Positions 1 to 64,000 of a DNA stretch of 64,000 nt are shown one piece after another. The notes under the pieces are model-generated. The model did not search any database and was not told where the DNA came from. It saw only the letters and a list, made by a program, of their open reading frames with translations. Made by a program: the position numbers and the translations under genes. The stretch spans positions 320,001 to 384,000 of the forward strand of contig OY969814.1 of assembly GCA_963703345.1 (NCBI GenBank). Direction: 5' to 3'. The first letter of the stretch is position 1; each line of letters starts with the position of its first letter. The stretch comes from an uncultured Chloroflexia bacterium. Its GTDB lineage: Bacteria > Chloroflexota > Dehalococcoidia > DSTF01 > JALHUB01.

Positions 1-643
1 CCAGGGTGACGAGGAGGGCGCGCGCGACCTTAGGGTTCTGGCTGATGCCGAGGTAGTGCGGCACGCTGGCCCAGAGGCTTATCGCGGGAAGGTCGGCCTG
101 GCGGCAGGCATCGTGGATGACGCCGGGAATGCCAGTGGGGCCCTGGTAGCGCGTCGGGCCGACGCGGAGGGCGCGAAGCCGCTCCAGGAGCAGCGGGTCG
201 GTGGCGAAGCCGATGAGCGGCACGTCGCGGGTGTGCGGCACGTCGCCGAGCATGGCGCCGAGGGTGACAATCATGCCGACTTCGCATTGTCGCGCCACGT
301 CCATGATTGCGGCGGTGAAGGCACGCCACTTGAGTTGGGGCTCGATACCGACCAGCACGACGACATCGCGCTCGAGGGCGGGATCGATATGGTAGAAGAA
401 GGAGTTGCTTGGCCAAGCGAGGCTGCGCTGGTAGTCCGGTCCGACGGAGACGGTGGGCCTTGTGCTCGTGAAGTCGTAGAATTCCTCGGGGTCGATGTCA
501 GCGAAGCGCTGCGCGGACCACTTTTCGACGAGGAGGCGCGCGGCGGTGGTTGCCGATTCGGCGGCGTCGTTCCAGCCGGCGAAGGCAGCGATCAGCAGCG
601 GGTTGCGCAGTGACGGTATCTGTTCGATGTGTGTGTGCGCCAT
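1..643 (-). CDS. PAC2 family (proteasome assembly chaperone-like) protein, runs off the window edge
   Basis: Manual translation from ATG at 643: MAHTHIEQIPSLRNPLLIAAFAGWNDAAESAT...IDPEEFYDFTSTRP...EPQLKW...DVPHTR...YQGPTGI...WASVPHY. Absent from the ORF track because it has no stop in the window. Confidence 0.85.
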   Translation of the reverse strand, partial: MAHTHIEQIPSLRNPLLIAAFAGWNDAAESATTAARLLVEKWSAQRFADIDPEEFYDFTSTRPTVSVGPDYQRSLAWPSNSFFYHIDPALERDVVVLVGIEPQLKWRAFTAAIMDVARQCEVGMIVTLGAMLGDVPHTRDVPLIGFATDPLLLERLRALRVGPTRYQGPTGIPGVIHDACRQADLPAISLWASVPHYLGISQNPKVARALLVTL

Positions 644-817
644 CGGTTCTCAGGCCGTCGCGACCACAGAGGGACGCCGGCGTCCGGTTCGAGTATAGCA
701 TCATAGGGCTGTCGGCGACCAAAGGTGCCGTTGCGCCGTTGTCGCTTCTCGCAACATTTGCGCTCTCCTTCCCACCCCTCCAGAGGCGGGCAAGCCTCCC
801 ACCCTAGAAGCGTTCAT

Positions 818-898
818 GGGGACCAAAGGGAACACCCCTTTGGAACCTCCTCCAGAGGCGGACCTTCGGCCGGCAGAGGGATACCCTCTGCACTCCTT
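818..898. repeat. Intergenic palindromic repeat, family C
   Basis: GC-rich hairpins ending CCCTCTGCACTCC; the same ending occurs at about 4518-4530. Confidence 0.55.
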
Positions 899-989
899 TG
901 CGAGAAGCGCCGCACGGACGGTGAAGTGGCGACGTATCGCCATTCGGGGGGACGTGGCATAATGGGCGAAACTTTGTCTCCAGGCGGTT

Positions 990-2363
990 ATGACGGAGCA
1001 TAACGAGTTCCCGGCGCAGGCCCTGTTCGAGCCCCGGTCTGTCGCCGTGGTGGGCGTGCCGCGCGGCCCGAAGGTGGGCCAGATCTTTCTCCAGGGGTTG
1101 CTGCACCCGGGCTACAAGGGCCCTATTTATCCCGTCAATCCGCACGCCGACGAGGTGCTGGGACTGCGCTGCTATCCGTCGGTTACGGCGCTGCCGGAGA
1201 CGCCGGACTTGGCGATTATCGTCGTGCCCAGCGAGTCGGCCGTCGAGGTCGTGCGTGAGTGCGCCGAGAAGGGCGTAAGAGCGGCGGCGCTGTTTACGGC
1301 CGGCTTCTCGGAGGCGGGAACGGAGGAAGGACAGCAGCGAGAGGCGGAGCTGCTGGCCGCCGCGCGGAGCGGGCCGCAGCCGCTGCGACTTCTCGGGCCG
1401 AACTGTATGTCGGTCTACGTGCCGAAGACACGCCTTTCGATGTTCCCGGGCCTGCCGGCGGAGATCGGCAACATCGCCTTCGTCTCGCAGAGCGGCTCGC
1501 TGTGCACGTTCGTGATCGGCATCGGCTACAATCGAGGCCTGGCCTACAGCAAGGTCGTCAGCATCGGCAATCAAGCCGACCTGTGCGCCGCCGACTTCTT
1601 CGAGTTCTTCGCCGACGACCCGGAGACGACGGTGATAGGCTCCTACCTGGAGGGCGCGAAGGAGGGTCCGCGGCTGTTCCGGGCGCTACAACAAGCGGCG
1701 TCGCGGAAGCCGGTGGTGGTCTGGAAGGCGGGCCGAACGAGCGCCGGCGCGAAGGCCGCGCACTCCCACACCGGCGCGCTTTCCGGCGAATCGCGCGTGT
1801 GGTCGGCGATGCTGCGGCAGGCGGGCGCGCTGGCGACGCATGACCTGGACGAGACGCTAGACCTGCTGGTCGCCGCTCACCTGATACCGCGCGACGGAGG
1901 TCGGCGGGTCGCGATTCTGGCGGGTCCGGGCGGGCCGGCGGTCTCCGCTTCCGACGCCGTCGAAGAGAACGGGCTGGAGCTGGCGCAGCTAACGTCCGGC
2001 ACGCAAGAAGTGCTGCGGGGCATCATCCCCAAGAGCGGCACGAGCGTCCGCAATCCCATCGACATGGGGCTGATGGCGCTGGGCACGGCGGAGATGTACT
2101 ATCGGGCGACGGAGACGGCGGCGGAGGACCCGAACGTTGACGCGATCCTGACGATCGGCGGCTCGACGGGAGTGGGGTCGTTCGATTCGTTTGCGGAAGC
2201 GATGGCGGAGATGGCGCAACGGAGCGGCAAGACGATCATGCAGTCGTCGGTGGGCGGCGAGATGCCGTACGAGCGGGCGTTTGCGGCTCGTGGGGTGCCG
2301 ACGTTCTCGAGTCCGGAACGGGCGCTATGGGCATACGCGCGCGTCACCGGCTACGCTAACTAG
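990..2363 (+). CDS. ADP-forming acyl-CoA synthetase alpha-subunit-like CoA-binding protein
   Basis: PRSVAVVG, YPVNP, LLGPNC, SQSG, SIGNQAD, phospho-His motif SHTGAL, NPID. No ATP-grasp domain. Confidence 0.85.
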   Translation: MTEHNEFPAQALFEPRSVAVVGVPRGPKVGQIFLQGLLHPGYKGPIYPVNPHADEVLGLRCYPSVTALPETPDLAIIVVPSESAVEVVRECAEKGVRAAALFTAGFSEAGTEEGQQREAELLAAARSGPQPLRLLGPNCMSVYVPKTRLSMFPGLPAEIGNIAFVSQSGSLCTFVIGIGYNRGLAYSKVVSIGNQADLCAADFFEFFADDPETTVIGSYLEGAKEGPRLFRALQQAASRKPVVVWKAGRTSAGAKAAHSHTGALSGESRVWSAMLRQAGALATHDLDETLDLLVAAHLIPRDGGRRVAILAGPGGPAVSASDAVEENGLELAQLTSGTQEVLRGIIPKSGTSVRNPIDMGLMALGTAEMYYRATETAAEDPNVDAILTIGGSTGVGSFDSFAEAMAEMAQRSGKTIMQSSVGGEMPYERAFAARGVPTFSSPERALWAYARVTGYAN

Positions 2364-2386
2364 CTTCCACACATCGTAGCGGGCGA

Positions 2387-2974
2387 TCAAGAGGGCTTGG
2401 TCGCGACGCCACAGATGTCCCATAGCGGCAGCCGGTGAAACTCCCCTTCGAATTGTAGGGACGCGGCCGCCAACGCGGCACGCCACTCGTCGGCGCTGAA
2501 CATGTCGTCGCGCTGGTGCGGCAGGAGGCGGTAGACAAGCATCAGGTAGCGGCGCGACGGCTCGGCGAAGCAGAAGCGTCCGCCGGGCTTGAGGACGCGG
2601 GCGACTTCGGGAATGGCGGCCCGCCAGTCGGGAACGTGGTGGAGGACGCCGACGACGAAGACGAGGTCGAACTGGCTGTCGGCGAAGGGCATGTGCGTGG
2701 CGTCGGCGACGAGCGGGGCGATGGGCAGGTCTCCGGTCCTGCGTCGGGTGCGCCGCACCATCGCGGCGTCGAGGTCGAAGGCGGCGACGAGGCGTGGTCG
2801 CGCCTTGCGGGCGAGCCGGGCGCTGAGGATGCCGGGGCCGCAGCCCAGGTCGAGCACCGTCGCCGCGGCGGGCAGTTGCGCCCAGCGCAGGAGAGCGTCG
2901 CTCTCGCCGCGGGCGAGCAGGGCACGGAAGGGGCTCATGACGAGCAGGCTTTCGACCAGGTTCATCTTCGTCAT
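2387..2974 (-). CDS. Class I SAM-dependent methyltransferase
   Basis: VLDLGCGPG, ADATHMPFADSQFD, LHHVPDW, RVLKPGG. Start trimmed to the ATG of MTKMN. Confidence 0.85.
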   Translation of the reverse strand: MTKMNLVESLLVMSPFRALLARGESDALLRWAQLPAAATVLDLGCGPGILSARLARKARPRLVAAFDLDAAMVRRTRRRTGDLPIAPLVADATHMPFADSQFDLVFVVGVLHHVPDWRAAIPEVARVLKPGGRFCFAEPSRRYLMLVYRLLPHQRDDMFSADEWRAALAAASLQFEGEFHRLPLWDICGVATKPS

Positions 2975-3124
2975 AGCGGCATTTCTCTCGGACGGGTCCC
3001 GTCGCATTATAGCAGCAGCGCGGAGCGGCAGACGCAGGGGGAAGGATCCCCTTGCCCGTCGCACGGGCGGCAGTGTACGATAGTTCGGCAGGGAAGCAAT
3101 AGGCGTGAGCGAAGGGAATGACAG

Positions 3125-3541
3125 ATGGTGGTCACGAAGCGAATTCATCTGGAGACACGGGGCAACGGCGATACGCAGGACATTACGCAGGCGGTGGCGC
3201 GCGCCGTCGGCGAGTCGGGCGCGAAGTCCGGCGTCGTGACGCTGTTCTGCCCGGGCTCGACGAGCGCGCTGACGACGATCGAGTTCGAGCCGGGCGTCGT
3301 CGCCGATCTGCAGCAGGTGTTCGACGAGGTGGCGCCGCAAGACCGCTACTATCGCCACAACGAGCGCTGGGGCGACGGCAACGGCCACAGCCACGTGCGC
3401 GCGTCGCTGCTGGGGCCGTCGCTGGCGGTGCCGTTCGTAGACGGCGTCTTGACGCTGGGAACGTGGCAGCAGATAGTACATGTAGACTTCGACGTTCGGC
3501 CGCGGCGTCGGGACGTGATCGCGCAGATCGTGGGTGAGTAG
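3125..3541 (+). CDS. yjbQ: YjbQ/UPF0047 family (secondary thiamine-phosphate synthase)
   Basis: DIT, HN..GDGNGHSHVRASLLGPS, LGTWQQI, DFD motifs. Confidence 0.9.
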   Translation: MVVTKRIHLETRGNGDTQDITQAVARAVGESGAKSGVVTLFCPGSTSALTTIEFEPGVVADLQQVFDEVAPQDRYYRHNERWGDGNGHSHVRASLLGPSLAVPFVDGVLTLGTWQQIVHVDFDVRPRRRDVIAQIVGE

Positions 3542-3544
3542 GGC

Positions 3545-4405
3545 GTGAATACCCGCAGGTTGGGTCTGATTGCGACGGCGCTGCTCGGCATTGCCTTCTT
3601 TGCCGGCTGCGACCGGCTTCCCGGCCACTCGACGCCGACGGCTCCGCCTGTCGCGACCGATGCGCCGGCGCCGCCGCCGGAAGATACGCCGGTCCCAACC
3701 AAGGCGCCTGCTCCCTCGACGCAGCTTTCGGCGGGCACGAGCGTCATCGTCGGCGGGCCGGTGCGACTGCGCGGCGATCCTTCGACCGCTAACCCACCAA
3801 CGGGCACCGTGTACGACGGCCAGACGGTCAAGATCGACGCCCTCGTGAAGGGCGAGAACTGGCTCGTCGGCTCACAGACGTGGCTTTCGTCGATCCCCGA
3901 GTGGACGACCGACTGGTATCGCCTCGACGACGGCAGCTACGTCTACGGCGCCTTCGTGTTCACGCTGCTGGCCGACGAGACGTCGCCGACGCGCAGTGCG
4001 GGCGGCGCGGAGAAGTGGATCGACGTGAACCTCACGAACCAGACCGTGACCGCGATGATCGGCGACCAGGCGATACACATCGCGCTGGCGACGTCCGGCA
4101 GCGCGGACTTCCCGACGCCGGCGGGGACGCATCACATCGAGCCGGACGGGCGCGTGGCATCCGTTGACATGACGGCGACGCAGGCGGGCTATTCGCCTTC
4201 GCAGGCGACGTACAATGTCGAGCGCGTTCTCTTCACGCAGTACTTCGACCGCATGGGGAACGCCATCCACCTCAACTACTGGCGGCCGGAGGAGGTCTAC
4301 GGGAACACGCCGACGAGTCACGGCTGCGTCGGGCTGCAGCTCCACGACGCGCAGTACTTCTGGCTGTTCGGAGCGCCAAACATGAGGGTTGAGATACACG
4401 GCTAG
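3545..4405 (+). CDS. L,D-transpeptidase (YkuD) family lipoprotein
   Basis: Lipobox FAGC, Pro/Thr linker, IDVNLTNQ, PTPAG, AIH and the catalytic SHGC motif. Confidence 0.85.
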   Translation: MNTRRLGLIATALLGIAFFAGCDRLPGHSTPTAPPVATDAPAPPPEDTPVPTKAPAPSTQLSAGTSVIVGGPVRLRGDPSTANPPTGTVYDGQTVKIDALVKGENWLVGSQTWLSSIPEWTTDWYRLDDGSYVYGAFVFTLLADETSPTRSAGGAEKWIDVNLTNQTVTAMIGDQAIHIALATSGSADFPTPAGTHHIEPDGRVASVDMTATQAGYSPSQATYNVERVLFTQYFDRMGNAIHLNYWRPEEVYGNTPTSHGCVGLQLHDAQYFWLFGAPNMRVEIHG

Positions 4406-4476
4406 GCGCCCGCCCAGTCCCTCGAAAGGGATGTTCTTCGTTCCCACCCAGCCCGCCCAGGAAGGTTATCAAGAAT

Positions 4477-4533
4477 TGGGGGCACAGCCCCCAAACCCCC
4501 AGTCAGCGGGGCTTCGCCCCTCTGCACTCCCCT
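4477..4533. repeat. Intergenic palindromic repeat, family C
   Basis: GGGGGGCACAGCCCCC and GGGGCTTCGCCCC hairpins followed by TCTGCACTCCC. Confidence 0.55.
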
Positions 4534-4542
4534 TGAACGCCG

Positions 4543-4571
4543 TTGACTCCTGACGGGAGCGCTCATAGACT
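4543..4571 (+). promoter_or_regulatory. Putative sigma70 promoter
   Basis: TTGACT-17 nt-TAGACT upstream of the ATG at 4596. Confidence 0.5.
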
Positions 4572-4595
4572 CGCGAGCAGGAGGCTAGAGCGAAG

Positions 4596-5456
4596 ATGAC
4601 GCCGCCGGGCGTGGGCGAGAGGGCCGTCGAGGTGGACGGGGTGCGGCTGCACGTGCTGGACTGGGGCGGCGACGGACCGCTCGTTTTCTGCATCCACGCC
4701 AACGGCTACATGGCCGCCATGTGGCATCCCATCGCGTTGGCCCTGACGCCGCAATCGCGTGTAATCGCCGTCGACCTGCCGGGGCACGGCGACAGCGAGC
4801 CGGCGCCGGACTATCGCTGGGACCACCTGTCGGAGTATGTCGCCGGCGTGCTGCGGGCGATCGACCTGGGTCCCGCCGTGCTCGTCGGGCATTCGATCGG
4901 CGGGACGCTGTCGGCGATCTGCGCCGCGCGGCACCCGGAGCTCGTGCTGGCGATGGTGCTGGCGGACGCGGTCATCCTGCCGGAGCCGTTCTACCGGCAT
5001 CCAGAAAGCACGCCTAGCGATCTTTACGGCACGTCGAGGCGGCGTCGCGCCTGGCCGTCGCGGGAGGCGATGCGGGAGTCGCTGGCGTCGAAAGCGACGT
5101 ACGCGCGCTGGCGGCCGGAGATGCTCGACCTTTACGTGCAGGAGGGCGCACGCGAGGTGGATGGGCAAGGAGTCACGCTGAAGTGCGCGCCGGAGACGGA
5201 GGCGGAGGTGTACCGGAACACGCTCACCTACAACTGCTGGCCGGAGATAGCGCACGCCGACGTGCCGGCGATCGTGCTGCGCGGGCTATCGAGCGAAGGG
5301 CTGGCGTCGTTGACGTCGCCGGAGGTGCCGGGCCGGCTGCCGCAGGCGGAGGACCGTCCGCTGGCGGAGGCGAGCCACCTGCTGCCGATGGAGTACCCGG
5401 AGGAGGTAGTCCGGGCCGTCCGCGACCTGCTGGAGACGATCCCTACCGATGCCTGA
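4596..5456 (+). CDS. Alpha/beta hydrolase
   Basis: DLPGHG, nucleophile elbow GHSIGG, C-terminal SHLLPME. Confidence 0.9.
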   Translation: MTPPGVGERAVEVDGVRLHVLDWGGDGPLVFCIHANGYMAAMWHPIALALTPQSRVIAVDLPGHGDSEPAPDYRWDHLSEYVAGVLRAIDLGPAVLVGHSIGGTLSAICAARHPELVLAMVLADAVILPEPFYRHPESTPSDLYGTSRRRRAWPSREAMRESLASKATYARWRPEMLDLYVQEGAREVDGQGVTLKCAPETEAEVYRNTLTYNCWPEIAHADVPAIVLRGLSSEGLASLTSPEVPGRLPQAEDRPLAEASHLLPMEYPEEVVRAVRDLLETIPTDA

Positions 5457-5667
5457 GATCCCTTCTCACCCGTTGTGGAGAAGAGTATAATTCGTGAGCG
5501 CGGAGCAGGCATTTGGAGAGCAGCTATCGTATCGGGGGTGTCCTCGCCCTTCCTGCGAATTCACGGTTCAAGACGCATAGTAGGGCCGAGTTCGCCTTCA
5601 GGACAACCGGGAAACGGTTGGCCGCTCCCGCAACCGGGCAGGCGTGATCCGCACAAAGGAGGCGTCG

Positions 5668-6105
5668 GTGGTTGTTGATTCCGAGTTGAGACTCTCAGGC
5701 GGGCGCGAAATACGAGCTTGGATAGATACTCATGAGCCAACGTTCGTGAGAGAAATAGAAGTTGAGCAGGTGGGAGGCGAACCGCCGCCTGAGCTTCTCG
5801 AGCAGGGGAGGCTGGATTTTGACGAGAGCAATCTCGTCCCGCCTGCTGGTCAGCGCAAGCTTCACGGCGTACAGCACTTCTTTTACGCTGCGGACGGGGC
5901 GCCGCTCTTTCTGTTCGCGCGAGTCTACGATGCAGTAGACGCGGACCACGCTTTGCAGCAGTATCTTCACGCGGAGGCTCCCGAAAGGAGATACGGACGA
6001 GGTGTGGATCACGTATTTGCCAAGCTGTACGATTCGAACTTCTGGTACGAGGATCAGGAGATTCGGGTGTTCCCTTTGTGGGTTGGGTCGGACGTGTTTG
6101 AATGA
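5668..6105 (+). CDS. Hypothetical protein, lower GC
   Basis: AAAGGAGG RBS before GTG at 5668, TATAAT at 5486, non-shadow composition. No family recognised. Confidence 0.6.
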   Translation: MVVDSELRLSGGREIRAWIDTHEPTFVREIEVEQVGGEPPPELLEQGRLDFDESNLVPPAGQRKLHGVQHFFYAADGAPLFLFARVYDAVDADHALQQYLHAEAPERRYGRGVDHVFAKLYDSNFWYEDQEIRVFPLWVGSDVFE

Positions 6106-6120
6106 ACAGGCGAGCGGTGG

Positions 6121-7809
6121 TCAGGTGGAGGGCAGGAGGTCGTGGAGGGTGAGCTGGAGGGAGCCGTCGCGGCGGTCCGACGATAGCGAGTAGACGACGT
6201 CGATGCGCTGGCCGTCCGGCACGGCCGCATTGCCGAGCCCGAAGCCGACGGCCGGCCAGGTGACGTAGCCGTCCTTCAGCTTCAGTCGCAGGTGCTTGCC
6301 GTCGCCGCCCATGACGCGGCAGTCGTGCACGGCCACGCCGCGACTCAGGAACACCGGCTCGCGGTTGTTGACGCCGTGGGGCGCCAGCTTTGCCAGCCAG
6401 CGGATCTCCTCGCGGCCCAGCTCGCGCAGCCCCACTTCGGCGTCCACTTCGATCACCGGCGCCAGGTCGACGCCGGCAAGCCGCTCCTCGGCGTGCGCGG
6501 TCAGCCGCTCCTTAATCGCGGGCAGGCGGTCGTTCTCGGCGGTGAAGCCCGCCGCCTGCGGGTGCCCGCCGAATCGCAGGAAGAGGTCGCCGCAGCCGCG
6601 TATGGCGGACGCGATGTCGAACTCGGGGATGCTGCGACTGCTGGCGCGACTCTCCGACTCGCCCCGCTGGTAGACGACGACCGGGCGGTACAGCGTCTCC
6701 GCCATCTTCGAGGCGACGAGGCCCGCCACGCCCGCCGGCACGTCGCTGTGGCCGAGCATTAGCAGCGCGGCGTCGTCTTCCCCGTCGACGAGACTCCAGG
6801 CAAGGTCCAGCGCGGTGGCTGTCTGGCGCTGTCGCTGGCGGTTGAGGGAGTCGAGCTGACGCGCCATCTCCCATGCGGCTTCGTCGTCATCGCAGAGGAG
6901 GAGTTCGAGGCTAAGGCGCGCGTGGGCGAGTCGTCCGGCGGCGTTCAGGCGCGGGCCAAGGATGAAGGAGAGCGATTCCGTGTCGATGCGCGACGGATGG
7001 ACGGACGCGACCTCCATCAGCGCCCGCAGGCCGCAGCGCTCGGTCTGCCGGACGGCGGCGAGGCCGCTTTGGGCCAGCGCGCGGTTCGCGCCCAACAGCG
7101 GCGCCATGTCGGCGATGGTGCCCAGGGCGGCGAGCTCGATGAAGCGTTGTTCCGGGAAAGGACGTCCCAGGCCGTCGAAGAGCGCCCGCAGCAGGTAATA
7201 CGCAAGGCCAGCGGAGGCCAGGTCGAAGTGCCAGTCGCGCATGGGCAGCGACTTCGGGTTGACGAGGGCTAACGCGTCGGGGAGACGGTTCGCCGGCGGA
7301 TGGTGGTCGACGATGAGCACGTCCATGCCGAGCGAGCGGGCGAACGCGACGTCTTCGACTGAGCTGGTGCCGCAGTCGACAGCGAGGAGCAGCGAGGCGC
7401 CCTGCTCGTGGAGTCGCTGGATGGCGGGCTGATTGAGGCCGTACCCTTCGGCGAAGCGGTCCGGGATGTAGGGAATGACGCTGGCGCCGAGCGCCGTCAG
7501 CCCCTCCGTCAGGAGCGCGACGGAAGTGATGCCGTCGACATCGAAGTCGCCGAAGACCGCGACGGCCTCGTTTGCGGCGGCCGCGCGCGAGAGGCGTTCG
7601 ACAGCGATGGCGGCGTCGGGAAGCGTCGCCGGATCGTACGTCGGATGGCGGCCGTCCAGGAAATCGCCTGCCTGGGTGGCGTCGGCGATGCCACGGTTCT
7701 CGAGCAGGCGCTGGATGAGCGGCGGATAGTGAGTATCGCGGAGGGCGCCGACATGGGGGCTGCGTCGGAGGCGCCAGCGGCGTCGGGCGTTGGGCACGAC
7801 CTGTACCAC
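6121..7809 (-). CDS. recJ: Single-stranded DNA exonuclease RecJ
   Basis: GDFDVDG, VDCG, VDHH, PRLNAAGR, GGHPQAAG, KHLRL. Start estimated at GTG after AGAGGT. Confidence 0.93.
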   Translation of the reverse strand: MVQVVPNARRRWRLRRSPHVGALRDTHYPPLIQRLLENRGIADATQAGDFLDGRHPTYDPATLPDAAIAVERLSRAAAANEAVAVFGDFDVDGITSVALLTEGLTALGASVIPYIPDRFAEGYGLNQPAIQRLHEQGASLLLAVDCGTSSVEDVAFARSLGMDVLIVDHHPPANRLPDALALVNPKSLPMRDWHFDLASAGLAYYLLRALFDGLGRPFPEQRFIELAALGTIADMAPLLGANRALAQSGLAAVRQTERCGLRALMEVASVHPSRIDTESLSFILGPRLNAAGRLAHARLSLELLLCDDDEAAWEMARQLDSLNRQRQRQTATALDLAWSLVDGEDDAALLMLGHSDVPAGVAGLVASKMAETLYRPVVVYQRGESESRASSRSIPEFDIASAIRGCGDLFLRFGGHPQAAGFTAENDRLPAIKERLTAHAEERLAGVDLAPVIEVDAEVGLRELGREEIRWLAKLAPHGVNNREPVFLSRGVAVHDCRVMGGDGKHLRLKLKDGYVTWPAVGFGLGNAAVPDGQRIDVVYSLSSDRRDGSLQLTLHDLLPST

Positions 7810-7925
7810 GATACCTCTTTCCGGGAGATGCGTCGCTGCGCGTTGCAGGCGAGCGCGGAAGTTCGCCCTTTCGGGAGCATACAGGCGGGCGACGGTAAGG
7901 GGAAGGGCCGCGAGGCGGAGTCGTT

Positions 7926-9536
7926 CTAGATCGAGCGAAGGCGCGGAAGCGCGCCCTTCTTGTCTAGCGGCGGGCCGGCGGCGCGGGACTTGATGGCGTG
8001 GATTGTCCGCGGCAGCTCCGGCAGGAGGTCGCTTGCCTGGAGGCCGGCGTCGCCCTGGGCCTCGCGGATGTGCTCGCCGGCCAGGCCGTGCAGGTAGACG
8101 CCGCAGCTTGCCGCGGCGAAGCGTTCGAGCCCCTGCGCCAGCAGCCCGGCAATCGCACCGGAGAGGACGTCGCCGGTGCCGGCGCTGGCGAGAGCCGGGT
8201 TGGCGAACGGACTGACGGCGGCGCGGCCGTCCGGCATCGCCACGACCGTATGGGCCCCTTTCAGCACGACCGTCTGCCGCCAGGCGACGGCGCTTTGCAT
8301 GGCGGCGGCAAGGCGATCGCTCTGGATCTCGGCGACGCTCTTGCCGGTCAGGCGTCGCAGCTCGCCGGGATGCGGCGTCAGCACGAGCGGCGCGTTCATG
8401 CGGGCGGCCCAACCGGGAACGCCGCCGAGGGTGTTGAGGGCGTCGGCATCGACGACGGTGGCCGCGGGCGTTCCTTCCTTCAACTCGAACAGCAGGGAGC
8501 GCACGAACTCCAGCGTGCGGCTGCGACCGCCCAGGCCCGGGCCGATGAGCATGACGTCATAGCCTTCCAGGACGCGCAGCACGTCGGCGACGCCTCTTTC
8601 CGAGAGGCCGCCTTCCTTGTCGGGCAGCGGAAGGTAGGTCGCTTCCACTAGACCGGCGGCGACAATGGGGAGGATGGACTGCGGGCAGGCGACGGTCACG
8701 AGGCCGGCGCCGGCCCGTCCCGCTGCGGCGGCGGCCAGGCGCACGGCGCCGATGTAGTTCTCGGAGCCGGCGACAACCAGTACGCGCCCAAAGGTTGACT
8801 TATTCGAGTCGAGGGGGCGCTGCGGCAGAAGCCCGGCGACCCATTCGTCAGTCATCAACTCCACCTTGAGGCTGCTCTCCGCGGCGCCCGGCAGGCCGAT
8901 GTGGACGACTTCGACGTCGCCCGCGTACTGCGAGCCGGGAAGCGTGTGCAGGCCGATCTTGGAGTAGCCGAGCGTGACTGTGAGGTCGGCGGGAAGCGTG
9001 TGGGGGTTGACGGCGCCGGTGTCGGAGTTGACGCCGGTCGGGAGGTTGACGGCGACGAGTCGCGGCGGCTGCGGCTGGCTGCGGGCGCGACGCACTCGCT
9101 CGAGTATCTGCGCCAGGTTCGCCTCGATGGGACGCGACGGGCCGGTGCCGAGCAGAGCGTCGACGATGAGCTCGGCGTCGGAGAGGAAGCGGTCGAGGGC
9201 GGCGAATGACGGGTCGCTCTCGGCGTCGGTGATGTCGATCTCACGCTTAACGAGCTCCGGCAGGTTCGCATCGTCCGCTCGGCGCTTCGCCAAGAGGTAG
9301 ACGCGGACTTCGGCGCCCCAATCGTGGAGATGGCGCGCCGCGACCAGGCCGTCGCCGCCGTTGTTGCCGGGCCCGGCGAGGACAACGATGCGGCGTCCTT
9401 TGACCGTGCCCAGCAAGGCGCGCACCTGTTCGGCGACGCCGCGGCCGGCGTTCTCCATGAGCTTTTCGACGGGGACGCCCGCCTTCGTCGCCTGCTGGTC
9501 GAGGGTGCGGACCTGGTCGGCGGTGACGAGCTTCAT
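7926..9536 (-). CDS. nnr: Bifunctional NAD(P)H-hydrate epimerase/dehydratase
   Basis: LMENAG, GPGNNGGDG, DALLGTG, GPGLG, DADALN, TPHPGE, LKG, AGTGDVL. Confidence 0.93.
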   Translation of the reverse strand: MKLVTADQVRTLDQQATKAGVPVEKLMENAGRGVAEQVRALLGTVKGRRIVVLAGPGNNGGDGLVAARHLHDWGAEVRVYLLAKRRADDANLPELVKREIDITDAESDPSFAALDRFLSDAELIVDALLGTGPSRPIEANLAQILERVRRARSQPQPPRLVAVNLPTGVNSDTGAVNPHTLPADLTVTLGYSKIGLHTLPGSQYAGDVEVVHIGLPGAAESSLKVELMTDEWVAGLLPQRPLDSNKSTFGRVLVVAGSENYIGAVRLAAAAAGRAGAGLVTVACPQSILPIVAAGLVEATYLPLPDKEGGLSERGVADVLRVLEGYDVMLIGPGLGGRSRTLEFVRSLLFELKEGTPAATVVDADALNTLGGVPGWAARMNAPLVLTPHPGELRRLTGKSVAEIQSDRLAAAMQSAVAWRQTVVLKGAHTVVAMPDGRAAVSPFANPALASAGTGDVLSGAIAGLLAQGLERFAAASCGVYLHGLAGEHIREAQGDAGLQASDLLPELPRTIHAIKSRAAGPPLDKKGALPRLRSI

Positions 9537-9551
9537 GGCAGGATCCTTCCT

Positions 9552-9986
9552 TTAGCGCATGGTGTCGAGTCGCTGCATCAGCCCGAGGCGTTCCGCTTCG
9601 GGGTCGTCCGACGGCTGCTCCTGGAGGGCGACGACGGTGGCCATGGCGAGGTCGCGCGAGTGGCTGAGGCTGACGTCTATGCCGGTCAGGCCAAGCGCCC
9701 GCGCCCGCTCTTTGGCCCGGCCGTAGAGGAAGAGAAGCGGCTTTCCGCGTCGATTGGGAAGCACCTCGATCTCGCGCCAGGCGACGCCGCGGACGCCGGT
9801 GCCGAGCGCCTTCATCGTCGCTTCCTTGGCGGCGAAGCGGGCGGCGAGCAGGTGGGCGCGGTCGCCGCAGAGACGCAGCTCGGCGGGCGTGAAGACGCGG
9901 GAGCGGAAGCGCTCGCGATGGCGTTGGAGGACCTTGTGCACGCGGCCGATCTCGACCAGGTTGACGCCGACGGCAAGGGATGTCAT
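9552..9986 (-). CDS. acpS: Holo-ACP synthase
   Basis: RFAAKEA, KALGTG, SLSH. The N-terminal GxD motif reads GVN. Confidence 0.9.
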   Translation of the reverse strand: MTSLAVGVNLVEIGRVHKVLQRHRERFRSRVFTPAELRLCGDRAHLLAARFAAKEATMKALGTGVRGVAWREIEVLPNRRGKPLLFLYGRAKERARALGLTGIDVSLSHSRDLAMATVVALQEQPSDDPEAERLGLMQRLDTMR

Positions 9987-10054
9987 AGGAAGGTCAATTG
10001 TAGCATAGGGTCTTGGGCGTCGAATAGAGGCAGGATGGCCGGGGTGCCGCTGCG

Positions 10055-11095
10055 TCAGGAGCCGTCCCAGAGGGCGGTCTGCGCCGAGGGCGGCGGGCCT
10101 TTCGGCGGCAAGCCCAGGTGCTCGTAGGCGCGACGGGTGGCGACTCGGCCGCGGGGCGTCCGCTGGAGGAAACCGACCTGCATGAGGTACGGCTCGTACA
10201 CGTCCATGATCGTGTCCGCTTCTTCGGAGATGGAGGCGGCGATCGTGTCGAGGCCGACGGGGCCGCCGTCGAACTTGTGGATTATCGTCTGCAGGACCTT
10301 GTGGTCGATGTCGTCCAGCCCCAGCTCGTCGATCTCCAGCCGCGCCAGCGCTTCAACGGCTACCTCTTCGGAAATGCGACCGTCCGCCATGACCTGGGCG
10401 TAGTCGCGCACCCGCTTCAGCAGGCGGTTGGCGACGCGCGGGGTCCCGCGAGCCCGTTGCGCCATCTGCTTCAGGCCGCCTTCGTCGACTTCGACGCCGA
10501 GGATGTGGGCGCTGCGTCGGATGATGGCGCCGATAGCCTCCGTGTCGTAGAAGTCGAGCCGGTAGACGGCGCCGAAGCGGTCGCGCAGGGGCGGGCTTAG
10601 CATGGCGTAGCGGGTGGTCGAGCCGACGAGGGTGAAGCGCGGAAGCGAGAGACGCACGCTGCGGGCGCCCGGCCCCTTGCCGAGCACGAGGTCGAGCGCG
10701 AAGTCTTCCATGGCGGGATAGAGGATCTCTTCGATGGCCCGCGCCAGGCGGTGGATTTCGTCGATGAAGAGGACGTCGTCGCGCTGGAGATTGGTCAAGA
10801 TGGCCGCCAGGTCGCCGGGGCGCTCGATAGCGGGACCGGAGGTGACGCGCACGCTCACGCCCATCTCGGCGGCGATGATATAGGAGAGGGTTGTCTTGCC
10901 CAAGCCGGGCGGGCCGTAGAGGAGGACGTGGTCCAAGGGCTCGCCGCGCATCTGGGCGGCGGCCATGGCGATGCGCAGGTTGTCTTTGACTTTATCCTGG
11001 CCTATGTAGTCGTCCAGCCGGTGCGGCCGCAGGGAGGTATCGAGGGCGAGGTCCTCTTCGCGCGGCTTGCCGGAAAGGATGCGATCGGACGTCAT
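10055..11095 (-). CDS. ruvB: Holliday junction helicase RuvB
   Basis: [39 protein letters not shown]. Confidence 0.97.
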
Positions 11096-11098
11096 ACC

Positions 11099-11383
11099 CT
11101 AGCGCTTCTCCCGTCGCAGCTCGATTGTGACGGTGCCTCGGTCCATGCAGTTGAGCTCGACGGAGTCGGGATCGCCCCAGCCCGCCGGGAAGCCGCCGCC
11201 GAACTGGAGCATGACGATGTAAGGGAAGATATCGTGATAGAGGAAGCCGCAGAGGCCGGCGGTGTTGTGGGCGCTGATCTCGAACTCGTCGCCGGCCTTG
11301 TGGCCCATGCTGCAGTTGCCTTTGACGTTGCGGATCGTGGCCCAGACGCGGTTGCCGACCTGCGCGTACTCTCGTTGCTCCAT
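11099..11383 (-). CDS. TIGR04076-like small Cys-containing protein
   Basis: KGNC..GHK.GD.F, GLC, C-x-D pattern. GAGG RBS before MEQREY. Confidence 0.75.
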   Translation of the reverse strand: MEQREYAQVGNRVWATIRNVKGNCSMGHKAGDEFEISAHNTAGLCGFLYHDIFPYIVMLQFGGGFPAGWGDPDSVELNCMDRGTVTIELRREKR

Positions 11384-11601
11384 GGTCGCCTCCTCTTGCT
11401 GCAAGCTTCGACGCGTCGAGGCGCGGGTTGGAACAAGCGTACTGTGGGCGACAACGGGTGTCAACGGTGGCACAGCGGGTTTCTTCTTGGCCTGAAGTCG
11501 GGAGCCGTTCGCGTGGGGCGGGCGTTCTGCCTGTCGGGGAGAGAACGGTTCTGGGTCTGAGATCGGTTGGGTTCGTTCGGCGGTTCGGAGGACATGCGAT
11601 T

Positions 11602-11670
11602 CTGAGGGATGAATCCCTCAGCCTCTTTGGAAGGTAACCGTCCGGCGGTTCGGCTTTCCCGAACCGCCGG
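11602..11670. repeat. Palindromic repeat family A plus a second hairpin
   Basis: CTGAGGGAT-GA-ATCCCTCAG followed by CCGGCGGTTCGG...CCGAACCGCCGG. Confidence 0.7.
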
Positions 11671-11752
11671 CGCGCGAGGCGCCAGCCGAACGCGGCCAAC
11701 CACGCAGTCGAACGCGAAACCGTTGACCGCGTCCTATTCGTCGAATCGCAGC

Positions 11753-12268
11753 TTATATCTCGCGTGCTAGTTCCGCCAGGGAGCGGCGCGGCGTCGCTCG
11801 CGGCTTCTCCGCCGCATAGCCGATTGGCAACAGCGCCACCGGCATCCGTTCTTCGCCGACGCCAATCGCCTCCTGAACGTCCCTTCGTCGGAACGCGCCG
11901 ACCCAGCACGCCGATAGGCCGAGGTCGTGGGCGGCAAGCTGGGCGTAGGCGCAGGCAATCGTGGCGTCCTGGAGCGCGTAAAGGCTCTCGCCGCGACGAC
12001 CGTACTTCGCACTCGATCTCTCCGGCTCCGCCAGGAAGATGAGCACGACCGGCGCCTGCCCGACGAACTGCTGGTCTGCCGCCGCTTTCGCCAGCGCCTG
12101 GCGGGTCGCGAGAGTCCGCGCCACAACAATCGAATACGCCTGCAGATCGCCGGCGGAAGGCGCGCGATTGGCCGCGTGCAGTATCTTCTCCAGGTCCTCC
12201 GGCGGCACCGGGGCGTCGCCGTACACCCGGACGGAATGCCTTTCTTCAATCAGCGTCATGAACTCCAT
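11753..12268 (-). CDS. Nitroreductase family protein
   Basis: RHSVR, APSAGDLQ, LAAHDLGLSACWVGAF, PIGY. Confidence 0.9.
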   Translation of the reverse strand: MEFMTLIEERHSVRVYGDAPVPPEDLEKILHAANRAPSAGDLQAYSIVVARTLATRQALAKAAADQQFVGQAPVVLIFLAEPERSSAKYGRRGESLYALQDATIACAYAQLAAHDLGLSACWVGAFRRRDVQEAIGVGEERMPVALLPIGYAAEKPRATPRRSLAELAREI

Positions 12269-12305
12269 AATTCCCTCACGCGAAAAGAATAGTCGCCGTG
12301 GCGAC

Positions 12306-13184
12306 TCACAGTTGACCTTCCTCGCGACGCTTCGCCTCGGCGCGCAGCCGCGCCTGCTCCCGCAGGTACTTCGTGATCGGCGCCGGCTCCGACGGGTACC
12401 AGGCTTTGCTCCAGTAGTCGAAGTCCGGCCAGTCGTACGGCAGGTTGACGACCGCGTTCGGCTCTTTGATGTCGACCAGCGCCCGCAGCGAGTCGCGGAT
12501 TACGCACATCTGCTCGTCACGGTCGCCGGTGTGCCCCAGCGGATGGCCGAACGGGAACTCGACGCCGACGATCCGTGGCGTTCCGGCCGCCTGCGCCAGA
12601 TACGGGACCATCGTTACGAGGACGGTGCTTATACCCGCTGCTTCGATTGCACGCGCCAGCACGGGCGCGTTCCGGCAGCACTCCGGTCAGACCGGCGTAA
12701 GGAAAGCGCAGTTGACCTCCTCGTCTTTCATGCGCGCGGCGATCTCCGGCCCGTAGCGCTCCCGCCACTCGTCGTTCGACTCCTGGTATCCCATCACCGA
12801 ATAGCTCGTCGGCGCCAGCGAGCCGATCTCGCCCGACGCCTCCAGCTCAAGGAAACGATGGATGGGCAGCGCGACGTTGATGTCGGCCTCCAGATCGCTC
12901 GTGTTGATGTGCAGGTGGGCCACGCCGATCTGCTCCTGACGCACGTCGCGGGGGATGGCGCGATAGGTCGGGTCGCCCCAGGTCGGCTCGCGCCTCTCGC
13001 GTTCAAGGTCGAAGGGCTCCTGCCGGCCCTTGACGTAGGCGCCGGCGGTGCTCAGGAGGGAGAAGCGGCACTCTCTGAGCGGCTTTCGCAGCGGCGCCCA
13101 GGGCACGGGAGCCTTGTCGACGTGCAGGTTGCGGTAGTAGTTCGCCAGCGAAGGCGGCAGCCACTTAAAGCTATCAACGGCCAT
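12306..13184 (-). CDS. PrdB/GrdB-like (reductase selenoprotein B family) protein with in-frame UGA read as Sec
   Basis: Two track ORFs share one frame and are separated only by TGA at 12689-12687: ...FLTPV-U-PECCRNAPVLARAIEAAGISTV... UxxC motif plus STAG, GDPTYR, DIN..P and PFGHP motifs. Confidence 0.85.
12636..12686 (-). promoter_or_regulatory. Putative bacterial SECIS element
   Basis: mRNA hairpin ACGCGCC-CGUGCU-GGCGCGU with the loop 23 nt after UGA and GU near its start. Possible lower stem UGCUGC/GCAGCG. Confidence 0.7.
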
Positions 13185-13209
13185 TCTTCACCTCCTGCTG
13201 ATTGCACAG

Positions 13210-14091
13210 CTAGATGCCCAGGACCCGGCGGGCGTTCTCGCCCAGGATCAGGCGTTTCTCTTCGTCTGACAGCGGCAGCGCCTCGATGCGGTCGATATCG
13301 CGTACGGGATGGAACCAGGGCCAGTCGGAGCCGAAGAGGATGCGTTCCGCGCCGAAGCGTCGCACCAGCGCCACCGCCTCCTCGTCCGACATTTGCGGCG
13401 GTTCGATTGTGCCCTCAATGACGCTGGAGCTGTCGAAGTGCAGGTTGGGGAACTCCTCCGCCATCGCCAGCGATTCGTCAATGTAGCCGTTGCCCATGTG
13501 GGCCAGCACGAACCGCAGACGCGGATGCGCCCGCAGGATGCGCGCGAATGCCCGCGGCCGCGAGTGGTCCGACGATTCCGGGTCCATCGGGAAGAAGCCG
13601 CCGTGGGAGAGGACTGGCATCTCGAGCGATTCCGCCTCGGGGTAGAGCGGCCACAGATTGGGGTCGTCCGGGTTGAACCGCTGGGACGACGGGTGCAGCT
13701 TGATGCCGACCGCTCCCTGCTCGCGACAGCGCCTCACCTCGGCGACGACGCCGTCGGGCCCCATCGATGGGTCGACGCTGATGAACGGGACGAGCGACGG
13801 ATGGTCGCGGGCGGTCCTGCAGGTCCAATCGTTGCGGCGCTTAAGGCGTTCGATCATCTGCTGGGCCACCTCTTCGGGCGGGCCCTTGCCGGCCGCCAGC
13901 GCCGCCTCGCGCATGTCGGCGACCGGCGTCATGTTCATCATCGCCGCCTTGTCGACGCCGCCGACGGACATGAGGGCGAGGAGCTCCTGGACGGTGCCGG
14001 CGCAGCCGCTCATGGCCGTGCCGCCGGTCGCCTGGAGGCCGACGGCTGCGCTGGGATAGGTGTGGACGTGGACGTCGATGATGTTGAGCAT
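13210..14091 (-). CDS. Amidohydrolase_2 family metal-dependent hydrolase
   Basis: IDVHVH, GIKLHP, LAHMG, FGSDWP, ILGENA. Confidence 0.9.
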   Translation of the reverse strand: MLNIIDVHVHTYPSAAVGLQATGGTAMSGCAGTVQELLALMSVGGVDKAAMMNMTPVADMREAALAAGKGPPEEVAQQMIERLKRRNDWTCRTARDHPSLVPFISVDPSMGPDGVVAEVRRCREQGAVGIKLHPSSQRFNPDDPNLWPLYPEAESLEMPVLSHGGFFPMDPESSDHSRPRAFARILRAHPRLRFVLAHMGNGYIDESLAMAEEFPNLHFDSSSVIEGTIEPPQMSDEEAVALVRRFGAERILFGSDWPWFHPVRDIDRIEALPLSDEEKRLILGENARRVLGI

Positions 14092-14181
14092 ATCTGCCGC
14101 CTGTTTATCGTGTGATGGCTACGCTACGAGATGAGGATAGCGGAGCGTCGAGACTGCGACAAGAGAAGCTGTGGAAGGAGT

Positions 14182-15168
14182 CTATTTCTTCGGCAGACTG
14201 CTGAGCGCGGCGAGGAGGCCCGATGACGCCGCCTCGCGGGCTGTGCGTAGGGCGCTCTTGAAGGCGACGGCGTCGGCGCGGCCGTGGGCGACGATGACGA
14301 CGCCGTTTACCCCCAGCAGCGGGACGCCTCCGTACTCCGCGTACTCCAATCGGCGGCGCATCTCGCGCAGGGCGTCGCGCAGCACGAGGCCGGCGAGTCG
14401 ATACTGAAGCTTGCTTTCGACGACGCGACGGACGCGCGTAAAGACGAACTCCAGCAGCGCCTCGCTCGCTTTGACAATCACGTTGCCTGTGAAGCCGTCG
14501 GTCACGACGACGTTGACAACCCCCTGCGTGATGTCTTTGCCCTCGACGTTGCCGACGAAGTTGAGGGGTGCCTTCTTTAGCTTGTCGTAGACCTCCTGCA
14601 CCAGGTCGTTCCCCTTGCCTTCCTCTTCGCCGATGTTGAGCAGGCCGATGCGCGGCCGCTCCAAGCCGAAGACGCGCTCCATGTAGGCGGAGCCCATGTA
14701 GGCGAACTGGATGAGGTAGGACGGCTTGCAGACCGCGTTCGCGCCGACGTCGAGGATCAGGACGCCGCGGTCGGTTGAGGGGAATATGGCGCCGATGGCC
14801 GGTCGCTCGATGCCGGGAAGACGGCCGAGATTGAGCAGCGCCGAGGCCACGACGGCGCCGGTGTTCCCCGCCGAGACGACGGCGCCCGCCTCGCCGTCCT
14901 TCGCCAGGCGCATTGCGACGTTGATGGCGGCGTCACGCTTCTGGCGCACCGCCTGCGCCGGCGACTCGTCCATGCCGATCGCCTGGCTGGCTTCGACGAC
15001 GTGCAGTCCGGAGGGCTGCGAAGAGTAACGGGCCAGCTCATCCTCGATCAGCCGCCGCGGCCCGACGAGCGCTATCTCCAAGCCCAGGTCGCGCGCCGCT
15101 CGCACCGCGCCGGCAATCGATTCGCGGGGGGCGCGGTCGCCGCCCATAACGTCGAGGGCGATTATCAT
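14182..15168 (-). CDS. plsX: Phosphate acyltransferase PlsX
   Basis: DVMGGD, SAGNTGA, LDVGAN, NIGEEEGKG, GNVEG, TDGFTGNV, AHG. Confidence 0.96.
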   Translation of the reverse strand: MIIALDVMGGDRAPRESIAGAVRAARDLGLEIALVGPRRLIEDELARYSSQPSGLHVVEASQAIGMDESPAQAVRQKRDAAINVAMRLAKDGEAGAVVSAGNTGAVVASALLNLGRLPGIERPAIGAIFPSTDRGVLILDVGANAVCKPSYLIQFAYMGSAYMERVFGLERPRIGLLNIGEEEGKGNDLVQEVYDKLKKAPLNFVGNVEGKDITQGVVNVVVTDGFTGNVIVKASEALLEFVFTRVRRVVESKLQYRLAGLVLRDALREMRRRLEYAEYGGVPLLGVNGVVIVAHGRADAVAFKSALRTAREAASSGLLAALSSLPKK

Positions 15169-15171
15169 GGC

Positions 15172-16362
15172 TTACGACTCTCCTTCGGGCGGCCCGGAGC
15201 GGAACTCCTCCCACATGCGTTGTCGCAGGTCGCCGTCAACGAGAACGTCGACGGCGGTGGTGGCCAGCGCCTTCGCGGCGTCGAGCAGGGCGCGGTTGCC
15301 GGCCTCCGAAGCGGCGAGGCGGGCGAAATCGGCGGTGTGGATGTTCACGTCGCGGGCCAGCGCAATCGACGGGTGGATCGTCGGCAGAAGGACGCTGACG
15401 TTGCCGACGTCGGTGCTGCCCAGGGCGCGAGGTCGCGGCGGCTCCGTCGTCTTGCGTCCAAGAGAAGTCATGTTTCGTCGAAAGGCAGCGGCAAGCGCGC
15501 GGTTGGCCCGCAGTGGCGCGTACTGCACGTCATCCCAGCGGCACTCCAGGCGCGCGCCGGTGGCCGTGGCACCGGCCTCGAAGCAGGCAACGACGCGGCG
15601 CTTGAGGTCCTCCAGGTACGCCTCATCCTCGGCGCGCATGAGGAAGACGGCCTCAGAGTGGTTCGGAACGACGTTCGGCATCTGGCCGCCGTCGCTGATG
15701 ATGCCGTGGACGCGGGCGGTCTCGCGGATGTGCTGGCGCAGCGCGGCGACGGCGTTGTAGCCGAAGACGAGGGCGTCGAGGGCGTTTATGCCGGCTTCGG
15801 GACGGCTAGCAGCGTGCGCCTCTTTGCCGAAGTACTCCACCGTCAGGGTCGCGCAGGCAAGCGCGGCCGTCAGGGCGGCGTTGCGCGAGCCGGGATGGAC
15901 GAGCATAGCGGCGTCGAGGCCGTCGAAGGCGCCGCGCTCCGCCATTATCGCCTTGCCGCCGTAGACCTCCTCCGCCGGCGTGCCGATGGCAGCGATGCCC
16001 CCGCCGGTCTCCGCCAGGACGCTCTTCACCGCGACGGCCGCGCCGGTCGAGGCAGCGGCTATCAGGTTGTGGCCGCAGGCGTGGCCCAGGCCGGCGAGGG
16101 CGTCGTACTCGGCGAGGAAGGCGACGCGCGGTCGCTCTTCGCCGCAGGCGGCGCGAAAGGCGGTCGCGAGGTCGCAGAACGGTTGCTCGACGGAGAAGCC
16201 GCGGTCCTGGAGATAAGCGCAGAGCCAGCGACAGGCGCTTGTCTCCTGGAAGCCGGTCTCCGGGTTATCGTGGATGCGGAGGCTGAGGTCGATGAGGGCG
16301 TCTCGCTGCGCTTCGACCTCTTCGATGACGCGGGCCTTCAGTTGTTCGGCGTCGGGCGGCAA
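15172..16362 (-). CDS. M20 family amidohydrolase (ACY1L2/AbgB-like)
   Basis: PETGFQE, AEYDAL, HACGHN, GTPAEE..GGK, AHAA, GSTDVGNVS. Start estimated at TTG. Confidence 0.88.
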   Translation of the reverse strand: MPPDAEQLKARVIEEVEAQRDALIDLSLRIHDNPETGFQETSACRWLCAYLQDRGFSVEQPFCDLATAFRAACGEERPRVAFLAEYDALAGLGHACGHNLIAAASTGAAVAVKSVLAETGGGIAAIGTPAEEVYGGKAIMAERGAFDGLDAAMLVHPGSRNAALTAALACATLTVEYFGKEAHAASRPEAGINALDALVFGYNAVAALRQHIRETARVHGIISDGGQMPNVVPNHSEAVFLMRAEDEAYLEDLKRRVVACFEAGATATGARLECRWDDVQYAPLRANRALAAAFRRNMTSLGRKTTEPPRPRALGSTDVGNVSVLLPTIHPSIALARDVNIHTADFARLAASEAGNRALLDAAKALATTAVDVLVDGDLRQRMWEEFRSGPPEGES

Positions 16363-16530
16363 TACAATCCCCCGGAAGCAGGATTCACGGGCAAAAGCAT
16401 TGTAGGAGGGGCACGACGCGGGCGTCAACTGGTGCGCTGGTGCCGCTGATTCCGCTGAGCGCAACACGATGCGTTGCGTCACGTCGCTGGCGCGCGTCGC
16501 GGGCCCCGAGCTTCGTGGGATGGGAATAAA

Positions 16531-16570
16531 CAATTCTGAGGGATAAATCCCTTCCTGCGGCGGGCAGGCG
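16531..16570. repeat. Palindromic repeat family A, variant
   Basis: CAATTCTGAGGGATAAATCCCT is identical to 16701-16722. Confidence 0.75.
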
Positions 16571-16700
16571 GTGGCAGCTTTTCCCAGGCGACGGCGGCGC
16601 GAGTCCAGATCAGTTGAGCTGCGGGTTTCAACGCGCAGACCTGAGGAAAGCACCGCCCGATGCCTCGCTGGCTCGGGGTGGAAGCTGTAGTGATTGATTA

Positions 16701-16726
16701 CAATTCTGAGGGATAAATCCCTCAGC
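16701..16726. repeat. Palindromic repeat family A
   Basis: CAATT-CTGAGGGAT-AA-ATCCCTCAG. Confidence 0.75.
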
Positions 16727-16879
16727 TTTTCTGGGATTAACGCCGGCGTTTGGTGGTTGGGGGCGCGAAGTCGGGCCTGCAAGACGGGAACAGCGGGCGC
16801 TGCGAGGATGCTTCGACGCAGCACAGGCAGAGCGGTTGTAGCGCGGTCGTCGATGAGCTATTATGAGGGTTAGACCAAG

Positions 16880-16993
16880 GTTTTCGGGAGCTGGGGGATC
16901 TCGCCTGAGGCGGGAGGGCCCGGCTGAGAGGGTGGCCGTAGCACCGCCACCGACCGTTCGAACCTGACCTGGGTAATGCCAGCGTAGGGAGAA
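16880..16993 (+). ncRNA. TPP riboswitch
   Basis: GGGAG...GCTGAGAG...GAACCTGACCTGGGTAATGCCAGCGTAGGGA directly upstream of thiD. Confidence 0.93.
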
Positions 16994-16995
16994 GT

Positions 16996-17037
16996 AAGCG
17001 CTACTCGTCCCTGCGACGGCCGGCGCTTTTTGTTTTG
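16996..17037 (+). terminator. Riboswitch-associated intrinsic terminator
   Basis: AAGCGC...GCGCTT stem followed by a T-tract; the loop region TCCCTGCG is complementary to the aptamer 3' end. Confidence 0.6.
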
Positions 17038-17051
17038 TCGGGAGTCCATCG

Positions 17052-17858
17052 ATGCGGACGGCGATGACAATTGCAGGCTCCGATTCCAGCGCAGGCGCCG
17101 GCATCCAGGCGGACCTGAAGACGTTCGCCGCGTTCGGTGTCTACGGGACGTCGGTGGTGACGGCGATAACGGCGCAGAACACGCTGGGCGTTAGCCGCGT
17201 CGAGACGTTGTCGCCAGAGATTGTCGCGGCGCAGATGGACGCTGTGCTGAGCGATATCGGCGCGGACGTGGCGAAGGCGGGCATGCTCGGCAGCGCCGCC
17301 GTCGTCGAAGTCGTGGCGTCGAAGCTACGGGAATATGGGTTGACGCAGTTCGTGCTCGACCCCGTGCTCCGCGCATCGGACGGCAGCCCGCTGCTGGAGA
17401 CGGACGGCATCGACGCGCTGCGGAAGAAGCTACTGCCGCTGGCGCTGGTCGTGACGCCGAACGTCGAGGAGGCGGGCGCGCTGGTGGGACGCCGCCTGGA
17501 GGGACGCGAGGACGTGTGGCAGGCGGCGCGGGAGATCGTGGCGATGGGCGCGCGGAACGTCGTCATCACGGACATCGCGCCGGACGGCCCGGCGGTCGAC
17601 CTGTTCTTCGACGGCCAGCAGCAGCACGAGTTCGCGGCGGCACGGGTGGACACGACGAATACGCACGGCACCGGCTGCGCATTCTCGGCGGCTCTCGCCG
17701 CTTCGCTGGCGAAAGGATCGGCGCCGCGGCAAGCGGTGGCGATGGCGAAGGCCTATGTCACCAAGGCGCTGCAAATGTCGTACCCGCTGGGCACGGGACA
17801 CGGCCCGCTGCATCATTTCTTTCGCTACTGGCAGGACATAGAAGGCAGTAACCGGTAG
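17052..17858 (+). CDS. thiD: HMP/HMP-P kinase
   Basis: TIAGSDSSAGAGIQADLKTF, TAQNT, LDPV, TPN..E, THGTGC. Confidence 0.95.
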   Translation: MRTAMTIAGSDSSAGAGIQADLKTFAAFGVYGTSVVTAITAQNTLGVSRVETLSPEIVAAQMDAVLSDIGADVAKAGMLGSAAVVEVVASKLREYGLTQFVLDPVLRASDGSPLLETDGIDALRKKLLPLALVVTPNVEEAGALVGRRLEGREDVWQAAREIVAMGARNVVITDIAPDGPAVDLFFDGQQQHEFAAARVDTTNTHGTGCAFSAALAASLAKGSAPRQAVAMAKAYVTKALQMSYPLGTGHGPLHHFFRYWQDIEGSNR

Positions 17859-17885
17859 GCTTGGGGCGGAAGCCGGAGGCGCATC

Positions 17886-19226
17886 ATGGCGACAGGGAAA
17901 GCGACAACAAACGGGGCCGGCACGCAGATGAGTTGCGCGCGCCAGGGCATGGTGACGGAGCAGATGCGCATCGTCGCGGCCAAGGAGGGGCTGGAGCCGG
18001 AGGCGGTGCGACAGGAGGTCGCGGCCGGGCGGCTCGTCATCCCGGCGAACGTAAACCACGCCGCGCTCAGCCCGATCGGCATCGGCGCCGTCGCCGGCGT
18101 GAAGATAAACGCTAACATCGGCAACTCGGCGCTCTCGTCGGACATCGAGACGGAGCTCTGCAAGCTTCACGTGTCGATAAACTTCGGCGCAGACACCGTG
18201 ATGGACCTCAGCTCCGGCGGCGACATCGACGCCATTCGCCGGGCGATCATCGAAGCCAGCCCGCTTCCCGTCGGCACGGTGCCGATCTACCAGGTGGCGG
18301 CGGATCTGGAACGCATGGAGGACATGACCGCCGAGGCGCTGTTCGAGATGATCGAGCACCAGGCGGAGCAGGGCGTCGACTTCATGACTGTGCACTGCGG
18401 CCTCCTGCGCGAGCACGTCCCGCTGACGCAAAGGCGCGTCACCGGTATTGTCAGCCGCGGCGGCGGGCTGCTGGCGCAGTGGATGATGCATCACAATCGT
18501 CAGAACCCGCTATACGAGCGCTTCGATGAGCTCTGCGACATCGCGCGGCGCTACGACGTAACGCTTAGCCTCGGCGATGGCCTGCGTCCGGGCTCGCTCA
18601 TCGACGCCAGCGACGCGGCGCAGTTCGCCGAGCTGGAGACGCTGGGAGAGCTGACGGAGCGCGCCTGGGCCAAAGACGTGCAGGTGATTATCGAAGGGCC
18701 CGGGCACGTGCCGCTGGACCAGATCGAGATGAACGTTAGGCGGCAGCAGGAGGTGTGCCACGGCGCGCCCTTCTACGTCCTCGGGCCGCTGGTGACGGAC
18801 GTTGCGCCCGGCTACGACCACATCACGTCGGCCATTGGCGCAACGCTGGCCGCCTACGCCGGCGCCAGCTATCTTTGCTACGTCACGCCGCGCGAGCATC
18901 TCGGGCTGCCGAGCCTGGAGGACGTGAAGATCGGCGTAGTGACGTACAAGATCGCCGCGCACGCCGCCGACGTTGCCCGCGGCCGCAAGGGGGCGCGCGA
19001 CCATGACGACGCTATGTCCCGCGCCCGCTACGCCTTCGACTGGGAGCGGCAGTTCGCGCTGTCGCTCGACCCGGAGACGGCGCGTCGCATGCACGACGAG
19101 AGCCTGCCGGAGGGCTATCCAAAGGCCGGCAACTTCTGCTCGATGTGCGGGCCGAAGTTCTGCCCGATGCGCATCAGCCACCAGATGAATGAGGCATTGG
19201 CGGCGGAAACGGAGAAGAGCGGCTAG
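17886..19226 (+). CDS. thiC: Phosphomethylpyrimidine synthase
   Basis: [48 protein letters not shown]. Confidence 0.97.
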
Positions 19227-19651
19227 TGGAGCTTTCCTACCCAAAGTACACGGCGATCCTGGCGTCGGCGGCGGTTATCGTCCGCGACGGGCGGTTGCTG
19301 CTGCTGGAGGACCGCTGGGGCCGCTGGGGACTGCCATCGGGCTTCCTGGAGAAGGGCGAATCGGTGGAGGAAACGCTGGCGCGGGAAATACTGGAGGAGT
19401 TGGGCGTGCCCGCTCGCATAGTCGCGCCCTTCGGCGTCGAGATCGATTGGGCGGGACCGGAAGGGAGCGTTTTCGTCCTCGTGCATTTCGCCGTCGAGCT
19501 CCTGAGCGAGGATTTCGCGCCGAACGAGGAGGTCGTGCGGTACGCCTGGGTGCCGCCGGACGAGGTCGGGCGCTACAACGTCTGGCCCAACGTGCGGCGA
19601 CTGGCGGAGCGCATGCTGGCGGATTCCGGGGTCGCTTCGGGCGGCCCTTAG
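19226..19651 (+). CDS. Nudix hydrolase
   Basis: Nudix box GFLEKGESVEETLAREILEELG; start overlaps the thiC stop. Confidence 0.85.
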   Translation: MELSYPKYTAILASAAVIVRDGRLLLLEDRWGRWGLPSGFLEKGESVEETLAREILEELGVPARIVAPFGVEIDWAGPEGSVFVLVHFAVELLSEDFAPNEEVVRYAWVPPDEVGRYNVWPNVRRLAERMLADSGVASGGP

Positions 19652-19666
19652 CGAACAGGCGAGAAG

Positions 19667-20470
19667 ATGGAAGAAGATTACCTGGAGATTGCGGGCAAGA
19701 AGTTCCGGTCGCGGCTGCTGGTCGGGACCGGCAAGTACCGAACGCCGGAGGAGATGGCGGCGGCGCTGGAGGCTTCCGGCGCGGAGATCGTGACGGTGGC
19801 CATCCGGCGCCTGGACCTCGACAACCCGGCGCAGAAGACGCTGCTCGACCACATCGACTGGCGCCGCTACACGATCCTGCCCAACACAGCGGCCTGTCGC
19901 ACGGTCGAAGAGGCGCTGTTCACGGCGCGCCTGGGACGGGAGGTGACCGGCTCGGACTGGGTGAAGCTGGAGGTCGTGCCGGACCCGAAGTACCTCCTGC
20001 CGGACCCGATCGCGACGCTGGAGGCGGCGAAAACGCTGGTCGCCGAAGGCTTCGTCGTTCTGCCGTACATCCACGCCGACCCTGTGCTGGCGCGGCGACT
20101 GCAGGACATCGGCTGTGCGACGGTCATGCCGCTGGGCTCGGCGATAGGCTCCGGGCAGGGCATATTGACAGCGGAGGAGATACGCATCATCGTTGAGCAG
20201 GCGACAGTGCCGGTCGTCGTTGATGCCGGCCTGGGCGCGCCTTCGGACGCGGCGCTGGCAATGGAGCTGGGCGCCGACGCTGTGCTCATGAATACCGCAC
20301 TGGCAGAGGCGGGCGATCCCGCGCTGATGGCCGCCGCCCTGCGCAAGGGAGTCGAGGCCGGGCGCGAGGCCTACCTGGCCGGCCGGATTCCGAAAAAACG
20401 CTACGCTTCGGCGAGCAGTCCCATGGAGGGAGTAGCGGGCCGAGTGGCGACGACAGGAGGAAAAGGATGA
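19667..20470 (+). CDS. thiG: Thiazole synthase
   Basis: [36 protein letters not shown]. Confidence 0.96.
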
Positions 20471-21156
20471 CCACGTTTATCGCCAGCAGGATGGGACGCC
20501 TGCGCCTGCCGAGCCTCTGGCTGGTGACGGACCGCCGCGTCTGCGCCGACAAGACGCTGGACGAGGTCGTTTCGCAGGCCATCGAGGGCGGCGCGAACGT
20601 TATCCAGATGCGCGAGAAGGACCTGCCGGCGGCCGAGCTGTTCGCTCTGGGCGTGCGTCTGCGGGCGGTAACAAAGAATCGGGCACTGATACTGATAAAC
20701 GACCGCGTGGACGTCGCACAGGCCTGCGGCGCCGACGGAGCGCAGTTGCCGGAGAACGGCCTGCCCACCTCCGTCGCCCGCTGGGTGATGGGGCGACACG
20801 CGGTCCTCGGGCGCTCCGTGCACGACGTGGAAGCGGCGAAGCAGGCCGAGGCCGACGGAGCGGACGTCGTCGTTGTCGGTCCCGTCTTCGAGACCGGGTC
20901 GAAGCCGAACGCGAAGCCTTGCGGCACGGAGACGCTGAGGGAGATCGCGGAGGCGGTGCCGTTGCCGGTAATCGCCATTGGCGGCATCAAGCCGGAGAAC
21001 GCCGGCGACGTGATAAGGGCGGGAGCGGCGGGCGTCGCCGTCATCTCCGCGATCTGCGCGGCGGAAGACCCGCGGGCGGCGGCGAAAGCGTTGACGGAGG
21101 CGATGGGCGAGGCCTGGCGCGAACGGCTGCTGGCAAGAGCGAAGGCGAACGCATGA
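20467..21156 (+). CDS. thiE: Thiamine-phosphate synthase
   Basis: QMREK, INDRVD, SVH, GPVFET.SK, AIGGI, AVISAI. Confidence 0.92.
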
Positions 21157-21356
21157 TAGGCGTGACCGTCAACGGAAAGCGCCGGGAGATCGACGACAAG
21201 ACCGACCTGGCCGCCTTGCTGCAGTCGCTGGAGGTCGACGCCCGTGGCGTCGCGGTGGCGTGCAACGCCGAGATCGTGTCGCGCGAGGCGTATGCGACGG
21301 TCAGGCTGCGCGAAGGCGACAGCATAGAGATCGTGCGCATGGTGGGCGGCGGTTAG
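21153..21356 (+). CDS. thiS: Sulfur carrier protein ThiS
   Basis: MIGVTVNG...VAVACN..IV...EGDSIEIVRMVGGG with the C-terminal GG. Confidence 0.93.
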   Translation: MIGVTVNGKRREIDDKTDLAALLQSLEVDARGVAVACNAEIVSREAYATVRLREGDSIEIVRMVGGG

Positions 21357-21366
21357 CGAGGCCTCA

Positions 21367-22527
21367 ATGTCGTCCGGCGGTTCCTTCGACGTGATTGTTG
21401 TCGGTGGCGGCGTCATCGGCTGCGCTATCGGCTACTACCTGGCGCGCGAGGGTGTGGCGGTTGCCGTTGTTGAACGCGGCGAGATCGGCTGCGAGGCGTC
21501 GAGCGCGGCGGCGGGCATGCTGGCGCCGCTGGCGGATGTCGAAGAGGAAGGCCCTTTTCAGGAAATCGCCGTTGCCGGTCTGCGCCTGTTCCCAGCGCTC
21601 GCGGAGACGTTGCGCGCGGAGAGCGGCGTCGACATCGAGTATTTGACGTCCGGCATCCTGCGCGTGGCGTCGAGCGAAACGGAGGAGCTACGCCTTCGCG
21701 CGCTGGCGCGACGTTCCGTCGGCCTGGCGCTCCACTGGCTGTCGCCGAAGGAGGCGCACTCGCTCGAACCGGCGCTGTCGACGGAGATCCGCGGGGCGCT
21801 GTACTCGCCGGAGGAACACCAGGTTAGCGCCGACCGATTGGTGCGCGCCTTCGCTCGCGCTGCGGCCGCATACGGCGCGACGCCGTGCCGGAATCGCCGG
21901 GTCGATGGGCTTCTGACGAGAGGCGAGAGCGTCATCGGCGTCCGGACATCGGATGGGCCGATGAACGCCGGGCACGTGGTGCTTGCCGCCGGTCCCTGGA
22001 CGGGGCGGGTCGCCGGATTGCTCGGAGTCTCATTGCCTGTCTTTCCGGTGCGCGGCCAGATGACGGCGCTGCCGGGGAAGTCGCTGCTCCGTCACATCGT
22101 CTGGGGCGAAGACGGCTATCTCGTGCCGAAGGCGAACGGGCTGGTCTTCGCCGGCGCGACGGTGGAGAACGTGGGCTTCCGGCGACAAACGACTGCCTCA
22201 GGCATCCAGGGGCTGCTAACGATGGCGGTGACGCTGGTGCCCCGACTAGCCTTCGCGGCGCCCGTCGATGCCTGGGCCGGCCTTCGCCCCGGTTCCGCCG
22301 ACGGCCTGCCGCTGCTCGGCCCGCTGCCCAGATGGGAAGGCGTGAGCGTCGCGACGGGACATTATCGCAACGGCATTCTTCTCTCCGCCATAACGGGCCG
22401 CCTGATCACGCAGTCGATAGTCGATGGGCTGGCGGACGAGACGTTGGCGCCGTTCAGCCCGGCGCGATTCGGGGACGCGCTATCTAACGACGCGGGCAAG
22501 ATGCCCGCTCTACGCGGAAAAACGTGA
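21367..22527 (+). CDS. thiO: Glycine oxidase
   Basis: GGGVIG, ASSAAAGML, PVRGQ, GLRP, GHYRNGILL; lies in the thi operon. Confidence 0.92.
   Translation: MSSGGSFDVIVVGGGVIGCAIGYYLAREGVAVAVVERGEIGCEASSAAAGMLAPLADVEEEGPFQEIAVAGLRLFPALAETLRAESGVDIEYLTSGILRVASSETEELRLRALARRSVGLALHWLSPKEAHSLEPALSTEIRGALYSPEEHQVSADRLVRAFARAAAAYGATPCRNRRVDGLLTRGESVIGVRTSDGPMNAGHVVLAAGPWTGRVAGLLGVSLPVFPVRGQMTALPGKSLLRHIVWGEDGYLVPKANGLVFAGATVENVGFRRQTTASGIQGLLTMAVTLVPRLAFAAPVDAWAGLRPGSADGLPLLGPLPRWEGVSVATGHYRNGILLSAITGRLITQSIVDGLADETLAPFSPARFGDALSNDAGKMPALRGKT
22492..22517. repeat. REP-like repeat family B (GTAG plus palindrome on the minus strand)
   Basis: GCGGGCAAGATGCCCGCTCTACGCGG, identical to 25965-25990. Confidence 0.8.
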
Positions 22528-23142
22528 CGCGAGGCTGCGCGCCGCGTCTTCGATGTCGTCAGCGTGGCAGACGGCGCTGATGACCGCAACAGCGTCGGCG
22601 CCGGCCGCGATCACAGCGTCGACGTTCTCCTCGCTTATTCCGCCTATCGCGACCAGCGGCAGGCTTATCGCCGCTCTGACCGCGCGCAGCCGCTCCAGGC
22701 CGGCGGGACGCGTGTCCTCCTTCGTCGCGGTGGGGAAGATGCTGCCCACAGCCACGTAGGCGGCGCCCTCGCGCTCCGCCTGCTGCGCCTCCTCAACCGT
22801 GTTCGTCGACGCGCCCAGCAGGAAACCCGCGGGCAGCCACGGCCGCACCAGCGAAAGCGGCAGGTCGCGGCGGCCGAGATGGGCGCCGTCGGCGGCGAGG
22901 GCCAGGGTCAAGTCGACGTGGTCGTTGACGAACAACAGGGCGTCGTGCGCGCGGCAGAGGTCGCGGATGGCCCGCGCGTCGGGGAGCTGGTCACCCTTGT
23001 CGCGGGCCTTGTCGCGCCACTGGAGGATGCGGGCACCGCCGGCCAGGGCGAGGCGGGCGACTTCGACGGGGTCGCGGCCGCGCGTCTGCTGCGGGTCGAT
23101 GATGACGTAGAGGCCACGAATTGGACGTTCCGCTATGGCCAT
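22510..23142 (-). CDS. thiE: Second thiamine-phosphate synthase
   Basis: MAIAERPIRGLYVI..QWRDK..VNDH..DGAHLG..GSIFPTATK..AIGGI..AVISAV. Confidence 0.88.
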   Translation of the reverse strand: MAIAERPIRGLYVIIDPQQTRGRDPVEVARLALAGGARILQWRDKARDKGDQLPDARAIRDLCRAHDALLFVNDHVDLTLALAADGAHLGRRDLPLSLVRPWLPAGFLLGASTNTVEEAQQAEREGAAYVAVGSIFPTATKEDTRPAGLERLRAVRAAISLPLVAIGGISEENVDAVIAAGADAVAVISAVCHADDIEDAARSLASRFSA

Positions 23143-24180
23143 TGCAGTTGCCCGTCCTTGTAGATGTCGCGGAGAAAGCGGTCGCTGAAGCCGGTTGAAC
23201 GCGTCGACCGGCTTGGTGATAGCGCCGAATTCGTGCAGCGAGGCGTCGAGCGCCTGCCATTGCGCCACGGTCTGCCAGCCGAGGCCGTTCTTCTGCGTAG
23301 CGTCCGAGTCGGCGGCCCCCAGCTCCGTGTCGAGCATAAAGCGCTGGTGCTCACGCTCCTGGCCCGGCGCGTACTTGAGGACGATGTCGATCGCTTCGTC
23401 ACGATTGTCGCGCGCCCATTCGATGCCGTGCAGCACGGCCTTGAGGAAGCGCTCCACCACGTCGGGATGCTGGTCCGCGTAGTCCCGGCTGGTGATGTAG
23501 GTCAGGCCGAGCGTGGGCATGCCGAAGTCGGCGGCGCTGAACACCTTCACCTCTTTGCCCAGCTTGCGTCGAATCGTGTCCGGCTCGTTGGAGAGGAAGA
23601 CAGGGTAGACATCGACGCGGCCTTCGACGAGGAGCTGCGGCGGCTCGTAGCCGATGTTCTGCGCATTCACGTCGCTGAGCGTCATGCCGCGCGCCTTGAG
23701 TATCGCGGGCAGGTCCGGCGGGACGGTGCTCCGATAGCCGACGGTCTTGCCCCGCCAGCTCGCCGGGTCGTCGAGGCCCGAGCCCGCCAGCGTCACCCAG
23801 CCCTGCTGGCCGGTCTGGCCGATGAGGGCGATGGAGAGTAGCGGCAGGCCCGGGTCGGCGATGCGCTGGAGGACGTTCGCGGCGTCGGCGGTGGTGAACT
23901 GCACCTGACCGCTGAGGAGGAGCTGGATATGCTGGCTGCCGCCGGACGAGTGCTGCATGTCAACGTCCAGCGCCTCGTCGGCAAAGAAACCCTTCTCCTT
24001 CGCGACGTAGGCTCCGACGAAGGGCAAGTTCGCCTGAGGCGTGAATCCGGCCATGAACGTGATCTTTTCCGGCGCCAGCGTCGCGGCGGGTATTTGCGCA
24101 GGCGCGGCCTTCCGTTCGCTGCCGCAGGCGGCAAGGGCAAGGACAACGATGACGAGGATCAGCCAACGGCAGGTTTTCAT
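23133..24180 (-). CDS. ThiY/NMT1-like ABC substrate-binding lipoprotein with a 1-nt frameshift near 23197
   Basis: Lipobox LAAC, KEKGFF, PDVVERFLKA. The natural C-terminus (STGFSDRFLRDIYKDGQLQWP*) lies in another frame; span is 3n+1. Confidence 0.75.
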
Positions 24181-24190
24181 AGAGGTGTCC

Positions 24191-25033
24191 TCACAGGTCG
24201 AGCGTCGATTCGTGCCAGAAGAGAAGCCGCCGCTCGACGACGGCGACGGCCAGGTAGAGCCCGATGCCCATCGCGGCGAGCGAGACGACGGCGGCGAAGG
24301 CGGTCGGCATGTCGACGTTGCTGTTCGCTACCTGGATGACGCGCCCCAGGCCCTGATCGCCGCTGAACCATTCCGCGACGACCGCGCCGATGACGCTGAG
24401 CGGTATCGACACCTTGAAGGCGGCGAAGAGGTACGGCAGCGCGCTCGGCAAGCGCAGCTTGGCGAGAATCTCCCAGGCCGAGGCGTCGAGGGAACGCAGG
24501 TATTGGAGGGCCCAGGGGTTGACGGAGCGGAGACCGATGACGGCGTTCACCATCACCGGGAAGAAGACGATGAGGGCGACGATGAACAGCTTCGGCGCGA
24601 GCCCGAAGCCGAACCAGACGGCCAGCAAGGGCGCAATCGCCACTATCGGCGTCACCTTGACCATGATCGCCAGCGGGAAGAGGCTGCGCTCGAGGAAGCG
24701 AGAGTGGGCCATCGCGACGGCCAGCAACAGGGCGACGGCGGCCCCCAGGGCGAAGCCGGCAAGCGCGCCGGAGAGCGTGACGGCGCCCTGTCGCGCGAAG
24801 AACGCGGGGTCCTCGGCCAGACGCTGGGCGATGGCGGAGGGCGGCGGCAGCAGGTACTCCGGCACATCGCGCAACCGCACGAACGTCTCCCAGGCCGCAA
24901 GGGCGGCGGTCAGCGCCAGGAGCGGCGGCGTCAGGGCGCGCAGGAACGGCCGAGGCCCCTGCGGGCGAGGCGTCGCGCCCGCAGGGGCCTCGGCGCAAAT
25001 TCGGGCGTCCTTTTCGATGAGCGGGCGGTCCAT
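24191..25033 (-). CDS. ABC transporter permease (ThiX/SsuC-like)
   Basis: LPPPSAI, P.VAIAPL, KLRLPSALP, GAVVAEW..GLG. Confidence 0.9.
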   Translation of the reverse strand: MDRPLIEKDARICAEAPAGATPRPQGPRPFLRALTPPLLALTAALAAWETFVRLRDVPEYLLPPPSAIAQRLAEDPAFFARQGAVTLSGALAGFALGAAVALLLAVAMAHSRFLERSLFPLAIMVKVTPIVAIAPLLAVWFGFGLAPKLFIVALIVFFPVMVNAVIGLRSVNPWALQYLRSLDASAWEILAKLRLPSALPYLFAAFKVSIPLSVIGAVVAEWFSGDQGLGRVIQVANSNVDMPTAFAAVVSLAAMGIGLYLAVAVVERRLLFWHESTLDL

Positions 25034-25036
25034 CCG

Positions 25037-25825
25037 TCAAGTGCTCCTTAGGAGGGCGCGAAGTTCGGCGGCATAGCGGCGGAACTGGTCGCTCGCCTCC
25101 GTCTCTTCCGTCCGCGGCCGCGGCAGGTCGATGTCGACGACCGTCTTCAGCCGGCCCGGCGCGCTGGTCAATACGGCGACGCGGTCGGCGAGGAGCACGG
25201 CCTCGGCGATGCTGTGGGTGACGAAGATGACGGTCTTGGGAGCGGCGCCGTCGCTCAGGGGCGACTGCCAGATGCGCAGCAGCTCATAGCGAAGGGCCTC
25301 GCGCGTGATCTCGTCGAGGGCGCCGAACGGCTCGTCCATGAGCAGCAGCGACGGGTTGAAGACGAGCGTTCGCGCCAGGGCGACGCGCTGCTGCATGCCG
25401 CCGGAGAGCTGTCGCGGGTAGTAATCGCGGAACTCCTCCAGACGCATGAGGTCCAGCAGTCGCTCAGGGCGCATCGAATGCGCGCCGTTGCGGCGGTTCA
25501 CTTCCAGCGGCAGGCGGACGTTTTCAAAGACAGTACGCCAGGGGAGGAGCGAGGCTTCCTGGAAGACGTAGCCGATCTGCTTCCGACGCGTCGCCATGGC
25601 GGGCGGCCGGCCGGCGATGCGAACGCTTCCCGACGTGGGCGGGAGAAGGCCGCCGATGGCGCGAAGGAGCGTCGTCTTGCCGCAGCCGCTGGGGCCGATG
25701 ACCGCGAGGAACTCGCCGGCGGCGACGGAGATGGTGACGTCGGCGAGGGCGGTCAGGGCGCGGCCGTTGTCGCGGAAGGTCTTCGACAGGGCCGTTGCTT
25801 CGACGAGGGGTAATCCATCACCCAT
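25037..25825 (-). CDS. ABC transporter ATP-binding protein (ThiZ/SsuB-like)
   Basis: GPSGCGKTT, LSGGMQQR, MDEPFGALD, VTHSI, LPRPR. Confidence 0.92.
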   Translation of the reverse strand: MGDGLPLVEATALSKTFRDNGRALTALADVTISVAAGEFLAVIGPSGCGKTTLLRAIGGLLPPTSGSVRIAGRPPAMATRRKQIGYVFQEASLLPWRTVFENVRLPLEVNRRNGAHSMRPERLLDLMRLEEFRDYYPRQLSGGMQQRVALARTLVFNPSLLLMDEPFGALDEITREALRYELLRIWQSPLSDGAAPKTVIFVTHSIAEAVLLADRVAVLTSAPGRLKTVVDIDLPRPRTEETEASDQFRRYAAELRALLRST

Positions 25826-25930
25826 GAGCGCCTCGATAGGAGTGTGTCTTGCTGAAGGGAAGTGCCGGCGGCTCCGACAAGTCCATTCTATGTCGGTCGC
25901 CTCGCGCCTGACAACGGCTCTTTCCCTCGC

Positions 25931-25990
25931 GCAGGTCGGGCGTCTCGCCCGACCGTTCTTTCGAGCGGGCAAGATGCCCGCTCTACGCGG
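25931..25990. repeat. Inverted REP doublet (REPIN-like)
   Basis: GCAG-GTCGGGCGTCTCGCCCGAC followed by GAGCGGGCAAGATGCCCGCT-CTAC. Confidence 0.7.
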
Positions 25991-26057
25991 GGATGGCCTC
26001 ACGCCTGTCCTTGACAGTGGATGCTTTCGCCTGCTACGAATAGGTTGAAGGGATGCG

Positions 26058-26702
26058 ATGATCGCGCTCATCGGCGGCACGGGCCCTGAGGGAAAGGGAC
26101 TGGCGCTGCGGTTCGCCGCGGCCGGCGAGATCGTGATGATCGGCTCGCGCTACAAGGAGCGCGCCGTCGCTGCCGCCGAGGAGGTGCGACGCCTGGTCCC
26201 CGACGCCTGGGTGCGCGGCGCTCTCAACCGTCGCGCCGCCCGCGAGGCAGACGTCATCGTCCTCACGGTGCCATTCGAAGGGCATGCCCGCGTCCTCGCG
26301 TCGCTGACCGAGTACGCCCGCGGCAAGATCCTTATCGATACCGTCGTGCCGCTGGTTTTCGAGAAGGGGCGCATCAGCGTCCAGCCTGTTGAGGAAGGGT
26401 CCGCGGCGGAGCAGGCGCAGCGGATGCTGCCGGACACGCGGGTGGTCGCCGCTTTCCAGAACCTGAGCGCGGTCGAGCTCTCCGCGCTCGACCGGCCGCT
26501 GGACGCCGACGTGGTCGTCTGCGCCGACAACGTAGCGGCCAGGAACGCCGTGATGGCGCTGATCGACAAGATGCCCGGCCTGCGCGGCGTCAACGGCGAC
26601 GGCCTGGCGAACGCCCACCACCTGGAAGAGATAACCGCGCTTCTGTTGTCCCTCAACCGCATTCATCGAGCCCACGCCAGCGTCAAGTTCACGGGTATCT
26701 GA
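26058..26702 (+). CDS. npdG: NADPH-dependent F420 reductase
   Basis: IGGTGPEG.GLA.R, IGSR, VP, GSAAE, AFQN; adjacent to cofE. Confidence 0.9.
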   Translation: MIALIGGTGPEGKGLALRFAAAGEIVMIGSRYKERAVAAAEEVRRLVPDAWVRGALNRRAAREADVIVLTVPFEGHARVLASLTEYARGKILIDTVVPLVFEKGRISVQPVEEGSAAEQAQRMLPDTRVVAAFQNLSAVELSALDRPLDADVVVCADNVAARNAVMALIDKMPGLRGVNGDGLANAHHLEEITALLLSLNRIHRAHASVKFTGI

Positions 26703-26704
26703 GG

Positions 26705-27481
26705 ATGCCGTCGCGAGCTGCCCCAGGGCCGCCGGAGGTCCGCATCCTCGGCATCGCCGGCATGCCCGAAATAGCGCCCGGCGACGACATCGCCGCGCTC
26801 ATCCTCGACGCGCTGGCCGCGCAGGGGACGGCGCTTGAGGACGGCGACGTGCTGGTCGTCACGCAGAAGATCGTCTCCAAGGCGGAGGGACGGCTGGTCG
26901 AGCTGAAAACGGTCGAGCCGTCGGAGCTGGCGAAGCGATTTGCGCGTCGCTGGCGGAAGGACGGGCGGCAGGTCGAGGTCGTGCTGCGCGAGGCGAGGCG
27001 AATCGTGCGCATGGACAGGGGCGTCCTGATCGTCGAGACGCGGCATGGCTTCGTCTGCGCCAACGCCGGCGTCGATGCGTCGAACACGGGGCGGCCCGGC
27101 TTCGTGACGCTGCTTCCCGAAGACCCGGACGCATCTGCGGAGCGGATCCGCGCGGAGATCCGGCGACGGGCGGGCGCGAAGGTGTCGGTCATCATCGCGG
27201 ACAGCTTCGGCCGGCCCTGGCGCGAGGGCATCGACCAGGTGGCGCTAGGCGTGGCGGGCCTGCTGCCGCTGCGCGACTATACAGGCGAGCGCGACCCCGA
27301 CGGCTACGAGCTGCGGGTGACGCAGGTGGCGCTGGCGGACGAGCTGGCGGCGGCGGCGGAGCTGGTGATGGGGAAACTGGACCGCGTGCCGGCGGCGATC
27401 GTTCGCGGCTTTGCGGCGCCGGCGGGCGAGGGCAGCGGGCGGCAGCTCCTGCGCGACGCGGCGAAAGACCTCTTCCGCTAG
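26705..27481 (+). CDS. cofE: Coenzyme F420-0:L-glutamate ligase
   Basis: QKIVSKAEG, CANAGVD.SN, LLPEDPD.SA, DSFGRPWREG, DLFR. Confidence 0.93.
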   Translation: MPSRAAPGPPEVRILGIAGMPEIAPGDDIAALILDALAAQGTALEDGDVLVVTQKIVSKAEGRLVELKTVEPSELAKRFARRWRKDGRQVEVVLREARRIVRMDRGVLIVETRHGFVCANAGVDASNTGRPGFVTLLPEDPDASAERIRAEIRRRAGAKVSVIIADSFGRPWREGIDQVALGVAGLLPLRDYTGERDPDGYELRVTQVALADELAAAAELVMGKLDRVPAAIVRGFAAPAGEGSGRQLLRDAAKDLFR

Positions 27482-27514
27482 GGGCGGTCGGACCAGGGCG
27501 GGAGCACGACCTAA

Positions 27515-28753
27515 TTGGAACAACCCTCTCCGACGTTTGACGACCTGAGGCTGGAGCCGTCGCCGGTGCCGGGCGTGAGCCGCAACGTTTTCGTGCTGGG
27601 GCTCGTGAGCCTGGCCACGGACGTCGCCAGCGAGATGCTCTATCCGCTGATCCCCATCTTCCTGACCGTCACGCTCGGCGCTCCGGTGGCGGCGCTGGGC
27701 GTTATCGAGGGGATCGCTGAGGGCACGGCCAGCCTCATGAAGGTCGGGTCGGGCTGGTATTCGGACCGACTTTCGATGCGCAGGCCGCTGGTCGCGGCGG
27801 GGTACGCGCTGTCGGCAATCGGCAAGGTGTTGCTGGCGACGGCGTTCCACTGGCCGCAGGTGCTCGTCGCCCGCACCGTCGACCGGTTCGGCAAGGGCGT
27901 GCGCACCTCGCCGCGCGACGCCCTCATTGCCGATTCCGCCCTTCCCGAGACATACGGGCGAGCGTTCGGCTTCCATCGGGCGGCGGACACGGCGGGAGCG
28001 GTGCTGGGGCCGCTGATCGGCCTGGCGATACTGGAGATCGTCGGTCAGAACCACTTGAGACCAGTGCTGCTCGCCGCGACCGTGCCCGGCGTGCTCAGCG
28101 TCGGGCTGCTGGCTTTCGTGAAGGAGCGGCGTCGCGAGCCGAAGCCGGTCGAAAGCGGCGCCGAGAGGCCGAAAATCGACCTGTCGGGCGCGAGTCCCGT
28201 GTTCTGGATTTTCCTGAGCATCAGTCTCCTCTTCGCGCTGGGCAACTCCAGCGACACCTTCCTCATCCTGAGGGCGAAAGACCTGGGGCTGAGCCTGGCG
28301 GTCGTCATCCTGCTGTATGTGCTGTACAACGCGAGCTACAGCCTGCTGTCGCTGCCGGCGGGCATCGTCGCGGACCGGGCGGGAAAGCGGCGGCTGGTGA
28401 CGGGCGGCTTCTTCGTCTACGGGCTGGTGTATATGGGGTTCGCGCTGGCTGGCCAGGGGAGCTCGCTGTGGCCGCTGTTCCTGGTCTACGGCGTGTACAT
28501 GGCGTTCACGGACGGCATGGCGCGGGCGATGGTGGCGGAGCTATCGCCGGAGGAGCGTCGGGGGACGTTTCTGGGGCTGTACCACACGGGCATCGGGCTG
28601 ATGGCGGTGGCGGCGAGCGTGCTGGCGGGGGTGCTGTGGGACGTCGTTGGGAAGCCAGCGCCGTTCTGGCTGGGCGCGTCGACGGGGTTTGCGGCGGCGG
28701 CACTCATGCTGGCGCTGCCGGGAGGGCGCTCATCAGCACGGGCGGACGTGTGA
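27515..28753 (+). CDS. MFS transporter
   Basis: D.ASEM..P, DRFGKGVRTSPRDALI, FGFHRA.D; about 12 hydrophobic segments. Confidence 0.9.
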   Translation: MEQPSPTFDDLRLEPSPVPGVSRNVFVLGLVSLATDVASEMLYPLIPIFLTVTLGAPVAALGVIEGIAEGTASLMKVGSGWYSDRLSMRRPLVAAGYALSAIGKVLLATAFHWPQVLVARTVDRFGKGVRTSPRDALIADSALPETYGRAFGFHRAADTAGAVLGPLIGLAILEIVGQNHLRPVLLAATVPGVLSVGLLAFVKERRREPKPVESGAERPKIDLSGASPVFWIFLSISLLFALGNSSDTFLILRAKDLGLSLAVVILLYVLYNASYSLLSLPAGIVADRAGKRRLVTGGFFVYGLVYMGFALAGQGSSLWPLFLVYGVYMAFTDGMARAMVAELSPEERRGTFLGLYHTGIGLMAVAASVLAGVLWDVVGKPAPFWLGASTGFAAAALMLALPGGRSSARADV

Positions 28754-29037
28754 TTTGACCATTTGAATTCAATTGTTTTTCGTCGGTGTATGCGAATCTG
28801 AGCGAAGGCGACGTGAATGTGAGAAATTGCGCGAAATGCCGTCGAAAAAGGGCGAAACTGGTGCAACAGGGCGCGGATGCGTCGAGGCGGGCGGCTGAGG
28901 GCGGGCAAGTGGAATCGAGTTGGCATTATGGGGTCATAATAGCAGAGGGAGGCGCCGGTCTGTAAGGCGGATGTGGCACCCGGCAGCATGGTGCCCTCAC
29001 TTATCCGCTCTTCACCACCCGACACATGCTGTCCTGC

Positions 29038-29829
29038 TCAACCTTCCTTTGGCTTCTTTGGCAGAAGGTACTGTACCAGGATAGGTTCAAACCTGAGTGT
29101 TCTCGGCATGACAGCGGACAGCCAGGACAGCAGATCGTACAATACAGAATCCGACTTCCGCACGACCCACCCTGGCACCGATTTACAATCTGAGCGCGCG
29201 AACTTCAATGTCCCTTCTCCATCCCCGAAATTCATGACCGAGCCAGCCCCCACGACAAAGAACGCGTCCGCGAGTCGGTTCTGCTCCACTGCATGCGCCC
29301 TCTCAAACTCAACGATCCTAGAATGAATGGTCGGAGGGCTCAATTGAGACTCAAACGCTATCAAGAACCAAGGCGGGCATCTGTAGAATCGCGCCATGTC
29401 TGAAGGATTCGTGTGTATCATCTCACCAACGCTATGGCGCGTCTCAAGTTTCTTGAAAACAAGGGAACTGGTGAGGGCACTCTCCAATCCATCGCTTGTC
29501 AGAATCGCCTTCACTTCGCCAGCGGCGGAGACACCTTCGATAAAGAACAGTCCAGGCAGGTCCGCCGTAAACGTGAACGGATGATCTTCGTTCGCTACAA
29601 CAACGTCCGTCTGCTTCGATCTGTGACCCTCACTATCAATGACCTCGCCCTGGCCTACTTGTAAGCGACGCGGCAAGTAGAGGCGCAGGAATGACCTGAA
29701 AGCCTCTTCAACGGCTGTCCCTTTGTCCCCGCCTTGCGCAAATGTGGCCCGAGCTTCCTTGAGTTTCGCCATCATCTGAACCTCGACGGCCCGTATCTTG
29801 TCTTTCAGGAACCCAGCATCCATCATCAT
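29038..29829 (-). CDS. DUF6602-like putative PD-(D/E)xK-type protein, low GC
   Basis: GDKG...E...R.FL...LP, G.VIDS.G..SKQTDVVV, IEGV.A.GEVK..LT. Confidence 0.65.
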   Translation of the reverse strand: MMMDAGFLKDKIRAVEVQMMAKLKEARATFAQGGDKGTAVEEAFRSFLRLYLPRRLQVGQGEVIDSEGHRSKQTDVVVANEDHPFTFTADLPGLFFIEGVSAAGEVKAILTSDGLESALTSSLVFKKLETRHSVGEMIHTNPSDMARFYRCPPWFLIAFESQLSPPTIHSRIVEFERAHAVEQNRLADAFFVVGAGSVMNFGDGEGTLKFARSDCKSVPGWVVRKSDSVLYDLLSWLSAVMPRTLRFEPILVQYLLPKKPKEG

Positions 29830-30056
29830 GATCGCTCCTGCGCTATACGCTGTGCCCGAAGAGCCCCAAAAGCGTTGTCGGGACCGCGCCGCCCAAGATC
29901 CACGCGGCCTCAGTCCCCCCGGCGAAGCGGCGGGTATTCGTCCGTCAGGCCCACGAGGAAGGCTTTGACACGCGCTTGCCACCGCAGCCACCCGTCCACG
30001 AGCCCGTAACGCGTGCCGGCTTTGGACGCAGCTACGGGTTGCGGTGAAGGGTGTCG

Positions 30057-30986
30057 CTAGCCCTGGTCGAGGATAGCCTTTATCTCGGCGGCGTAAGTCG
30101 CGCTCTCCTCGTCGTCGGTGACCAGCTCGATGTCCAGCGGCGAGCTCACGCCCAGCCCCAGCTCAACGGCCCGGGCGATCTGCTCCTGCTGGAAGATGGG
30201 CCCCTGGCTCACCTCAGGGGTCGTGCCCCAGCGACGGAGCAGGGCCACACCGACGGCGTCCATCGCCACCCGGTCGGTCCCCGCCAGGAACACCTGTGTA
30301 TCGACTCTAGTACCCTCGGACGGCCCTCCGGTTGTAAAGGCCACCAAGCCGTCCATCACGATCAGCTTCGGCTCGTAGGTAGTGTTGATCTCAGCCACCA
30401 TAGAGCGCATGTGCGGGCCCTGCGCCCCCGGCCCGCCGTGGAGATCGCCCATGTAGTTGTGGGACCCGTCCGGCAACTGGAGCGCCACCAACCCCACCGC
30501 CAGCTTTAGAGACAGGGTAAAGTGGCCCAAGAAATGTGTCTTCAGATTGCAGGTCGAGACGACCGCATCGACCTCTGAGAGGAGGCGAGGTACGGAGAAC
30601 CCTTCCGGCCAGTGACTGCCCTCGAAGTCCACCTTCCGCCAACCGTCCATATCCAAATCATCAAAGTCGAGGGTCTCGAAGCCCATCTCCTTCGCCATGT
30701 CATGGATGCCAAATGCGGCCATGATCTGCTTGGCGGGCTGCCGGCCCTGACCACCGAATCCACTTCGCTCGCCTAGCGTGATCTGCGTTGCTCCCGAATC
30801 CTTGACAACCTCCATGACAGCGCGAAGCGTGTCCGGGTGGGTGGACGCCGGGGAAGGGTCTGCGGTGTTGAAGTTCGGCTTGACGAGCACGCGGGAGCCG
30901 CTAAGACCGTTGGGCTTCAGCAGATTGACAGCGCGGCGAACGCCGTCTCGGCGAGTCTTCGCTTTGATGAATGAAATCTTTGACAC
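30057..30986 (-). CDS. DUF362 domain protein
   Basis: VLVKPN, THP, GERS, LKTH..FTLSLK, MDG, GGP, DRVAMD. Confidence 0.85.
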   Translation of the reverse strand: MSKISFIKAKTRRDGVRRAVNLLKPNGLSGSRVLVKPNFNTADPSPASTHPDTLRAVMEVVKDSGATQITLGERSGFGGQGRQPAKQIMAAFGIHDMAKEMGFETLDFDDLDMDGWRKVDFEGSHWPEGFSVPRLLSEVDAVVSTCNLKTHFLGHFTLSLKLAVGLVALQLPDGSHNYMGDLHGGPGAQGPHMRSMVAEINTTYEPKLIVMDGLVAFTTGGPSEGTRVDTQVFLAGTDRVAMDAVGVALLRRWGTTPEVSQGPIFQQEQIARAVELGLGVSSPLDIELVTDDEESATYAAEIKAILDQG

Positions 30987-31019
30987 TTTTCGCCTCGCTT
31001 TCTGCGGTGGCAGTCGCCG

Positions 31020-32696
31020 CTATGGGTCGCGGAGGACGGCGCCGGTGCTGGCGCTGGTCACTAGCGAGGCGTAGCGGCGCAGCCAGCGACTCGGCAGGTC
31101 ACGCTTGGGCGCCTTCGCCTCCGTGAGGCGCCACGCTATCTCCGCGTCCGACAGGTTGACGTCCAGACGGTGGTTCGGGATGTCGATGCTTATCGCGTCG
31201 CCGTCGCGCAGGGCGGCGATGGGCCCGCCGGCCGCCGCTTCCGGCGAGACGTGGCCGATGCAGCAGCCGTGGCTGCCGCCGGAGAAACGACCGTCGGTTA
31301 TCAGCGCCACCTTGTCGCCGAGGCCGCGCCCGACGATGTTCGCGGTCGGGGCGAGCATCTCCTGCATGCCGGGGCCGCCCTTCGGACCCTCGTAGCGGAT
31401 GACGACGACGTCGCCGTCCTTCACGTCGCCGCGCAGGACTGCGGCCGCCGCGTCCTCCTGCGACTCGTAGACACGCGCCGGCCCTTCGAAAACGAGCATC
31501 GACGGCTCGACGGCGCCGGACTTGACGACCGCGCCCTCCGGCGCCAGGTTGCCGAAGAGCACCGCCAGACCGCCGCTCTCGCTGAAGGGGCGCTCCAGCG
31601 GGCGTATGACTTCATCGTCGCGGATGACGGCGCCGGCGACGTTCTCGCCGAGGGTCTTCAGGGTGACGGTGATGCGGTCGGGGTCGAGGAGGCCGGGCTT
31701 GCGGCTGATCTCGTTGAGAATCGCGCTCACGCCGCCGGCGCGGTCGACGTCCTCAACGTGGACGATGTTTGCCGGCGCGACCTTGCAGATGTAGGGGACG
31801 CGCGCGGCGAGCTCGTTGATGCGCTGGAGCGGATAGTCGACGCCGCCCTCGTGGGCCAGGGCGAGAGCGTGGAGGACGGTGTTCGTGGAGCCGCCCATCG
31901 CCATGTCGAGGGCGAAGGCGTTGTCGAGCGACTGCGGCGTGACGAGCCGGCTGGGCCTGAGATCGGCCTCCAGCAGCTTCATCACCTGGTAGGCCGACTG
32001 GCGGTAAAGCTCCTGGCGTTCGGCGCTGTCGGCGAGGATGGTGCCGTTGCCGGGCAGGGAGAAGCCGATGGCCTCCGTCAGGCAGTTCATGGAGTTGGCG
32101 GTGAACATGCCGGCGCAGGAGCCGCAGCCCGGGCAGCCGGCCATCTCCAGCTCGCGCAGCTCGCGCTCGTCGATGCGGCCGGCGCTGTAGGCGCCCACGC
32201 CCTCGAAAACGGTGATCAGGTCGATGGCGCGGCCGTCGGGGAGGGAGCCGGCACGCATGGGGCCGCCGCTGACGAAGATGGTCGGGACGTCGAGGCGCAT
32301 GGCGGCCATCAGCATGCCCGGGACGATCTTGTCGCAGTTGGGAATGCAGACCATGGCGTCGAAGCAGTGGGCGGCGACCATCGTCTCGACGCAGTCGGCG
32401 ATGAGCTCGCGACTCGGCAAGGAGTACTTCATGCCGAAATGGCCCATGACGATGCCGTCGTCGACGGCGATGGTGTTGAACTCGAAGGGGACGCCGCCGG
32501 CCGCGCGGACAGCCTCCTTGACGACGCGTCCGACCTCCTGAAGATGGACGTGACCGGGAACGATGTCGGTGTAGGAGTTGGCGATGGCGATGAACGGCCT
32601 GTCGAAGTCGGCCTCGGAGCGGATGACGCCGGTGCTGCGCAGGAGGGCGCGATGGGGCGCGCGCTCAAAGCCCTTCTTGATCTGGTCGGAACGCAT
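31020..32696 (-). CDS. ilvD: Dihydroxy-acid dehydratase
   Basis: [53 protein letters not shown]. Confidence 0.97.
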
Positions 32697-32936
32697 GGCA
32701 GGTGCCTTTCCAGCGGCAAGGGACGGCGAGAAGTCACGCCGTCGCGATGCGCAGAGAAGATGGTTCGAGTGGGATCGTACGGCATGGCGGGCGCGATGAC
32801 AAGCGAAGGTTCGCTGGGCGCCGCTTATAAGGGAGAACGCCTATGCGGCGCGGCGGTTGGCGGTCGATGAATCTATTGGGACAGCGCGGCCGTTTGTGGC
32901 CGGCTGGGCCTTCTCTCCTCCTGTGCTGGTGTATCA

Positions 32937-33566
32937 ATGTCAGATGGCTTGGGCTCATCAGTAACCGCGGTCGAGATTGTCACCAGGAGCTACGCGGTCA
33001 CGGGGCATTGCCACGGCCTCAGCGAGCGCATCCGCCTGATCGACCTGCTGAACGTGGCGAAGATGACGCATCTGCAGTTGACCAACGCAAAGGTGCGGGA
33101 GTTCGTCCGGTCGCGGGAGGTGGTCTCGACGGAAGGGCTGTTTCTGATCGACCGGGAGCGCGTGGTGTTCGGGCGGTCGCTGGAGTCGCCGGAGAACGAA
33201 GCGCGACGGCGGGAGACGCACCACGTCGATGTCGTCGAAAAGTCTAAGCACCGGATGCTGGTGTTCGCTTCGCCTTTCCGCATTGTGGGCAACCTGCACG
33301 TCATCAGGGACGCGGACTTCTCGGTGGCGCTGCCGCGGCTGTTCGAGGGGTTCCTGGCGATGACGGATGCCAGCGTTGTCCACGAAACTGTAGGCGGCGC
33401 AGCATGGGAGAGCCGCTTTATCGCCGTCAACGGCCGCTGCATCGAGATGGTCTGCCCTTCGCTGCCCGCGGACTGGAGCGACCAGCCGGCGAAAGCGGAA
33501 GAGGCGGGCGGAGAGCGCGAAACTGCTTCCTCCGACACGCCGCAGCCGGACAGCTCCGCAGCCTAG
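32937..33566 (+). CDS. Hypothetical protein with two tandem DUF6812-like domains
   Basis: Two similar halves (..VTGHCH..RLIDLLN..LQLTNAKV / ..IVGNLH..FLAMTDASV..IAVN). Confidence 0.6.
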   Translation: MSDGLGSSVTAVEIVTRSYAVTGHCHGLSERIRLIDLLNVAKMTHLQLTNAKVREFVRSREVVSTEGLFLIDRERVVFGRSLESPENEARRRETHHVDVVEKSKHRMLVFASPFRIVGNLHVIRDADFSVALPRLFEGFLAMTDASVVHETVGGAAWESRFIAVNGRCIEMVCPSLPADWSDQPAKAEEAGGERETASSDTPQPDSSAA

Positions 33567-33766
33567 AGCTTCATCACCAGCAGTTCGCGGCCCATTTCGC
33601 CGCCCGTAAGCCTTACGACGACGCTCACGACGCGAACTTTCATCGGTTTCGCGCCCTCGATGAATATCTCGTCCTGTCGCTCGAAGCGATAGTCGCTGTC
33701 GATTGTGGTGATTAGCTTGTCTTTGCGGCTGGTGAAGGGATCTACTTCGTATATCTCCGTCTTCAA
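33563..33766 (-). CDS. Small hypothetical protein
   Basis: GGAGG RBS before TTG; protein-like composition (MKTEIYEVDPFTSRKDKLITTIDSD). Confidence 0.65.
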   Translation of the reverse strand: MKTEIYEVDPFTSRKDKLITTIDSDYRFERQDEIFIEGAKPMKVRVVSVVVRLTGGEMGRELLVMKL

Positions 33767-33911
33767 GCTGTTCCTCCGCTGAACAAGGTCGGGGCATTCG
33801 TAGTATAAGGGCCGGCGCGGTTGAGGGCATCAGCGGCGGCGATCCGGCGCTCGATGAGCGGGGGCCGCGCTGCTGGAGCGTTTGTCCGCGATGGCGTGGT
33901 AGTATTTGCTT

Positions 33912-34589
33912 ATGGCACGGACGAAGCAGGCTGAACGAACGGCCCGCGAGGTCAGCGGACGCTACGTGCTGCGGCGGATGAGGCTGGCAGACATCGCCCA
34001 AGTGATGGACATCGAGCGCGAGTCGTTCCCGTCGATGTGGCCGCAGACGGCGTACAGTCGGGAGCTGAAGAACCCGCTGGCGCGCTACTTCGTGGTGGTA
34101 GAGGAGGGCTCCGACGAGGGCGAAGAGGAAGCGCATCCCGGTGGGCCGCTGCGGTGGCTGATCCGGCGACTGCTCCGGAGAGAGCGAGAGAAGCCGCCGA
34201 CACGCCGGCTGATAATCGGGCTGGTCGGCGTATGGCTGATGGTCGACCAGGCGCACGTGGTGACGATAGCGGTACGGGAGGCGTTTCGGCGGCAGGGCGT
34301 GGGCGCGCTCTTGCTGCTGGCGGCGATGGAGACGGCGTTCGCGGAAAAGATGGACGCGACGACGCTCGAGTACCGCAAGGCGAATGAGCCCGCCCGCGCC
34401 CTCTACGAGAAGTTCGGCTTCCTGAACGTCGGCGAGCGGCCCCGCTACTACAGCGACACGAACGAGGACGCAGTGATCATGACCTCACCTCCTATGAGCT
34501 CGAAGTCGTACCGCGAGAAGTACGAACGCTTGAGGCGCGAGTTCGAAGAGCGGTGGCGCGACGTGTACGTACTGCCGGAGTCGTTCTGA
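33912..34589 (+). CDS. rimI: Ribosomal protein alanine N-acetyltransferase, RimI-like
   Basis: IERESF..W, AHVVTIAV, RRQGVG, TLE.R..N..A..LY.KFGF, RYYSD..EDA.IM. Confidence 0.85.
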   Translation: MARTKQAERTAREVSGRYVLRRMRLADIAQVMDIERESFPSMWPQTAYSRELKNPLARYFVVVEEGSDEGEEEAHPGGPLRWLIRRLLRREREKPPTRRLIIGLVGVWLMVDQAHVVTIAVREAFRRQGVGALLLLAAMETAFAEKMDATTLEYRKANEPARALYEKFGFLNVGERPRYYSDTNEDAVIMTSPPMSSKSYREKYERLRREFEERWRDVYVLPESF

Positions 34590-34710
34590 AGGTTGACCTT
34601 GGCTGGGTAGAGTATCGGCGCGATGAGCGAAGCGAGTCGCGCAACGAGAGCGCGATCATCGCACTTCTCGTAGTCCCCACGAACGTTCCATGGCGTCTAG
34701 ACGTGCCTCG

Positions 34711-35376
34711 TCAGCCGTCGTCGCGCTCGTCGAGGCCCTTGCGCACCCACTCGTCGCGGTTCCGCACGTCGCGGTCGAATAGCAGGCGATTGAGCAGCAC
34801 CTCGCGACAGGGGACGCCTTCGACACCTACGCCCGGGCTCCCGAGCAGGCGTTTCGTGAACACGATGGCGACCATGCAGGCGCAGCCGGCGGCTATCGGG
34901 CCCGGGCCGTCGACGACGAGTGAGGCCAGCGGCGTGACGGCAATCGCCAGGCCGACGCCGAGAGGCACCTGGCGGACCAGCACGCCCAGCAGCGCGATGA
35001 CCGCGAAGACCGCGAGCGTCATCGGCGTTAGAAGGAGCAGAAAGCCAATAGATGCCGCGATGCCGCGCCCGCCGGCAAGCCGCAGGTAGACCGACCAGCA
35101 GGCGCCGACCAGGGCCGCGACGCCCGCGGCAACCTGCACACCGAGCGGCTGGTCGACAAGCTTCGCGAGACCGATGCCGGCCATGGCGAGGGCGATCTGC
35201 GATAGGCCCACGGGCACGACCACCCAGTGCGCGACCACCTGATAGACGTTGGAGGCGCCGACGTTGGCGCTGCCGTAACGACGGATGTCGATGCCCTTCA
35301 GCCTGCCGGCGATGTAGGCGACGGGGATGGCGCCGATGAGGTAGCTTGCCAGAACAATGAGAGCGGCGACGACCAT
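34711..35376 (-). CDS. plsY: Glycerol-3-phosphate acyltransferase, PlsY family
   Basis: YLIGAIP, DIRRYGSANVGASN, GGRGIA; hydrophobic, somewhat divergent. Confidence 0.75.
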   Translation of the reverse strand: MVVAALIVLASYLIGAIPVAYIAGRLKGIDIRRYGSANVGASNVYQVVAHWVVVPVGLSQIALAMAGIGLAKLVDQPLGVQVAAGVAALVGACWSVYLRLAGGRGIAASIGFLLLLTPMTLAVFAVIALLGVLVRQVPLGVGLAIAVTPLASLVVDGPGPIAAGCACMVAIVFTKRLLGSPGVGVEGVPCREVLLNRLLFDRDVRNRDEWVRKGLDERDDG

Positions 35377-35411
35377 GGCTCAGGGCCGGCCGGAGAGCGC
35401 GTGGACCTGCG

Positions 35412-36143
35412 TCATTCGCTCCTCTCCTGCGGAGGGCGAGATGTCTTAGACCGGAAGGCGGCGACAATCAGGCGCGCGGCCTCGTCGATGCTGAAGCGGG
35501 CGGTGTTGACGACGAGGTTGTAGAGATTTGGGTCCGCGGGGTCGACCTTGAAGTACTTGTGGTGATAGTCGATGCGGCCCTTGTCGCTCTCCTCTACGTA
35601 CTCTTTCGCCTTGACCGGAGGCACGCCGTCGCGCTCGGCGACGCGCCGGATGCGGACGGCGAGCGGCGCGGTGACGGCGACATGCAGGGCATCGGCGCAG
35701 TCGCAGAGAATCGCCTGGCTGCCGCGCCCGATGATGACAACGTTTCCTTTGGCCGCAAGCTCGGTCATGAGTGAAGTGATCGCCTCCTTGTATCGGCGAT
35801 CGTTCAACTCAGTCTCGCTCGGGCCGGGAAGGGCGGCTGCCTCGCGGTAGGTGGACGTCACAAGGCTTTCCAGCCCGCTCACGGCAGACATGGGATCGGC
35901 GGCGCCGGCGACGGCTGAATGTTCGAGGAAGTCCTGGAAGAAGGAGGCGATTCTCTCGCGCAGGTGCGGCGGGGGCATGCGGTCATCGCGACCGGCGATG
36001 GCCCTCTCAGGGACGCCAAGGGCGCGCGCGGCTTCGGTCAGGATCGCCCGGTCGACATAGTCGAATCCCAACTCCTGCGCCACGAGCTGTCCGATCTCTC
36101 TGGCGTAGCTGCCGAGGTTGCCGCTGATCGTGATGACGGCCAT
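35412..36143 (-). CDS. Cytidylate kinase-like family protein
   Basis: VITISG..GS, VIIGRG, ESD..R..Y, YNLVVNT. Confidence 0.85.
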   Translation of the reverse strand: MAVITISGNLGSYAREIGQLVAQELGFDYVDRAILTEAARALGVPERAIAGRDDRMPPPHLRERIASFFQDFLEHSAVAGAADPMSAVSGLESLVTSTYREAAALPGPSETELNDRRYKEAITSLMTELAAKGNVVIIGRGSQAILCDCADALHVAVTAPLAVRIRRVAERDGVPPVKAKEYVEESDKGRIDYHHKYFKVDPADPNLYNLVVNTARFSIDEAARLIVAAFRSKTSRPPQERSE

Positions 36144-36242
36144 GCTGCGACTCCGCCCGCTGTGAGCGCACCAAGATTACTATAGATTGGACGGGTGTCG
36201 CAAAGGGCGTATGATGCGGGCGCCAGACAAAGGAGGAGCGAG

Positions 36243-37040
36243 ATGCCGAACCTTCTCTACGAGAAGCGCAACCGCGTGGCGTACATAACGATAAACCGCC
36301 CCGAAGTGATGAACTGCGTCAACCCGCCGACCGCGTCGGAGCTGGTGGCGGCATGGCAGGACTTCCGCGACGATAACGACTCGTATGTCGCCGTCATCAC
36401 CGGCGCCGGCGACAATGCGTTCTGCGCCGGCTTCGACTTGGGGGCGGTGGGCTCGGGCAGTCTGCCGCGGGCGCCCCATGAGGTGCGACGCTTCATCTAT
36501 GACCATCCCGGCTTGATGGGCTACACGCGCAAGGCCGATATTTTCAAGCCGATCATCGCCGCAGTTAACGGCTACTGCTTCGCCGGCGGTCTGGAGATTG
36601 CCCTCTGCGCCGACATCCGGATCGCGGCGGAGAACGCGGAGTTCGGGGTGCTGAACCGTCGCTGGAACGTCGGCCTGGGCGACGGCGGCACACAGCGCCT
36701 GCCGCGAATCGTCGGCCTCGGGCGCGCGATGGAGCTGATCATCCTGGGGAAGCGGATCGACGCGCAGGAAGCGTACCGCATCGGGCTCGTGAACGAGGTG
36801 GTGCCGGCATCATCGCTGATGGAGCGCGTGACGGCCATGGCGGAGGCGATCTGCGCCTTCCCGCAGGGAGCGGTGCGAACCGACAAGGAAGCGGTCATGC
36901 GCGGCCTGGGGACGCCGCTGGAGGAGGGCCTCCGGATCGAAGGGTCGACGTTCGTGACGCTGCTGGGCCAGCACGATTTCTACGAGGGGCCGCGGTCGTT
37001 CGCGGAGAAGCGCAAGCCGTCGTTCAAGCAGGACGACTGA
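36243..37040 (+). CDS. Enoyl-CoA hydratase/isomerase family protein
   Basis: ITINRPE, AFCAG.DL, KPIIAAVNG, GGLE, DGGTQRLPR. Confidence 0.9.
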   Translation: MPNLLYEKRNRVAYITINRPEVMNCVNPPTASELVAAWQDFRDDNDSYVAVITGAGDNAFCAGFDLGAVGSGSLPRAPHEVRRFIYDHPGLMGYTRKADIFKPIIAAVNGYCFAGGLEIALCADIRIAAENAEFGVLNRRWNVGLGDGGTQRLPRIVGLGRAMELIILGKRIDAQEAYRIGLVNEVVPASSLMERVTAMAEAICAFPQGAVRTDKEAVMRGLGTPLEEGLRIEGSTFVTLLGQHDFYEGPRSFAEKRKPSFKQDD

Positions 37041-37060
37041 TTCTCTAGGGAGGTGTCAAT

Positions 37061-37483
37061 GTGCGGGTTGAATGGCTAATCCTCGCTGACTATACGGAGA
37101 TCATTGGGGGTAAGCTCTACCTGATGGGCGGCGGTTGGGACGTGCTGACCGTGAACACCGGCTTTCCGCTGACTCGACCCTTAGGGCTGGCCGCGGCCTT
37201 CTCCGTGCCCTGGAACGAGACGAACGAACGCCGGAGCGTGGAGATCGATATTCAGACGGAAGACGGGCAATCAGTGGGGAAGGTGAGCGGCCAGTTCGAG
37301 GTTGGCCGGCCGGCCGGCATCAAGTCCGGGCAGGACCAGCGACTACAGGTTGCGGCCACCGTGCCGCTGAACTTGCCCGCGCCCGGCACCTACGTAATCG
37401 TCGCTAGAGTCGAAGGGGAAGAGCAGGCACGCGTGCCGTTCAACGTCGTTGCCGGCCCCATGCTGCAGTCGAAACAGGCGTGA
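37061..37483 (+). CDS. DUF6941-like hypothetical protein
   Basis: LADY....GKLY.MGGGW, VPW.ETN, PGTY; GGAGG RBS. Confidence 0.7.
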   Translation: MRVEWLILADYTEIIGGKLYLMGGGWDVLTVNTGFPLTRPLGLAAAFSVPWNETNERRSVEIDIQTEDGQSVGKVSGQFEVGRPAGIKSGQDQRLQVAATVPLNLPAPGTYVIVARVEGEEQARVPFNVVAGPMLQSKQA

Positions 37484-37663
37484 GGCTGGCCTTTGCCCCG
37501 ACCCTGCGGTGACGGAGCGCTATTTCTGCTTCCACTCCTGCGAGAGCGACTCTTCAGCCGACACTCCTTCCGGCTGCTGCCCCTGTTCCCCATGTGAAAG
37601 AGCGCCGCGAATCTGCTATCATAGGTTGATCGGCCCGGAATCTGATTCGACTGACGCTTATTA

Positions 37664-38776
37664 ATGGCCACTAAACTCGACTACTACGACCTCCTCGGCG
37701 TCGCCCGCAACGCCAGCCAGGATGAGATAAAGCGCGCCTTCCGACGCCTCGCGATGAAATACCACCCCGACAAGAACCGCGAGGCCGGCGCCGAAGAGCA
37801 CTTCAAAGAGATCAACGAAGCGTACGAGGTGCTCTCCGACCCGGAACGCCGCGCCGTCTACGACCGCTTTGGACACGCCGGCGCCGAAAGCCCCTTCGCG
37901 CGCACTTTCGAAGGATTCGACATCGGCGGCTTCGGCGATATCTTCGACGCTTTCTTCGGCGGCGCCCGTTCGCGCCGTCGCCAGCCCCAACGGGGCGCTG
38001 ACCTCCGCTACCGCCTGACGCTCACCTTCGAAGAGGCGGTCTTCGGCACGGAGAAGGAGATCGAAATCAGCCGCGAAGAAGCCTGCTCCCGCTGCAACGG
38101 ACTGCGCGCCGAGCCCGGCAGCGAGCCGCGCAAATGCCCCGTCTGCAACGGCAGCGGCGAGATCAGGCGCGCGCAGCGCAGCATCTTCGGGCAGTTTATC
38201 AACGTCACCACCTGCGACCGCTGCGGCGGCGAGGGACGCGTCGTCGACAAGCCCTGTCACCAGTGCCACGGCAGCGGTCGGGAGAAGCGCGTCCACAAGC
38301 TGGAGGTGCGCATACCCGCGGGCGTCGAAGAGGGCACGCAGATCCGAATCATCGCCGAGGGCGAAATGGGCCTCTACGGCGGCGCACGCGGCAACCTCTA
38401 CGTCGTTCTCTCCGTCCATGAGCACCCGCTCTTCAAGCGCGAAGGCGACGACATCCTCCTCGACCTCGACGTGAGCTTTGCCCAGGCGGCCCTCGGCGAC
38501 GAGGTGACGATCCCGACTCTCGACGGCGACAAGCCCTTGAAGATTCCCGCCGGCACGCAGGCCGGACACCTGTTCGTTCTCAAGAAGCAAGGCGTGCCCC
38601 ACGTGCGCGGCGGCGGCCGTGGCGACATGATCGTGCGCGCTAACGTCGTCACGCCGAAGCACCTCAGCGATGAGCAGAAACGTCTCCTCAAGGAGCTCGA
38701 CGAGTCGTTGCGCGGCGGCGGCCACGGCGATGGCAAGGGCTTCATCGGCAAGGTGAAAGAGACCTTCGGCGGCTAG
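37664..38776 (+). CDS. dnaJ: Chaperone DnaJ
   Basis: HPD J-domain, four CxxCxGxG-type repeats, IPAGV, IPAGTQ. Confidence 0.97.
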
Positions 38777-38798
38777 CGCCCACACTCGAAGGACGCAC

Positions 38799-39662
38799 TT
38801 GGACTGGCTCGAATTTGCCGTTGTCGTCGCGCCCGACGACGAAGAAGCCGTAGGCGACGTCCTGCGCGCGCATGCCGGCGGCGTCGCCATCGAAGCGAGC
38901 GACGGGCTCGTCGCGCTCAAGGCCTATCTGCCGCGTGACCATCACCTGCCGGCCCGCAGCCGCGCCTTGCGCCGCGCCCTCTCGCGGGTCGATTTCGCGC
39001 GCCCGCTCGAGGACGTACGCACGCGCACCGTCCACGAGGAGGACTGGGCCAACGCCTGGAAGAAGCACTTTCGCCCCCAACACGTCGGCGAGTTCGTGAT
39101 CGCCCCGCGCTGGCGCCGCTATCGCCCAAAGCCCGGCGAGAAGGTCATCACCCTCGATCCGGGCATGGCATTCGGCACCGGCCAGCACCCAACAACGCGA
39201 ATGTGCCTCCTCGCGCTGGCGGAGCATCTGAAGCCCGGACAGCGCCTGCTGGACCTTGGCACCGGCTCCGGTATCCTGGGCATCGCCGGCGCGCTGCTCG
39301 GCGCCGAAGTCATCGCGCTCGATAGCGATCCGCTGGCAGTTGAAGTCGCCACGGAGAACATCGTCGCGAATCATGTGGACTCTCGTGTGACGGTTGCGGA
39401 GGGAAGTCTGGGCGACGGCTGGCCGGCGGTGCTCCCGCGCTCGCGATTCGACTGCGTCGTGGCGAACATCAGTAGCGCGACCACCATCGCCCTTGCCGGC
39501 GACCTCATCGGCGCGCTGAGCGATGGCGGCATGGGCATCGCTGGCGGCATCGGCTGCGAGCGGCTGGAACACTGCCGCCGTTCCCTTGAAGACGCCGGCG
39601 CCCGCATCGTCGCCAGCCGCAGCGAGGGCGACTGGCGGACGATTCTTTTCGAAAACGGCTGA
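38799..39662 (+). CDS. prmA: Ribosomal protein L11 methyltransferase
   Basis: EEDW..AWK, DPGMAFGTG.HPTT, DLGTGSG, VANI; follows dnaJ. Confidence 0.93.
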   Translation: MDWLEFAVVVAPDDEEAVGDVLRAHAGGVAIEASDGLVALKAYLPRDHHLPARSRALRRALSRVDFARPLEDVRTRTVHEEDWANAWKKHFRPQHVGEFVIAPRWRRYRPKPGEKVITLDPGMAFGTGQHPTTRMCLLALAEHLKPGQRLLDLGTGSGILGIAGALLGAEVIALDSDPLAVEVATENIVANHVDSRVTVAEGSLGDGWPAVLPRSRFDCVVANISSATTIALAGDLIGALSDGGMGIAGGIGCERLEHCRRSLEDAGARIVASRSEGDWRTILFENG

Positions 39663-39724
39663 TTGCTTTGCCGCCCGCGGCGGCGTTGCCCACAGCAATG
39701 GCTTGACGGACTCTAGGGTTAAGA

Positions 39725-39824
39725 CAGTTCTGAGGGTTGAAACCCTCAGCCTTCGCGAGAGCGGCGTTGAATGCAGGCGGCGGCCTGCCTGTCTCAGGAG
39801 GGGATTCATCCCGCAGAGCTGTAA
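39725..39824. repeat. Inverted pair of family A repeats
   Basis: CTGAGGGTT-GA-AACCCTCAG (39730-39749) and an opposite-strand variant GGGATTCATCCCGCAG (about 39801-39816). Confidence 0.7.
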
Positions 39825-39845
39825 CGTTTACTTCGAGGCAAGGTA

Positions 39846-40592
39846 GTGGACCGGTTCTTCGTCCCTCCGGGGCTGCTGCAGAGCGAACACGTCGAGCTGG
39901 GCGGCGAGCTGTCGCACCGGCTCCGGCACGTGCTCCGACTGCGCGCCGGCGACCGCGTCGTCCTCTTCGATGGCAGCGGCCTCGAATATGAGGTCGCGCT
40001 CGACGACACGGATGGACCGAGCATCGGCGCAACCGTCCTCAGCCGGCGCGAAGGGACGCCGGAGCCGAGAGTCCGCGTCGTCCTCTACCAGTCCGTCGTC
40101 AAGGGCGACCGCTTCGACTGGCTGCTGGAGAAGGGAACGGAGATCGGCGTGTCGCGATTCGTGCCGCTCCTGAGCCGTCGCGCCGTCGTGAGACCGTCCC
40201 CGGAACGTTCGGAGCGAACGGAGCGCTGGCAACGCATCATAACGGAGGCCGCGGAGCAATGCGGCCGCTCGCGCCTGCCGGAGCTTGCCCCAGTGATGCG
40301 ACTCGACGAGGCGCTGGCGACGGCGGAGGGCCTGCGATTGTTCCCCTGGGAGCGTGAAAAGAAGACGTCGCTGCGGCAAGCGCTGCGAGAGTCTTCGAGC
40401 GAAGACAAGCCGCCGGCGGTTGTCAGCATCTTCATCGGGCCGGAGGGCGGCTTCACCCAGGATGAGTCAGACGCTGCGGCCGCTGCGGGCGCCCGCAGCG
40501 TTTCGCTGGGGCCGCGCATCCTGCGCTCGGAGACGGCCGGAATCTTGGCCGTAGCAGCGGTCCTGTACGAGCTGGGCGAGCTGGGCGCTTGA
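39846..40592 (+). CDS. rsmE: 16S rRNA m3U1498 methyltransferase
   Basis: HVLRL, EKGTEIGV, EAAEQCGR, IGPEGGF, LGPRILRSETA. Confidence 0.95.
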   Translation: MDRFFVPPGLLQSEHVELGGELSHRLRHVLRLRAGDRVVLFDGSGLEYEVALDDTDGPSIGATVLSRREGTPEPRVRVVLYQSVVKGDRFDWLLEKGTEIGVSRFVPLLSRRAVVRPSPERSERTERWQRIITEAAEQCGRSRLPELAPVMRLDEALATAEGLRLFPWEREKKTSLRQALRESSSEDKPPAVVSIFIGPEGGFTQDESDAAAAAGARSVSLGPRILRSETAGILAVAAVLYELGELGA

Positions 40593-40599
40593 GGATGGC

Positions 40600-41727
40600 T
40601 CAGGGACCGACGGTCTGGAGTGTCCAGGGGACCGGGTCAACCGGCACGCCGCGGACGATGATCTCCCAGTGCACGTGCGGGCCGGTCGCCATGCCGGTGT
40701 GGCCGACAAAGCCGATGATGTCGCCCTTGTTCACCATCTGACCCACCTGCACATTGAACGACGACATGTGGCCGTAGCCGCTGAACACTCCGTCGCCGTG
40801 GTCGATCAGCACGCTATTGCCGTGCGTCGGGCCGCTGGCGACGTAGGCCACGCGACCGCTGTTGCTGGCGGCTATCGGCACGCCTTCGTCCGCCGCGAGG
40901 TCTATCCCCTGGTGGAAACTGCTGACCGGACCACCATTGTATCCCCGGCGGATGCCGAAGGGGTCAACGATGTCCTCAGCCACCGGCCAGATGAACGGCC
41001 CCGACCACAGCTTCTGGTTGGTGAACTGGGCGAACGTTGCGGCGCGCGCATCGTCTTCCTGCTGAATAAGCGCCGGGTCGAGTGAGCTGTTTACGTCGGG
41101 CGGAAGGTCAACGTTCTCCACCGGGTAGCCCATGTCGTCTACGGTCATCTGGGTCGCCAGCTCCGACATGACGTTGCCGTTGCCGTCGAGGAGCTGCACC
41201 GTGACGCGGTGGACGCCCACGGCCGCGTCTCCCGCTGCGGCGACGACGCCCCAGAAGTCGCTCCCATGGGCCACCAGCGGATAGCGGACGTTGTCGGCGA
41301 AGGCGACGGCGCTGGCCGCGCCCTGCCCGGCGACCTCAACCGTCGTCGTCTGACCCTGCCCGATCTCTGGCGGCACCAGTAACACGAGCGATGTGTCGAT
41401 GGGGGCAGCCGGGGGACTGGGGACGAGCGTGGCGACAGGAGGGGGAGCCTGGACGGCGGCCTCCGTGGGCTCCACCTGCGGCGGCGACACGACGGTCGTC
41501 GGTTGCGGCGTGGGAGTGACGGTCGGACTCGCCGTTGCTGTGGCGGTCGGCCTGGGCGTCGACGTCCGGGTCATGGTCGGTGACGGCGTCGGCGTCTTCG
41601 CCGCGTTGCCCGAGCTCGACGAGCAGGCCACGCCCACCGTCATGCAGGCAACAAGCGCGAGCGCCAGAGGGAAGCCGGCCGGCAACCGGGCGCCGAAGCG
41701 CAAGGGGCGACGCCGAACGAAACTCAT
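40600..41727 (-). CDS. M23 family metallopeptidase, probable lipoprotein
   Basis: HQGID, YGH, G.TG.ATGPHVHW; Pro/Thr linker after VAC. Confidence 0.88.
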   Translation of the reverse strand: MSFVRRRPLRFGARLPAGFPLALALVACMTVGVACSSSSGNAAKTPTPSPTMTRTSTPRPTATATASPTVTPTPQPTTVVSPPQVEPTEAAVQAPPPVATLVPSPPAAPIDTSLVLLVPPEIGQGQTTTVEVAGQGAASAVAFADNVRYPLVAHGSDFWGVVAAAGDAAVGVHRVTVQLLDGNGNVMSELATQMTVDDMGYPVENVDLPPDVNSSLDPALIQQEDDARAATFAQFTNQKLWSGPFIWPVAEDIVDPFGIRRGYNGGPVSSFHQGIDLAADEGVPIAASNSGRVAYVASGPTHGNSVLIDHGDGVFSGYGHMSSFNVQVGQMVNKGDIIGFVGHTGMATGPHVHWEIIVRGVPVDPVPWTLQTVGP

Positions 41728-41731
41728 AGAA

Positions 41732-43135
41732 CTATCCTACAGGACGGGCGGAGCGCGGGGAACCCGAGCGCGCCCTGTGATGCGCAATCGCCTGCGCCGC
41801 GAGCTGGATGCCCTCCCACTCGTTGGCGAACGGCGGCGCGTGCGTCAGGTCGAGTTGCATCAGGTCGGCAACGGTCATCTTGCTGTGCAACGCCGCCGCG
41901 ACGACATCGATTCGCTTTGCGACGGTCCCGTGGCCCGCCATTTGCGCCCCCAGCAGCCGGCCGCTGCGCTCGTCGGCGATGAGCTTCACCGTCAGCGTCT
42001 CCGCGCGCGGATAGAACGGCGAGCGGGACGGGAAGCGGATGACTGCGCTTATCGGCGTGAACCCTGCCGACTGCGCCTGGTCGTGGGAGAGCCCGGTCCG
42101 GGCCACTTCCAGGTCGAACACCTTGAAGGCGAGCGTCGTCATGATGCCGGGGAAAGTGGCGCGACCGCCCATGGCGTTCTCGCCCGCCACGCGGCCCTGC
42201 TTGTTCGCCGTCGTGCCCAGAGGAAGGAAGATCGGCTTTCCCGTCAGCACATTGCGCGATTCCACGCAGTCGCCGGCGGCGTAGATGTCGGGGACGTTTG
42301 TGCGCATCATCTCATCCGTCGCTATCCCGCCGATCTCACCCAGGGCGACGCCGGCCTCGCGGGCAATGGCGGAATCCGGACGCGCCCCGGCGGCAATCAG
42401 CACCATATCTGCCTCCACGTCACCGCCGTCCGTCGACACCCTTTCGACCATTGCCGAGGCGCTGCCCTCGAAGCTGAGCGCCAGGCGCGGCTTCAGCAGC
42501 TCGACGGAATGGCGGCGCAATTCTTCCTCTATCAGACCGCCGATCTCCGGCTCGCTCATCGGCAGGACGGTGTCGCTCGCCTCGATCATCGTCGTTTGCG
42601 CGCCGGCCGTCGTCAGAGCCTCCGCCATCTCCAGACCAATATAGCCTGCGCCGATGATCGCCGCCCGCTTGACTGGTCGTCGGGCGATGAACTGCTTGAT
42701 GGCGATGGCGCTGTCCAGCGAGCGAAGTGCGAACATTCCGCCGAGCTCCAGGCCCCGAATGCCCGGCAGGATGGGCTGCGCTCCCGCGGCGATGACCAGC
42801 TTCTTGTAGCCGATGATTTCCTTCTCCCGCGTCGCCGCGTTGACGAACTCGACCGTGTGCTCCTGCGCGTCGATGCCCTTCACTTCGCAGCCGGTGCGGA
42901 CGTCGATCTGCCGCTCCGTGCGGAAGTAGTCCGCCTCATACACTACAAGGCTTTCTTCGTCCTTGACGACATCGGAGATGAAGTAGGGTAGCCCGCAGAG
43001 CATGAAGGATACACGCGGGCCGCGTTCGAGGACGACGATCTCCGCCTCGGGCTGACGACGGCGCGCCGCTGCCGCCGCGCTCATGCCCGCGGCGCCCCCG
43101 CCGATGACCAGCAATCGCTTGGCGCGTCGCTCCAT
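41732..43135 (-). CDS. CoA-disulfide reductase/NADH oxidase family flavoprotein
   Basis: GGGAAG, SF..CGLPY redox Cys, GAGYIGLE, YAAGDC, PLGTTANKQGR, KRIDV. Confidence 0.9.
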   Translation of the reverse strand: MERRAKRLLVIGGGAAGMSAAAAARRRQPEAEIVVLERGPRVSFMLCGLPYFISDVVKDEESLVVYEADYFRTERQIDVRTGCEVKGIDAQEHTVEFVNAATREKEIIGYKKLVIAAGAQPILPGIRGLELGGMFALRSLDSAIAIKQFIARRPVKRAAIIGAGYIGLEMAEALTTAGAQTTMIEASDTVLPMSEPEIGGLIEEELRRHSVELLKPRLALSFEGSASAMVERVSTDGGDVEADMVLIAAGARPDSAIAREAGVALGEIGGIATDEMMRTNVPDIYAAGDCVESRNVLTGKPIFLPLGTTANKQGRVAGENAMGGRATFPGIMTTLAFKVFDLEVARTGLSHDQAQSAGFTPISAVIRFPSRSPFYPRAETLTVKLIADERSGRLLGAQMAGHGTVAKRIDVVAAALHSKMTVADLMQLDLTHAPPFANEWEGIQLAAQAIAHHRARSGSPRSARPVG

Positions 43136-43324
43136 GTCAATGACCCCCGGAAAGGTCGCCCGCCTGCCGGTGGCGCCCCATCTGGCAAGAGACAGTCTAG
43201 GGAAGGGTCTTCAGCCCTCCCGCCGGCCGGCTCTAACGCTCATTATAGCAAGAGCCGAGACACCGGGTTTCGGGCGCAGAGGTGTTTGACGTTGAAGGGG
43301 GATAGTGAGGGTTTCCTGAACGCG

Positions 43325-44350
43325 CTAGGCCGACTGCTGCAAACGCCCGCCGTCCTCGTACGCTGAGAGGCTCGATTCCGCCGCATCGAGGAGGCTTGCC
43401 GCCGAATCGGCGTCTTCCGGGCAGTTCGCCGCGCCCAGGCACAGCCGCGGCTCAGCGCCGGAGGCCTCCGCAGCGTAGCGGATCTTCAACAAACGCGACG
43501 CTACCCGGAGTTGCGCCTCGACTGCCGCTTCCTTTGGCGTCTCCGTCATGAGGACGGCTATGCTCGCCTTGCCGTAGCCCGCCAGGATATCGGGGCTTCT
43601 GATCTGATTGCGGACCACTGCGGCCGCCTTTCGCAGAAAGACCTCCGTTTGATGTCTCCCAACGCTCCTGGCGATCTCGTCCAGGTTCTCGAAGACGAAC
43701 AGCAGCAGCGTAAGCGAGTGCTCGTATCGCAGCGCCCGCTCCACCTCCTGCTCCAGCCGCAGATGCAACCATTCGCGGTCGAAGAGCCAGCGCGCCGGAT
43801 CGATGCCGCCGAATCGCAAATGTTGGTCGAGCATGCGGAGCCGCACGAGCGCCAGAGCAATATGGTCCGCGAGGCGCGGATAGAGTTCCAGGCTCGTGTG
43901 CCCCTGGTCGAAGAAGAGGACGACGCCTAATCGCTCGTCCTGCCATTGGAGTCGCGCCAGGAGGACGCGGCGCGCAGGCAGCTCCGGCGCCTGGTCGCCC
44001 ATCAGCTCGCCCAGACTGTCCAGCACCTGCACCTCGCCGCTCTCGAACACCTCCAACAGCGGGCTGGACTCCGCGACCGGCAGCCTGATCGCCGCGACGT
44101 GGGCCGAACGGACTCCTTCGCTGAGGAAGGGGACGAGCGTCCCGCTGTTGTCGTCGAGGAAGGCGCACACTGCCGTCTCCTCGTCGAACACCGACGTCAG
44201 CGAGGCGATTGCTTCGGCCAGACTCTGCCGGTCCTGCGCCGCGTGCAGCGATAGCAATGCCGCCGCAACGTCCGCCGTCGGCGCATCCAAGCGCTCGTCG
44301 AAGGGCTCACTCGCGGACATGGTTCTGCTGCTCTTGCTGGCCCTGGACAT
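43325..44350 (-). CDS. GAF-like plus degenerate GGDEF domain protein
   Basis: L..EVERA.RY, RSPD I-site, GGDEF replaced by GKASI, G.A..P.D. Confidence 0.75.
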   Translation of the reverse strand: MSRASKSSRTMSASEPFDERLDAPTADVAAALLSLHAAQDRQSLAEAIASLTSVFDEETAVCAFLDDNSGTLVPFLSEGVRSAHVAAIRLPVAESSPLLEVFESGEVQVLDSLGELMGDQAPELPARRVLLARLQWQDERLGVVLFFDQGHTSLELYPRLADHIALALVRLRMLDQHLRFGGIDPARWLFDREWLHLRLEQEVERALRYEHSLTLLLFVFENLDEIARSVGRHQTEVFLRKAAAVVRNQIRSPDILAGYGKASIAVLMTETPKEAAVEAQLRVASRLLKIRYAAEASGAEPRLCLGAANCPEDADSAASLLDAAESSLSAYEDGGRLQQSA

Positions 44351-44379
44351 ACATTATCTCCCTGGAGAATTATCGGAAG

Positions 44380-45150
44380 TCAGAAGCGCCGGAAGAGGGG
44401 CCCCCGACGGCCGCCCTTCTTGAAAGCGGTTCGACGCATCGTCAGCCGTCGCACGCCGGTCATCTGGCGGAAGCCGACGCCCTGGCTGATCTGGCGCAGC
44501 ACCCGCGGCGGATCGAACACGCGCACGCCGGAGATAATGTCGATGCCGAAGTCGAACAACACCGGCGAAAGCGGCGCCGTCGGCCCGAGGAGGATGACGG
44601 TGGCGTCCCGGCTGCGGTAGCTCAGGAGCGGCTCAATGGTGTGGTTGACGAACGCGGTGCCTGTAATCGCCAGAACGTCGGCCTCCGGTATCACGCGCGC
44701 CGCCTCCGCAGCCGGCAGATCGCCCGCGCGCGGACGTAGCTCCAGCACGGAAAGCTGTAGCGCCACCTCCCGCAGCTCCGGCACAAACGGAAAGTGCCCG
44801 ACGAGGACGACGTTCCTGCCTGTAGCCCGTCTCAGAAGCAAGTCGCGCGCGTTCGTCTCCTCGCAATGCGACTCGTTGACCTCCAGCAGCGAGTTCAACG
44901 CCGCAATGCCGAGCGCCGCCTCCAGCGGATCGTCGGATAGCGATAGTCCGGCCAGCTCGCGCGCGCTCCGTCCGGCGAGAGTCTCGCCGCCGCGGCTTAT
45001 GCCGCCGCTTTCGAGATACTCCGCGGAGGCCAGCGTGGAGGCCAGTCCGCAGTACCGGCTCCAGACGGCAAACCAGGCGACGTTGCTGCGACCCTCCTTC
45101 ACCGGGGCGTCGCCTTCGATAGAGTCCAGGACCGCTTCCAGTATGGCCAT
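44380..45150 (-). CDS. DUF364 (Rossmann-like) domain protein
   Basis: A.G.AA.N, VGHFP, ITGT..VNHT, LGPT.P..P.LF, SG. Confidence 0.8.
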   Translation of the reverse strand: MAILEAVLDSIEGDAPVKEGRSNVAWFAVWSRYCGLASTLASAEYLESGGISRGGETLAGRSARELAGLSLSDDPLEAALGIAALNSLLEVNESHCEETNARDLLLRRATGRNVVLVGHFPFVPELREVALQLSVLELRPRAGDLPAAEAARVIPEADVLAITGTAFVNHTIEPLLSYRSRDATVILLGPTAPLSPVLFDFGIDIISGVRVFDPPRVLRQISQGVGFRQMTGVRRLTMRRTAFKKGGRRGPLFRRF

Positions 45151-45200
45151 CGTCAAGCCCGTTTCCAGCCGCAGATCTCTGGCCCGAAGTCGCGCAGCGA

Positions 45201-46334
45201 CTATTCTTCCGAAGGCAACAGCGGCTGTCGTACTTCCGAGAGCGGCTTGGCCCGTCCCTCGGCATCGAAGAAGAAGCGGCGCGCCCACAGCGCCACATAT
45301 ACCAGCGATATGAGCACGGGCACCTCGATCAGCGGCCCCACGACCGCGGCCAGCGCCTGACCGGACTCGATTCCGAAGACGCCGATCGCCACCGCTATCG
45401 CCAGCTCGAAGTTGTTGCTCGCGGCCGTGAACGAAAGCGTCGCCGTCTCCGGATAGCGGAACCGCAGCCGCCACGACATCAGAAACGAGACGCTGAACAT
45501 GATCAGGAAGTAAAGGAGCAGCGGTATCGCGATCCGCAGGACGTCCAGCGGCACGTCCAGAATGTACTCGCCCTTGAGCGCGAACATGACGACGATCGTG
45601 AAGAGCAGGCCGATGATCGCCGTGGGGCCCAGCTTTGGCATGAGCACGCCTTCGTACCAGTCGCGTCCCTTGCGCCGGATTCCGACGTAGCGCGTGATCA
45701 TGCCGGCGACCAGCGGGATGCCGAGGAAGATGAGAACGCTTCTCGCGACCTCCCAGAAGCTGATGTGCACTTCGGAGCCGCCGCCGAACCAGGAGCTGGC
45801 TACGCTCACGAAGAACCAGGCGTACAGCGAGTAGAAGAGCACCTGGAAGACGGAGTTTAGCGCCACCAGGACGGCGGCATACTCGTTATCGCCCTCTGCC
45901 AGCATGTTCCAGATGAGCACCATGGCGATGCAGCGCGCCAGCCCGACGATGATGAGGCCGGTGCGGTACTCCGGCTGGTCGGGCAGGAGCAGCCAGGCAA
46001 GGACGAACATGACGACCGGGCCGACGAGCCAGTTCTGAACGAGCGAGACGCTGAACATCTTCCAGGCGCCCCTGACTTTGCCCAGCTCCTCGTAGCGGAC
46101 CTTCGCCAGCACCGGGTACATCATCCACAGCAGGCCGATGGCGATGGGGATGGAGGTGGTACCGATGCTTGCGGAGTTGATGGCGTCGGCGACGCGGGGG
46201 AAGAGCTTGCCTAGCGCCACGCCGAAGGCCATCGTTAGCACGATCCAGAGCGCAATGAAGCGGTCGAGGAACGAAAGCCTTCCCGCCATGTCCCCTGGTC
46301 GTGCACTCGTGCCTGCTGTCATCAATTGCGGCAT
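45201..46334 (-). CDS. acr3: ACR3 family arsenite efflux transporter
   Basis: [40 protein letters not shown]. Start uncertain. Confidence 0.93.
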
Positions 46335-46403
46335 CTGTTTGGACCTGCCAGATACCACAAGTATAGCTGAGCAGCAATTCTCAAGGAAGCGCGCCTAAAC
46401 CTA

Positions 46404-46432
46404 TTGACAGTAGTTGTAACGCGTTGTAAAGA
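46404..46432 (+). promoter_or_regulatory. Promoter with 10-bp-phased GTTGTAA direct repeats (putative operator)
   Basis: TTGACA at 46404, GTTGTAA at 46413 and 46423, weak -10 TAAAGA at 17-nt spacing. Confidence 0.55.
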
Positions 46433-46440
46433 ACGTATGT

Positions 46441-46671
46441 ATGGAATCGAGAGAAAGATACCTTAGTCTGTCGGAAGCAGCGGAGTACCTGGGTGTCAGT
46501 CGGGTAACTGTCTGGCGACGCATACGGGAAGGTGCCCTTGTGGCATATCGTTCCGCCGCATCGAGACGCGAGACGCTGATCAGACAGGAGGACCTCGACC
46601 GGCTGCGACGTCCGCGAAACATACGCTCATCCCGCGCCGCGGTGATGAGACGCCGGAAAGAGACGAGCTAG
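46441..46671 (+). CDS. Excisionase-like (HTH_17) DNA-binding protein
   Basis: YLSLSEAAEYLGVSRVTVWRRIREG.L.A...I...DL. Confidence 0.85.
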   Translation: MESRERYLSLSEAAEYLGVSRVTVWRRIREGALVAYRSAASRRETLIRQEDLDRLRRPRNIRSSRAAVMRRRKETS

Positions 46672-46686
46672 GGCCGAAGGCAGTCT

Positions 46687-48348
46687 ATGAACGACGTGGC
46701 ACACGAGGAAAACACCGCTTCGGATCGCGCCGTTATATCGCTGTGTTCCTACAACAGAAAACTGAGGGGCGGCTACTACACACCTCCGACGATTGCGGCA
46801 TTCCTGGCGAAATGGGCGATCCAACACGGCTGTTCAAGGGTGCTTGAGCCTAGCGCCGGGGACGGTGAAATGGTAGCTGCGGCTGCTCGATGTCTTGACG
46901 ATAATGGCGAGGTCATGGCCGTAGAGGTTGACCCAGATGAGGCGAAAAAAGCGGCCGAGAGAGGTGGCAAACGCACTACTGTCGCTGTGGATGATTTCTT
47001 CGCCTGGTTCCGGCGGAATAACGCCCGATGCGCTTTCGATGCCGTGATCGGCAATCCTCCCTTCATACGCTATCAGCATTTTCCTGAGGAACACCGCCAA
47101 GCCGCTTTTGCCGTGCTGCGGGAAAGCGGTTTGCGTCCATCCCGGTTGATGAACGCGTGGCTCCCCTTCGTCGTAGCCAGCACAGAGGCGTTGCGGCCGG
47201 GTGGGCGACTGGGAATGGTGCTTCCCGCGGAGTTGCTGCAGGTAACCTATGCGGGTCAGTTGCGAGAGTATCTCGCGAGGAAGTACTCGCATCTCACGGT
47301 GCTGACTTTTCGGCGGCTGGTTTTTGATGGCGTTCAAGAAGAGACCGTGCTTCTGTTGGGTATCCGGCGTGATTCGCCGTCGGCGCAGATGTGCTTCAAA
47401 GAGTTGGGAGGGCTGGACGAGCTTGAGCGGGTAATGATTAACGGCGCCGAAAGGGTCGAAGTGGATCTTGATCATGCCCGTGAGAAATGGACCCAGTACT
47501 ATCTTTCCCCGTCCGAACTAGGCCTCATCCGAGATCTGGAAACTTCGGACGCGTTTTGTACACTCGGTGATCTAGCGCGGGTCGATGTCGGAATTGTCAC
47601 GGGCCGCAATGAATTCTTCGTTTTGAGCGATTACGAGGCTAGACTGCACGACGTGATGCCGTGGTGCGTGCCGTTGGTGGGTCGAGCGGCACAGATCCCT
47701 GGTGCGGTTCTGCACGATGATGATTGGAGCCGCCTCGCCGCCAGGAACGACAAATGCTACATGTTTCATCCCGGCGCCGTCGACAGAGCGGGCTTGCCGG
47801 GTCCTGCCCTCGCATACGTGAAGCGGGGCGAAGACGAGGGGTTCCATCGTGGCTACAAGTGCCGAGTTCGGCTGCCCCGCTGGTGGAATTTACCATCCAC
47901 GTGGATCCCAGATGCGTTCTTGTTGAGGCAAATTCATGATGGGCCTCGCATTGTTCAGAACAAGACACGAGCAACTTGCACCGACACCATACATCGTATC
48001 CGGACCATCAACGGGACAGACAGTGGCCGGCTCGCAGCTGCTTCTATGAATTCGCTCACATTTGCATTTACAGAGATACGCGGGAGGAGTTATGGAGGAG
48101 GCGTGCTTGAACTAGAACCCACCGAAGCTGAGGGCCTACTCTTCCCGAGACTGAGCATGCTGAGCCTGGATGCCGACGAGTTCAACGCATGGGTGGTTGG
48201 CAGGCACGTGGACGACATCCTTGACGAGGTCAACCGCCGGGTGCTCCGTCCGACCGGGCTCGCCGATTCTGACATACGGGTTCTGCGAGGCGTCTGGCGA
48301 AAACTACACGAACGCCGTCGAAGCCGGAAGCGTCACTATAACGCGTGA
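46687..48348 (+). CDS. N6-adenine (amino) DNA methyltransferase, gamma class
   Basis: GGYYTP, motif I LEPSAGDG, motif IV GNPPF, C-terminal GRSYGGG.LE.EP; lower GC. Confidence 0.9.
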   Translation: MNDVAHEENTASDRAVISLCSYNRKLRGGYYTPPTIAAFLAKWAIQHGCSRVLEPSAGDGEMVAAAARCLDDNGEVMAVEVDPDEAKKAAERGGKRTTVAVDDFFAWFRRNNARCAFDAVIGNPPFIRYQHFPEEHRQAAFAVLRESGLRPSRLMNAWLPFVVASTEALRPGGRLGMVLPAELLQVTYAGQLREYLARKYSHLTVLTFRRLVFDGVQEETVLLLGIRRDSPSAQMCFKELGGLDELERVMINGAERVEVDLDHAREKWTQYYLSPSELGLIRDLETSDAFCTLGDLARVDVGIVTGRNEFFVLSDYEARLHDVMPWCVPLVGRAAQIPGAVLHDDDWSRLAARNDKCYMFHPGAVDRAGLPGPALAYVKRGEDEGFHRGYKCRVRLPRWWNLPSTWIPDAFLLRQIHDGPRIVQNKTRATCTDTIHRIRTINGTDSGRLAAASMNSLTFAFTEIRGRSYGGGVLELEPTEAEGLLFPRLSMLSLDADEFNAWVVGRHVDDILDEVNRRVLRPTGLADSDIRVLRGVWRKLHERRRSRKRHYNA

Positions 48349-49046
48349 GGGGGCAACCCCTTGTACCGCGCCGTGTAGGCCGCCTCAACTTGAGAGGAAA
48401 AGCGCTCGACCCGAAGCGAAGATAGCGGAGAGGGCGTATCGCCGTCGATGCTACCGTCTTCCGGGTTCCACACGACCATCGCTATCGCCTCGGCCATATG
48501 AGCCGGGTCCGAAATGGAGACTCTTCCTGTTAAGCGTTCAAGGGTCTCTATGATTGCGGCCTTTTGACCGGGCATTAGGCAACGTGAGGGGAGGACGACC
48601 ATGAAAGCAACAACAGCGACAGGGAAACGGCTGTGAACGGTGGTAGCTTCCGTGCCGAGATCGTTGATCATGTTCTGCCAGTTCTTGCCCACGCTTCTTG
48701 TATCATTGAGAGTCTTGCTGTCGAAAGCGAACCTAACGCCGTCGGGACGATAGCCGACATCGAACTGTTGAGGACGAACACCGCCGATTATCAACACCGG
48801 GCCACGTTCGACGCAATCTTCGCGAGGTGCCACCAGCGCACCACGCTTCGGTGGAACCACCGGGATGCCGCCCAGCATGGTGGCTAGGGCATCAGCTACT
48901 GCTTTGTCAATAAGCTCACACAGCTGGCCGGACGATTGCGGGGGTGAGCGCTTCAGGCAGCCGCCCAGCTTCGTCCACCGCTTTCCAAAGGCTGCGAGGT
49001 CGCTCCGCGGTATGGTCAAGGGTGGCATTCTTGTCAGTTGGGCCAT
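48336..49046 (-). CDS. Putative type II restriction endonuclease
   Basis: PD-(D/E)xK-like QFDV...FDSK; convergent with and overlapping the methyltransferase; lower GC. Confidence 0.6.
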   Translation of the reverse strand: MAQLTRMPPLTIPRSDLAAFGKRWTKLGGCLKRSPPQSSGQLCELIDKAVADALATMLGGIPVVPPKRGALVAPREDCVERGPVLIIGGVRPQQFDVGYRPDGVRFAFDSKTLNDTRSVGKNWQNMINDLGTEATTVHSRFPVAVVAFMVVLPSRCLMPGQKAAIIETLERLTGRVSISDPAHMAEAIAMVVWNPEDGSIDGDTPSPLSSLRVERFSSQVEAAYTARYKGLPPHAL

Positions 49047-49119
49047 GGAACGATAATCGCACGTAGCAACAGTTCTGTCTAGCTACCCAGTGCACTCGCA
49101 AAGCGTCGGTTCGTCTTGC

Positions 49120-49148
49120 TTGACCGCTCCCTGGGCCGCTCTTAGAAT
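49120..49148 (+). promoter_or_regulatory. Putative sigma70 promoter for coaE
   Basis: TTGACC-17 nt-TAGAAT. Confidence 0.5.
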
Positions 49149-49208
49149 GGTTGTGCCTGTTGCGGCCGGCCCGGGCCGGCAGCGGCGGCGCATATCTCGG
49201 GCGGAGCG

Positions 49209-49820
49209 ATGATCACTATCGGCCTTACCGGCGGCATCGGCAGCGGCAAATCTACCGTCGCAAGAATGCTCTTCGACAAGGGCGCCGCGTTTGTGAACGC
49301 CGATCTCGTCGGCCACCGCTCCTATCGCCGGGGCTCGCCGACGTACGAACGCCTTGTCGAGACCTTTGGGCCCGAGATCGTCGCCACGAACGGCGAGATC
49401 GACCGGCAGGCGCTCGGCCAGCGCGTCTTCGCCGACCCACAGGACCGCGAGCGGCTCAACGAGATCGTCTGGCCCGCCATGGCCGAGATCATGTCCCGCG
49501 ACCTCGAAGGCCTTCGCGGCAAGAACGAGCGCGTGGCCGTGCTTGAGGCCGCAGTTTTGCTGGAAGCCGGCTGGCAATGGCTTGTCGACGAGATCTGGGT
49601 CGTCGTGGCGAGCCCGGAGGTGGCGACGAGGCGGCTGGAGGCGAAAGGCATTTCCCGCGAACAGACGGAGGCGCGAATTCGGACCCAGCTTAGCAACGAG
49701 GAACGCAGCCGTCAGTCTAGCGTAGTCATCGAGAACGACGGTTCGCTGGCAGAGCTCGAGGAGCGGGTGCAGTCGTTGTGGGAGGAGCTCCAGGCCCGAA
49801 TCGCTCAACGGAAGAATTGA
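49209..49820 (+). CDS. coaE: Dephospho-CoA kinase
   Basis: [32 protein letters not shown]. Confidence 0.95.
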
Positions 49821-49857
49821 TTTCCCCAAACGCTTCGGTCCCCAGGGTGAAACCGTA

Positions 49858-50757
49858 ATGCCAAAACGAGCACGATTGGTCGAAGGCGATTTCCGGCAGT
49901 ACGCCGTGGAGGAATACTACGCGCTGAAGGAGCCCTACTACCTGCCCATCCGCGACGAAGTGGAGCTCTTCGCCGCCGCCTTCTCCCAGCAGATACCAGT
50001 CCTCCTCAAAGGGCCCACCGGCTGCGGCAAGACCCGCTTCATCGAGTACATGGCCTGGAAGCTGGGACGGCCCCTCACCATAATCAAGGACGCTACCGAC
50101 GGCGGCAGCGAGAAGACGCACGGCCTGCCACTGGTTACGGTCGCCTGCCACGAAGACCTGACCGCCAGCGATCTGGTCGGCCGCTACCTGCTCGAAGGCG
50201 ACTCCACGCGCTGGATCGACGGCCCCCTGACTCGCGCGGTGAAGGCCGGGGCCATCTGCTACCTTGACGAGGTCGTCGAAGCGCGGAAAGACACGACTGT
50301 CCTTATCCATCCTCTAACGGACCACCGGCGCATCCTGCCGATTGAGAAGCGTGGTCAGATACTGGAAGCGGCGGCCGGGTTCCTTCTCGTCATCTCCTAC
50401 AACCCGGGCTACCAGAGCGCCCTCAAAGACCTGAAGCACAGCACGCGGCAGCGCTTCGTCGCCCTGGAGTTCACGTATCCGAGTCGGGAACAGGAAGCGC
50501 AAATCGTTGCCCGCGAAGCCGGCGTTTCGGCGGAGATGGCCGGCGAGCTGGCGAAGCTGGGCGAAAAGGTCCGCAACCTCAAAGAGCATGGCCTGGCCGA
50601 AGGCGTTAGCACGCGCCTGCTCATCTACGCCGGCAAGCTGATCACGAAAGGCGTCTCGCCGCGCCAGGCCTGTCAGTCCGCGGTCGTCTGGTCCCTCACA
50701 GACGACCCGGAGCTTCAGCGCAGCATCGAAGAGGTCGTATCGTCCATTTTCGAGTGA
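49858..50757 (+). CDS. CbbQ/NirQ/NorQ-type MoxR AAA+ ATPase
   Basis: [49 protein letters not shown]. Confidence 0.92.
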
Positions 50758-50768
50758 GGAGCGAAAAC

Positions 50769-51542
50769 ATGAAATCGTCTATACTCAGGACATCGCTGGT
50801 CTTCGTCGCGGCACCGGCTCTCATCTTGGTGGTCGCTTCGGGCTGTGGCGGAGGCAGCGGGAACAGCAACACCGGCCCCACGGTGCCGGCCGGCCCCACG
50901 CTGCCGTCGACGACCGCGGCCAAGTCGACGACTCCAGCGGGAGCAGGACAGGTGCTCATCACCGGTAATACTGCGACTCCGCCTTCAGGCGTGCTAACGC
51001 CAAGAACGGGTGATTTCGCGTCGCTCTGTCAGAAGAGCAGCGCCAAGCAGTTCACCGCGGCGGAAACGGTTATCGACCCCAGCAAGAAGTACACAGCGAC
51101 CCTGCGAACTGACAACGGTGATATCGTCATCGAGTTGGAGCCCAATCTGGCGCCGGTCACGGTCAATAGCTTTGTGTTCCTCTCCTGCAAGGGCTTCTAC
51201 GACGGGCTGACCTTCCACCGCGTCATAAGCGGCTTCATGGCCCAGGGCGGCGACCCAACCGGTCGCGGCAGCGGGGGTCCCGGCTACAACGTCCCGGACG
51301 AGTTCACCGCGTCCTCGTTCGACAGGGGCACAGTGGCAATGGCGAACACGGGCGCGCCCAACAGCGGCGGCAGCCAGTTCTTCATCTGCTTCGCGCCACA
51401 GCCGAGGCTGAGCGGGGGGTACACCGTCTTCGGCCAGGTCACCTCAGGCTTGGACGTGCTGGATAAGATCACGCCGCGTGATCCGGCGACGGCGACGACG
51501 CCCGGCGACAAGATCGTGAGTATCACCGTCCAGGAGCACTAG
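50769..51542 (+). CDS. Cyclophilin-type PPIase, probable lipoprotein
   Basis: ASGC lipobox, FYDG..FHRVI..FM.QGGDP, AMAN, SQFFI, YTVFG. Confidence 0.9.
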   Translation: MKSSILRTSLVFVAAPALILVVASGCGGGSGNSNTGPTVPAGPTLPSTTAAKSTTPAGAGQVLITGNTATPPSGVLTPRTGDFASLCQKSSAKQFTAAETVIDPSKKYTATLRTDNGDIVIELEPNLAPVTVNSFVFLSCKGFYDGLTFHRVISGFMAQGGDPTGRGSGGPGYNVPDEFTASSFDRGTVAMANTGAPNSGGSQFFICFAPQPRLSGGYTVFGQVTSGLDVLDKITPRDPATATTPGDKIVSITVQEH

Positions 51543-51567
51543 CGCTCAGGTGAGCGAGACGGTAGCA

Positions 51568-51671
51568 GGCGGCGCGACGAGCGGCTTCTACGTCCTTCAG
51601 TCGCTGACGCCGCAGACCCTCGCTTCTTCACGTCCAGCGACGAGATCCTGTCGATCACAGTTGTCGAAGGG
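51568..51671 (+). pseudogene. Degenerate remnant of a second cyclophilin 3' end
   Basis: With one frameshift it reads TSGFYVLQSLTP-DP...DEILSITVVE, versus TSGLDVLDKITPRDP...DKIVSITVQE in the upstream gene. Confidence 0.6.
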
Positions 51672-51705
51672 GCGTCAGCTACCGCTTTGGCGTTAGAATG
51701 GATTC

Positions 51706-54700
51706 ATGCCTCAGCAGGAGCTCGACCTGTCGGAGTACGACAGCCGTCTCGCCGCCCTGGCGCCGGGGCTCTCCGGCGACCTGCGCGAAGCCGCGCCCGC
51801 GGTAGCCGCGCGCCTCGGCAGCGAAGGCTTCCAGCGCTGGGCCGAGGAGGGCGTCGCACTTGCCGGCCAGTCGCTGCGCTCCTGGGAAGCGGCATCGGAG
51901 TACTTCCGCGCCAGCCCGCAGGTCGTGCGACTCCTCCCCCTCGACTGCGTCCTCCGCTGGGGCCACTTCGGCCGCGACATCGCCGATCAGTCTTCAATCG
52001 TTGCTGCCGCCTACTTTCGCGCCGGCCCGGAGTGCGTCGGCCTGCTCTCGTCGGAGGAGCTGAAGCAGTGGGCCGCCGCCGGCCAGCGACTCTACCAGGG
52101 CAACTGGAAGTCCATCTCCCTAGCCTCGCTCTTCTTCTCCGTCAGCCCGTCGCTTCTGCCACTTATCGGCGTCGCGGACCTCTGCCGCCTGGAGCTGCTC
52201 GCCGAGCGACTCGCCGAGCGCTCGTACGAGCTCGCCGGCAACTGCCTGGAGACCGGCCCCGCCGTCTTTGCCCGCCTCGAGGCCGACGTGCGCGGCCCCT
52301 TCCTCGATCTAGCCGAAGGCATCGCCGCCGCGAGTTGGGCCGAAGTCCGCTTCTACCTGGAGCAGGGCCCAGAGCTCCTCGCGCCCCTAGAGGCGTCGCA
52401 GCGAGAGCGCTTCCTGCGACTCTCCGGCCGCGTCGCCCGTCGCGTCGGCTCCCGCGCCTACTCCCTCTTCGCCGAAGCCGCTGCCGCGCTCGCCCAGGTC
52501 GACGCCGCGAGCCACCGCGACCTCATCTCGCTCGCCGAAGAGCTTGCCGTTGGCTCTCCCGCCGCGGCGATGGAGTTCCTGAAGAGCTCCCCGGAGGTTC
52601 TTTCTCGGATGTCCCTGCGCGACCTCGCCCGCTGGCATGCCGCCGGCCACCGCATCCTCAAGGAAAGCTCAGAGGGCGGCGAGGCCTTCTTCCGGCTGCA
52701 ATCGGGTAAGGGTGAACAGGTGCTGGAGCAACTTTCGCCTCGCGTCGAGCTTTCACGCGTCGCCGAGATCTTGCGCCTCTACTGCAAGGCGCTCACCGGC
52801 ACGAACGTCTCCATCCACCCGTCGAGCACGCTTACGGAGAAGGGCATCGGCTGGATCACCGCCGGACGCGCATCGACGGAAGGGACGGCGGTGTACCTGC
52901 CTGAAGTGGCGGAGGAGTTCGAGGACAAGCTGCGCAACTTCGCCGTCTACAAGGTCTACGCCACGCATCAGTCGGGCCACCTCGAGTTCGGCAGCTTCCT
53001 CTTCGCTTTCAAGCGCCGCGGTCGCGTCTTCACCTCGCGACGACGTCGCCTCAAGAGCCGGGCCGCCAAGACTGAAGCGCCGCTGACCGACATGGAGCGC
53101 TTCTTCGACCTCTTTGCCGATCGCCAGCTCATCTCCGACCTGTTCACCATATCTGAGGACGCGCGTGTCGACTTCCTGGTGAAGCGCGAGTACGGCGGCA
53201 TCCGACGCTCCTGGCGCCTCATTCAGGGGCGGGAGCTGGAGCGGCGCCCGCGCCTTCCCGGCCTACCTCTGCGTGAGGCCTTCCTGGAGAACCTCATTCG
53301 CGCCAGCCTCGACGGCCTCCACACCATCGTCTGGCCGCAGGAGGTCCGCGACACGCTAATCGATGCGCTCCGCCTGCTGCGCGCCGTCCAGCAGCCGCAG
53401 GCGACGGTCGAGGACGCCGCCGAAGCCGCCCTTCGCCTCTACGACCTCGCGACGCCTCTTCCAAACCTGTCGCCCGAAGACCTCGAAGCGCTGGACTGGC
53501 AGCCGCTCGACGAAGAGCTGTTCGCGATGATGCACCTCAAGCCGCAGAGCGGAGCCGCGTCGCAGGCGGGCAGCGAGTTGCCGCGCGGCTCGGAGCACGC
53601 TTACGAGAGCCCGCAGCCCGTCGACTTCCGCGGCGACTTCAAGCCGGAGCTCGTGCAGCTCCTGATGCGACTGCGACTGCAGGAGGGCGTGGAGGCGCCG
53701 GAAGGCCTGGCGCCGCTGACCGCCGAGCAGTTGCGCGAGCTCATGGAGAAGAGCGTGGAGATCACGATCGGCGCCATGTCCGAAGGCGACCTCTCCGCCG
53801 CCGTCGGCCTGTTCCTCACGAACCTGGAGAAGGAGGCGGGCGTTCCCATCCCCGACGAAACGGTCGAGCTGAAGGATGGGCAGCGCGTCACCGAGGTCGA
53901 GCACGACCAGAAGGACATCGCCGCGGAGACGCAGGCGTTCTGGTACGACGAGTGGGACTTCCGCGCCGCCGACTACAAGCCGCGCTGGTGTCGCGTCGTG
54001 CAGCGCCCGCTGGAGCAGGGCGACCAGGCTTTCTTCGAAGAGACGCTGCGTCGCTACAGCACGCTCGCCTCGCAGACCCGCAAGCAGTTCGAGCAGCTCC
54101 GGCCGGAGCTATTCCGCAAGATCAAGCGCCTCCACGACGGCGAGGACTTCGACCTCGACCTGGTCATTGAATACTTGACGGAGAAGCGCGCCGGCCACAA
54201 CTTCACCGACAAGGTCTACTGGCGCCGCAACAAGGTGGAGCGGCAGGTGGCCGTCGCCTTCCTCCTCGACATGAGCGCTTCGACGGACGAGGAGATCGAG
54301 AAGCGAAAGCAGAAGTACGCGGAAGACGACGAAAGGCCTGACTTCGGCCACGACGCCCGCCGCTACTACGAGTGGCTCAGCCAGCGCAAGGCGGAAGCGG
54401 CGCTAAGACCGCCCAAGCGCATCATCGACCTGGAGAAGGAGAGCATGGTGCTGCTCATCGGCGCCCTGGAAGCCATCGGCGACGACTACGGCATCTACGG
54501 CTTCTCCGGCTACGGGCGTGACAACGTGGAGTTCTACGTGCTCAAGGACCTGGACGAGCCGCTATCCGACGAGGTGAAGGCGCGCATCGACAAGACGGAG
54601 CCGATCCGCTCGACGCGGATGGGGCCGGCGATCCGTCACGCCACGGCCAAGCTGGAAGCGCACGACGCCAAGGTGCGCATCCTCTTCCTCGTGTCCGACG

Positions 54701-54942
54701 GCCGGCCGCAGGACCACGGTTACGGTCGCGACCGCACGGAGCGCGAGTACGCCATCAACGACACGCACGAGGCGTTAATGGAGGCGAAGCGGAAGGGAAT
54801 AGTGCCGTTCTGCCTGACGGTCGACCGCGAGGGTCACGAGTACCTGGGGCAGATGTGCGAAGACATCGGCTACGAGATACTGGGCGACATTGAGTCGCTG
54901 CCCAGTCGCCTGCCGACGCTTTACCGCCGCCTCACGGAGTAG
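51706..54942 (+). CDS. Large NorD/CbbO-like VWA domain protein
   Basis: EDAR, YDEWD...DY, MIDAS DMSAST, TRMG.AIRHA, SDGRP.D, FC.TVD; long helical N-terminus. Confidence 0.88.
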   Translation: MPQQELDLSEYDSRLAALAPGLSGDLREAAPAVAARLGSEGFQRWAEEGVALAGQSLRSWEAASEYFRASPQVVRLLPLDCVLRWGHFGRDIADQSSIVAAAYFRAGPECVGLLSSEELKQWAAAGQRLYQGNWKSISLASLFFSVSPSLLPLIGVADLCRLELLAERLAERSYELAGNCLETGPAVFARLEADVRGPFLDLAEGIAAASWAEVRFYLEQGPELLAPLEASQRERFLRLSGRVARRVGSRAYSLFAEAAAALAQVDAASHRDLISLAEELAVGSPAAAMEFLKSSPEVLSRMSLRDLARWHAAGHRILKESSEGGEAFFRLQSGKGEQVLEQLSPRVELSRVAEILRLYCKALTGTNVSIHPSSTLTEKGIGWITAGRASTEGTAVYLPEVAEEFEDKLRNFAVYKVYATHQSGHLEFGSFLFAFKRRGRVFTSRRRRLKSRAAKTEAPLTDMERFFDLFADRQLISDLFTISEDARVDFLVKREYGGIRRSWRLIQGRELERRPRLPGLPLREAFLENLIRASLDGLHTIVWPQEVRDTLIDALRLLRAVQQPQATVEDAAEAALRLYDLATPLPNLSPEDLEALDWQPLDEELFAMMHLKPQSGAASQAGSELPRGSEHAYESPQPVDFRGDFKPELVQLLMRLRLQEGVEAPEGLAPLTAEQLRELMEKSVEITIGAMSEGDLSAAVGLFLTNLEKEAGVPIPDETVELKDGQRVTEVEHDQKDIAAETQAFWYDEWDFRAADYKPRWCRVVQRPLEQGDQAFFEETLRRYSTLASQTRKQFEQLRPELFRKIKRLHDGEDFDLDLVIEYLTEKRAGHNFTDKVYWRRNKVERQVAVAFLLDMSASTDEEIEKRKQKYAEDDERPDFGHDARRYYEWLSQRKAEAALRPPKRIIDLEKESMVLLIGALEAIGDDYGIYGFSGYGRDNVEFYVLKDLDEPLSDEVKARIDKTEPIRSTRMGPAIRHATAKLEAHDAKVRILFLVSDGRPQDHGYGRDRTEREYAINDTHEALMEAKRKGIVPFCLTVDREGHEYLGQMCEDIGYEILGDIESLPSRLPTLYRRLTE

Positions 54943-55940
54943 CGCCTCGCGTACCAGCCGCCGCCCCCGACAACAACAACCGCCGCCGCCGCGACTGCCG
55001 CGAACCCCTCGTGCGACGCTGACGAGCCGCCCGATTCGAGCGGCGACGCGGCTGCCTCCGGGGCTTCCGCAATGCCGCCCACCGCGAACTGAGGCGCCAC
55101 CTGGCGATAGAGGAGGCCGCTCATCCAGACGATGATCTGCTCCGTATAGCCGCTCCAGACATCGTGGCCCGCTCCATCCAGCGGATGGAACTCGACGGGC
55201 ACTCCCACTTCCTGTGCCCTCGCCACGATATCCAGCGCGTTGCTATAGGCTACGCGCTCGTCCGCGGTGCCGTGCACGACCAGTGCCGGCGGCTCGCCCG
55301 CATCGATCAGGGTTGTGTCCATGCCGCCCGAAATGTTGACGACGGCGGAGACGTTTGAGGGATACCCGGGGTTGCCGCTTTCACCGGGGTCACCCGAGTT
55401 GTAAGCGACCTGCAACGCCGTAATCGCGCCGGCAGAATAGCCGCCAACTGCGATGTCCTCGGCATCGATACGGTACGCCCCGGCGTTCGCCCGCAGCCAG
55501 CGGATGGCGGCCTGTGCGTCGTGCTGCGCGTCCAGCACCGCCGCCGTCAACTCAGGGTCGCCCTGCACGAAGTAGTGGCCCGGCCGCAGGCGATAGTTGA
55601 TGGACGCAGTGACGTAGCCGCGCTTGGCGAAACGGGTGGCAACCATCGCGTCCAGGGAGTCCGCCTTGTCGCCGCCCGAGAAGCCCCCGCCGTGGACCCA
55701 GACGAAGGCGGGTCGCGACGACGCCGTGTCGCCGGACGGCTGGTAGACGTCGAGGGTCAGCGTCACGGGATTGCCGTTCTCGTCAGGCGCCTGTCCGTAG
55801 GCGATGTTCGACGCGGTCGTGACTGTGGAGAAGATCTCGTCGCGATAACGCACGCCATCGGCGACGGCGACCGCCTGCGTCGCGAACGCGACGAGGAGGA
55901 TGACGAGGGACAGGACGAGGGTCTTGGCGCGAAACGTCAT
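54921..55940 (-). CDS. Secreted alpha/beta hydrolase (esterase) with C-terminal anchor
   Basis: Signal peptide, HGGGF, GYSAG, HGTAD, GAGH; C-terminal hydrophobic helix plus basic tail. Confidence 0.88.
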   Translation of the reverse strand: MTFRAKTLVLSLVILLVAFATQAVAVADGVRYRDEIFSTVTTASNIAYGQAPDENGNPVTLTLDVYQPSGDTASSRPAFVWVHGGGFSGGDKADSLDAMVATRFAKRGYVTASINYRLRPGHYFVQGDPELTAAVLDAQHDAQAAIRWLRANAGAYRIDAEDIAVGGYSAGAITALQVAYNSGDPGESGNPGYPSNVSAVVNISGGMDTTLIDAGEPPALVVHGTADERVAYSNALDIVARAQEVGVPVEFHPLDGAGHDVWSGYTEQIIVWMSGLLYRQVAPQFAVGGIAEAPEAAASPLESGGSSASHEGFAAVAAAAVVVVGGGGWYARRYSVRRR

Positions 55941-55982
55941 GGCGTCTCCAGAGGGCGGGACGCCTCTATTGTAATGCCGCCG

Positions 55983-57221
55983 TCAACCGCCCACCCTCAG
56001 CAGGACGCGGCGGAGGAGGGAGAGGGCCGTCGTGACGGCGCGGCGCTTCACCATCTGCCGGCTCTGCGCGAACTGATAGCTCACCACCCGCGCCTCGCTT
56101 GACCCATCGTCCAGCGCGATGTGGACGGTCCCTACCGGCTTGCCTTCCTGCTCGTCCGGCCCGGCCACGCCCGTGACCCCGATTCCCACGTCCGCGGACA
56201 GCCGTTCTCTGGCCACGCGCGCCATCTCGCGAGCGCACTCCGCGCTGATGACGCCGTGCTTCTCGAAGACCTCGCGGCTGACGCCCCAGGCCAGCTTTAT
56301 CTCGGTCGCGTACGGCACCAGGCCGCCCTTGAAGTAGTCGGAGCTGCCCGGCACGTCCGTTATCGTGCTCGCCAGCAGCCCGCCGGTGCACGACTCCATC
56401 GTCGCCAGCGTGAGGCGGCGCTCCCGCAGCAGCCGGCCGACGACGGCCTCCAGCGTGTCGTCATCGGCGCCCCAGACGGCGTCGCCGAGCAGACGGCGCG
56501 CCTCCGCCTCCACCGGCGCGATGAGCGCCTCCGCCGCCTGCCGGTCCGACGCCTTGGCGGCAATGCGCACCTGGATGCCGTCGGCCCGCGAGTAGACGCT
56601 GACGGTGGGGTTCGCAGTGTGCTTCAGCTCGCCCAGCAGCTCGTCGACCAGCCCCTCGGTCAGGTCCGACGTCTTCAGCGTTCGCGAAACGAGCGCGATG
56701 CCGCCGCCACGACGCCGCAGCTCCGGCTCGACTTCCGTCTCCCACATGCGGCGCATCTCGCCGGGCGGACCGGGCAGCGCGATGAGAACGCGCCCTTCGC
56801 GCTCGACCCACCAGCCGGGCGCCGTGCCGTAGGCGTTCCGGATCGCCCTCGCCGACGGGATGAGCGTCGCCTGCTTGACGTTGCGTTCGGGCATCGGCCG
56901 GCCGCGGCGGGCGAAGAAGGCGCGCAGCTCCGCCTCCAGCGCCGGCTCGACGCGCACCTCCTCACCCAGCATGGCGGCGATAGCCTCGCGGGTGAGGTCG
57001 TCCTCGGTCGGGCCGAGGCCGCCGGTGGTGACGATGAGGTCGCTGCGCTGCCAGGCGCGCTCCAGCGCCTCGCGGGCGCGGTCGAGATTGTCGCCGACCT
57101 GCGTCACCCAGAAGAGGTCGATTCCCAGCGCCGGCAGACGCGAAGCGATGAACTGCGAGTCGGTGTCGACGATCTCACCCAGGAGGATTTCCGTGCCGAC
57201 GGCGATTATCTCCGCCTTCAT
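55983..57221 (-). CDS. cinA: Competence/damage-inducible protein A (PncC domain)
   Basis: VGTEILLG, GGLGPT.DD.T, GTAPG, PGPP.E, ESCTGG, TGVAGP. Confidence 0.95.
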   Translation of the reverse strand: MKAEIIAVGTEILLGEIVDTDSQFIASRLPALGIDLFWVTQVGDNLDRAREALERAWQRSDLIVTTGGLGPTEDDLTREAIAAMLGEEVRVEPALEAELRAFFARRGRPMPERNVKQATLIPSARAIRNAYGTAPGWWVEREGRVLIALPGPPGEMRRMWETEVEPELRRRGGGIALVSRTLKTSDLTEGLVDELLGELKHTANPTVSVYSRADGIQVRIAAKASDRQAAEALIAPVEAEARRLLGDAVWGADDDTLEAVVGRLLRERRLTLATMESCTGGLLASTITDVPGSSDYFKGGLVPYATEIKLAWGVSREVFEKHGVISAECAREMARVARERLSADVGIGVTGVAGPDEQEGKPVGTVHIALDDGSSEARVVSYQFAQSRQMVKRRAVTTALSLLRRVLLRVGG

Positions 57222-57988
57222 GTCTTTCTTTTGGTCCCGGCGACGAGCGACAGCCAGCCCGACGCATCGCGACGCAGCCGCGGGACGACGTCGTAGCGAT
57301 CGACCTGCGCGCAGAACTCGAGGTCGCGCTCCAGACCGATCCCGACGAGCGAGCGACCGTGCTCCGCCTCCCGAAAGCAGGCGAGGGCGTCGCCCCGGTA
57401 CGACTGGTAGAGGCGGCAGGCTGCCAGCGCCGCGTCGCTAAGAGTGGGGGATGCGCCGTCGCGTCGCGCCTCCTCGACGGCGACCTCGACGAGCGCGCCG
57501 GCGACGAAGGCGTCCTCCAGGCTGAAGGCGATGCCGCGCTCAAGGCCCGCGCACACCAGCGCGGCATCGAGCTCCCGCGACCGAGTTTCGGCGAGAAGCG
57601 TCTCGACGGCGGCGGTAGCGTTGAGCAGCGCTCCGACCAGGACAACCGGCGACGCGGCGAGCGCATGTAGCGCCCTCGTACCGTTGGTCGTCGCAAGGAC
57701 GACGCGACGTCCGCGCATGTCCAGATCCGCGAACTCGCTGGGAGAGTTGCCGTAGTCGAAGCCGCGCGGCGCTAGGCCGAAGCGTTCGCCGCAGAGGAGA
57801 TAGCGACCGGGCTCGCTCGCCGCCACACGTCTCGCCGCCGCGATGCTGCCGGCGACCACCTCCTCCTCGGCGCCCTGGGCGAACAGCGTCACAATCGACG
57901 AGCTTGCGCGCAGGGCGTCGATGAGCAGGCAGGCGCTCGATTCCGGCTTGCGCAGCGCGCCCGGCAGGAGGGCGACATCCAGTCTCAC
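57218..57988 (-). CDS. 2-phosphosulfolactate phosphatase (ComB) family
   Basis: IDALRASS, GER, GNSP, TTNGT, CAG, EDA..AG. Confidence 0.88.
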   Translation of the reverse strand: MRLDVALLPGALRKPESSACLLIDALRASSSIVTLFAQGAEEEVVAGSIAAARRVAASEPGRYLLCGERFGLAPRGFDYGNSPSEFADLDMRGRRVVLATTNGTRALHALAASPVVLVGALLNATAAVETLLAETRSRELDAALVCAGLERGIAFSLEDAFVAGALVEVAVEEARRDGASPTLSDAALAACRLYQSYRGDALACFREAEHGRSLVGIGLERDLEFCAQVDRYDVVPRLRRDASGWLSLVAGTKRKT

Positions 57989-58200
57989 CCCTCACGTTTA
58001 CGGCAGGCGCCGTGGCGCTGTCAAGCCGTCAAATGCGTTGATGCGACGCAGGTGCGCCGTTCTCGGGCCGCTCGGCAACCCCGACGGGCAGGCCGAGCGG
58101 CCTCCCCCGCGTGGCGGGGAACATCGTCTCGCCTTGACTTGGCCTATCGGCGGCGATACCATCGACTTGGCCCTGGTGGACTCTCTCGCCGAGGTGGACC

Positions 58201-59025
58201 TTGCGCTTTTCCCAGAAGCTTGAGCAGGCTGCCCGCAGGAACGGCAGCCTTCTTTGCGTCGGGCTCGACCCCGATCCCGCGTTCATGCCGATCGACCACG
58301 TCGCCGACTTCAATCGCGCCATCATCGACGCCACCGCCGCCTTCGTTTGCGCCTACAAGCCGAACCTTGCCTTCTATGAGGCGCTGGGCGAGACGGGCTA
58401 TGGCGTCCTGCGCGAGACCCTCGCGGCCATTCCGCGCGATATTCCCGTCATCGGCGACGGCAAGCGCGGCGACATCGGCAATACGGCGAAGGCCTATGCC
58501 CGCGCGCTCTTCGACGACCTCGGCTTGGACGCCGTCACCGTCAACCCGTATCTCGGCGGCGACGCCCTGGAGCCGTTTCTGGAGCGCGACGAGAAGGGCG
58601 TCTTCATCCTCTGTCGCACCTCGAATCCAGGGGCCCGTGATCTCCAGGACCTGCGCGTGGCGACGGATTCCGGGACGCAGCCGCTGTTCGAAGTCGTCGC
58701 TGAGAGCGCGCGGCGGTGGAACAGTCGCGGCAACGTCGGCCTGGTCGCCGGCGCGACCTTTCCTGACGAGTTGCGGCGCATCCGCTCGCTCTGTCCGGAG
58801 ATGACGTTGCTGGTGCCCGGCGTCGGCGCGCAGGGCGGCGACATCGCTGCTGTACTCGAGAACGGCCTGGACGCAAGCGGCGGCGGGCTCATCATCAACG
58901 TCTCGCGGCAGGTCCTTTACGCGTCCCGTGAAGGTTTCGCGCAGGCGGCGGCGGAAGCGGCACGACGGCTCCGCGACGAGATCGAGCGTGAGCGACAGCG
59001 AGTCTTGGGGCGAAAGGCGGGCTGA
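58201..59025 (+). CDS. pyrF: Orotidine-5'-phosphate decarboxylase
   Basis: LCVGLDP, YKPN.AFY, DGKRGDIGNT, RTSNP, PGVGAQGG. Confidence 0.95.
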   Translation: MRFSQKLEQAARRNGSLLCVGLDPDPAFMPIDHVADFNRAIIDATAAFVCAYKPNLAFYEALGETGYGVLRETLAAIPRDIPVIGDGKRGDIGNTAKAYARALFDDLGLDAVTVNPYLGGDALEPFLERDEKGVFILCRTSNPGARDLQDLRVATDSGTQPLFEVVAESARRWNSRGNVGLVAGATFPDELRRIRSLCPEMTLLVPGVGAQGGDIAAVLENGLDASGGGLIINVSRQVLYASREGFAQAAAEAARRLRDEIERERQRVLGRKAG

Positions 59026-59026
59026 G

Positions 59027-59272
59027 ATGCCTCTCGAGCTACGCATGGACGACGTGGTGCGGCTGCGCAAGGTGCACCCCTGCGGCAGCTACGAGTGGCG
59101 CGTCGTGCGGCTGGGCGCGGATATCGGCCTGCGCTGTTTGAAGTGCAATCGGCGCGTGCTGATCGAGCGGCGACAGCTCGAGAAGCGCCTCAAATCAATC
59201 GTGTCGCGCGGCGAGCCGATGGATCCGGCCATGGAACGATTGCTCTTCAGGGAGGAGGAAGAGGAGACTTAG
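59027..59272 (+). CDS. DUF951 family protein
   Basis: D.V.L.K.HPCG..EW...R.GADI..RC..C. Confidence 0.9.
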   Translation: MPLELRMDDVVRLRKVHPCGSYEWRVVRLGADIGLRCLKCNRRVLIERRQLEKRLKSIVSRGEPMDPAMERLLFREEEEET

Positions 59273-59289
59273 TTCTTCTCCTGCTCCAT

Positions 59290-60636
59290 ATGACGGAGGC
59301 CCGGCCCCCGCGTTTCGACTTGTGGACGCTCCTCGGCGGAAGGACCCTTCTTGATGAGCACCGCTTCCGACGCCTGTTGGAGCAGCACGTCCTGGGCCAG
59401 ATGGGGCAATATGCCATCAACTACGCGTTGCTCATCCTGGTCGTCGGGAACAGCGGCTCCAGCATTCGCGCCGGGCTGTTCATAATCGCCTACACCTTGC
59501 CCGCAGCGGGTTTGGGGCCGATATCGGGCGTCATCGTTGATCGGCTGTCGCGCGGCTTTGTCCTGTCGGCGACGAATGTGGCGCGGATGCTTCTCTGCAT
59601 AGGTCTGGTCGTCTCTATGAAGGGCGTCGGCGTGCTGTATCTGTTCGCCCTGGCGTTTTCGGCGCTGTCGCAATTCAATAGCCCGGCCATCTCCGCCGCG
59701 CTGCCTCACGTCGTTCGACAGGAAGAGCTAACGACCGCCAACTCCCTCATCAACCTCGGCGGACTGCTTGCGGAGGCGATAGGGATCGTTGGACTGGCCG
59801 CGTTGATGCTGAAGACCGTCGGCGCCGATCCGTTGTTCGTGGTGCTCGCCTGTCTGTTCGCCGCCGCGGCGTTCCTTGGCGCGACGATCCGCGGTCTGAC
59901 GGAACGGGCTACGGGAAAGCAGTTGCAGCGGGCCGTGCGGTCGGGCGTCCGGACGCAGTTCGCGCGGGCCTGGCAAACGCTCCGACTTGATGCGCCATCG
60001 TATCTGGCGCTGATCATCAATGTCGTGGGCGCGGCGACGTTGTTGGTGGGCGTGGCGGTGCTGCCGCGGTACGCGAAGGAGGAGCTTGGCGTCGCGCCCG
60101 ACAACATCGTTTTCATCTTTGCTCCCGGCGCCATCGGCATCTTTCTCGGGTTGCGGTTAGTGAATGCGTTTTCCCGCTTCATCGGCAAGACATGGGCGAT
60201 GGCCCTGGGGTTCGGGGTCTTCGTCCTGTCGCTTCTGGCGTTGGGCCTTGTCGCCAACGAGGCGGATGCCCTCCAGCATTGGAATCCGGTGGGCATCGCC
60301 CATCCCGGGCCTGTCAACGGCACCGGCGCGCGCATCGCCGTAACGATGATCGCCGCGATCCTCGCCGGATTTGGCAGCTCGCTCCTCAACGTTGCCAGTC
60401 GCGCTATCATAAACGAACGTATACCCTTGGAGATGCAGGGGCGCGTATTTGCGGCGCAGAACGTGCTGATCAACGTAGCGTCGGTGGCGCCGTTGCTGGT
60501 GGCAGGCGCCCTGGCCGAGCTCATTGGCGTGCGGCCGGTGTTGGTGGGCACCGCAATCGCCATTACCCTGCTGGTGGGTTGGGCAGTGATGCGAGCCCAC
60601 TCCGTCCCCGCCGCGACGGAGGCTTCCAATGCCTGA
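59290..60636 (+). CDS. MFS transporter
   Basis: G.IVDR, PA..A.LP..V, ANSL, QGRVF; many transmembrane segments. Confidence 0.85.
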   Translation: MTEARPPRFDLWTLLGGRTLLDEHRFRRLLEQHVLGQMGQYAINYALLILVVGNSGSSIRAGLFIIAYTLPAAGLGPISGVIVDRLSRGFVLSATNVARMLLCIGLVVSMKGVGVLYLFALAFSALSQFNSPAISAALPHVVRQEELTTANSLINLGGLLAEAIGIVGLAALMLKTVGADPLFVVLACLFAAAAFLGATIRGLTERATGKQLQRAVRSGVRTQFARAWQTLRLDAPSYLALIINVVGAATLLVGVAVLPRYAKEELGVAPDNIVFIFAPGAIGIFLGLRLVNAFSRFIGKTWAMALGFGVFVLSLLALGLVANEADALQHWNPVGIAHPGPVNGTGARIAVTMIAAILAGFGSSLLNVASRAIINERIPLEMQGRVFAAQNVLINVASVAPLLVAGALAELIGVRPVLVGTAIAITLLVGWAVMRAHSVPAATEASNA

Positions 60637-62041
60637 CGGCGAATCTGCGTCGCTTCAGCGGCGAGAGCGGGCTGTTCTTTCGAACCGGCGCTTCCGCAGC
60701 CTCTGGCTGGCGCAGCTCCTGTCGCAGATCGCTCAGAACGCCATCCTGTTTACGCTCCTCATCGTCGTTCTCACGAAGACGAACTCGACGACCGACACCA
60801 GCATCCTCGTTCTCTCCTACGTCGTGCCGTCGCTGCTGTTCGGCATGGTCGGCGGCGTCCTCGTCGACCGCTGGCGAAAGCGCGACATCCTTATTGCGAC
60901 GAACGCCTTCCGCTCGCTGGCCGCTATCGCCTTTCTCCTCAGCAAAGACCACGTCGAGGCGATATTCGCGGTCAATATCGTCTTCTCCGCCGTCGGCCAG
61001 TTCTTCGCCACCGCCGAGGTCGCCACCGTGCCGTCGCTGGTGCCGAAAAACCAGCTCATGGCCGCCAACAGCCTCGTTAGCCTTGCCTGGACGGGCGCGC
61101 AGTTCATCGGCATGGTCTTCATAGCGCCGATATTCCTCAAGACCTTCGGCGTTGACGCCCTCTTCCTCGTGACGGCCCTCTCCTTCGTCGCCGCGTCGGT
61201 GCTAACGCGCTCGCTTCCCAAGGACGTGGGCGCGCACCAGGCCGGAGAGGCCGTCGAGCCGCGAGCGCCCCAGGCGGCGCCTCGCGAGTTGGCCAAAGCG
61301 CTGCGTCTGCTTCGCTCCGACCCCGCGTCCTGCCTGGCGATGGCGCAGCTCACGCTGAGCAGCTCGCTCGTCCTCCTCTTCGCGGTGCTGGTGCCGCGCT
61401 TCATGCAGGAAGTGCTCGACGTGCGGCCGGACGACGCCGTCTACGTCTTCGCTCCAACCGGCGTCGGCGCCATCCTCGGGCTGCGGCTCCTCCCCTGGCT
61501 GGCGCAGCGGATAGGGAAGGACCGGCTAGTCGCCTTCGGGCTCATCGGGCTGGCCGTCTGTCTGGTAGCGATGGGGCTGGTCCAGAACATGGCCGCCGCC
61601 CTGCAACGAACAGAAGACCTTAACCCGTTCGGGGCGGAGCGGCTTGGCGGGCTCTCGCTGCTCGTCGCCTTGACGATGATCGTCGCCGGTCCGCTCGGCC
61701 TCGCCTACGCGATGGTGAACGCGCCGGCCCAAACCGTTTTGCATGAGAGGGCGCCCCCGGAGATGCGAGGACGCGTCTTCGGCGCCCAGCTTGCCTTAGC
61801 GAGTCTTGCCGCGATCATCCCACTGCTACTCGTGGGCGCCGTGGCCGACATATATGGTGTGAGCTTCGTGCTGTTCGCCATCGCCGTCGTCGTGGCGGCG
61901 CTGGCCGCCCTCAGCCTGCACGTGCTTGACCGCCAGCAGAAAGTGGCGCTAGCGCAACAGACCGAGGCGACGGCAGCCACGGTCGAGCGGCCCGCGGAGG
62001 CGAAAACAGCTTCGATTGACACCGAAGAAGGGGTCGGCTAG
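60629..62041 (+). CDS. MFS transporter, paralogue of the upstream gene
   Basis: FRSLWLAQ..SQ, GVLVDRW, AANSL, RGRVFG. Confidence 0.88.
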   Translation: MPDGESASLQRRERAVLSNRRFRSLWLAQLLSQIAQNAILFTLLIVVLTKTNSTTDTSILVLSYVVPSLLFGMVGGVLVDRWRKRDILIATNAFRSLAAIAFLLSKDHVEAIFAVNIVFSAVGQFFATAEVATVPSLVPKNQLMAANSLVSLAWTGAQFIGMVFIAPIFLKTFGVDALFLVTALSFVAASVLTRSLPKDVGAHQAGEAVEPRAPQAAPRELAKALRLLRSDPASCLAMAQLTLSSSLVLLFAVLVPRFMQEVLDVRPDDAVYVFAPTGVGAILGLRLLPWLAQRIGKDRLVAFGLIGLAVCLVAMGLVQNMAAALQRTEDLNPFGAERLGGLSLLVALTMIVAGPLGLAYAMVNAPAQTVLHERAPPEMRGRVFGAQLALASLAAIIPLLLVGAVADIYGVSFVLFAIAVVVAALAALSLHVLDRQQKVALAQQTEATAATVERPAEAKTASIDTEEGVG

Positions 62042-62082
62042 ACTGGTTAGGCGAGTCCGAGTCGGGAGTCGGAGGTGGTGGG

Positions 62083-62619
62083 ATGATTGAGATGAGCATA
62101 GAGAGCATCCGCGTTAGTCTTATGAACTATCAGCGGGTGGTGATACTTAAAGAGAAGAACGCGGAACGCTATCTGCCCATCTGGATCGGGCCGGCCGAGG
62201 CGGACGCCATAGCCGTGCGCCTGCAGGACGTTTCAGTCGCGCGTCCGCTCACCCACGACCTCCTGCGCTCGATTATCGACGCCCTGGGCGCCGAGATAAA
62301 CTGCATCATCGTCAACGATCTCGCGAACGACACTTTCTACGCGCGCATCGTGCTCTACGTCAACGGGCGCTCCATGGAGATCGACTCGCGCCCCAGTGAC
62401 GCCATCGCTCTCGCCGTTCGGGCCAACGTCCCCATCTTCGCTGACGAGTCGGTGCTGGAGAAGGCGGGCGTCCTTCTGGACAAGGACGGCGAGAAAGCCG
62501 TCGGCGAGGAGCTTCGCGAGGTGCAGCCGGAAGAGCTGGAGAAGATGTCCGCCTTCCGCGACTTCATCGAAAGCCTCGACCTGGACGACTTCGAGAAGCG
62601 CCGCCCGCACGGTAAATAG
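62083..62619 (+). CDS. Bifunctional nuclease (DUF151) family protein
   Basis: LPIWIG..EA.AI, RPLTHDL, FYA, IDSRPSDAIALA. Confidence 0.93.
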   Translation: MIEMSIESIRVSLMNYQRVVILKEKNAERYLPIWIGPAEADAIAVRLQDVSVARPLTHDLLRSIIDALGAEINCIIVNDLANDTFYARIVLYVNGRSMEIDSRPSDAIALAVRANVPIFADESVLEKAGVLLDKDGEKAVGEELREVQPEELEKMSAFRDFIESLDLDDFEKRRPHGK

Positions 62620-62747
62620 CATTTGTTGCGAAGACAACCTGAGAGGCGCTCAACGGCGCCTCTCTTCCATTTGCGGCGGCGGTCGCCTCTGTAGGGTCGG
62701 GGTCTGTGCCCAACTCGAAACCATACCCTCAGACGCAGCGAAGCGGC

Positions 62748-62776
62748 TTGACATAGCAGGAATTCGCTGATATAGT
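62748..62776 (+). promoter_or_regulatory. Sigma70 promoter of the T-box leader
   Basis: TTGACA-17 nt-TATAGT with an extended -10 TG. Confidence 0.7.
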
Positions 62777-62794
62777 CAGTCCACATCTGAATAG

Positions 62795-63105
62795 GGAACG
62801 GCTGAGAGCAGGACTAGTAGGCCGGAAAGCGGGGCTCCCCGCCATGGGCGGGGGCCAGAGAGCCGGAAACGGTGAGAGCCGGCGCCAGCGCAACGACCAA
62901 ATGGACCTGGGAGCCGCAAACCGAACGGTCGCCTAGGGCGACCAAGTAGGCTTTGTCGGAGGGGCACCGTTAGCAGAGCCCAGGGTATCGTCCGCCTAAG
63001 GCGACCGTACCTGATAGAGATGTCCCGGCGCCCGCGCGGTCCGTCGGGGCAAGTAGGGTGGCACCGCGAGAACGCTCTCGCCCTTACGGGCGGGGGCTTT
63101 TTGTT
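62795..63105 (+). ncRNA. T-box riboswitch (Trp)
   Basis: AGTA, AGAGA and GGTGAGA stem I motifs; TGG specifier at 62902; T-box AAGTAGGGTGGCACCGCG at 63051. Confidence 0.9.
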
Positions 63106-63106
63106 T
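63074..63106 (+). terminator. T-box intrinsic terminator
   Basis: GCTCTCGCCC-TTAC-GGGCGGGGGC-TTTTTGTTT. Confidence 0.8.
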
Positions 63107-63157
63107 GGTGGAAATGCCAAGCAGCGCCTCGGCGCTAGACCAAAGAAAGGAGGAAGC

Positions 63158-64000
63158 ATGGACACCAAATTCATTCTGCCGGAGAAGGAGATGCCGTCGC
63201 GCTGGTACAACGTCCAGGCGGACCTGCCGTCGCCGCTGCCGCCGGTGCTCCATCCGGCCACGAAACAGCCCATCGGGCCGCAGGACCTAGCGCCGCTCTT
63301 CCCGATGGAGTTAATCCGGCAGGAGGTAAGCACGGAGCGCTACATCGACATCCCGGAGGAGGTCCGGGACATACTGAAGCTGTGGCGTCCAACGCCCCTC
63401 TTCCGGGCACACCGCCTGGAGAAGGCGCTGGGCACGCCGGCGAAGATCTACTATAAGTACGAAGGCGTCAGCCCGGTCGGCTCGCACAAGCCGAACACGG
63501 CCGTCGCCCAGGCTTACTACAACATGAAAGAGGGCGTCAAACGGCTCACTACCGAGACCGGCGCCGGACAGTGGGGAAGCGCCCTGGCCATGGGGTGCAA
63601 CTTCTTCGGCATCGAGCTGAAGGTTTACATGGTCAAGGTCAGCTACTTCCAGAAGCCTTACCGCCGTTCTCTCATCGAGACCTTTGGCGCCAAGGTCGTT
63701 CCGAGCCCCAGTCCCGACACGCAGGCCGGTCGCAACGCGCTGGCGGAAGACCCCGATGCCAGCGGCAGCCTGGGCCTGGCGATAAGCGAGGCGGTAGAGG
63801 ACTGCGTGGGCCGCGAGGACACCAAGTACTCGCTCGGCAGCGTGCTCAACCACGTCCTGATGCACCAGACGGTCATCGGCGAAGAGGCGCTCAAGCAGAT
63901 GGAGATGGCCGGCGACTACCCGGACATGGTCATCGGCTGCGTCGGCGGCGGCTCCAACTTTGCCGGCATCGCCCTTCCCTTCGTCCGCGGCATCTTGACA
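63158..64000 (+). CDS. trpB2: TrpB2-type tryptophan synthase beta-like PLP enzyme, partial
   Basis: [49 protein letters not shown]. Confidence 0.93.

Follow-up and report, generated by a model that had tools for sequence, protein, structure and literature searches.

The window, a stretch of 64,000 nucleotides, carries on its minus strand (13184 to 12306) a run of 165 codons, an in-frame TGA (12689-12687), a further 126 codons and a terminal TGA. The earlier note had described two same-frame open reading frames parted by a single TGA in the context TPV-U-PECC. This is what translation of the minus strand gives: the TGA is codon 166, the surrounding residues read FLTPV-U-PECCRN, the UxxC motif consists of U166 and C169, and a second Cys follows at 170. 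The features of the locus are as follows.

12306-13184, minus strand: PrdB-like gene, 292 aa if the internal TGA is read as selenocysteine (Sec); the second, terminal TGA is the real stop
12687-12689, minus strand: in-frame TGA, putative Sec166; all 34 alignable loci have TGA here, and 65 of the 94 representatives that span the site have Cys
12675-12680, minus strand: Cys169-Cys170, Cys169 being the putative resolving Cys of UxxC; C169 in 33 of 33 rows, C170 in 28 of 33
12651-12670, minus strand: SECIS-like hairpin with a 7-bp stem and the loop CGUGCU (12663-12658), the GTG of the downstream reading frame lying inside the loop; covariation and synonymous constraint
13190-13196, minus strand: Shine-Dalgarno-like AGGAGGT, 5 nt ahead of the ATG, seen directly in the sequence
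13210-14091, minus strand: amidohydrolase gene (PF04909) upstream, separated by 25 nt; listed as context and not as a demonstrated partner
11753-12268, minus strand: nitroreductase-family gene (PF00881) downstream, separated by 37 nt; likewise context and not a demonstrated partner

The hairpin, ACGCGCC-CGTGCT-GGCGCGT, comprises seven pairs and a six-nucleotide loop in which GU occupies positions 2-3. The 7-bp stem and the GU-containing loop announced in the earlier note are there; the 23 nt given as the distance from the TGA is the distance to the loop, and the stem begins at 16 nt. In bacterial selenoprotein genes, as described in the available text of one survey, a stem-loop lies just 3' of the UGA and bears a G in a small apical loop (PMC1088965); the hairpin has this form. 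On its own it is unremarkable: the folding of the 101-nt region is no stronger than that of its shuffles (z -0.43), and of 3000 plus-strand TGA triplets drawn at random from the genome, 42 have an equally stable hairpin downstream and 212 a 7-bp stem. Rfam returned no family at the hairpin. Its conservation among relatives is well beyond chance. In an alignment of 32 sequences, 89.3% of the cells for the seven pairs are paired, and 15 changes are double-sided; none of 500 shuffles matched either the pairing or the double-sided count, and every slid control was lower. This test leans in favour of the hairpin, because the structure was derived from this gene and the sequences are related.

Constraint at synonymous sites is an independent test, and it agrees with the hairpin pairing. 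In 26 codon-aligned genes (the two most distant loci and five rows without DNA having been left out), the four-fold sites at codons 167 and 173-176 show an entropy of at most 0.27 bits, where the minimum among 70 four-fold sites outside codons 167-178 is 0.80 bits. The hairpin sites at codons 177 and 178 vary, the variation at 177 being a compensatory pair, and by eye the hairpin fits poorly in five distant members. A terminator-like hairpin at 12306-12291 is within chance (four found; 2.4 +/- 1.8 in shuffles).

The codon for residue 166 is TGA in all 34 alignable loci (35 were examined, one of which stops at a contig edge); among the 34 are this gene, a genome represented twice (L013/L015) and the unpublished G213. 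At the level of the class, 120 of 301 genomes have a match, with a TGA within 149 of the 150 places listed. In protein databases, a search restricted to 160-511 aa listed 120 homologues, 115 of which are shorter than 200 aa and terminate immediately before U; the remaining five run the full length and have Cys (three) or Asp (two) in its place. A profile search returned 3790 representatives at E<=0.001. Among the best 150 of these, 38 stop within two columns of the site and 94 span it, of which 65 have Cys, the commonest residue there, and 29 other residues. Homologues aligned at this position, as the earlier note had proposed to do, carry either TGA (34 of 34 loci) or, in most spanning representatives, Cys (65 of 94).

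These data bear on the simplest alternative, that the two reading frames are independent genes or a pseudogene interrupted by a nonsense codon, which we find barely credible. The databases do list the halves as separate proteins, a GTG start lies 24 nt past the TGA, and one TGA-bearing genome (G185) gave no selA or selB match. Against this, the codon is always TGA and never TAA or TAG in the 34 loci; the GTG, which sits in the hairpin loop, is GCG in four of them; and the natural Cys forms are full length. The intervening codons are, moreover, the most conserved: mean amino-acid identity is 0.56 upstream of the TGA and 0.51 downstream, and reaches 0.70 over the eight codons that a two-gene model leaves untranslated, being highest just past the TGA. 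As to G185, its copy (L016, G185:C83) is 85% identical, sits on a contig of 2.4 kb and clusters with this gene and not with G185's own family; it likely reflects misbinning or recent transfer.

The genome to which the window belongs is a single contig of 2.28 Mb, 95.85% complete, with 64% GC; the five nearest named loci (Dehalococcoidia or Chloroflexia) are 79-90% identical. It encodes selA (456 bits), selB (357 bits) and selD (354 bits), all three proteins over their cut-offs, and a tRNA-SeC(tca): the selA, selB, selC and selD whose presence the earlier note had wished to see checked. Within the class, selA occurs in 115 of the 120 genomes with a homologue, and a homologue in five of the 72 genomes without selA (kin are not independent). 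Sec machinery and a Cys or Sec at the aligned position in homologues, either of whose absence the earlier note had held to be fatal to its proposal, are therefore both found. The two reading frames are very likely one gene in which UGA is decoded as selenocysteine, and SelB almost certainly would bind the hairpin and Sec be inserted at residue 166. The single 292-aa selenoenzyme of the earlier note is supported, as a prediction from sequence, by TGA or Cys in homologues and by the Sec genes; its expectation that annotation would split the gene is borne out by the databases. The upstream half is labelled 'D-proline reductase PrdB' in several of these, and JGI gives many homologues the name 'PrdB'.

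Some further observations were made on the genome. The selD gene (L007, G000:C1:799221-800153, minus strand) has an in-frame TGA of its own (CAG-U-AGK) and a 7-bp hairpin with a GUC loop from 33 nt downstream. A noisy scan also found in-frame TGA codons between long coding-like stretches, with no hairpin, near G000:C1 61585, 714877, 1413832 and 1818543, all on the minus strand; these four may represent neighbouring genes, errors of assembly or disrupted genes. A TPP riboswitch (RF00059, 59.9 bits) lies at 16874-17007 of the window on the plus strand, ahead of reading frames that we take to resemble the thiamine biosynthesis genes thiD/thiC.

The earlier note called the product PrdB/GrdB-like. 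PrdB-like it is, and it passes PF07355 (GRDB; 30.2 bits against a gathering threshold of 22); it fails the cut-offs of both the PrdB and the GrdB families. The best family model is TIGR04483 (PrdB), matched with E 9e-51 over residues 26-252, spanning the TGA, at 172.6 bits where the cut-off is 300. TIGR01918 (GrdB/GrdF/GrdH) matches the C-terminal half only, with E 3e-11 and 43 bits against a cut-off of 65.45. Among 58 full-length representatives scanned (58 of 62 selected), just one passes the PrdB cut-off (453.2 bits), sharing 33% identity with this protein. A quick tree of 68 rows, with SH-aLRT support only, puts 27 of them, this protein included, in a single branch (SH-aLRT 99) distinct from canonical PrdB and GrdB; members of the group had been selected for their resemblance to the query, and five near-duplicates were omitted. 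By sequence, then, the protein is a member of a distinct branch outside PrdB proper.

The branch is marked by an N-terminal MxVDS arm, an ERERREPxWG insert and a C-terminal WxPxEPxPI arm, of which canonical PrdB has neither the insert nor the C-terminal arm. C169 is invariant (33 of 33 rows) and C170, which makes the motif UxxCC, is present in 28 of the 33; outside the motif W69, D71, R75, H90, H92 and D101 are invariant or near-invariant. AlphaFold2 predicts one confident alpha/beta domain (mean pLDDT 95.7; arms and insert at about 90 or more) that places residue 166 between strand 159-163 and helix 167-182. A PDB sequence search gave no match at E<=1 for the protein, and its profile chance-level phosphotriesterase rows only; Foldseek gave no match at E<=0.001. 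The best VIA-align hit (Z 8.5, rmsd 4.2, 140 aligned) is tied with many generic alpha/beta folds. No solved structure thus matches clearly, which is not in itself evidence of a new fold.

Several relatives deserve mention in their own right. Two full-length homologues, P0018 and P0021, have Asp replacing Sec (D-A-N-C-C) and are nested within the Sec-bearing branch; both Asp166 proteins retain the invariant or near-invariant residues outside the motif. Full-length homologues with Cys fall at two separate positions in the tree. Genomes with other branches of the family have as many as five copies, some of them in tandem. A second PrdB-like UxxC branch (L071:4064-5248, L075:3323-8237, L082:3294-4523 and L084:3671-4846) has a C-terminal extension of 150-200 aa that gave no Pfam or NCBIfam match, and L075 has three tandem copies. 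At L083:7266-9990 two full-length GrdB-type genes stand beside GrdE-type genes and read U-G-T-G-T-R-C, without the first Cys of UxxCxxC.

Comparison with the characterized systems shows likeness and difference in each case. With the clostridial D-proline reductase PrdB (TIGR04483; PF07355) the protein shares homology over residues 26-252 and Sec in UxxC at the same place; it is some 50 aa longer, however, and reads UxxCC where canonical PrdB reads UxxCH. The canonical prdB cluster has the order prdC-prdA-(a 92-aa PrdH-sized gene)-prdB, whereas no prdA, prdC or prdH was found in this genome. To GrdB/GrdF/GrdH (TIGR01918) it is related through the weak match of the C-terminal half and a Cys three residues after Sec. 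Unlike these proteins, of about 430 aa, it has 292 aa and is without the N-terminal half of some 200 aa; UPECCRN lacks the second Cys of the UxxCxxC motif given for GrdB in the available part of PMC6778437, and no GrdA or GrdE was found in the genome.

The earlier note had seen no PrdA or GrdE partner in the window, and none was found in the genome or in any of the 26 genomes with close relatives. PF09338 and TIGR04480 gave no match in the genome (95.85% complete), nor did the GrdA family PF04723, which matched no control genome either. Because the built-in controls were silent for all three of these models, PF09338 was run on all 301 genomes of the class. It matched 35, every one of them among the 120 with a PrdB-like gene, and not one of the 26 that have close relatives (E<1e-70; 25 without G213); in 85 of the 120, then, there is no PrdA/GrdE-type match. 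A tblastn search of the genome with real PrdA, PrdC, PrdH and four GrdE-type proteins found none at E<=0.01, where PrdB, the positive control, retrieved this gene at 1e-39.

Membership in a true D-proline reductase, whose remaining genes would be missing from the assembly, is on these grounds very improbable. In its favour TIGR04483 is the best family match (E 9e-51), many homologues are called 'PrdB' by JGI, and the genome falls short of 100% completeness. Opposed to it are the score of 172.6 bits against 300, the 33% identity to canonical PrdB, the separate branch, and PrdA-type genes in none of the 26 related genomes; a weak PF05544 match covers 80 of 325 positions of another reading frame, which we take to be a diaminopimelate epimerase. 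Identification as D-proline reductase PrdB is thus largely refuted: the protein is below the cut-off and in a separate branch, and PrdA, PrdC and PrdH were not found in the genome.

Neighboring genes were compared at 26 loci of 8-13.5 kb. The amidohydrolase adjoins the gene upstream in seven of the 26, all close relatives; the nitroreductase lies immediately downstream in five, again close relatives, and two genes further in one more. Neighbors are conserved among the closest relatives only and otherwise differ. This pattern bears on the notion that the protein works as a subunit beside a partner which has no relation to PrdA/GrdE and whose gene lies elsewhere, with the flanking nitroreductase perhaps feeding electrons. 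The known members of the family are all subunits, as far as the accessible portions of two papers describe them (PMC13188914, PMC11229817), and the amidohydrolase and nitroreductase genes are tightly spaced, on the same strand and kept in close relatives; with these two at seven and five of 26 loci, and no other neighbor cluster widely recurrent, we consider such a complex distinctly unlikely. A Pfam scan of 79 flanking proteins (at most two genes per side, one per cluster, those above 900 aa omitted; the simple caller could miss short or UGA-split genes) found no peroxiredoxin, thioredoxin or PrdA family. Two alphaproteobacterial plasmid homologues have no annotated prd or grd neighbors within 5 kb, unlike canonical prdB. 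Two genes downstream, at 11099-11473 of the window on the minus strand, is a TIGR04076 protein (46.1 bits against a cut-off of 33), kept in four of the 26 loci; the family presumably has a redox link.

What, then, might the enzyme do? In D-proline reductase the pyruvoyl group of PrdA binds D-proline and the Sec of PrdB attacks, a Cys mutant being inactive, according to the available part of PMC11229817. Since PrdA was not found, a Prd-type D-proline reaction is unlikely here. The Sec/Cys pair at the predicted start of a helix remains, and we judge a thiol-dependent reductase to be the most likely role. Our proposal, which we hold at close to even confidence, is that this PrdB-like selenoenzyme, without a PrdA/GrdE subunit, may reduce small oxidants such as peroxides or S/N-oxides at the expense of thiols. 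The selenolate of Sec166, predicted at the start of helix 167-182, would attack the oxidant; Cys169 would then close a selenenylsulfide with Sec166; and a thioredoxin system would re-reduce it. In selenoenzymes generally the selenenylsulfide is recycled by thiols, as the accessible text of PMC10298544 has it.

A redox role is supported by the invariant C169, by a thioredoxin-reductase-like gene in the genome (E 2e-71) and by COX1, which scores above its cut-off in 19 of the 25 genomes that carry close relatives. From this last count it also follows that the gene is not tied to Stickland anaerobes. GrdB is said, in the title of one paper (PMID 17009022), to show peroxidase activity. Against the proposal, COX1 was not found in this genome or its congener, so that oxygen respiration is not evident here; the 79 flanking proteins scanned included no peroxiredoxin; and the sole AhpC/TSA match in the genome is without an in-frame stop and sited away from the gene. 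The conserved W69, D71, R75, H90, H92 and D101 would be more in keeping with a pocket for a particular small molecule than with the removal of peroxides in general. We also count against the proposal the two Asp166 homologues, the 29 of 94 spanning representatives without Cys at the site, and G185, with its TGA gene and no selA or selB match. The substrate class is the weakest step. As a separate observation, the thioredoxin-reductase-like gene (G000:C1:159349-160146) lies about 1.5 kb from the tRNA-Sec gene (161712-161805).

The main rival is that the same selenoprotein retains the C-N or C-S cleavage of Prd/Grd without the cofactor, acting on a substrate that needs no pyruvoyl activation, such as a quaternary amine, a sulfonium or an activated halide; its own terminal arms and insert would then form the binding site that PrdA gives Prd. 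Betaine reductase is not known to require a pyruvoyl group. The extra N-terminal arm, insert and C-terminal arm of the subfamily are confidently modelled, and the copy numbers in other branches, up to five per genome, are those expected of substrate diversification. The chemistry has its precedent in Prd, where Sec attacks the alpha-carbon of the substrate and a Cys of PrdB cleaves the selenoether, as set out in the available portions of two papers (PMC3091704, PMC11229817). Against the rival, no conserved transporter or catabolic gene stands alongside across the 26 loci, and GrdA, the product acceptor in Grd systems, was not found (with PF04723 lacking a positive control match). We regard cleavage of this kind as somewhat unlikely, and place it behind the thiol-dependent reductase.

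'PrdB' UxxC selenoproteins have been catalogued since 2005, and the gene adds a member of a distinct branch to a kind that is itself known. It resembles the UxxC family named 'proline reductase PrdB' in the Sargasso Sea and GOS surveys, predicted Sec-containing PF07355 proteins from outside Clostridia, matched here by motif and Pfam identifier alone. The available text of these surveys reports 42 'PrdB' genes in the Sargasso set, the third most abundant family, against one grdA and one grdB (PMC1088965), and 235 Sec and 110 Cys forms in GOS (PMC2398784); in that text the family is called proline reductase and the missing partners are not addressed (PMC1088965, PMC2398784). A 2026 review, in the part accessible, treats PrdB solely as a proline reductase subunit (PMC13188914), and BSepDB covers Dehalococcoidia, with PrdB not named in the portion of its main text available (PMC13326102). 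In a literature search with subscription papers mostly outside its scope we found no study of partnerless PrdB-like proteins; the supplements of BSepDB and of the surveys may list the subfamily.

The finding matters firstly for annotation. Gene callers split such genes, and the label 'D-proline reductase PrdB' on the upstream half would point to proline reduction of the Stickland type in organisms in which no PrdA was found. Secondly, the branch is a testable target: it offers a single confidently modelled domain, has no solved relative in PDB searches, and includes natural Cys variants that are expressible without recoding. Thirdly, the family is abundant, and it is in 85 of the 120 class genomes with a PrdB-like gene that no PrdA/GrdE-type match appears. 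A broader possibility, which we think unlikely, is that partnerless PrdB-like proteins are the main body of the superfamily and clostridial PrdB a small offshoot (one of 58 passes the cut-off). The present branch would then be self-sufficient, its own arms replacing PrdA, and would carry out, with no pyruvoyl cofactor, the reductive cleavage of a C-N or C-S bond in an environmental metabolite, an unrecognised catabolic reaction that would be widespread in soil and marine Chloroflexota.
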